DNA from: a virus
Lineage: Duplodnaviria > Caudoviricetes
Length of the DNA: 30,359 nucleotides
Virus record (IMG/VR): IMGVR_UViG_3300025030_000335
Coordinates: 1-30,359 of that record
Direction: 5' to 3' (one strand)
Part shown: piece by piece, positions 1 through 30,359 of the stretch
How the letters are laid out: each line of letters opens with the position of its first letter
Position numbering within the stretch: position 1 is the stretch's first letter
The notes under the pieces: generated by a model
The model's database searches: none
Told to the model about the DNA's origin: nothing
What the model saw: only the letters and a program-made list of their open reading frames with translations
Position numbers and translations under genes: made by a program

Positions 1-2
1 GG

Positions 3-182
3 GAGGAGGTTGCCGAGGCGCTGATGGAGCTGAAGACAATCACGCCCAATGATACATCGAGGATTATTGAACTACAGAATAACATCTGGCGTGCGGAGAG
101 CTTTAACGCCTGGTTTGGTGAGTTGATTACAAGCGGTTGGGAAGCCGAGAAGGAAATCAGATCCATGGAGGGACGCGAATGA
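3..182 (+). CDS. 3' part of a small phage head-module protein (5'-truncated by the window)
   Basis: Frame 3 is open from the window start (EEVAEALMELK...MEGRE*). Its TGA overlaps the next ATG (ATGA 179-182). Confidence 0.7.
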   Translation, partial: EEVAEALMELKTITPNDTSRIIELQNNIWRAESFNAWFGELITSGWEAEKEIRSMEGRE

Positions 183-1189
183 ATGACACCATCCAGCAGG
201 ACGTGTCGGGAGAGGTAAAGCAGCAGGTGGTTACGTCTCCGCAGATGCAACAGCGAGACAGGACGTTTTCCGAGATTCTGGCCAGATCCGAGGAAGTGCT
301 GGATCGGCAGATTGCCGGCAACATGACTACGGAGCCGACTGAGCCGACGGTGCAGGTGGTGGATGATCCTGCCCGGTTTAAGGTCCGCGTTAAGGTTGAC
401 GGCCAGGAAAAGGAACTGCTGGTTGCCGATGTGGTGACGGGATACCAGAAGAATGAGGTGGCTTCGGAGCGGTTGCGTAAGGCAAGCGAACGAGGACGAG
501 AGCTGGATGCCAGGGAGGAAGCACTGCGCAACCTGGAGGCACAGATTAAGCTGCAGACGGTAAGTCTATCCCAACCTTCGCAAGGTGCTATCACCGTGCC
601 GGAAAATGGGGACGACTTGCAGGTGCAGCTGAAGAGTGCCGTTTCAGATGCTTTCAGTGCGATGGTGGATGGTGATACCGAGGCGGCAACCAAGCTGCTG
701 GTGGATGCGATTGTCAAGGGGCGTCCTGTTGTTACTGAGACTACCCCGGCCATTGATCCGCAGCAGATTGCAGCCCAGGTGCGCCAGACGCTTAACTCTG
801 AGCAGGTGTGGGATAACTTCGTGCGGGACAATCCGGAATTCCGCGAGGAGTACGATGATCAGGGGACTGCCATTGTATCAAAGCAGCGAGAGTACGGTGA
901 CTTTATTTACGCTCGGGACTTTGCTCCCCTGGTTGAGCGAGGAGAGATCAGCTACCAAGAGGCGCTGATTAGTACCGCCAAGAGCGTGAGAGACACGTTT
1001 TCCCCTGGCATCCAACCGCCGCCGGTGCCGGAATTGACTGGCACCGAACAACGGCAGCAGCGCAAGCAGGCAATCGATAATATTGCGATTGCTGCAGGTG
1101 CCCGCTCTGCGGGTGCAGTTGAGGAAAAGGAAGAATCGCGGGCAGAAATATTGTCCAATATGCGCAAGGTGCGCGGGCTTCCCGCGTAG
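179..1189 (+). CDS. Putative capsid scaffolding protein
   Basis: GGAGG SD before ATG 179. 'VKVDGQEKELLV..V.TGYQK' motif followed by coiled coil. Lies directly upstream of the capsid gene. Confidence 0.75.
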   Translation: MNDTIQQDVSGEVKQQVVTSPQMQQRDRTFSEILARSEEVLDRQIAGNMTTEPTEPTVQVVDDPARFKVRVKVDGQEKELLVADVVTGYQKNEVASERLRKASERGRELDAREEALRNLEAQIKLQTVSLSQPSQGAITVPENGDDLQVQLKSAVSDAFSAMVDGDTEAATKLLVDAIVKGRPVVTETTPAIDPQQIAAQVRQTLNSEQVWDNFVRDNPEFREEYDDQGTAIVSKQREYGDFIYARDFAPLVERGEISYQEALISTAKSVRDTFSPGIQPPPVPELTGTEQRQQRKQAIDNIAIAAGARSAGAVEEKEESRAEILSNMRKVRGLPA

Positions 1190-1204
1190 ACAAAGAAAAG
1201 GACC

Positions 1205-1263
1205 GCCGTGAGGCAGGGCCGTATTTATAAACTATTTAACCGAAAACCAGCGTCGTGAGACGC
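1205..1263 (+). promoter_or_regulatory. Two GTGA-tetraloop hairpins in the capsid leader
   Basis: GCC-GTGA-GGC (1205-1214) and GCGTC-GTGA-GACGC (1250-1263); the second abuts the capsid SD. Confidence 0.45.
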
Positions 1264-1275
1264 GGGGAGGACATC

Positions 1276-2214
1276 ATGGCAGGACAGTTGTGGGTTACAA
1301 ACAGTCTGGGCGGGTATCTTTCGTCCAAGAATCTTTCCAAGGAGCTGCGCAACCTTGTGCAGCCCATGTGTAAGTTTCGTCAGTTTGCCGACGTGAAGGA
1401 TGCTATCGGCAAGAACAAGGGCAATACATTTACCTGGGATGTTTTCAGTGATGTGGCTACTGCCGGTACGACGCTGGTGGAAACCAACACCATGCCGGAA
1501 ACGAACATCACCATCACCCAGGGCACGATGACCATCGGTGAGGCCGGTAACTCGGTACCTTACTCCGGTGTGCTGGATGATCTTTCCGAGATCCCGGTGA
1601 AGGACCTGATCAACAAGGCATTGAAAAACGATGCCAAGAAGTATTTTGACAATGCGGCTGCATCGGCCTTTAATTCCGCCCTTCTGCGGGTTGTACCGAC
1701 TGGTGGTACTGCTACTGACGCTGTTACGGTCTACAGCAACGGTACTGCCACCGGCACCAACAACGTGGCGTTCAACAAGGATCACGCCAAGGCGATTGTT
1801 GACGTGATGAAGGAGCGCAATATTCCGCCGTACATGGGTGACGACTACATGGCTATTGCCTGGCCTACGACCCTGCGGACCTTCAAGAACAATCTGGAAG
1901 CGATCCATCAGTATACCCAGCAGGGTTTTCAGATGATTCTGAATGGCGAAATCGGACGGTATGAAAATACCCGTTACATTGAGCAGACCAATGTGGCGAA
2001 AGGTACCTGGGCCGGCGCAAAGTCTGGATGGATCTATTTCTTTGGCGAGGATGCCACATCGGAAGGTGTTGCGGTTCCTGAGGAGATCAGGGGTAAAATC
2101 CCTGGCGATTACGGGCGTAGCAAGGGTGTGGCCTGGTACTACCTGGGCGGATTTGCCAAGAACCGTTTGACGGCTGCGGATGAGCGTATTGTCAAGTGGG
2201 ATTCTCAAGGATAG
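1276..2214 (+). CDS. Major capsid protein (N4-gp56-like family, HK97 fold)
   Basis: GGAGG SD at 1266-1270. Motifs 'KFRQFAD..GKNKG.T', 'E.GNSV.YS', 'GEIGRYEN.RYIE', 'DYGR..GVAWY'. Follows the scaffold gene and precedes a terminator. Confidence 0.9.
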   Translation: MAGQLWVTNSLGGYLSSKNLSKELRNLVQPMCKFRQFADVKDAIGKNKGNTFTWDVFSDVATAGTTLVETNTMPETNITITQGTMTIGEAGNSVPYSGVLDDLSEIPVKDLINKALKNDAKKYFDNAAASAFNSALLRVVPTGGTATDAVTVYSNGTATGTNNVAFNKDHAKAIVDVMKERNIPPYMGDDYMAIAWPTTLRTFKNNLEAIHQYTQQGFQMILNGEIGRYENTRYIEQTNVAKGTWAGAKSGWIYFFGEDATSEGVAVPEEIRGKIPGDYGRSKGVAWYYLGGFAKNRLTAADERIVKWDSQG

Positions 2215-2237
2215 TCCTTGGGTGATTGAATGAGAAA

Positions 2238-2270
2238 AAGCCGGGAGGGTTACTCCTTCCGGCTTATTTT
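2238..2270 (+). terminator. Rho-independent terminator after the capsid gene
   Basis: AAGCCGGGAGG-GTTACT-CCTTCCGGCTT, an 11-bp stem followed by ATTTT. Confidence 0.7.
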
Positions 2271-2291
2271 AAGATGGATAAGGAGCACGAG

Positions 2292-2477
2292 ATGGCAATT
2301 GACGATAGCATGATGCCTTCGAAGGAATGTGCCGGGCGTGATCTGGCTGATAAGGGTACCAGGACCGGCGTTACCGATACCTATGGTGCCGGCAGTGGGC
2401 TTGATACTGGCATTGTTGGCAAAACCAGCATTTCCGGCGATACCAAAAGCGACGGCAAACAGGAAGGGAGGAAGTAA
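2292..2477 (+). CDS. Small hypothetical protein (61 aa)
   Basis: AAGGAG SD before ATG 2292. Stop overlaps the next start (TAATG). Confidence 0.65.
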   Translation: MAIDDSMMPSKECAGRDLADKGTRTGVTDTYGAGSGLDTGIVGKTSISGDTKSDGKQEGRK

Positions 2478-2914
2478 TGGCCCGTAAGCTCGACAGGACA
2501 CGGCCCTTTGGGGAGATTTACGGCGGTTCCGGCGATGCACGCTATGAGCAGCACGGCATTATGTTTGATGCTGCCGGCGATGAGTTGCCCGGTTATGACG
2601 ATGTGGAGATCCCGGAGCCCAAGGAAGTCGTCATTGTGCAGGGAGATGATACCGCTCTGCGGGCGGAGATTGCACGGCTGACTTCGCGCTTGGAAGCGGC
2701 ACTCACCCAGCTTGAAGATGCCGATGGTGAACTTGAGGGGGTCCAGGGCCAGCTTGACAGTGCCAATGTGGAAATAAGCCGGCTTAACGATGAAGTTGCC
2801 CGTTTGTCCGCTCTGGTTCCTGTTGACGGTGTGACTACCGTTGGTTCTGAGGAGGTCAGTCTGGACAGCCAGCTGGATCTGCAGACTGCAGGCATGACAG
2901 GTAAGAAGAAATGA
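2477..2914 (+). CDS. Hypothetical coiled-coil protein
   Basis: Translationally coupled on both sides; acidic heptad segment. Confidence 0.75.
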   Translation: MARKLDRTRPFGEIYGGSGDARYEQHGIMFDAAGDELPGYDDVEIPEPKEVVIVQGDDTALRAEIARLTSRLEAALTQLEDADGELEGVQGQLDSANVEISRLNDEVARLSALVPVDGVTTVGSEEVSLDSQLDLQTAGMTGKKK

Positions 2915-3462
2915 CAGAGGCGCCTGGAGGGGTTGACGTGGATGAGGTGAAGAGTCTTATTGCGGAGCAGAACCTGCGGGACATGCTGAATGTTGCCGGG
3001 CAGACCCCTGCCGGCGCCTTTATTGAGGTGGGGGTGTATCAGGGCGGCTCTGCGTACCTGTTGAGCCTGGTGGCCCAGGATCAGAGACGCCAGCTCCACC
3101 TGTTCGATACGTTCGAGGGGATGCCTGAAAGCAGCGAAGTGGATAAGCACCAGGTGGGAGATTTCTCCGATACCAGCCTGGAGCAGGTAAAGGCGATCAT
3201 TCCGGATGCGTTTTTTCATGTGGGCATGTTCCCTTATACGCTGCCGGTCAACCTGGGACGCATTGCCTTTGCCCATATCGATTGTGACCAGTATGAGAGC
3301 ATCAGGGCGGCGTGTCTGTTGTTGCCGAGCAGGATGGTGACCGGGGGTGTGATGTATTTTGATGATTATGGCTGTCTGGAAGGTGCGACGAAGGCGGTGG
3401 ATGAGTTTATGCCCCAGCGGATCGTGCTGCAAAACGGGAAGGCGATGGTGATCATACCATGA
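2911..3462 (+). CDS. TylF/MycF/NovP-family sugar O-methyltransferase
   Basis: Motifs 'GAFIEVGVYQGGS', 'LHLFDTFEGMP', 'FAHIDCDQYES', 'GGVMYFDDYGCLEGATKAVDEF'. Confidence 0.9.
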   Translation: MTEAPGGVDVDEVKSLIAEQNLRDMLNVAGQTPAGAFIEVGVYQGGSAYLLSLVAQDQRRQLHLFDTFEGMPESSEVDKHQVGDFSDTSLEQVKAIIPDAFFHVGMFPYTLPVNLGRIAFAHIDCDQYESIRAACLLLPSRMVTGGVMYFDDYGCLEGATKAVDEFMPQRIVLQNGKAMVIIP

Positions 3463-5033
3463 CCTGGAGCCTTGACACTTCGAACGGTTTTGAATCGCGC
3501 AAGATCAAGTATCTGCTGCCACGGTATACCCGGGGGCGGGTGCTGGAGATCGGCTGCGGGATGGAGAAGGCGTTTCCTCATTTTACCGGGTATGACTCCG
3601 GGCACCATTTTGGGCGTGGTGCTGCGGATGTGGTGGGCGATGCTGGTGATCTGTCGCTGTTTAGCGATGAATCCTTTGATGCGGTGTTTTCCAGCCATGT
3701 GCTGGAGCATATGGAGGATATGCAGGGTGCGATCAATGAGTGGTACCGGGTGATCAAGCCGGGCGGGTATCTCTGCCTGTATGTGCCGTCTGCGAATCTG
3801 TATCCCAAATGCGGGGAGCCGGGGGCTAATCCGGACCATAAGCATGATCTGTATCCTGGGGATATTGAAGTAATGATGTTCGATATTGCCCTGAAACTAC
3901 GCATTGGACAGGCTGGTGGATGGGATCAGGTGGAATGTGAGGAACGCGGAGAAGGAACAGAATATTCGCTGTTTGAGGTTTATAGGAAGCGAGATGATAC
4001 TCACGTTTTTACCCGGGATGAACTAACCAACTCCCAAAATAAAAAAACCGCCTGCGTCTGCCGCTTTGGCGGGTTTGGCGATATGTTGCAGGCTGCGGTG
4101 GTGTTTCCCCAGCTGAAGGCGGCCGGATACCATGTGACGGTGATGACGACTCCCAAGGGGAAGGATGTGATCTGCAATGATCCCCATGTGGATGATTGGT
4201 ACATTGTTGATCAGGATCAGGTGCCGAATGGGGAGTTGAGTGCGTTTTGGGCGGAGCAGGCGAAGCGGTTTACGAAGTTCGTCAACCTGAGTGAGTCGAT
4301 TGAGGGGCATTTGCTGGCGCTGCCGGGTCGCATGAACCATAGCTGGCCCCATGAAGTGCGCAAGAAGCGGTTGAATACGAATTATCACGAATGGACGGCG
4401 GAGCTGGCGGGAGTGCCGTTTAAGCCGTGTCAGTTGTTTTATCCGACTAAGGCGGAAACAAGCAAGTTTACCGGTCCCCAGTCCCCGGTCCCTGGTCCCG
4501 GTTTTACCGTGTTGTGGGCTTTAGCCGGTTCTTCGCTCCATAAGTTTACTCCCTGGCAAGATGCGGTGATTGCACGCATGCTGCTGGATATGCCGGAAGC
4601 CCGCATTATTATGGTGGGGGATCTGGCGTGTCAGATTCTGGAGCAGGGGTGGGAAGAAGAGCCGCGAGTGGTCTGTCTGTCGGATAAGTTGAACATCCGC
4701 GAGACGCTGGCGCTGGCGCAGCGGGTGGATCTGGTGATTGGGCCGGAGACCGGTGTGCTGAATGCGGTGGGCATGGATGTTACGCCACACAAGGTGCTGC
4801 TGCTGTCCCATTCGTCGGCCAACAATCTGGCGAAGCATTGGAAGAACTGCCAGGCGCTGACGCCGGTGGATTGTGATTGTTATCCCTGCCACCGTTTGCA
4901 TTACAGCGACGAATTCTGTCAGACCGATGACGAGACCGGTGCGGCGCTGTGCAGCGTCAAGATCGGTGCGGATGTGATCTATGGGGCGGTGGAGAAGGTG
5001 TATCGCAGTTGGAAGGCGGGGAGGTTGAAATGA
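3459..5033 (+). CDS. Class I SAM methyltransferase fused to a GT9 (heptosyltransferase-like) glycosyltransferase
   Basis: N-terminal 'VLEIGCG', 'FDAVFSSHVLEH', 'EWYRVIKPGG'. C-terminal 'RFGGFGDML', 'NDPHVD', 'DLVIGPETGVLNA' and a Cys cluster 'CDCYPC..C..C'. Confidence 0.88.
   Translation: MTWSLDTSNGFESRKIKYLLPRYTRGRVLEIGCGMEKAFPHFTGYDSGHHFGRGAADVVGDAGDLSLFSDESFDAVFSSHVLEHMEDMQGAINEWYRVIKPGGYLCLYVPSANLYPKCGEPGANPDHKHDLYPGDIEVMMFDIALKLRIGQAGGWDQVECEERGEGTEYSLFEVYRKRDDTHVFTRDELTNSQNKKTACVCRFGGFGDMLQAAVVFPQLKAAGYHVTVMTTPKGKDVICNDPHVDDWYIVDQDQVPNGELSAFWAEQAKRFTKFVNLSESIEGHLLALPGRMNHSWPHEVRKKRLNTNYHEWTAELAGVPFKPCQLFYPTKAETSKFTGPQSPVPGPGFTVLWALAGSSLHKFTPWQDAVIARMLLDMPEARIIMVGDLACQILEQGWEEEPRVVCLSDKLNIRETLALAQRVDLVIGPETGVLNAVGMDVTPHKVLLLSHSSANNLAKHWKNCQALTPVDCDCYPCHRLHYSDEFCQTDDETGAALCSVKIGADVIYGAVEKVYRSWKAGRLK
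4470..4501 (+). repeat. Heptanucleotide tandem repeat inside the CDS
   Basis: ACCGGTC CCCAGTC CCCGGTC CCTGGTC CCGG, encoding TGPQSPVPGPG. Confidence 0.75.
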
Positions 5034-5629
5034 CGGTTGCTGATCTGCTGGATGTTGTGCTGGGGCGTATGGCGGGTGAGCCGCAATGCTCCCTGCTGGA
5101 AGCGGTGGGTGGCGTGCAGTCGGCTATCTTTCGGCAGCTGCTGGCGGTGCGCTCAGACCTGATCCAGGATGAGATAGAGCTGGAGTATTCGGCGGGAGAG
5201 TATCAGGCGCTGCTGCCGGAAGAATTCTACGCGGTGGCGGAGCGCCCCAATATTAGCGGTGAGCGGACTTATCTGAATCTGCTGGACCGGTCCGGGTCGG
5301 TTGTTTTGCCGGATGGACCGCCCAGGATGTATTCGCAGAAGGGGCGCAAGTTTTTGATTTACCCTACTCCACTGGCTGATGTGTCGATACGGCTGCCGGC
5401 GTTTGTGAAGCCGGAGATTCCTACCAGCCTGGATGATGAGCTGCCCTATGACGGGACCATGGATGATGTGTTTGCCGAGTTGTGTGCGGCATATATGCAG
5501 ACCGGCCGGGCAGCGGCGGCAGATCCGGCGTTTGTGGCGCTGTTGAGCCAGAGCGTGGCGGCGGCGCTGGGTGGGGTGATGTTGGCGAAGGAACAGCTTG
5601 AGGCTGATTCTATTAATTTTGGGCGGTAA
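5030..5629 (+). CDS. Putative head-tail adaptor / tail tubular A-like protein
   Basis: ATGA overlap at 5030. Pattern 'YQALLPEEF...DGPPRMY....FLIYPTP....KPEIP....DDELP' is typical of podophage adaptors. Confidence 0.6.
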   Translation: MTVADLLDVVLGRMAGEPQCSLLEAVGGVQSAIFRQLLAVRSDLIQDEIELEYSAGEYQALLPEEFYAVAERPNISGERTYLNLLDRSGSVVLPDGPPRMYSQKGRKFLIYPTPLADVSIRLPAFVKPEIPTSLDDELPYDGTMDDVFAELCAAYMQTGRAAAADPAFVALLSQSVAAALGGVMLAKEQLEADSINFGR

Positions 5630-5641
5630 AGGAGCACGATC

Positions 5642-6052
5642 ATGGCAGGAAAATCAAACTATCTCGAAGGACAATACCTCACCCACGAACTCCGCACCGG
5701 CTCATTCACTAAACCGGCAGGGATTTTTGTCGCCCTGCTGACAGCCGCTCCATCGGACGCAGGCGGCGGCACTGAATGCACTGGTGGCGACTATGCCCGT
5801 GTGCAGAATGGACCCTCTGATGCAACATGGAGCGCACCCAGTGGAACGCCGCGCAGCTCGTCCAATGTTGGCAGCGTCACCTTCCCGACCCCTTCCGCAA
5901 ACTGGGGCGTTGCTACTCATTTCGGACTGTATGATGCGGCCACAGGAGGCAACCTGTTGAGATGGGCGGCGCTGACGACAGCCAAAACCATCAATAATGG
6001 CGACCCTGCACCGTATTTCCCTGCTGGTACGCTGGTTGTTACTGAGGATTAA
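5642..6052 (+). CDS. Small virion/fibre-associated structural protein
   Basis: AAGGAG SD. Widespread phage motif 'SNYLE...VAL.TAAP.D...YAR...VTFP...WG..THFGL.DAATGGNLL'. Confidence 0.75.
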   Translation: MAGKSNYLEGQYLTHELRTGSFTKPAGIFVALLTAAPSDAGGGTECTGGDYARVQNGPSDATWSAPSGTPRSSSNVGSVTFPTPSANWGVATHFGLYDAATGGNLLRWAALTTAKTINNGDPAPYFPAGTLVVTED

Positions 6053-6061
6053 GGGGGCATC

Positions 6062-6502
6062 ATGGACTACGCAGCGTTACAGGCTGAGTTGGAAACCGGC
6101 CCGCTTTCCACTGAATGCGCCGGTAAAACCGATGTGGAGATTGCGGAGGTACTAAACACCCCGCGTTTCCCTGGGATTCGCTCCCGGTTTATCTCTGCCC
6201 GGACGATCCTGGCCGAGTTGGCTGATGGTGCCGTGATCCTGGATAAATTGGAGGCCGCTGCACCCGGCATTCCTCCGCTGAAATGGGCGATGCGATTTCT
6301 TTCCGGAGAGACCGGTATTGATATCGGCCATGCAGGCACTCGGGTAAATATCGAGATGCTGGCAGCGGGTGGGATTTTGACTGCTGCCGAACGTGACGCG
6401 CTGCTGGCCATGGCGGCTTGCACGGTATCACGTGCCGAGATTGCCGGATTTGGGCAGATTACACCGGGCGATGTATCACGCGCACTGAGAGGGCCACACT
6501 AA
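6062..6502 (+). CDS. Hypothetical phage protein
   Basis: AAGGGG SD; 146-aa ORF coupled to the next gene (TAATG). Confidence 0.75.
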   Translation: MDYAALQAELETGPLSTECAGKTDVEIAEVLNTPRFPGIRSRFISARTILAELADGAVILDKLEAAAPGIPPLKWAMRFLSGETGIDIGHAGTRVNIEMLAAGGILTAAERDALLAMAACTVSRAEIAGFGQITPGDVSRALRGPH

Positions 6503-6927
6503 TGGCATTGACACTCGTAGAGACTCAAATCACCTGGGCCGCTGCCGATAGCGTAACAGTCGCTTCTGCAACCCCTGTTGGTTCGGATGTTTTCCCCATT
6601 AATGCCAGCACTATCGCTGCATCCATCCAGATCAGTGTTGATAATGCCGGGACGGCTGCCAGTGGCGACATCTGTACGGCACAGATCGCATACACCTCCG
6701 GCGATATCCTGGGCGATACCGCTGACGATTATGACACACAGGAGCACGCCGCACCGATAATGGTGCTGGACACCTACGCCACAAACACGCCGGGGGAAGA
6801 TCCGGCCCGTAAGACGTCTCCGATCAGCGTGGGAGTGAAGGGCGGCAAGTTGTTCGTGACCTGCCCTCTCGCAGCTACTCGCAATATTGTTGTGCGTGCC
6901 AGATTGATCGAGAAGCGGAGCGCATAA
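6502..6927 (+). CDS. Hypothetical beta-rich virion protein
   Basis: Start overlaps the upstream stop; 141 aa, rich in Thr/Ala/Val. Confidence 0.7.
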   Translation: MALTLVETQITWAAADSVTVASATPVGSDVFPINASTIAASIQISVDNAGTAASGDICTAQIAYTSGDILGDTADDYDTQEHAAPIMVLDTYATNTPGEDPARKTSPISVGVKGGKLFVTCPLAATRNIVVRARLIEKRSA

Positions 6928-6935
6928 CGAAGATT

Positions 6936-7000
6936 TAGCGGCTAGTCCGGCCAGACGAACCGGGGAAATCCTGCCCCTTGCCGCTATATCAACTACAGGA
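6936..7000 (+). ncRNA. Candidate cis-regulatory structured RNA (three-stem junction)
   Basis: TAGCGGC/GCCGCTA closes the hairpins GTC-CGGCCA-GAC and GGGG-AAATCCTG-CCCC. Loop TCCTG is complementary to downstream CAGGA (6996-7000). Confidence 0.55.
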
Positions 7001-7017
7001 GGCAGAAAGGAACTGTC

Positions 7018-7188
7018 ATGGAAAATGAATTGTGCATGATCGTTGTAGGCAAGGGCCTAACACGATTATGGATTGCTAATACACCAGGCGTTTTCAGGGG
7101 TTGCCCCAATCTGGTGTGGAAACGTGAACTAAGTAAACAGGAATGTGAATCGTTGTTGATTAATCCACATCAACTGTTTTCAGCATAG
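7018..7188 (+). CDS. Small AT-rich hypothetical protein (56 aa; MENELCMIVVG...HQLFSA)
   Basis: AAAGGA SD with 7-nt spacing. Fills the intergenic gap; absent from the supplied ORF track. Confidence 0.5.
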   Translation: MENELCMIVVGKGLTRLWIANTPGVFRGCPNLVWKRELSKQECESLLINPHQLFSA

Positions 7189-7236
7189 ATAATTTCAACA
7201 CTTTCCTTTGCCGGAGAACACCGGCCAGGAGTTTAG

Positions 7237-8526
7237 ATGTTAGTTCCGATCCGCATAGACCGCACCAGCAAACCCCCGCTTGGCACTCCCTTGCGCTCTG
7301 ATGGGCATTGGAGTGTGCAGGGATTAATCGGTGCTTGGTCGTTTAATGAGGGAGCCGGTAGCCCTTTCAACATTGTTGGCAATAAGCCGTCTACTCAATA
7401 TGCTGGATATGTTGGGTCGTGGTCAACAGACGGGTATGTTGGCCCAGCATCACCAGGTGCAAATAGATATGAGTTAAAGAGCAGTTTATCACGGCCTGTT
7501 ACATTTATATCCGTAAACATACCTGCAAGTTTTTCATCTAATATAATATTGATGGGGGTTAGTACGGGTATTGCCGATAATGGAGTTGAATTAAATTATA
7601 ACACTAGTGGTCAGTTAAATTTATCATGTCGTGGTGTAGCTGATAAACTATTTACAAATCTATCTACTACATTGGGAAAACCTACGTTTACAGCAGTAAG
7701 TTTTCCTGGTGGATCAACTGGGCCAACTGGCTATATAGGTAATGGTAGTAAAATACAATCGCAATCTCTTTCTAATTCAGTTTTAGCCAGTAGTACCTTC
7801 GATACGATGTGGCCAGTGGGACATGGAAGAGGTCCATTAGGCAATTGCACAGTACAACTGCATCTGATTTACAATACTGCCCTCTCCCCCTCCGAGATAG
7901 CCTCACTCTCCGCCGCACCATGGCAGATATACGAGCCGGAGGTTGTGTGGGTGGAGGTGGGGGGAACGACTACCGAAATCCTCCTCGCAGGCACCCTCAC
8001 CGGCAGTGCCTCAGCATCGGCAGCCCTCACCACTGCGATAACTCTCGCGGGTAACAACACAGGAGCCGGGTCCGCAACTGCCGCACTGACAACCGCTATA
8101 CATCTTGCGGCAACAAACGCAGGCTACGGCAGCATTGCCGGGGAACTGGCAGAAGCGGCTGCTGCCATCCTTCTGGCAGGCACGATCAACGGGACCAGTT
8201 CGGCAAGCGGGGCGCTGACCACTGCGATCAGGCTGGCTGGTGCAAACGCTGGTGCAGGTACAACATCCGCCCAACTATCCACGGCTATTATCCTTGCCGG
8301 CGCTGCTAATGGTGACAGTGACTGTCAGGCGGCTTTGACCACGGCTATTGCCTTGGCCGGGCAGATTGTCGGGGCAGGGTCTGCAAAAGGATTGCTGACT
8401 GCCGCTGTTACGTTTTTGTATCTGTCTGAAGGTTTTAAATTGGCGGCCGAAGTGCGCGGGCATGTGCTGCCGGATGAAATCCGTGGGATTGTTCTGCCTG
8501 TCGAGTCTCGCGGTACAAAATTATGA
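7237..8526 (+). CDS. Virion fibre/decoration protein: LamG/concanavalin-like head plus 20-aa Ala/Gly/Thr repeats
   Basis: AGGAG SD. 'GLIGAWSFNEGAG' ... 'IYNTALSPSEIASL' bracket a LamG-like jelly roll. About 7 copies of 'TTAI.LAG...G.G...AAL'. Confidence 0.7.
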   Translation: MLVPIRIDRTSKPPLGTPLRSDGHWSVQGLIGAWSFNEGAGSPFNIVGNKPSTQYAGYVGSWSTDGYVGPASPGANRYELKSSLSRPVTFISVNIPASFSSNIILMGVSTGIADNGVELNYNTSGQLNLSCRGVADKLFTNLSTTLGKPTFTAVSFPGGSTGPTGYIGNGSKIQSQSLSNSVLASSTFDTMWPVGHGRGPLGNCTVQLHLIYNTALSPSEIASLSAAPWQIYEPEVVWVEVGGTTTEILLAGTLTGSASASAALTTAITLAGNNTGAGSATAALTTAIHLAATNAGYGSIAGELAEAAAAILLAGTINGTSSASGALTTAIRLAGANAGAGTTSAQLSTAIILAGAANGDSDCQAALTTAIALAGQIVGAGSAKGLLTAAVTFLYLSEGFKLAAEVRGHVLPDEIRGIVLPVESRGTKL

Positions 8527-8542
8527 TGAGTGGAGGTTACCA

Positions 8543-8827
8543 ATGATTCCGGCGTTATCACCGATTCAACCTGGGGAGATTCTTCAGGGTCGCTATATTG
8601 ATTTTAAGAAGCACCTGCTGGATGGCGAGACTGTTGAGTCTGCGACGGTTACAAGCAGCGTGCCGGGGATGGTACTGCCGGATTCTGTGCAGTTCTCCGG
8701 GACTGTTGTGACCTGGGCTGCGGTGGGGACTGTTGATGGTGACAAAACTGTTTTCACAGCGATTGCTACCGGATCCCTGGGGTCTGTGCGTGAGGGTGAA
8801 GTTTCTATGAAGGTGAAGGCGATTTAA
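8543..8827 (+). CDS. Small beta-sandwich virion protein (fibre adaptor-like)
   Basis: GGAGG SD before ATG 8543; 'IDFKKHLLDGETVESATVT' pattern. Confidence 0.65.
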   Translation: MIPALSPIQPGEILQGRYIDFKKHLLDGETVESATVTSSVPGMVLPDSVQFSGTVVTWAAVGTVDGDKTVFTAIATGSLGSVREGEVSMKVKAI

Positions 8828-8839
8828 AGGAGTTTCCCC

Positions 8840-9487
8840 ATGTCTTTGATCGGACAAATCATTGCCGATGCTGCTGCACGATTGTTACTGGATGAGGCGA
8901 ATCTGCGCTATGCAGAGGCGGATCTGTTGAAGTGGATCAACCTGGGCCAGAATGCGCTGGTGGAGTTGAAGCCTAATGCGCTGGTTACTACGGGGCTGTT
9001 TACCCTGGCGGCCGGCACCAAGCAGACACTGTCGGCCGGGGATCTGGTGCTGGTGGATGTGATCCGCAATATGGGGGCTGATGGTGCTACACCGGGCGCA
9101 GCGGTTACGATCGTTGAGCGCAGCCGCTTGGATACGATCCTGCCGACCTGGCATGCGGCTACGCCGGTCAAGAGTATCAAGCATTGCATGGTGGATGCAC
9201 GCACGCCGAAGGTTTTCTATTGTTACCCTCCGGCTGACGGCACAACCAAGATTGAGATTGCCAAGGGTATTACACCTACTCCGCTGGCCAGTCTGGCGGC
9301 AGCGCTGCAGCTGGATGATATCTATGAGGGTGCGCTGCTTGATTACGTGCTGCACCGGGCTTATTCCCTGGATGCGGAGAATCCGGCCAATCTTTCCCGG
9401 GCTCAGACACATTATCAATCATTCGTGACGGCGCTGGGCGGGAAGATACAGGGAGAGTCGGCGGTATCGGCACGTAAAAAGAGCTAG
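8840..9487 (+). CDS. Podophage head-tail adaptor protein (DUF6682-like)
   Basis: AAGGAG SD. Motifs 'LLDE...RY....LL.WIN', 'L.AGTKQ.L', 'P.W', 'FYCYPP', 'ALLDYVLHRAY..DAE'. Confidence 0.75.
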   Translation: MSLIGQIIADAAARLLLDEANLRYAEADLLKWINLGQNALVELKPNALVTTGLFTLAAGTKQTLSAGDLVLVDVIRNMGADGATPGAAVTIVERSRLDTILPTWHAATPVKSIKHCMVDARTPKVFYCYPPADGTTKIEIAKGITPTPLASLAAALQLDDIYEGALLDYVLHRAYSLDAENPANLSRAQTHYQSFVTALGGKIQGESAVSARKKS

Positions 9488-9611
9488 CAGGTTGTTGAAA
9501 AACAGCCATCTCGCCGTCGTCCTCGGAAGCCACCTTGTGCGCCGTAGCGCTGCTACGGCTCCGCGGGACTTTCTCCGGGGAGCAACGATCTGACTATTTT
9601 TGAACAACCTG
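9488..9611. mobile_element. 124-bp MITE-like inverted-repeat element
   Basis: Terminal IRs CAGGTTGTTGAAAAACAGCCA / TGACTATTTTTGAACAACCTG (18/21 match). Central hairpin GCCGTAGC-GCT-GCTACGGC. No transposase. Confidence 0.75.
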
Positions 9612-9624
9612 GGGAGAGTCACAC

Positions 9625-11289
9625 ATGTTACGCTTTGCTTCCTTCAAGGGTATTGCCCCACGTATCAATCCCAGCAAATTGCCTGAGGGTGGCAGTCAGG
9701 AGGCGCTGAACTGCTTTCTTGCCACCGGAGCCCTGCGGCCATGGAATACGGCTGCGGCGGTTTCTTCTACCGGTATTTCCGGTACTCCCAAGTTTATCTA
9801 CAAGCATCCTGTTCACGGCTGGTACTTCGATCCCGCTTCCGGTGATATGATTCCCGGGCCGGTTTCGGCGGATCAGTGGGGCAGAACCTACTTTTTCAGT
9901 GACGCTACCGGTCCGACCCGGGCGCCGGTGTATTACACCAGCGATGATTACAATACGTCGTACCTGCTGGGGGTGCCTGCACCTGATGCCGCACCTGTTG
10001 CGGCTGCTGCCGGCACTGCTGTCCCTGATCCTCCCCTTGAAACATCCATTGAATCCCGCTCATATGTGGTCACTTACTTAAGCAAATATGGCGAGGAGGG
10101 GCCGCCTTCCCCTGCTTCGACAATCATCAACGTGGCGCCGGGGCAGTCGGTTAATCTATCGAGCCTGCCGATCGGTCCGACCGGCAATTACAACATTACC
10201 CAAAAGCGGATCTATCGCACCAATACGGGGTCTGATGGAGCGACGGCGTTTCAGCTGGTGGCGACCATTGCCGTGGCAACCACGACTTATGCCGATACGG
10301 TGGCGTCTGTTGACTTGGGGCTGGTGCTGCCTTCTGTTGAATGGCTGCCGCCGGTGGCGACGCTGCATGGTGCGGTGGAGTTGCCGGGTGGGATCATTGC
10401 GGCGTTCAGCGGTAAGGATGTGTACCGCTGCGTGCCGTACATGCCCCATGCCTGGCCGGTGTCGTCCCGGGTGACCATGGCGGATAATGTGGTGGCGCTG
10501 GGTGGCTATGGCAACAGCCTGCTGGTGACGACCGAGGGGCTGCCTTGTGTGATTACCGGGGACAATCCCGAGCGGCTGGAGAAGGGCACGGCCTGCGTTT
10601 CCAAGCGCTCGTTTGTGGATATGGGCTATTCCTGTATCTATGCCGGGCCTGCCGGGCTGGTGCTGGCCGGCGCCGGGGATATCAAGCTGTTGACAGAGGT
10701 GCTGTTTACCCAGGAGGAGTGGCTGAAGTTCTGCGACCCGACCACGATCCATGCCTATCAGTATGACGGCAAGTATGTGGCTTTTCATTCCACCGGCGCC
10801 TTTGTGCTGGACCCTGACAATCTGGACCTGACGCCGATCAACGTAAGCGCCAATGCGGGATTCTTCGACAAGAAAACCGGGGAGCTGTTTCTGTGCAGCG
10901 GTTCGACAACCACCAACTGGCACAAGGGGAGCGGCAAGTTATCCTATGCCTGGCGATCAAAGGTGGAGATTCTGCCGCGGCCGATTTCCTATAGTTTTGC
11001 CCAGGTGATTGCCGATGATTACACCAGCCTGACGCTGGAGATCTATTCCAAGTCGGGCCTTGCTTTGGATGCGGGCAAGATTGCCAAGCTTTCCACAATC
11101 TATGTGCCCAAAGGTTTTACGGTGGCCGCCGATGGGACGCTGAAATCGACCCATGTGGTGACCTCTGGGGAGCCGTTCAGGCTGCCGGCGGGGTTGCTTT
11201 CGGAGCGCTGGGAAATCAGGATCAGCGGGACCAGTACGGTGACGGCGGTGTATCTGGCAACAAGTGTGGAGGAACTGGCCAGTGTCTAA
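9625..11289 (+). CDS. Tail nozzle / tail tubular B-like protein
   Basis: 554 aa, beta-propeller-like. Motifs 'F.GIAPRI.P..LP', 'RSYVVTY....GEEGPPSPAS', 'PY.PHAWP', 'WRSK'. Follows the adaptor gene. Confidence 0.7.
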   Translation: MLRFASFKGIAPRINPSKLPEGGSQEALNCFLATGALRPWNTAAAVSSTGISGTPKFIYKHPVHGWYFDPASGDMIPGPVSADQWGRTYFFSDATGPTRAPVYYTSDDYNTSYLLGVPAPDAAPVAAAAGTAVPDPPLETSIESRSYVVTYLSKYGEEGPPSPASTIINVAPGQSVNLSSLPIGPTGNYNITQKRIYRTNTGSDGATAFQLVATIAVATTTYADTVASVDLGLVLPSVEWLPPVATLHGAVELPGGIIAAFSGKDVYRCVPYMPHAWPVSSRVTMADNVVALGGYGNSLLVTTEGLPCVITGDNPERLEKGTACVSKRSFVDMGYSCIYAGPAGLVLAGAGDIKLLTEVLFTQEEWLKFCDPTTIHAYQYDGKYVAFHSTGAFVLDPDNLDLTPINVSANAGFFDKKTGELFLCSGSTTTNWHKGSGKLSYAWRSKVEILPRPISYSFAQVIADDYTSLTLEIYSKSGLALDAGKIAKLSTIYVPKGFTVAADGTLKSTHVVTSGEPFRLPAGLLSERWEIRISGTSTVTAVYLATSVEELASV

Positions 11290-14200
11290 GCTCCCTGATA
11301 TCCCGACCATAGGAACCAATGAGGCATCGCCCAAGGTGCGCGGCATTTTCAACCTGCTGCGCGGGTATTTCGCCGGGGTTAATCAGGCGGGTGGATTGCC
11401 GACCGGCAATGACCTCAATCGTTCGATGCAGACGATTACCCTGAACAACACGACCCATGTGCCGCCTCAGCCGGTGGGGGTGGTGGCTACGGGCGGCTTT
11501 GCCAAGATTGTGCTGCAGTGGGACGATCCCCATTTTGAATACCTGGCCTACACGGAAATCTTTCGCTCTACGGGTACGGATGTATCTGCGGCGGCACGGG
11601 TGGGCACGACCAATGCCACGGTGTATTCGGATACTCCCCCGGCGCTTTCTACGTCCGTTGCCTATAATTATTGGGTGCGGCATATCAGTAATGATAATAC
11701 TCCGCAGGAAGGGCCGTTTTCTGCGATGGTGTCTGCGGCTACGGCTAATGATCCGGCGTACCTGCTGGAGGTGTTGACGGATCAGCTGACGGATTCGCAG
11801 TTGCATGCGGATTTGACGAGCCGGATTGATTTGATTGATACGCCTAGTACGGGGTTGGTGGCTTTGGTGGGTCAGGCCCAGGCGCAGATCACGTCGGTTA
11901 CGAATCAGCTGAATTCTCTGGTGATTGCAGATTTTGATGCAGCCACGGCGTATGTGATCGACAATACGGTCAAGTACCTTTCCAACGTATACCAGTGCAT
12001 CCAGAACACTACGCCACCTTCACCATTGCCGACTGATACGGATTATTGGGTGCTGGTGGGCGCTTTTGCCGGTGATGTTGCTGCCCAGGTGGCGGCTGAT
12101 GCGGCGGCTGCGGCAACCAGTGCCAGCGAAGCAGCCGGCAGTGCGGCGTCTGCTGTAACGAGTGCCAGCACGGCTACAACCAAGGCTACGGCGGCAGGTA
12201 ACAGCGCCACGGCGGCAAACAGTAGTGCCGTTGCGGCAGCGGCATCAAAGGATGCGGCGGCGGGAAGTGCGACTGCTGCGGCCGGAAGTGCATCATCCGC
12301 AGGGACCAGCGCCACCAACGCAGGGAATTCAGCCACGGCGGCGAGCGGCAGTGCGACAACTGCCACAACCAAGGCCGGTGAGGCCAGTACGTCAGCTGGT
12401 CAGGCTTCGACTTCTGCCGGCCAGGCATCAACGTCGGCATCCAATGCGGCTGGATCTGCTTCGGCTGCTGCTACGTCGGCCACGGCGGCGGCCACATCGG
12501 CAACCAATGCGGGTAACAGTGCGTCGGCTGCATCCACCAGCGCCAACACGGCCAGCACTAAGGCGGGGGAAGCCAGCACCAGCGCTACGGCGGCTGCGGG
12601 GAGTGCTACAACAGCCACAACCAAGGCGGGTGAAGCGAATACCTATGCCGGTCAGGCTTCGACCAGCGTCACCAATGCGGCGGGATCTGCCACAACAGCG
12701 GGAAACTATGCTAGTGCTGCGGCTACGTCGGCAACCAATGCGGGCAACAGTGCCACGGCTGCGGCCACCAGCGCTTCGACCGCTACCACGAAAGCCGGTG
12801 AAGCGGGGACCAGTGCGACAGCTGCAGCATCCAGCGCTACGTCTGCTTCTTCATCCGCTGCCAATGCCTTGACCTATAAAAACAATGCGGCACAGTCGGC
12901 TACCGATGCGTCAGGGTATGCTACGGCATCTGCCCAGGATTATTCGGCATTGACGGCCCGCCTGAATAATGCCGGCGGCACCGGTGTGACGGTGGAGGCA
13001 ATTTCTCAAGCTAATGCCGATTCAATCTCCGGCCTGAATGGTAAGTATACGGTCAAGATCGACATCAACGGTTATACGACCGGATACGGTATAGCCGCAA
13101 CTGCCAACAATGGAACACCTGTATCTGAGTTCATTTATGTGGGGAGCAAATTTCGTATTGCTCCGGTTGCGACCGATCCTAATGCAGCCGATGGTGCTCC
13201 ATTCTATCACCTGACTGTACCAAGCATTGTCGATGGTGTAACGATTCCGGCAGGGACGTACATGAAGAAGGCGTTCATTACGGATCTGACTTCGGTGAAT
13301 ATACGTGCGGCATCTATTGCGGTTGACCGCTTGTATTCCCCTTACGCTACCCTGGCACAAGCGATTATCGGGACCGGGCATATTACCAATGCGATGATTG
13401 GTAATACGATCCAGAGTACCAACTATGTGGCCGGGTCTACTGGGTGGAAGCTGGATAAGGCTGGTACGCTGGAGATAGGCAGCGGTGGGTCTATGCCGTG
13501 GGCGGGGGTGGTTGGTGCGGGGAAGCCTGCGGATAATGCTACGGCGGGCGCAGTACTTAATAAAAATCCGCAATGCTCAGATGCCGCCATGTGGACAGGT
13601 GGTGCGAACGGCACTGCTAATATTGTCACGGGGATCGCGGGCGGGGTGACAGGTAACACGGCAATCAGGGGAATCGAAGGAGGTGGTAACCATTGGACTG
13701 AATCGTGGGTAAATAAGTTTCCAATTGATCGCAGCCGAATCTATAAAATCTCCTGTCTGGCGCGGAAATCACAAGCGGGGACGGGTGGCACGCTATATCT
13801 CGGTCTTTATCACTTTGCTGCTGATGGTTCTGATTTGGGGTATGGGGGGTCTGACTATACTTATTGGACTGTAGGTGCCGGTGGGCTGACAACAGGGTTT
13901 ACCCGGCACTCGGTAACAGTTGCAGCCAACAGCTTGAAAGCTGGGGCGTCGTTTTCCGTGCCCCATGTAATTCCTGGATATTTAAGTACTAGCGGCTACA
14001 TAGAACTACAGGATGTCCGGGTGGAGGATATTACTGATGCGTACAATGCAGCACTTACAGCCAACTCGGCTGCATCCACCCTGTCAACCTGGACCCGCCC
14101 GAGTACTACCCTGATCGACGGTAATAAGATTTATACCGGTGATGCGTATGTGGATACGCTGCAGATTAAAGGGGATGCTGTAACAGTACCTTGGGCTGCT

Positions 14201-14596
14201 TCATACGATTCTCCTATTTTATATGACATATCAGAGAGTTCGTCGGGTAATATTCTTACTATTACAATAGATACGTACACTGCAAATAGACCTTTTCTTG
14301 TAACTGCTAGCGCTCGACTTGATACAAACTCTTCTACTGCATATTTTACTTGGTTTATGCTTAGATACGACACTACAATATTTCCTTTGGCCAGCCAAGG
14401 TGCATTCATATTTAACACAAATGGTGGTTTCAGAACTTCTGGCACACAACTCTCACACCTACTTCAATACGGATTACCTATAGGCACATACTCCTTTAGA
14501 ATTGATTTTATAATTAGAAACTCTGCAGGGGCCACGATAACAGTACCGCAAGCATTATTTGATTGCGTAATATCATGTAGAGGGACGAAACGATGA
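11282..14596 (+). CDS. Tail fibre / tail tip (host-specificity) protein
   Basis: GGAGGA SD before GTG 11282. FN3-like N-terminus, A/S/T coiled repeats, a lambda-J-like segment 'YTVKIDINGYTTGYG...SEF', a CBM-like insert and an AT-rich C-terminus. Confidence 0.85.
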   Translation: MSKLPDIPTIGTNEASPKVRGIFNLLRGYFAGVNQAGGLPTGNDLNRSMQTITLNNTTHVPPQPVGVVATGGFAKIVLQWDDPHFEYLAYTEIFRSTGTDVSAAARVGTTNATVYSDTPPALSTSVAYNYWVRHISNDNTPQEGPFSAMVSAATANDPAYLLEVLTDQLTDSQLHADLTSRIDLIDTPSTGLVALVGQAQAQITSVTNQLNSLVIADFDAATAYVIDNTVKYLSNVYQCIQNTTPPSPLPTDTDYWVLVGAFAGDVAAQVAADAAAAATSASEAAGSAASAVTSASTATTKATAAGNSATAANSSAVAAAASKDAAAGSATAAAGSASSAGTSATNAGNSATAASGSATTATTKAGEASTSAGQASTSAGQASTSASNAAGSASAAATSATAAATSATNAGNSASAASTSANTASTKAGEASTSATAAAGSATTATTKAGEANTYAGQASTSVTNAAGSATTAGNYASAAATSATNAGNSATAAATSASTATTKAGEAGTSATAAASSATSASSSAANALTYKNNAAQSATDASGYATASAQDYSALTARLNNAGGTGVTVEAISQANADSISGLNGKYTVKIDINGYTTGYGIAATANNGTPVSEFIYVGSKFRIAPVATDPNAADGAPFYHLTVPSIVDGVTIPAGTYMKKAFITDLTSVNIRAASIAVDRLYSPYATLAQAIIGTGHITNAMIGNTIQSTNYVAGSTGWKLDKAGTLEIGSGGSMPWAGVVGAGKPADNATAGAVLNKNPQCSDAAMWTGGANGTANIVTGIAGGVTGNTAIRGIEGGGNHWTESWVNKFPIDRSRIYKISCLARKSQAGTGGTLYLGLYHFAADGSDLGYGGSDYTYWTVGAGGLTTGFTRHSVTVAANSLKAGASFSVPHVIPGYLSTSGYIELQDVRVEDITDAYNAALTANSAASTLSTWTRPSTTLIDGNKIYTGDAYVDTLQIKGDAVTVPWAASYDSPILYDISESSSGNILTITIDTYTANRPFLVTASARLDTNSSTAYFTWFMLRYDTTIFPLASQGAFIFNTNGGFRTSGTQLSHLLQYGLPIGTYSFRIDFIIRNSAGATITVPQALFDCVISCRGTKR
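12090..12930 (+). repeat. Ala/Ser/Thr heptad repeats in the tail fibre stalk
   Basis: Recurrent 'SATNAGNSATAA..SA.TATTKAGEA.TSA' units. Confidence 0.8.
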
Positions 14597-15114
14597 ACAT
14601 TGCAGTATATGATATTAGTACATCTAGAATTATTCGACGATGTTTTATACCACATCCAATGTATGTAGAAACTCAGATACATACTGATAATGAAGAGTTC
14701 TACCTCAACTGCCCACCTGACGCTACCCACATCATCGACAATGAACCAGTCATTATCCCCCCTGATCCACCTACACTGGAAGAGGTGAAGGCTGCTAAAC
14801 TCGACGAGATAAACCGTGCACGGGATGCGCAGGAGCTCGCGGGATTTGAATACCTGGGCAAGATGTTTGATTCCGATGATAAAGCCATGAAGCGGATCGG
14901 GACGGCTGTTGGTGCGGCTCAGGTGTATCCGGCATTTACGGTGGAGTGGACCTGTGCGGATAACAGCACGATCACCCTGAATGCAGAGCAGATGCTGTTC
15001 ATGCCGGTGGCTATGGCACAGTACGGCAATGCATTGCATGTGAAGGCCCGGGAGCTGAAGGCGCTGGTTGAGGCGGCTGTTACGGTGGAAGAGGTAGAGG
15101 GGGTGTCATGGTGA
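14593..15114 (+). CDS. Tail fibre assembly-associated protein (DUF4376-like)
   Basis: ATGA overlap. 'LEEVKAAKLDEINRARD...GF.Y.G..FDSD...W..ADNS...L'. Confidence 0.8.
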   Translation: MNIAVYDISTSRIIRRCFIPHPMYVETQIHTDNEEFYLNCPPDATHIIDNEPVIIPPDPPTLEEVKAAKLDEINRARDAQELAGFEYLGKMFDSDDKAMKRIGTAVGAAQVYPAFTVEWTCADNSTITLNAEQMLFMPVAMAQYGNALHVKARELKALVEAAVTVEEVEGVSW

Positions 15115-15341
15115 AACGGTATGTGTTGAATGTGCTGCTGGGGGTGGATCGATTGTTTAATGCCGTTTTTGGTGGTGACAGCAAGGAGACGATCAGCACA
15201 CGGGTGTATCGGTATCGGGATGTACACTGGTGTGCGCGTCTGGTGTACCGATTTCTGAACTGGCTGGAAAAAGATCACTGCGAGATGGCTATCGCCTATG
15301 ATTACAGCGAGGATCATAACGACGACGAGGTGCTGAAATAA
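15108..15341 (+). CDS. Conserved small phage hypothetical protein
   Basis: 'LNVLLGVDRLFNAVFGG...ETIS.R...W...DHC' motif, common after tail fibre genes. Confidence 0.75.
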   Translation: MVKRYVLNVLLGVDRLFNAVFGGDSKETISTRVYRYRDVHWCARLVYRFLNWLEKDHCEMAIAYDYSEDHNDDEVLK

Positions 15342-15372
15342 ATGTTTCAGTCCTGTTAATGTTGTGCTAGAT

Positions 15373-15391
15373 GTTCAATATCATATTGAAC
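15373..15391. promoter_or_regulatory. Perfect 9-1-9 palindrome, candidate operator
   Basis: GTTCAATAT-C-ATATTGAAC in an AT-rich intergenic gap immediately before the SD. Confidence 0.5.
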
Positions 15392-15403
15392 TAGGTGGCG
15401 GCG

Positions 15404-15805
15404 ATGGTTGATCGGGATTTATACATGGAGATTGTGGATTTCCTGGTTTCGTCCGGTGGAGCGTATCGCTTACTGGATAGCGGTACCTGCCAGGAGGTGA
15501 TTGCGGCGCTTGATTCTGGCCGTTATCGCTTGATCCGCAATGAGCAGGGGGGTATTGCCAGCTTTACGACCTGGTGGATGATCCATGAAGCGGATTTGGA
15601 GCTGGTGAGGGATTGCGGCCGCCCGGCAGATGTTTCTTCCGGATCGATTGTGTACATTGCCGAGCATGCCGGGGTGGGTGCCTATCCTGATCTGATCCGG
15701 TTTCTCCGGGCAGAGGTGGCACAAAAGGGCGTCTGCTGGCATGACCATTTCTGGCGGCCCGAGTTGTTCCGGTATTTCCCCAAGAAGGAGGGGCAAAATG
15801 TGTAG
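15404..15805 (+). CDS. Putative HlyC/TAAT-like acyltransferase
   Basis: AGGTGG SD. 'GRYRLIRNEQGGIASFTTWW..E....DVSSGSIVYIAE..G.....IRFLR' resembles the RTX-activating acyltransferase pattern. Confidence 0.55.
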   Translation: MVDRDLYMEIVDFLVSSGGAYRLLDSGTCQEVIAALDSGRYRLIRNEQGGIASFTTWWMIHEADLELVRDCGRPADVSSGSIVYIAEHAGVGAYPDLIRFLRAEVAQKGVCWHDHFWRPELFRYFPKKEGQNV

Positions 15806-16391
15806 CGTTTTTCAGATATGGAATTTTTTGGCAAGGGTGCAGCAACGGCGCATCTGTTTTAAGGGCAGTAGTCCCAAAGTGAAGGAAACCGAAGCGCAGC
15901 GGGCGTCTGCTGATATTGCGCTGAAGAATTACAACGATTACATGACCACCATCCGCCCGGTGGAAGAGAAGTTTATCGACGATGTGACGGCTGATCCGGC
16001 CAACCGTCAGAGTGCGGTGGCCGGGCAGATCAATGCCGATGTGGCGCAGAAGGTGGGCACGCCTACTATTGACCCTAACCGGGGCATGGCTCCAGGCTCT
16101 GCAGTTTCCGTCGGCAATGTGCTGGCCGATGCGCAGGTGCGCGGAAAGCAGAATGTGGATACCCAGCGGCTGACGGGTATGCAATCTGTTGTTGATATGG
16201 GGATGGGCAAGGCTACGACGGCCCAGGTGGGTATGTCGGGGCTGGCGTCTCAATCGGTGGCCGGTGCGATCAATACCCAGAAGAACGAGTTGGATTCCTA
16301 TAATTCCACTATGTCGGCTGGCGCCTCTGGCGTGAGTGCCGCCGTTGGCATGGCAGAGAATCTGTACAAGGACGGTAAGGGGAAGGGGTAA
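15798..16391 (+). CDS. Putative ejection / internal virion protein
   Basis: AAGGAGG SD before ATG 15798. Leader ends in 'ICFKGSS'; helical, rich in Ala/Gln/Gly. Confidence 0.65.
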   Translation: MCSVFQIWNFLARVQQRRICFKGSSPKVKETEAQRASADIALKNYNDYMTTIRPVEEKFIDDVTADPANRQSAVAGQINADVAQKVGTPTIDPNRGMAPGSAVSVGNVLADAQVRGKQNVDTQRLTGMQSVVDMGMGKATTAQVGMSGLASQSVAGAINTQKNELDSYNSTMSAGASGVSAAVGMAENLYKDGKGKG

Positions 16392-16394
16392 GCC

Positions 16395-16895
16395 ATGGCA
16401 TACGATGAAAACGGCAATTATTACAAGAGCCCGGAAGAGATAGCCGAGGAGGCACGCCAAGCGACCATCAAAAGCCAGGCGGGCACCTATGTGAATGGCG
16501 TGTACCAGCCGCTGACCATGGGCACCGGCAGGACTGCTGCGGCCAATGCGACGGCTGCCGTGCTGCGGGGAAATTACGATAATTGGAAATCTACATATTT
16601 CCCGGTGCTGGAGGGTCTGCTGAACGAAACCACCTACAGCAATCCTGATCTGGTACAGAAAGAGACGGCGGCGGCAACAAAGCAGGTGGCCGGCGCATTT
16701 GGTGCGGCCCGTGCTGGTGCGGAAAACACCATGGCACGCTATGGGATGAAGCAGGATCCATCAACTGCATCGGCTACGGATCTGGCGGAGGTTGCTGCTA
16801 CGGTTGGCGCACAGAACCAGACCCGCATGTATCTGGCGGACCGTGACCGGTCGATTGCCATGGGCACGCCCCGGGCCGTTTCATCAACAACATAA
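16395..16895 (+). CDS. Putative internal virion protein
   Basis: Ala-rich helical ORF within the ejection cluster. Confidence 0.65.
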   Translation: MAYDENGNYYKSPEEIAEEARQATIKSQAGTYVNGVYQPLTMGTGRTAAANATAAVLRGNYDNWKSTYFPVLEGLLNETTYSNPDLVQKETAAATKQVAGAFGAARAGAENTMARYGMKQDPSTASATDLAEVAATVGAQNQTRMYLADRDRSIAMGTPRAVSSTT

Positions 16896-16910
16896 CAGGA
16901 GGTACACGAT

Positions 16911-17618
16911 ATGGCCGGGGTAATAGGTGCGGGACAAACACTGCAAAATTCAGCCTTTTCGGGGCTTTTGTCTGCCAGTCAGCTGGAACAGCAACGCGAG
17001 ATTGCCAACGGGAATCTGGAGGCGCAGGAAAAACAGGCATCCAAGGCCCGCACCGGGACGGCACTGGGTATTGCGGCATCGGCGGCAAAGCCGATTGCAG
17101 GGGCAATTGTGGGTGGCATGGCGCCGTCTGCTGCTTCGACGGCTGCGAGTACGATTGCCAGCCAGACGGCTGCGGCTTCGGCTAATACTGCGGCCGGTGT
17201 TGGTGCGAGTGGCGTCGGGACTATGGCGGCGCCTACGTCTATGGCGGCTAATGGTGCAGCTACGGGTTCAATGGCGGCAACGACCGGCGCAGCAACCACG
17301 GGAGCTGCGGCGACAGGTGCTGCGGGTGCTGCTGGAGCCGGCGCCACTGGAGCTGCCGGGGCGGGTGCTGCCGGTGGAGCTACGTCGCTTGCTGGTGCCG
17401 GGATGGCTACATCGGCACTGGGCACTACTGCAACGGCGTCTACCATTGGTGCGGCTTCCGGTGCAGCTGCAGGAGGGGCTGCTGCGGCAGGCGGCGGTGC
17501 TGCCGCTGGCGGGGCCATGGCCGGTGCCGGTGCTGCTTCGGTTGTGCCGGTTGTCGGCTGGGTGGCTGCTGCGGGGATGGCGATTTATTCACTCGGTTCG
17601 ATGTTTGATTGGTGGTAG
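16911..17618 (+). CDS. Gly/Ala-rich ejection (DNA transfer) protein with hydrophobic C-terminus
   Basis: AGGAGG SD. Low-complexity G/A/T region ending 'VVPVVGWVAAAGMAIYSLGSMFDWW'. Confidence 0.75.
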   Translation: MAGVIGAGQTLQNSAFSGLLSASQLEQQREIANGNLEAQEKQASKARTGTALGIAASAAKPIAGAIVGGMAPSAASTAASTIASQTAAASANTAAGVGASGVGTMAAPTSMAANGAATGSMAATTGAATTGAAATGAAGAAGAGATGAAGAGAAGGATSLAGAGMATSALGTTATASTIGAASGAAAGGAAAAGGGAAAGGAMAGAGAASVVPVVGWVAAAGMAIYSLGSMFDWW

Positions 17619-17628
17619 GGGGATAATC

Positions 17629-19254
17629 ATGGGCATGCGAGATGGTAATTGGGTGAAGGATGGGCTGGACAGCTATCTGGCGGTGACCGGTGAGCGACGT
17701 GCGGAACGGAAGGCGGATGCTGATCTGGAGCAGCAGCAGCATACCCGTGATCTGCAGGACAAGCAGATGGGTATGGCGGTGAAGTCTGCCGATCTATCCA
17801 ACCAGGTGCAGGAACTGGCCATTGGCGAGGGTAAGCGCAAGGTGGATGACCGCACGCGGTTTCAGTCTGAACTGCGGGATCGTATCACCATGATGACGGC
17901 TGCAGACCCTTCCATCCCTAATACGCTGGATGCAGCGCAGATGGCGGCGTCACGACAGGAGGCGAATGATTTGGCCACCACGGCAACCTTGTTGAATGAG
18001 ATGCCGGCGGGCGCTGCGGAGTTAAAGCTGGAAACTTTGCCGAAAGCCGCCCAGACGGTGCTGATGGAAGGGCCGGGCAAGGCGGCGCTGCGGCGCAAGG
18101 GTGCTGTTCACCGGGATCCATCGGGTGCGGAATATACGATTACGGGGCAGCTCGGACCGGTGCGGGTGGTCAAGGAGGAAGGCAAGCCGACGCTGGTGAT
18201 ACCGACCATGCTGGCGGCCCGGGGTGACGGGACCATGATCGAGGTGCCTTATACCGAAAACAAGAGCAATGATCCAAATGATCCGGTGAAGTACGTTACG
18301 CCGGAGATGCTGATGAACCGTGCCGGGCTGCAATTTGCTTCACTGGATCAGGCGGAGAAGAACGGGATTTCGCCGGCCGTGGCAAAGGCTGAAAACATCT
18401 ATCGCATGGTGTTGACGCTCCCCTATGAGGAACAGGTTGCCTGGATGAAGGCGGAGATAAGCAGGGAGGTAGGGCGTCGGGATAAGTATGTTTCTAATGC
18501 GGAGTTGGCTGCGGCGGCAAAGCCGTTTGAGGAGAAGCTGGGGGCACTGAAAGGGACTCCCGAGGAAAAGCGCACAGCTGCTGCGGCGCTCACGGTGGGT
18601 GCGCCGCCCGAGGTAGTGGATCATCTGTTGAAAACGTCCAAAGTTTTTCACGATATGTTTCCGGATGTGAAGAGTACCAAAACCAAGATTGAAGAGGGTG
18701 CAGGCGCCGGGCAGGTTCGTGAGGTGCTGGTGGATGACAAGGGCGCCCGGGTGTTTGAAGGTAAGCCGTATGCCAAGCATGCGCCGAAGAGTGGCGGAGG
18801 CGACTCCACTAAGCTGGACACTCAGACACAGAAGGATATGTACCAGAATATCAAACAGCGCCAGGCGGATTATGACAAACGCCGTGCGGAATTCAATGAG
18901 GCAATTTCTACGGAAGCCGATGAAGATAAGCCTGGTAACAAGCGGCTGGGGCAGATACTGGAACAGGATCGTCTGGCTATTCGTGAAAGCATGAGGATGT
19001 ATAACAAAAATTACGGTCAGGCGTTTGCCTTACAAGATGGTGGGGGGATGCGCCAGACGCCGGCTCCTGCTGGTGGGGTAATGCGTCAGGCACCGGCAGC
19101 AGCACCGGCGGCGGCACGAACAGCCCCGGCGCAGGTTGCCCAGCGTGGCACGGGCGCTGTTATGCCTCCTGCGGGGTACAAGCCCACGGGTAAGACTATT
19201 CAGGGTAAGCCGGCGTATGTTTCGGCTGATGGTAAGAAGGTTTGGACGCCGTAA
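17629..19254 (+). CDS. Putative ejection / internal virion protein (541 aa)
   Basis: GGGGGA SD before ATG 17629. The longer ORF-track start only overlaps the previous gene. Helical and charged. Confidence 0.7.
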   Translation: MGMRDGNWVKDGLDSYLAVTGERRAERKADADLEQQQHTRDLQDKQMGMAVKSADLSNQVQELAIGEGKRKVDDRTRFQSELRDRITMMTAADPSIPNTLDAAQMAASRQEANDLATTATLLNEMPAGAAELKLETLPKAAQTVLMEGPGKAALRRKGAVHRDPSGAEYTITGQLGPVRVVKEEGKPTLVIPTMLAARGDGTMIEVPYTENKSNDPNDPVKYVTPEMLMNRAGLQFASLDQAEKNGISPAVAKAENIYRMVLTLPYEEQVAWMKAEISREVGRRDKYVSNAELAAAAKPFEEKLGALKGTPEEKRTAAAALTVGAPPEVVDHLLKTSKVFHDMFPDVKSTKTKIEEGAGAGQVREVLVDDKGARVFEGKPYAKHAPKSGGGDSTKLDTQTQKDMYQNIKQRQADYDKRRAEFNEAISTEADEDKPGNKRLGQILEQDRLAIRESMRMYNKNYGQAFALQDGGGMRQTPAPAGGVMRQAPAAAPAAARTAPAQVAQRGTGAVMPPAGYKPTGKTIQGKPAYVSADGKKVWTP

Positions 19255-19276
19255 CGGTTATTTTCGGAGAGGCTCA

Positions 19277-19738
19277 ATGACAGTAACTACATGGGCAACA
19301 CCACAACCATTTTTCGACATGCTAAATGAAGAGTTTAATTTCACTCTGGATGTGGCGGCACTTCCCGGTACAGCGAAATGCCCCAAGTTTTTCACCCCGG
19401 AAATTGATGGGCTTCAGCAGGATTGGTCGAACGATACATTTTTCATGAACCCCCCATATGGTAGAGGTCAGGATGTTTATTCGTGGGTTAAAAAGGCTCA
19501 CGATACGGCATTGGCAGGTGGCACTGGAGTTTGTTTGCTGCCAGTTTCAGGCGACACAAAGTGGTTTCACGACTTCTGTATGAAAGCCAGTGAAATTCGG
19601 TTTATCAAAGATCGGCTCTGGTTCACCCTGGATGGCCAGGCCGCACGAGCGAATCACGCATCAATGGTGGTGGTGTTCCGTCCGGTCCCGGGAGCCGCCC
19701 CCAAACTATCCACTATGCCAAATTGCAGGAGAAGATAG
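19277..19738 (+). CDS. dam: Phage DNA N6-adenine methyltransferase (Dam, PF05869-type)
   Basis: GGAG SD before ATG 19277. Motifs 'WATPQ.FFD.L..EFNFTLDVAA', 'DGL.QDW', 'FMNPPYGR', 'DTKWFH', 'EIRFIK.RL.F'. Confidence 0.9.
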   Translation: MTVTTWATPQPFFDMLNEEFNFTLDVAALPGTAKCPKFFTPEIDGLQQDWSNDTFFMNPPYGRGQDVYSWVKKAHDTALAGGTGVCLLPVSGDTKWFHDFCMKASEIRFIKDRLWFTLDGQAARANHASMVVVFRPVPGAAPKLSTMPNCRRR

Positions 19739-19782
19739 CAACCTGATTTGACTCAGCACTACCATAACAAGGGAAAACCTCC

Positions 19783-22700
19783 ATGCCTATATTCGATTCC
19801 AGCAAGATAGCTTTTGATAATGACCAGCAACCTGGCGGCGGATCTTTCCACGATGCCGCCGCTGTTGCGTTTGATGGTGCTGATACGCGGCTGTTTTCCA
19901 AGCCGGTCCCGGCGGCGGGTGGGATGAAGCAGGTGCTGGGTATTGCCTCCGAGTCGGACAAGGCGGCCCGGTCCGAAGCTGACTATCTATTCAAGCCGGA
20001 TACGCTGCGGAAAACCTTTGTGCCTGTTCCGGCGCTGGCTGTTTCTCAGGTGGTGCAGGGTGTGGGGGGCAAGGTCCGTCAGGTGGGTGATGTGGTTGGG
20101 TCTGAAGGTATGGCGACCTGGGGTGATGAGTTTGCCGAAATGGGCGCCGGGGTTGAAAAGACCATTCAGGAAGCTGAACCTTTGGAACAAGGATCATGGG
20201 CTAACTCCATACGTGGTGGTGCTACCAGCATGTATCAGCAGTTGCCATCAATGGTGGCGGGCGGTCCTTTGGTCAAGGCGGGTATGAAGGCTGCCGGCCT
20301 GGCGACGTCTCTCCTCCCCATGGGTGCTGTAACCGGTGGGCAATCCTATCAAAAGCTGCGGGAACGCGGTTTTGATGTGGGTGCAGCTTCTGCCGGCAGT
20401 GCGGTGGATGAGCTGATCGAGGTGGGTACCGAGCTGCTGCCGATGAATACGGCGATGAGTTTTGCGACCAGTAAGGCCAAGTTTGGTTTGAAGCAGTTGG
20501 CGGCAACGGCGATCAAATATAATGCCGGTGAGTATTTTGGCGAGGCGCTGGCGGCCATGGGCCAGGGTGTTAACGATAAGTATTTGTCTGATCCGAAACT
20601 GACGCCGGAACAGCGGCAACAGAAGGTGGATGATTATTTTAGCGTGGTCAATCCACAAACCGGCAATACGGCGGCCTGGGATGATTTCACGGAGGCCATG
20701 CGGGCAACGACGGCGCAGAACGTGATGATGATGGGGCTGGGTGGCGCTGCCAATCGGGTTTCCCGCTCGTCTCAATCATCGGGTATGGCGCCGGAGCCTC
20801 CTGCTTCTGTTGCAGGTGCTCCCCAGGATGGTCAGGCCGTGCCGGTGCTGCATGAGTCCTTTGATGATATCGAAGATATGCCCGCTCCATCCGGTCCGTT
20901 GCAAAGGGCGGCTGGACAGGCGCCGGTGGTTGCGGCTACCCCTGTTGTGCCTGCTGCCTCCCCGGCACCGGCTGTTGATGCTCCTCCTGTTGTGGCTGCT
21001 GTTGGTGATGTTTCCGGCCGGGTAGCGACCAAGGAGGATGTTGACGAGCTACCCCAGGCCCGTGAATGGGCGGCACGGCAGATGGATGGCGGCAATAAGA
21101 GTCTCTGGCTGCAGGATGGCGAGTCGCAACGGGATTATTCGTGGCGGATTCTGGATCCCTACCGTGAGATGAATAAGCCGCGAAGTTTTGAGGATTCGGC
21201 GGTTGCTGTTGCTGAACCTTCTGAGCTGGATCGGGCTGTTCAGCACAATCAGGAGTTATGGCAATCGGGCCAGCGTGGCCTGATGCAGAATACCGGCACA
21301 AGCCCTGCCCAGTTTGAGAGCAGCTTGTTGCGACAGTACCGTGTTGCGATGGAGAAACAGAATGGCGCTAACGATCAAGTGCCCGCACTGCGAGGGGCGG
21401 CCGAAATGGATGGGCAGGGAATGGCAGTGCCCGAAGTGCAAGGCCCGGCTATCGGAGCAGGAAGTGATAATACTCAACCCGAAGGAGGAGGATTAACTAA
21501 TGGTCTGTCTGCACTAACTGATCAAGCCGGCAGTGCGCCTAACCCCAAGGAAGGTCAGGCCGTTGTTTCTAAGGAAGGTTTTAACGGTGACGTGGCTATA
21601 CCCAAAACAGGCAGCAATAGCCTTGAGGGAAAGGCCGCTGCGAATTTTAGAGACAACCTCGTCGAGAACAAGGGGCTGGTGGTTGCGGGTGGTGTCGGCA
21701 AACTTGGGGAGTCCTCTGACGCTGTTAAGAGTGAGCCCCTTTTTGCGAAAAGCTCCAGCCAAAGTGTTAACAGAGACGCCCAATTGGTTGGCGACATCCT
21801 TGGTCGAGACACCTTCAACAAGCAAGGATTTCGCAGTCTCGATGCTAAAACTCAATTGGGTGTGGTATCCGCCATGAGCAGACTTGTTCATGACCCTCAA
21901 ATTCTCGACTCTGTTATCAAGCTTGTCCCCGTTAATATGGTGGACGTCCTCGCTTCTCGTCAGCTTACGCCCAAGATGCTTTTCCATGACCCATCGATGC
22001 TCAAAGATGCTCTTTCCGGCAACAGTAACTCGCCTGTATCCATAGATAGTGAGACAGCCGATTCTCTGGTGAGAGGCACGGCAGCTATTGCTGCAAAACA
22101 CTTTCCCGGACTTGGAGACTTTCAATTGGGCGGGGGTCCGGTTGAGGATGGTTCCACATTCAGTGCAATAACAGATCATAACTTAACCCCTGAAGATATA
22201 ATTGCCCCTAATATACATGCAAAAGCTGGTGTAAATCAACCTAAAGAAGGGGTGTTAGATAAGGATATCACCAATAAGGACGCTCCCAAGGTTATCGCCA
22301 TTACCAGTCCCAAGCCCCCGGCCACCAGTCCCCGCCGTCTGGATTCTTCCACGGATAGCCTGATTGTGGCGGTGGCCAAATTGGGTGGGATCAGCCGTGA
22401 TCAGATTGATAAGCAGATGGGGAACGGCAAGGAGCTGGCCCGCACGCTGAATACTTTGGCCGGGAAAGAGGCTAAGACGTTTCTGCATGTGATCAGCACC
22501 AAGGGAATGCCCTTGGACCGGATGCGCGAGGCGCTGGTGGAACAGGGATACCTGAAGGAAGGTTCCAGCGTCAATGATCTGCTGGATCGTCTGGATGCTG
22601 CACAGCGTGGCACGTCCAGTTATTCCACGGCCAACAGTGGGGCGGCTGCCGACAAGGCTTATGATGCGGAGCTGGAACGTCTGCAGGATATGATGGAGGA

Positions 22701-25700
22701 TATGACCGAGGCGGAGCTGGCCGAGTTCACCCGCAATCAGTGGCTGGAAGAGCAGGCCGGGCTGCTGGCGGAAGCGTCGGATCTGCTGGATGAATACCTG
22801 GATGGGCTGAATCAGGAGGATATGACGGCTGCCGATTGGCAGGCGGTGGAAAACGACCTTAAGGAGGCATTGGATGCAACCGAGTTCAGAACCGAAGGCG
22901 ACAGTACAGCGGATCAAGGAAAAGTGTCAGAAGATGCCACCGGCGCAGAGGAAGGTGTTTCTGCAGTCGGTGAAGGCGATGGTGACGGCGAAGGTAAGGC
23001 AGAGGTTGGAGGCGGCAAAGGCCGGGACCAGGGACCGGGGACCGGTAAGGACGGCAAACAGTTAAGTGAAGGAACTGGCACCAAGACGACGACAGACACT
23101 CTTGACGTTGCCGGTGCGAATGACACAGCTAGCCGCACCACCAGCCCTTCTCTTGATGATACTGAACCGCTTTCGAAGAACGCCGGGCCCAGCGTCTTAT
23201 CTGGTGAAAACCAGACCCCCTTAATCCCTGGGGCTAAAACGGCTCTTGATGATTCTAGTATTGCCCATGACGGTAAAAATGTCAAACAGGAAACACCGGC
23301 AGCGAGGTTTGAGGCAGGGGGCACAATCGTTCCTGATCTGATAGGCGAGAAGATAGGCGGGGCACGTAAAGATCTTGCCACCAGTACCGGCACAGTTGCC
23401 AAGAAGAAACCGAAGTCGGATCTTCCCGCCTGGAAGCGGCGATATGTGGTGATGGAGGATGTAAAAACAGGGCAGAGCCGCATTGTCGATACCACCACGA
23501 ACAGAAACCTTATCAGAAGATTGTTTACCACGGCAGAAGAGGCGGAAGAAGCATTGCCGCTGGCCGTGGTTGCACTTAAGCACAAGGTGCGCATGGACAC
23601 CGGGGGCACGTACAAGATAACCCGCGAGGTGACAGAGCGGAAGCGTGTGACCATTAAGGACGGGTTCCCTACCGAGGAAGCCGCCATGAAATACATGGTT
23701 CAACATGCAGAAGAGATCATAGAGCAGAGTACATACTTTGGCGCCGAGATCCTTGCGCGGCCGGAAAAGGTTGTCAGGAGTGGTGCAGAGCGCCGGAGCG
23801 GCAATGCCACCGGTCAAGCATTCATGGACGCTTTCGGTTTCAGGTCCGCAGAGTTCGGGAACTGGAACAATGCAGAAGAACGGCAAGAGATTTTGAACCA
23901 TGCCTATGATGGCCTGGTGGACCTTGCTGAAGTCCTCAACATCCCTCCCAAGGCGCTCAGTCTCAACGGTGAGCTTGCCATTGCCTTTGGTGCGCGTGGC
24001 CAGGGTCTGTCAGGAGCAGCCGCACATTACGAACCTGCGTATGCTGTCATCAATCTCACTAAAATGAGCGGCGCCGGGAATCTTGCCCATGAATGGTTTC
24101 ATGCGGTAGATAATTATCTTTCCCGTCAGGATGGTTCCGCTAAGTCGGAAAAGGTGAAAAACAAGCGTGGTGACATGGTGTACCCTGCGACCGGCAAAGA
24201 TATGGCCAGCCTGGGGTTTTCTACTAGAGGTTCAGGTGTGCGCGAAGAGGTGAGAGACGCGTTCAAGAGCCTGCTGGAGTCCATGTTTTACAAGGCCGAG
24301 CAATACGTCGAGGACACGGAAAAGGCCGAGAAGTTTGTTGGGAGCGCACTGCGTAATGTCGAAAGCAGGTTGGCAGATATTCGCCGGCACATTGCCCGTG
24401 ACCGTGAATATGGGGCAAAGAAAAAGGCCGCAACCGCAGAACAGCTTGCACGTTTTGATGAACTGGCAGCCAAGTTGGCCAGTACGCAAAGCGAACCGAT
24501 AGAGTGGAAAATGGGCATTGGTGTGAAGGAAGGGGCCAAGGCAAAAGACCGGGGAGCATTCGGGCAGTCCCGGTGGACAAACGACACAATCGAGAGCATC
24601 AGCACGATAATGAAAGAGGTCACAGGAAGGAGCGGTTTCAGTAAGGAGGGTAAAGATACCCTCAATTACCTGGCCAGCGTTGTGCGCGATCTTCAACGGC
24701 GGCATTCCATGCTGGAGGGGGCCAGAAATCAGGATGTAAAGACCAAGAAGATACCCACCAGCTACCGGCAAGAGGCGTACAAGATTGATCAGGGGCGGAC
24801 CAGTGATTACTGGACCAAAGAAGAGGAAATGGCAGCACGTGCATTTTCTGCCTACATCGAGGACAAGATAGGCGCAGAGGGCAATACCAGTGATTTTCTG
24901 TCATTCGGTTCGGACAACAAGTATTACCGGCTCTACAACATCATGCCATTCCCTGAAGGGAAAGAGCGTGAAGCGATCAACAAACAGTTTGACAACTTCT
25001 TTTCCACCCTGAAAACCAAGGAGACGGACAAGGGTGTGGCCATGTTTTCCCTCGCCCAGTCGGACAAACCCTCAATCCTGCCGGATGTGGAATTCGATGC
25101 GGTCCTTGATCGGATCACCGGTGGGCGGGTTAAAGACACGCACGCTTTCGTGGTGGCTCGCACGGGTTTTGATCTTCCGGCGCCGATACTGGCAGTACTT
25201 AAAAAGCAGGGCACCCGCCCCAATCAGGTAGATGGCGTATTCCATAATGGCAAGGTGTATCTCATCCGCGAGAACATTGCAAGCAAGGAACGTCTGGAGG
25301 AGCTGCTGTTTCATGAATGGCACGGCCATGCCGGCTTGTATGCGATGTTTGATAATGATGGCAAGCGGCTTTGGGATGGCATGCTGAAATTATACCATAC
25401 CATTACCCCTGCGGTGCTGAACAAGGTGGGCGCCAAGTACGGCATTAACCTGATGCGCTACAGCCATGGCATGGCGAAGGCCGGGTATTCGACGGATGAA
25501 ATCCGGGTGGTGCTGATGGAGGAGATGCTGGCGCACCTGACCAATGAATACAGCCGGGGGGATATTGCCACCAAGATCAGGGAGATGATTGGAAAGATCC
25601 GGGCCTGGCTGCGTGACAATGGTTATGCTTCTCTGGCTTCATGGGGTGAGACGGATATCGCCTTTCTGTTGAAACGTGCCCGGATCTATGCGGAGTCGGG

Positions 25701-28700
25701 TGTTTGGGCCAAGAATAGTGACACAACGGTTATCCCCAGTGGTGCCGAGATCCTGAAGGTGCTGCGTGAAAAGGGGATCAGTGATGAGATGCTGCAGAAG
25801 CTGCTGAACGCTTCTCCGAAGTTTATGACGGCATGGCATGGTTCGCCACACGACCACAACAAATTCAGTAACGATCATATCGGGACAGGTGAAGGGGCGC
25901 AGGTGTATGGGTATGGGTTGTATTTTGCGGGAAATCGGGAAGTGGCGGAATTTTATCGTTCCAAGTTAACGGGTGGAGACAAGTTTTCATCAATCACTAT
26001 AAATGGAGAACCTGCCGGATATTACAGTAAAGACCTTGTGGCAACAAAAGCTATTAATGCAATCATTGACAATAATGGTGATGTTGATGCCGCATTGAAA
26101 AACCTGCTGGAGAGAGTAAAGGAATCGCCATTTAAATCTCTGCGCAATAACGCCGAAGCGGCAGTAAAGTTTATACGGCAGAACAAAATTGAAGTTGGCA
26201 AAAAAGGTAAGCTGTATCAGGTGGAACTCGCGCCGTCTGAGGATGAGTATCTGTTGTGGGATAAGCCTTTGTCAGAACAAAGTGAGAAGGTTCGTGAGGT
26301 GTTGGAAACGGTTATGCCATTGTCTGATGCCGGGATTCGTGAATGGTATATCAATTACGAGATCAACAATCCTAACGCATGGGAGTTACATCGGGAATAT
26401 TATGAAGACGCTCCTGCGTTTGATGCTCCGAACACAGTTAAACGATCATGGCTGGAAGAAAGCAAAGCAGATTGGATAAGTGAAGCGGTTTCTGATTATA
26501 AACAGATGCATGGTGATGACCGCAAATCTTCCGGGCGGGAGTTTTATTTTCGTCAGAGTTCATTAAAGGGTTCTGACAAAGCCGCTTCCGAATACCTTCA
26601 CTCCCTCGGTATCCGTGGCATCAAGTATCTTGACGGCAACAGCCGCAACAGATCAATCAAGGATATCAAAAAAGCCTTCCTTGCTGAATTGGAAGAGGAT
26701 GCCGGGTTTGATGATGTAATGGAGCTGGTGGGTACCGGCAAGTTCAGTGCAGAGCAAGAGGCGGTACTGAAGGCACTTGAATCTGATGATTGGCTTGGTT
26801 TTGATTATCCCGCCCAGGCTATCAGTGCCGCACTTGGTAATAACCTGAGTGATTTCGACCCAAGTTCAAAGCTGGTTGATGCGGTGGCCCAGCTTGCCAA
26901 GGATCAGCAGTTTAACTATGTGATTTTCAATGACGAGGATGTGAGTATTCAGGCGAAGTTTTCCATCCGCGAGGATCAGCCTTCCGTTACAGAAACAGAG
27001 GCTTTCAAGAAGTGGTTTGGAAAGAGTAAGGTGGTGGACGATCAGGGTAAGCCGCTGGTGGTTTATCATGGGACGAGAGCGGATATCAAAGTTTTCAATA
27101 TGGGGGACGAGGGAGGAACCTTTTTTACTACATCACCTGAAAATGCCAGTGAATATGCCGGGGGATGGGGAGAAATCGGCCAAACTGAAGGTGGCAATGT
27201 CATGCCAGTGTACCTCTCAATCAAGAACCCTTATGTGGTTACAGTTAAGCAATGGAATATGGCTGAAGGTCTAGATCCCGAAGATGCAAAGGCTGAAGGT
27301 TATGACGGGTATGTTATTGAGGAGCAAGAGGGTGGTGATACATGGATTGCATTTGAGCCAAGCCAGATCAAGTCCGCTACCGGCAACAACGGCGACTTCG
27401 ACGGCAACAATCCTGACATCCGCTTTTCCATCCGTGAGGATACACAAAAGGTTTCCACGGTTTCGACGGTGGATAAGATCAAGCAGTTCCTCAATCCCCT
27501 GGATTATTCCCGCTTCAAGGATTCGGCTGTTGATCATCTGCCCAATGATGCCACCATGTGGCTGGCGGATAATATCGGCAATCCTTATTGGGTGAAGGAA
27601 AACAACCCGGCAGCGGCGCCCTTTTATGAAGAGGCCAAGGACCGGGAAGTTACCAAGCTGGATAACAATATCCGCATGTTTGGCGGGCTGGTGGATAATG
27701 ACGGCAAGCGCACGGCCTGGGACAAGATCAAGGATCTGGGGCAGTGGAGCGAGCATACGACCGCCTGGGGCAAACTGCGCAAGGAGAAGTATGACAAGCT
27801 GACCGACAAGCAGAAGGCTGCCTATACTATGCTCCGCTTTGAGGGTGACGCGTACAACAAGACCTATGAAACCCTGTCCAATGCCCTGCGCAATCCGCGT
27901 ATCAAGAAGGCCGGTGTGGATGCGGCGGTGTTTGACTTCTACCGTGAGGCGCTGGCGGCTGAGGAAGCTTCGTTTGAGGAAAAGCTGCAGATTGCTGCGG
28001 AGAATATGGCCGAGGCGGGCATTGATCCGGAGAAGATCAAGGGGCATATTGCCGAGTATCGTGCCCGCTATGCCGACCTAAAAGGCTGGGTGCATCGGGA
28101 CCATGGCGAGGGTGATCATGTGGTACAGGTCTACCATACCATTGACCGCCTTGATTTTGTTATGGATGAGGTGCAGCACAAGGGTGCGGCTTCCGACCGG
28201 ATCCGGTTGGCGTATTCTCCGGGGGTGGAGATTTCCCGGGCGATCGAGAAGATTACCAGCGAGTTGGGCGGGACATTCAAGCAGTTGAGGGATGGCGGCA
28301 TGGTGATCCTGCTGCAAAAGGGGCAAGGCGAGTTTGCCCGGGAACGTTTCGACCGGCTGAAGCTGACCAACAAAGATGGCAAGCACAAGTATCAGGTGCT
28401 GGTGTACACCCGTTTCGTGGCCAATGCTGCCCAGGCCCGCAAACTGGCGGCCGAGGTGAAGGCGAATCCATCTGCGGCTATGCCGCGTAACTATTACGAG
28501 GGGCACAGCTATGCTACCTCCTGGAATTTCTCCAATAAGCTGCAGGAGGCGGATTTTCAGGAGCTGCGCACCAGTGACATGAAGATGGAGCTGGTGTTGA
28601 GTCAGGCGGTTAACAAGGCTGCCTCCAAGGAAGGGCTGGATGAGTCGGCGGTTAAGGCAATCCAAGAGGCACTGGTGCAGAATGTGGCGGAGGCGCTGTT

Positions 28701-30342
28701 GGGGCGTGGCGCCGGTCTGTACCAGATTCGCCGGGCCAACCATCTGATTGAGGGATACGACCAAACCGACGCGGTCAAGAAATATGAGGATTACGTTAAT
28801 AGCACGGCCGGGATGTTCAGTAAGGCCCGCTATGCCCTGCGGCAGTTCCACAATATGAAGAACGTGGCGCCCAAGCTGCGTAACTGGGCTACGCGCTATT
28901 TTGCCGACAGCCTGCGCAATATGGGCGCCGGTGATCGTTTGTCCGGGAATGTCCGTGCGGTGGTGTCGCTCTGGTATCTGGGATTCAATGCCAGCTGGAT
29001 GCTGGTCAACTCTACCCAGCCGCTGGTATTGGGTCAGGCGGAGTTGTCCCGCTACACGGAATCACCGTTCCTGAAGATTGCCAAGGCGGAGAAGGATCTG
29101 TTGACCGGCAACCTGACCGAAGAGGAAAAGGGAATTCTGCAGGAGCATGCCACCATCACCCAGGACCGGGACAGCATGATGGCAGAAATGACCGGTGCGC
29201 TGGACGGTGTGGGGGGCAAGGCCAGCAAGGCGCTGCATGGTGCTGTTCAGGTTGCCATGGCGCTGGGGCAGAAGGTGGAGGTGCTGAACCGGCATACGAT
29301 GATTATTGCGGCGTATCGGGTGATGCGCGAGAAAAATATGGACCGGGCGGAGGCATACCGGAAAGCGCTGGAGATCAACAGCGCCGTTAATATCGATATG
29401 GGGCGTTACAACCTGCCCCGCTGGGCACGCGGGCCGGTGGGACGCACCTTTTATTCGCTGCAATCCTATATCCAGCACATGCTGAATTACCTGTACCATC
29501 GCAGCAGCAGCGGCAACCGTGCCGATCAGAAAGCGGTGTTGCGCCTGCTGTTCGCCATGTTCCTGTTGGGCGGTGCGCCGGTGGGTGCGCCCGGTAGTGA
29601 TGAGCTGGATAAACTGATTCAGCGGCTGTTTGGATATTCTCCCAAGCTGGCCCTGAAAGGGTGGACCCGCAAGTTTGCCCAGGAGTACGCCAGCGCCGGA
29701 GAAATGCTGGAAGGTTTTGTGTGGCACGGTATCCCGGGTGCGTTCAAACCTTTTGGGGTGGGTGTGTCTCTGACCGGAGCGACCCAGCTGCGGATCCCGA
29801 TCATCTCCAACATGATTGCCGGGGATGATATGACCAGGAGCCTGACCGGCCCAGTGGGCGGTTTGGTGCAGAAGGGGGTGATGGCCGGCAAGGCGCTGCA
29901 GCGTGGTGATGCAACCAGGGCGGTGGAGTATCTGGCACCGACGGTGGTTGGCAATATGATGAGCGCTGTGCGGCAATCAACCGATGGGGTTAAGACCGGT
30001 CATGGCAAGCGGGTTGATTACAAGGGTAAACCACTGAAGATGGAGCCGCAAGAGGCGGTGTTGCGGGCAGTGGGGCTGCAGCCGGTGCGCACGGCGGATA
30101 TTTCGGAGACACGCGGTAAGCAGTTTGATCTGTCCCGCGAATGGCGTGAACGGCGCCAGGATGCGCTGGATAACTATCGCAACAGCCGCAAGCTGAAGTA
30201 TGTGGCCGAGTTCAACCGCGAGCTGAAGGCAAGCCAGGCAGCCGGCATTATCAATCCGATCACGGCGGATTCGATGAAGCAGGTGTGGGGCAAGCCGGAC
30301 AAGAAGAAGGCGGCATGGGAAAAACGCTATGGTGTGGAGTAA
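19783..30342 (+). CDS. Giant polyvalent virion/ejection protein (3519 aa)
   Basis: LPD5-like '[12 protein letters not shown]' (~23341). LPD1-like 'FGFR.AEFGNW...AFGARG...HYEP...LAHEWFHA' (~23820-25050). Zincin 'HEWHGH..EEMLA' (25312). ART-like 'WHGSPH...GTGEGAQ.YG.GLYFA' (~25830). ART-PolyVal-like '[20 protein letters not shown]...PVYL...QIKSA..NNG.FD' (~26990-27430). Helical PLxRFG-protein-type C-terminus. Confidence 0.9.
21362..21496 (+). CDS. Nested +1-frame zinc-ribbon mini-protein (44 aa)
   Basis: [30 protein letters not shown]...; GGAG SD 7 nt before the ATG; two CPxC knuckles. Confidence 0.65.
   Translation: MALTIKCPHCEGRPKWMGREWQCPKCKARLSEQEVIILNPKEED
21514..22179 (-). CDS. HNH homing-type endonuclease nested antisense in the giant ORF
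   Basis: Zn finger 'CTECG...FCSNSC', HNH core '[14 protein letters not shown]...[16 protein letters not shown]...H...H', two C-terminal HTH-like repeats. AGGGG SD 7 nt before the ATG. Confidence 0.92.
22209..22238 (-). promoter_or_regulatory. Candidate sigma70 promoter for the nested HNH gene
   Basis: Minus strand TTGATT-18nt-TATATT in an AT-rich patch just upstream of the SD; coordinates approximate. Confidence 0.45.
22303..22333 (+). repeat. Degenerate heptamer repeat
   Basis: ACCAGTC CCAAGCC CCCGGCC ACCAGTC CCC. Confidence 0.55.
22874..23065 (+). CDS. Nested +1-frame basic helical mini-protein (63 aa)
   Basis: Perfect AAGGAGG (22861-22867) 6 nt before the ATG; amphipathic '[29 protein letters not shown]'. 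Confidence 0.55.
   Translation: MQPSSEPKATVQRIKEKCQKMPPAQRKVFLQSVKAMVTAKVRQRLEAAKAGTRDRGPVRTANS
23022..23046 (-). repeat. Heptamer repeat, inverted copy of the 4470 array
   Basis: Reverse complement ACCGGTC CCCGGTC CCTGGTC CCGG equals the 4470 array minus one unit. Confidence 0.75.
23068..23253 (-). ncRNA. Candidate antisense structured RNA with two tandem multi-stem domains
   Basis: Domain 1 (23164-23245): 10-bp closing stem with three hairpins. Domain 2 (23068-23150): ~12-bp closing stem with inner hairpins. Each unit opens with ATCATCAAGAG. Confidence 0.6.
23257..23285 (-). promoter_or_regulatory. Antisense sigma70 promoter inside the giant ORF
   Basis: Minus strand TTGACA (23285-23280), 17 nt, AATACT (23262-23257). 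Confidence 0.65.
26959..27441 (+). repeat. 18-bp direct repeats flanking the ART-PolyVal-like domain
   Basis: TTTTCCATCCGCGAGGAT (26959-26976) and TTTTCCATCCGTGAGGAT (27424-27441); both encode FSIRED and lie 465 bp apart. Confidence 0.75.
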
Positions 30343-30359
30343 TTGTTGAAGTTTTTGTA

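Follow-up and report, generated by a model that had tools for sequence, protein, structure and literature searches.

Passenger genes and likely antitoxin RNAs nested within a giant polyvalent phage gene

How can a single frame of 3519 codons remain open over about 2 kb that also appears to encode products in a second frame and on the opposite strand, and what are those products? The window (the whole stretch of viral DNA analysed here, 30,359 nt) raises this question in the gene of a giant polyvalent protein. The initial annotation had read the region as a disordered linker serving as a landing pad for two convergent pairs of overprinted elements, each pair joining a +1-frame ORF to an antisense gene or RNA. 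On balance, we favour a different reading, in which the giant gene carries passengers of separate kinds: +1 genes, a homing-type HNH gene, and antitoxin-like RNAs that would have been left behind after nuclease loss. The host gene and its domains are as follows.

19783..30342, plus strand: giant polyvalent protein gene, 3519 aa, with LPD5, LPD1 and ART-PolyVal domains
aa 1224-1350 of the giant protein: LPD5 (match under the Pfam cut-off)
aa 1669-1746 of the giant protein: LPD1 (Pfam)
aa 2419-2539 of the giant protein: ART-PolyVal (Pfam)
22333..22881, plus strand: domain conserved in the giant frame and matching no Pfam family, aa ~851-1033, with an acidic C-terminal half

The gene lies beside virion genes and joins multiple LPD/ART-type domains in one large protein, as is typical of polyvalent proteins, and its frame is open throughout 19783-30342, including across all antisense and +1 elements, as had been stated. 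One contig spans 19700-25000 with zero differences, and contigs of three runs are identical to the window over 22800-23500, these runs possibly being the window's own source. Searching the region against phages by tblastn gave zero matches, and a metagenome scan returned nothing beyond the window's own contig. Within the whole giant gene, only four alternative-frame ORFs of at least 40 codons have both an ATG and a Shine-Dalgarno sequence (SD), and three of these four are the nested elements described here. The long antisense frames 22255-22917, 22914-23696 and 23221-23901 were put aside, having no match to any family. Alignment of homologous giant proteins bears out the expectation that the region is a mosaic of indels. 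The giant-frame peptide is poorly constrained over the +1 genes. The stretch between the two pairs (aa ~851-1033), however, is a conserved domain with about 60% identity across relatives and not a linker. AlphaFold models this domain as all-helical at low confidence (pLDDT 58.6), too poor a model to support a fold search, and its last codons provide the SD of ORF-C.

21362..21496, plus strand: ORF-A, 44-aa Zn-ribbon (CxxC...CxxC), +1 frame, GGAG SD
21500..21517, plus strand: ORF-B remnant, a +1 mini-gene truncated to five codons where it meets the left end of the HNH cassette
22874..23065, plus strand: ORF-C, basic 63-aa gene, +1 frame, AAGGAGG SD

ORF-A and ORF-C each combine a start and an SD with purifying selection in the nested frame. 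The end of ORF-A at 21496 and its frame had been correctly placed; its conserved start is ATG 21362 (44 aa) rather than TTG 21314. ORF-A is present in the related loci L001, L131, L132 and L135; ORF-C, called correctly from the outset, is kept in these and in L136, at 46-54 aa in relatives and lengthened in the window by a short repeat at ~23010-23049 that is also seen in other contigs. Over ORF-A, amino acid identity is 65% in the nested frame versus 50% in the giant frame, and changes silent only in the nested frame stand to those silent only in the giant frame at 10:0, 9:2 and 18:6. The third position of giant-frame codons is least variable over ORF-A (0.21) and most variable in the control domain (0.56). 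The corresponding counts for ORF-C, nested-silent against giant-silent, are 11:5 and 18:7. These substitution patterns indicate that selection acts on the +1 frames of both genes, with the giant-frame peptide over them as a shadow. It follows that much of the 'linker' is a product of the nested elements and was absent before them. The giant frame does read through all the elements, as had been proposed; the order of events is partly reversed. In the protein atlas ORF-A returned only generic Zn-ribbon clusters and ORF-C nothing usable, and tblastn of ORF-A against phages gave zero matches. ORF-B is intact in L131 and L135 as a 24-aa ORF with a CxxC...CxxC pattern, and the giant peptide of the closest relative, P0122, departs from that of the window immediately past NGLS, at the ORF-B/HNH left junction. 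Insertion of the HNH gene severed this third mini-gene.

21514..22179, minus strand: HNH endonuclease gene, 221 aa; Zn finger, HNH_3 and two HTH; codon-aligned antisense
22180..22239, minus strand: promoter-like site and SD of the HNH cassette; TTGATT-18-TATATT at 22239-22210 (consensus match only) and an AGGGG SD

The antisense HNH gene proposed initially is confirmed by a Pfam HNH_3 match (E 4.6e-12), in which the His/Asn residues of the motif are intact, and by the promoter-like site and SD upstream. Sequence comparison shows that the gene was inserted, and that the giant frame survives the insertion through codon-on-codon antisense alignment and avoidance of the codons TTA/CTA (0 in 23 Leu) and TCA (0 in 19 Ser). 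At the homologous site the HNH gene is absent in L001, L131, L132, L135 and L136 and in five of six relative proteins compared, a shadow of it stands at about the same site in P0123, and in G090 it lies on the opposite side of the conserved domain. A deep HNH-less contig of run X2, with no counterpart in viral contigs, has 972 different letters in place of 1407 at the HNH region. This patchy presence at homologous sites is that of a homing endonuclease, and the gene, inserted backwards, likely spreads by homing. Rfam returned no intron in the window and Pfam no intein in the giant protein, and the reading of an intron- or intein-borne nuclease was dropped. By HMMER, the peptide that the giant frame reads across the HNH gene matches 286 protein clusters, mostly giant proteins (132 of the best 150 are at least 900 aa), and in all of these best 150 V/M stands opposite H80, H81 and H102 and V/I opposite D88, N89 and N93. 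A word-index search with the same shadow recovered only the window's own protein.

23072..23147, minus strand: RNA module 2, 76-nt three-way junction, PBECR1-tail family
23163..23250, minus strand: RNA module 1, a four-way junction of ~86 nt, derived from the tails of another PBECR-like subfamily
23257..23285, minus strand: sigma-70-type promoter-like site, TTGACA-17-AATACT at 23285-23257

The antisense structured RNA of the initial annotation is real by comparison, and it consists of two modules, not one. Its promoter-like site is the best of 10 in 19500-30359, a total near chance expectation (6.6 +/- 3.1), and reads SI-x6-VK in the giant frame, in the same register as behind other PBECR, MuF-C and LPD3 domains. 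The 196-nt RNA by itself folds only moderately (z -2.1), so the support for it is comparative. Module 2 folds into P1 (7 bp), P2 (7 bp with a 13-nt loop) and P3 (8 bp with a 13-nt loop), and has its own -10 remnant, TATCAT at 23161-23156, and no -35 box. Module 1 folds better in antisense than in sense (z -3.1 vs -0.7), and its closing stem overlaps PLSK codons, which read PLWE where the locus bears a nuclease. The single close homolog of module 1 differs from it at 9 positions and breaks 1 of 20 pairs, which is not significant (p 0.11). The two modules are unlike each other, with an 11-nt repeat common to both. Rfam gave 0 matches at gathering score on the window and chance matches only on 22800-23400, with no tRNA or tmRNA; a blastn search with the RNA as query matched nothing in phages or plasmids, and a scan of viral contigs for two copies of the 9-nt repeat found 120 loci, none related among the matches listed. 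As predicted, these elements are unannotated in the records checked. The initial annotation did not recognise the origin of the RNA at PBECR nuclease-domain tails.

Comparative analysis places module 2 in a covarying, strand-specific 76-nt RNA family that is absent from Rfam (zero matches for the RNA in 18 family loci). The family, whose members include phages BPP-1 and Itty13, normally overlaps the 30-50 codons after the PBECR1 domain, in antisense, with a -10 box just upstream. In the alignment A7 of 22 sequences, which are kin to one another and of which 7 were chosen by the loop motif, double changes occur at 21 of 24 predicted pairs, the covariation term is -8.43 antisense versus -4.47 sense, and 94% of cells are paired, against 67% when shuffled and 40-54% when slid. 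Its loop-loop pair is G-C in 11 sequences, U-A in 10 and other in 1, within a gapless geometry; the loop-loop helix has 3-4 bp with one strongly covarying pair and is not an H-type pseudoknot. The -10 box precedes 21 of the 22 members (1, 4 and 2 at control offsets), and U-rich runs, read by eye, follow many closing stems. Where loci were selected by protein (16), synonymous codons of the tail are fixed: GAC in 14/15, GCT in 14/15 and ACA in 9/14. When 23 held-out PBECR1 loci were searched with the family model, 15 were recovered and the other 8 gave no match. Matches to the 15-nt loop motif number 79, comprising 7 on PBECR1 tails, 1 orphan with promoter and stem, and 71 that are chance-like.

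Similar elements accompany related domains, which match PBECR1, PBECR2, MuF_C and LPD3, some below the Pfam cut-off. An antisense promoter lies behind 8 of 9 PBECR/MuF-C/LPD3 domains versus 3 of 39 other domains, a count for which the search interval was picked after seeing the data and one locus was found through the RNA; LPD3 is presumably BECR-like and was counted as such, and the count without it is 6/7. Among 21 distinct PBECR1 tails, only 4 have a strict two-box promoter, compared with 0-1 in the controls. Among other nuclease tails, 9/15 fold at z < -2 (0/15 controls), the sense strand folding equally or better in 4/15. Each RNA type tracks one nuclease subfamily, with sequence and shape differing between families, and family loci carry a single copy per nuclease. 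Assignment of module 1 to a second PBECR subfamily is less well supported than that of module 2.

PBECR domains are predicted RNases, delivered in virions and probably injected, and occur in up to 26% of polyvalent proteins (PMC5512222); RNase activity itself is a prediction, and the same article calls the MuF-C of Mu inactive. Section 19 of that article, which defines PBECR, names no antitoxin, RNA partner or other partner protecting the producing cell, and its main text has 0 mentions of 'antisense' or 'overlapping'. In the accessible text of a further PBECR paper (bioRxiv 10.64898/2026.08.28.747851) 'antisense' has 0 mentions, and the full-text literature searched, which excludes subscription journals and supplements, yielded no antisense RNAs at PBECR tails. 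A cognate RNA encoded in the nuclease tail offers an answer, and the RNA modules are likely antitoxins of phage PBECR RNase domains whose nuclease parts were probably deleted in the window. Host RNA polymerase would transcribe such RNAs from their own sigma-70-type promoters, apart from the late giant transcript, and the folded RNA would bind and block its cognate RNase. Producing cell and lysogen would thereby be protected, and accumulating RNA would in time silence an injected RNase. The nuclease may move from one polyvalent gene to another together with its RNA and promoter, as a single in-frame cassette. Two cassettes probably stood in tandem in the window and lost both nuclease bodies, which would have left a two-unit RNA under one promoter that could confer immunity to rival phages injecting such RNases. 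With rather less confidence, we propose more broadly that virion-delivered BECR RNases form an undescribed toxin-antitoxin (TA) class, with an RNA antidote and promoter encoded backwards in the last 30-50 codons, and that phages may drop the nucleases and keep the RNA arrays as immunity to rivals, as here.

Both window RNAs appear to be orphans, since a six-frame search with two home-made PBECR profiles found no PBECR domain anywhere in the window; as the contig covers 30 kb of a phage genome of at least 57 kb, a cognate nuclease may be encoded outside it. Orphans recur in other loci, namely L286 and 4 of 7 strong genome matches, one of these on a deleted-nuclease remnant. A somewhat unlikely reading, compatible with any mechanism, is that the family is real and the window copies are functionless relics of lost nuclease cassettes. 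The window is the sole sequence of 22 that breaks the loop-loop pair, which, with the missing -35 box and the ordinary folding energy of module 2 (z -0.6), fits decay, and P0122 carries different sequence at the RNA region. Against this, module 2 retains every one of its 22 secondary-structure pairs and scores 86 bits with a family model that had it in the training set, and no promoter-like site within 10.8 kb is better than the one that the two modules share.

It is quite unlikely that the RNAs are type I-like cis-antisense silencers of the giant mRNA that damp a leaky nuclease, their fold merely stabilising them. Their complementarity to the nuclease tail is exact, promoter-like sites of their own precede them, and their sequence and shape vary between nuclease families. 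However, cis complementarity comes automatically, and the loop letters are nonetheless fixed in distant phages, which argues against action by mRNA pairing alone. The gapless geometry and covarying tertiary pair also speak against it, the target lies deep within the ORF, remote from any ribosome-binding site, and antisense RNAs are noted to tolerate sequence change (PMC5737381). Equally improbable is an RNA that is itself the active product or a cofactor and not an inhibitor, whether as a decoy of tRNA size that draws off anticodon nucleases of the host or as the RNA component of a ribonucleoprotein with PBECR. Its 76 nt, 7-bp closing stem, stacked arm and loop-loop contact present what we take to be a likeness to the tRNA elbow. 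Orphan RNAs with intact promoter-like sites do persist, and a catalytically inactive MuF-C has been proposed to bind RNA (PMC5512222), with MuF-C tails bearing such elements too. Yet the RNA has no CCA end and no tRNA or tmRNA match in Rfam, and one RNA type per nuclease subfamily is the pattern of cognate inhibitors.

The initial reading of two convergent pairs, with every antisense element regulating or partnering the +1 ORF next to it, is largely refuted and now highly improbable. The 3′ ends are adjacent, with gaps of 17 nt and 6 nt rather than the exact abutment claimed, and P0123 has its HNH shadow at about the same place. However, four relatives keep both +1 genes with no antisense elements at these sites, which points to ORF-A and ORF-C being older than those elements; the HNH cut ORF-B, and at other loci the HNH and the RNA are found with neither of these +1 genes nearby. 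Antisense elements probably abut the +1 genes since the closest DNA that does not yet code in two frames lies there. A fold acting in single-stranded DNA as a recombination signal that shuffles domains between polyvalent genes would suit elements at cassette borders in highly mosaic genes, but is very improbable given the -10 box at transcription-start distance in nearly all members and the U-rich runs, which suggest a transcript.

The preferred reading, RNA antidotes of PBECR domains, is testable in cultured phages, namely BPP-1 (bbp10), Itty13 and Atu_ph08. RNA screens restricted to intergenic DNA would miss the PBECR-tail family. Some 'conserved' stretches of giant phage proteins are shadows of genes in another frame or strand, as with the HNH shadow and its 286 clusters, and both domain databases and attempts to predict the folds of such proteins need to take this into account.

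ORF-A and ORF-C resemble lambda Rz/Rz1, where a small +1-frame gene with its own SD sits inside a larger same-strand gene; here, the nested products are a Zn-ribbon and a basic helical peptide, and constraint on the host-frame peptide across these genes is weak. The ShiLan-type hidden HNH of phage DNA methylases is likewise a homing-type HNH in another frame with the host frame kept open, and no splicing was detectable there (PMC11855218). That HNH is called out-of-frame, with 0 mentions of 'antisense' or 'reverse strand' in the accessible text, whereas ours runs antisense to the host gene in codon alignment, has a promoter-like site of its own, and recurs in giant virion genes across hundreds of clusters. 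The giant protein belongs to the class of PBECR/MuF-C polyvalent proteins (PMC5512222). With type III TA (ToxIN, CptIN, AbiQ), for which inhibition by RNA binding is proposed, the PBECR-tail loci share an endoribonuclease beside a short, tertiary-folded non-coding RNA (PMC5086642). In contrast to the bicistronic type III operon, with its antitoxin upstream on the same strand under one promoter, the RNA here is antisense, lies in the nuclease coding tail, and has a convergent promoter-like site; it is single-copy, with no upstream tandem repeats and no Rho-independent terminator between genes, and in place of a ToxN/CptN/TenpN-family toxin there is a BECR-fold nuclease domain (PBECR1, PBECR2, MuF_C or LPD3) within a virion polyprotein. 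Complementarity to the toxin mRNA, on the opposite strand of the nuclease tail, is a trait of type I or cis-antisense systems. Finally, phage PhiTE retains a pseudo-ToxI, an antitoxin-like RNA without a toxin, as the window does; that RNA is described as a repeat mimic of the host antitoxin (PMC3475682), whereas the window RNAs lie within a coding frame and would have their origin in nuclease cassettes of phages.

The giant gene lies in a structural module of a podophage-like genome, downstream of major head, adaptor, internal virion, tail-fibre and Dam genes, and its 3519-aa product carries LPD5, LPD1 and ART-PolyVal domains. Contigs of 57 and 72 kb encode the same giant protein, which shows the window to be partial; because the closest named relatives come from Geobacteraceae, Pelobacter and Desulfuromonadales assemblies, the host is probably from that group. 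The initial annotation had placed nested +1 ORFs, an antisense HNH gene and an antisense RNA inside the giant gene, an observation that is confirmed. Its proposal that these elements form convergent functional pairs was not confirmed; the related loci L001, L131, L132 and L135 retain ORF-A and ORF-C with HNH absent at the site. The elements are as follows:

19783-30342, plus strand: giant gene
21362-21496, plus strand: ORF-A, 44-aa Zn-ribbon gene in the +1 frame
21500-21517, plus strand: remnant of ORF-B
22179-21514, minus strand: HNH gene
22874-23065, plus strand: ORF-C, 63-aa gene in the +1 frame
23285-23257, minus strand: promoter-like site
23250-23163, minus strand: RNA module 1
23147-23072, minus strand: RNA module 2

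Elsewhere in the window, a TylF-like gene and a further methyltransferase gene (2911-5033) are interspersed among the head genes, two same-strand ORFs overlap by 700 nt (16911-17618 and 16927-19254; the 235-aa ORF has a weak PHROG match at its start, phrog_594, E 3e-4), and the Dam gene (19136-19738) is immediately upstream of the giant gene. GC falls to 41-45% within the giant gene at 25800-26600, which suggests another recently acquired segment. The giant gene of L001 (3952-7350) stops at 1132 aa, its polyprotein being split or shortened.

The four loci named above conserve both ORF-A and ORF-C, and L136 conserves ORF-C, each gene having a purine-rich SD. Searches detected no ORF-A in L136 and neither gene in L133 and L134, which are distant. 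Over ORF-A, codon-position variability is lowest at the giant third position (0.21) and highest at the giant first position (0.37), the reverse of the neighbouring giant-frame domain, where the third position reaches 0.56. In 5/5 pairs, which have sequences in common, substitutions synonymous in the nested frame alone exceed those synonymous in the giant frame alone (10:0, 9:2 and 18:6 for ORF-A; 11:5 and 18:7 for ORF-C), whereas possible changes favour the giant-silent class. Judged by these comparisons, ORF-A and ORF-C are real and old genes. A third +1 mini-gene, ORF-B, follows ORF-A in L131, L132 and L135 and ends after five codons in the window. ORF-C is basic, and in each of the six loci an acidic domain comes before it, making binding of its peptide to that domain plausible. 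Two close relatives have an extra 49-aa +1 ORF with ATG and SD 5′ of ORF-A (L131 4772-4921, L135 4775-4924), absent from the window. Here, ORF-C is lengthened by a short G-rich repeat within the giant frame (23010-23049), which has many copies in L001 and L136 and occurs on other contigs of the same run.

The HNH protein comprises a Zn finger, HNH_3 and two HTH motifs, and its codons align one-to-one against those of the giant frame, so that only TTA, CTA and TCA could stop the latter; none of its 23 Leu codons is TTA or CTA, and none of its 19 Ser codons is TCA. The nearest relative (P0122, 79-83% identity) aligns as far as NGLS, beyond which an InPase-type domain takes the place of HNH. HNH is absent at the site in 5/6 relative proteins listed and in five DNA relatives, one being the same record as one of the proteins, while P0123 has an HNH shadow (the giant-frame peptide opposite the gene) at about the window's site. 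In prophage G090 an HNH homolog lies antisense within a 3840-aa frame, on the opposite side of the conserved domain (aa ~851-1033 in the window). A contig of metagenome run X2 at depth 587 joins the flanks of the HNH region by 972 other letters instead of 1407, and looks like an empty allele. The shadow peptide matches 286 protein clusters; of the 150 best, 132 have 900 aa or more and 96 have 2000 aa or more, and at six positions facing the catalytic His, Asp and Asn all 150 contain only amino acids permitted by the antisense codons. Pfam scans of 21 shadow-bearing proteins gave polyvalent-type domains in 10, WGR in one and no domain in 10. From these alignments, HNH is an insertion that spares the giant frame. 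Some giant proteins (P0144, P0145, P0143 and others) have two shadow matches, which suggests that a single gene was invaded repeatedly.

When the antisense RNA region was compared by blastn with 239 genomes, two strong matches appeared, one per half. Module 2 matches L167 at 81% over 23151-23069; the L167 copy lies on a PBECR1 tail, meaning the codons directly after the domain, and carries its own TTGACT-17-GATAAT site. This PBECR1 domain was traced to 23 phage records and 80 viral loci with 22 distinct tails. A 22-sequence alignment, A7, combined the window, L190, 13 protein-selected loci and 7 loop-motif-selected loci; L210, L258 and L259 were excluded because of their length or anchoring, and the model later matched all three. 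Its gap-free core forms a three-way junction with double-sided changes in 21/24 pairs, and the loop-loop pair alternates between G-C (11) and U-A (10), the window being the sole exception. The sense strand scores below the antisense because G-U pairs turn into A-C, 21/22 sequences have a -10 box ahead of the stem, and synonymous codon choice is invariant in the loop region, so constraint acts there on nucleotides. A conserved, strand-specific structure is well supported; 8/23 held-out PBECR1 loci lack a model match, and a strict promoter is present in only 4/21 PBECR1 tails. The family has no match in Rfam, and full-text literature searches found no report of it.

Both PBECR profiles failed to match any frame of the window, whose two modules are orphans, RNAs with no nuclease encoded in the window. 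The giant peptide retains PLSK alone where nuclease-bearing loci have PLWE. The modules share their first 11 letters, at a spacing of 93 nt (31 codons), and other family members have related leaders; the simplest history would therefore be that tandem cassettes lost two nuclease bodies by deletion. L286 is likewise an orphan, with a near-consensus promoter. Against 151 genomes the module-2 model gave 9 matches, 7 of them strong: three on intact PBECR1, one on a deleted remnant and three without PBECR within 1.5 kb. Copies outside long frames, PBECR-free over that distance, are L369, L370 and L376 (genomes G010 and G122), two of which are separated by 1.1 kb in a single genome. It is possible, though rather doubtful, that the copies in the window are relics, an estimate independent of those for mechanism.

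Module 1 matches L166 at 88% over 23235-23167, where the L166 copy runs antisense to the last part of a domain with a GLxHIExRH motif, which has no match in Pfam and is read here as PBECR-like; the module 1 base-pair test was not significant. Antisense two-box promoter-like sites lie 10-70 codons behind 8/9 PBECR, MuF-C and LPD3 domains versus 3/39 other domains (p 4e-6), in polyvalent genes of one scan and with the range set after data inspection. Fold z-scores below -2 occur in 9/15 such tails, 0/15 inside-domain controls and 3/39 background windows. By these counts the antisense-element pattern extends beyond PBECR1 to other nuclease-like domains; counting against it are the non-significant module 1 test and the PBECR1 loci, given above, that lack a model match or a strict promoter. 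The folded antisense tail elements, one type per nuclease-like family and often with a U-rich end, are probably several further RNA families (MuF-C: L152, L153, L158, L161; LPD3: L155, L164; PBECR2: L155; further loci: L165, L191, L193-L195, L200, L363-L366). Tails of PBECR-like domains at L003 (~2870-3030), L007 (~4830-4990) and L218 (~1930-1950) end in a TATCTTTG box, agreeing with the Bacteroidetes promoter consensus, which suggests that promoter type follows host.

Transcription and function of the PBECR-tail RNAs are predicted from sequence. The most plausible reading, and a somewhat probable one, is that an RNase domain and its cognate, tertiary-folded RNA with fixed loop letters would work like a type III antitoxin pair (PMC5086642), that the RNA's own promoters would provide it before, or separately from, the late giant transcript, and that retained orphans would guard against competing phages in the manner of phage-borne antitoxin mimics (PMC3475682). 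Antisense silencing by the tail RNAs is improbable, and a decoy or cofactor role equally so. Even under the antitoxin-like reading, the PBECR-tail RNAs depart in layout from type III systems and are not classed as members. The nested +1 genes and the antisense HNH are variants of known arrangements, the latter corresponding to the ShiLan insertion (PMC11855218) but lying on the opposite strand.

Follow-up and report, generated by a model that had tools for sequence, protein, structure and literature searches.

Introduction

The ShiLan domain is an HNH endonuclease hidden out of frame in the DNA methylases of mycobacteriophages (Arsenault et al. 2025, PMC11855218). In the part of that paper available to us, it lies on the methylase gene's own strand, in frame 3, at one precise site and without a ribosome-binding site. 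Antisense LAGLIDADG or VSR-like endonucleases have been described within inteins (Gosselin et al., bioRxiv 10.1101/2025.01.02.630785), and intronless homing is known from free-standing phage homing endonucleases, such as those encoded by the T4 mob and seg genes (Edgell et al. 2010, PMC2988022). The large polyvalent proteins of phages form a further point of reference (Iyer et al. 2017, PMC5512222); the main text of that paper contains none of the words 'antisense', 'overlap', 'homing' or 'intein', and a single unrelated 'HNH'. Our literature search, with most subscription papers and supplements outside its coverage, returned no paper on antisense HNH genes in polyvalent-protein genes.

Here, a viral contig of 30,359 bases carrying phage virion genes was analysed over its whole length (the window), with the focus on an HNH endonuclease gene lying antisense within a giant open reading frame. 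As far as the cited reports describe the known systems, this HNH resembles ShiLan in that it lies wholly within an open host ORF without intron or intein, is patchily distributed and is presumably retained in the host product, nuclease activity being predicted in both. It differs from ShiLan in being antisense and codon-aligned, in its polyvalent hosts, many sites, promoter-like signals and Zn-HNH-HTH architecture, and in the measurable amino-acid selection in the host frame. It works like ShiLan, as an alternative-frame HNH in a stop-free host frame, but, being antisense, in another class of host and at many sites, it is not a member of that group, which sits on the same strand in DNA methylases. 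With the antisense-endonuclease inteins it shares an endonuclease ORF running antisense within an open host frame; there the passenger is spliced out, whereas the window has no detected splicing domain and its nuclease is an HNH. With the T4 endonucleases it shares an HNH joined to a presumed DNA-binding C-terminal part, and the absence of a splicing element, and it is from them that the model of cleavage and co-conversion is borrowed.

On balance, we favor the reading that the gene is a selfish, intronless homing-type HNH cassette, which lies antisense and codon-aligned in variable module slots of polyvalent genes, the giant protein probably being translated through it without splicing.

Results and discussion

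An HNH gene antisense to a polyvalent-protein gene

Pfam detected LPD1, ART-PolyVal and a weak LPD5 in the giant ORF, and a PLxRFG domain was also identified. The presence of several polyvalent-type domains in one giant phage protein places it among the large polyvalent proteins as understood by Iyer et al. (2017), with which it shares LPD1, LPD5, ART-PolyVal and modular domain exchange as far as that paper describes them. The adjoining 775-aa ORF (16927-19254, plus strand) matched no Pfam or PHROG family.

Table 1 Features of the window (positions in the 30,359-base contig)
Feature	Position	Strand	Basis or remarks
Virion-gene cluster (major head protein, internal virion protein, SU10 adaptor, tail fibre, Dam)			Pfam and PHROG
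Giant host gene, 3519-aa phage large polyvalent (PLxRFG-type) protein	19783-30342	+	LPD5, LPD1, ART-PolyVal; no cysteine
Nested gene A, 44-aa Zn-ribbon ORF, +1 frame of giant gene, with SD	21362-21496	+	Also in L150, L152 and L153; directly left of cassette
Nested Zn-ribbon gene B, remnant (MVCLH*)	21500-21517	+	Intact in L150 and L152; truncated in window at cassette edge
Inferred cassette limits	21510-22270		Left ~21509/21510, end of DNA match to HNH-free L152; right ~22255-22285, from protein match to P0002 only
Nested HNH endonuclease gene, 221 aa (CxxC..FC..C Zn finger, HNH_3 core, two HTH)	21514-22179	-	Pfam, alignment, model
HNH upstream region with weak SD (AGGGG) and sigma70-like promoter (22239-22210)	22180-22239	-	Not significant alone
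Host-frame passenger segment common to family (host aa 651-799)	21733-22179	+	Selected I/V-P-V-D/N motif; predicted helical ~aa 658-775

The sequence-only reading had described an intact minus-strand ORF with a Zn finger, an HNH core and two HTH motifs, in exact codon register with the giant frame. Translation from the ATG and Pfam searches bore this out, and the gene spans host aa 578-799. The absence of codons that would place a stop in the host frame was likewise verified (TTA or CTA in 0 of 23 Leu, TCA in 0 of 19 Ser). HNH_3 (PF13392) matched residues 61-102 above its cutoff (E 4.6e-12), while zf-FCS-like (5-37) and HTH matches (~112-154 and 171-204) fell below theirs; PHROG HNH matches were also obtained. 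Core residues H80, H81, N83, N89, N93 and H102 are invariant among 18 sequences. The predicted structure reached a pLDDT of 84.7, and Foldseek placed I-HmuI (1u3e) at rank 2, a weak match (E 0.031, prob 0.97, rmsd 10.8 over a multidomain chain). A search of PDB sequences with the HNH profile returned HTH-like proteins and designed repeats and no HNH.

Both an SD and a candidate promoter are present upstream as first noted, but the SD is a weak AGGGG and TTGATT-18-TATATT occurs once against 1.2 ± 1.0 sites by chance. Similarly, the local dip in GC is real (0.495 against 0.589 and 0.576 in the flanks) but modest, as 10 of 66 windows of the giant gene are equally low. Across the family, 13 of 24 upstream regions have a -10-like element no more than 45 bases from the start (four starts being uncertain), compared with 0.9 expected from random windows and 3.7 (maximum 10) in shuffles. 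Several of these elements lie 6-7 bases from the ATG, as in leaderless mRNA. The HNH of L003 (~5955-6000, plus strand) has a good -10 element (TACAAT) and an AGGAGAG SD but an in-frame ACG at the expected ATG position, which could be either a non-canonical start or a sign of early decay. A second antisense promoter-like sequence, a strong match of the sigma70 type (TTGACA-17-AATACT, 10/12), is located at 23285-23257 on the minus strand, which also carries the HNH, ~1 kb upstream of that gene; hairpins but no ORF follow it, the fold is not significant (z -1.44) and none of the fetched loci contains a homologue.

Absence of recognizable splicing elements

The earlier statement that no intron or intein is evident stood up to searches of Rfam, RNA folding, Hint/intein families and terminal motifs, all of which came out empty. 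At E ≤ 1, Rfam gave no intron family in 20500-23500, only a chance snoRNA match, and sense-strand folding of the insert was unremarkable (z -0.89). The host-frame insert matched no Hint or intein family in Pfam, PHROGs or NCBIfam, contains neither an intein terminal motif nor a Cys, and is predicted to be all-helical. It also lacks the hallmarks of group I or II introns, having no ribozyme family, junctions that differ and a length almost wholly taken up by the HNH ORF and its promoter. Removal of the segment by an unrecognized intron or intein is made conceivable by the published antisense endonucleases inside inteins, as far as that preprint describes them (bioRxiv 10.1101/2025.01.02.630785); we regard such removal as very improbable, given these results and insert ends that vary between sites and copies. 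Moreover, selection at the amino-acid level in the host frame (see below) is unexpected of an intron and favors read-through over RNA splicing.

Recurrence of the nested arrangement

The window HNH was used as the sole query against loci from two IMG/VR scans (41 loci, plus the best 80 of 311), and close relatives were defined as distinct sequences of at least 100 bits whose match extends into the HTH region. In this set, an antisense, codon-aligned ORF of at least 600 codons surrounds 16 of the 19 close viral relatives; among the other three, L004 lies inside a 193-codon ORF, and L048 and L059 are intergenic. The family thereby differs from the T4 endonucleases, which lie between genes in the account available (PMC2988022); the window HNH itself is inside an open host ORF. 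None of the 93 more distant loci of the same set shows the nesting, the longest ORF there being 355 codons. In GTDB genomes, 3 of 3 close matches were nested versus 0 of 22 distant ones (25 analysed loci; L147 and L148 were left out as truncated or weak).

Could an open frame opposite an HNH, or opposite a GC-rich giant gene, be an accident? Long antisense ORFs are indeed common in the giant gene, which has 36 antisense stops in 3520 codons, and an open antisense frame covers the matched stretch in 9 of 54 lower-scoring HNHs. The ORF in question, however, is a conserved HNH with 21 invariant columns, and its nesting separates close from distant loci as above. Chance openness is refuted by the recurrence of nesting, the conservation of the HNH frame, codon selection and family-wide core compatibility, and we give it practically no weight.

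The HNH tree is weakly resolved (clade root support 44/86) and compatible with one origin of nesting or with several, with the intergenic L048 and L059 inside a supported subclade (96/91) together with five nested members. In L004 (1897-2475, minus strand), the backwards HNH makes up most of the separate ORF, which ends in a near-copy of the C-terminal tail of the preceding gene's product; in this locus neither Cys avoidance nor the Pro codon is strictly kept.

With a profile built from the host-frame peptide (A2), 1.84 billion cluster representatives yielded 119 matches at E ≤ 1e-30 and 502 when the cutoff was relaxed to E ≤ 1e-10, compared with only 5 close relatives of the HNH among called proteins. 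Of the best 150 host-frame matches, 124 are at least 1000 aa long. Polyvalent-type Pfam domains were found in 18 of 25 hosts scanned, a WGR domain in 1 and nothing in 6. All six HNH core residues are encodable opposite 153 of the 155 segments in the best 150 hosts, and five of six in the remaining 2; this is compatibility judged from the protein alone, in matches chosen by similarity, which favors intact copies. P0132, P0133, P0134, P0135 and P0138 each hold two copies of the backwards-HNH segment. On the sequence evidence, the nested-HNH family is real, recurrent and hidden from annotation.

Some further HNHs overlap long ORFs in other frames. The distant HNHs L010, L033, L036 and L105 do so with antisense ORFs of 735 and 836 codons and same-strand ORFs of 768, 569 and 753 codons, and are candidate ShiLan-like insertions. 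GenBank phage matches H6, H19-H25, H28-H29 and H38-H40 lie under DNA methylase features in mycobacteriophages and a cyanophage and, by position alone, are probably of the ShiLan type. The host-frame peptide had one weak match among GenBank phages, in a methyltransferase.

Insertion sites and alleles without the HNH

As the sequence-only reading had proposed, related giant genes (ten homologous giants and L121) were compared, and the comparison defined the limits of the cassette given in Table 1. The closest relative, P0002, is 79% and 82% identical on the two sides and has an InPase domain in the slot and no HNH. The idea that the host simply carries ~250 extra linker residues was therefore not upheld: the cassette replaces the InPase module of P0002, 238 aa against 179 aa, a net gain of ~59 aa. 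At the same site, P0003 (DNA L150) has a clean insertion of ~590 bp that encodes a related HNH of 170 aa with a GGAGG SD. The HNH is absent from the other nine giants and from L121, leaving 2 carriers among 12 host homologues.

The insertion site lies between two +1-frame Zn-ribbon genes, which are adjacent in HNH-free L152 and both intact around the insert in L150. In the window, only gene A is complete: gene B breaks off after its first 10 bases, at ~21510, and the left junctions of the two cassettes differ. Neither terminal inverted repeats nor a target-site duplication was found at the cassette ends in the window or L150. Small same-strand, +1-frame genes with SDs, hidden in 'linkers' of giant genes, were observed more widely: at 21362-21496, 21500-21517 and 22874-23065 (plus strand) in the window and, with it, in L150, L152, L153 and L121, there are two Zn-ribbon ORFs and one basic ORF of 46-63 aa, conserved across relatives. 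Gene A is 71% identical between L150 and L152 in its +1 frame versus 50% in the host frame. Judging from such arrangements, polyvalent genes may be general platforms for nested genes.

Alleles without the endonuclease exist, and the carriers are disjunct on the host tree, as expected of homing endonucleases. In the tree of the downstream flank, a clade of the two same-site carriers was rejected (p-AU 9.7e-6), and each has an HNH-free relative at 89-90% identity. Their HNHs are 48% identical, below their host flanks (65%); together with the differing left junctions, this indicates no recent homing between these two carriers. In addition, InPase and other modules are equally patchy in this slot, so the patchiness of the HNH could reflect general module shuffling.

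One contig of the sequencing run X2 (depth 587) agrees with HNH-free L152 in its two loose ends, in the mismatch counts and in the spacing of 972 bases, and the window phage is present at depth 9.7. A carrier and a non-carrier therefore co-occur in this run, which may be the source of either, though the window and L152 share only about 69% DNA identity. Among the contigs of four DNA runs, which show presence and not absence, there was no near-identical allele skipping the insert.

Family-wide, the segments are diverse, with 8 of 11,929 pairs at least 70% identical, and the flanks fall into 77 downstream and 94 upstream clusters. The insertion sites that recur are variable loops in a domain with a GTGEG motif, the ART-PolyVal cassette and the slot ahead of InPase. 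Mosaic pairs include 95% identical inserts between flanks 34% and 88% identical and two pairs at 75-77% without flank similarity. One recurrent site shows 80-89% identity over the 26-27 aa next to the insert, with divergence in the flanks beyond.

These data bear on the view that the HNH is a domesticated phage tool, cutting rival phage or host DNA or serving recombination, which is kept for the benefit of the phage and shuffled as a polyvalent module and does not home by itself. Homing endonucleases usually decay, and the core residues here are almost never lost (153/155), although the selection of matches by similarity favors intact copies. Slot content is also interchangeable with InPase and other modules, and polyvalent proteins are regarded as conflict systems (PMC5512222, in the portion available). 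Such a tool would nevertheless not be expected to interrupt or replace host domains such as ART-PolyVal, as the HNHs do, or to occupy so many unrelated sites, and a short conserved stretch beside the insert with divergence beyond it is what a conserved target would produce. Domestication is in our judgment unlikely, and a homing-type cassette is preferred, homing by the window HNH being presumed from its sequence and distribution.

Selection in both reading frames

In a codon alignment of 17 nested genes, mean identity was 39% in the HNH frame and 27% in the host frame; the HNH frame was the more conserved in 135 of 136 pairs, with 21 invariant columns versus 1. The opposite pattern, a conserved sense peptide with drifting HNH residues, which would have spoken against the original interpretation, was thus not found.

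Codon use was compared between 16 nested sequences (15 loci and the window) and 19 GC-matched free HNHs, the control set being small and the sequences related; the nested L003, L044, L045, L054 and L123 were dropped by core-motif de-duplication. Codons that would create Cys in the host frame are completely avoided in nested HNHs (0/305), with ACA at 0/144 versus 22% and GCA at 0/161 versus 16% in free HNHs. The host-Trp codon CCA (3/49 versus 26%) and the host-Tyr codon ATA (6% versus 29%) are also reduced; the A-ending codons GGA, AGA and CAA show no such depletion. The window HNH alone has ACA 0/17 and GCA 0/13 (chance ~0.0015). Although four host residues are allowed opposite HNH residue G84, Pro stands there in 150 of 155 segments of the best 150 hosts. 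Of the 16 nested loci, 15 use GGG at this HNH position and one uses CGG, compared with GGG in 3 of 53 other HNHs, and a host-frame Asp occurs in 136 of 155 segments. The free-standing L048 and L059 each contain 3 codons of the stop-making kind, and neither has the Pro codon.

With the codon use of the 19 GC-matched free HNHs, zero stop-making codons in the window HNH would have a chance of ~0.0014. This zero is, however, forced once the giant frame is open, and the recurrence in relatives is the real test. A local DNA or RNA motif could account for the Pro, but not for gene-wide Cys avoidance. The patterns indicate that the host frame is under selection beyond stop avoidance, suggesting that the insert is translated as part of the host protein and stays in it. 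Of the best 150 host-frame matches, 90 host proteins contain no Cys; we infer that Cys-free hosts reflect virion packaging or ejection. A 21-residue peptide suggested earlier for virion mass spectrometry needs amendment, as it is preceded by Pro and has an internal Lys; the tryptic peptides are two of 13 residues each.

The description of the passenger as a neutral linker does not fit these data, since specific host residues are selected and a helical bundle is predicted. AlphaFold on the host-frame alignment A2 gave this bundle with mean pLDDT 73.9 and pTM 0.65 (pLDDT 76-89 over ~residues 11-120), values possibly inflated by covariation inherited from the HNH frame. The model had no match in BFVD, no usable Atlas match and, in the PDB, matches to generic helical bundles alone (best Z 6.1). 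The model and the nearly fixed Pro and Asp would suit a functional folded domain of the polyvalent protein, with each frame kept for its own function. That interpretation seems to us quite improbable: the host frame is almost always the less conserved, close host relatives do without the segment, and no copy among the 155 segments keeps the host segment after loss of the HNH core.

Implications of nested HNH cassettes

For the preferred reading of a read-through, homing-type cassette, the following course of events is proposed. The HNH would be made from its own antisense promoter, with SD-led or leaderless initiation, and would nick or cut an HNH-free relative during co-infection. Recombination between homologous flanks would then copy the cassette into that relative, in many cases in place of an optional slot module, here presumably InPase together with nested gene B. 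The cassette may persist because synonymous sites of the HNH are tuned to keep stops and Cys out of the backwards peptide, with Trp and Tyr rare in it and a Pro fixed. With an open and tuned backwards peptide, the downstream polyvalent domains would still be made, and the passenger would be tolerated, probably as a compact helical segment.

The splicing-free invasion read through by the host, as originally suggested, thus gains from the recurrence, HNH-frame conservation, Cys avoidance and lack of an intron or intein, while its homing step is presumed. The strategy is not unprecedented, as ShiLan provides a same-strand version in the published text accessible to us (PMC11855218). In the nested family, selection on two strands is unusually clear, as judged from codon patterns. 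A bolder and more tentative proposal, which we rate below the reading preferred here, is that hundreds of HNHs have specialised in lying antisense in polyvalent genes, that both strands are under protein-level selection over ~450 bases, and that the backwards reading might be a folded, Cys-free helical module travelling in the virion, a domain born de novo by overprinting that replaces a splicing device.

In summary, nesting of this kind would add to introns and inteins a third means by which a homing-type nuclease can occupy coding DNA. Nested HNHs appear to be common yet invisible, being missed by gene callers, and they amount to an extensive natural collection of antisense genes that overlap completely and in which selection can be measured in either frame, so that the emergence of new domains through overprinting becomes open to direct testing. 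They may be one driver of module exchange in polyvalent proteins, some of whose 'unknown domains' would be nucleases read backwards.
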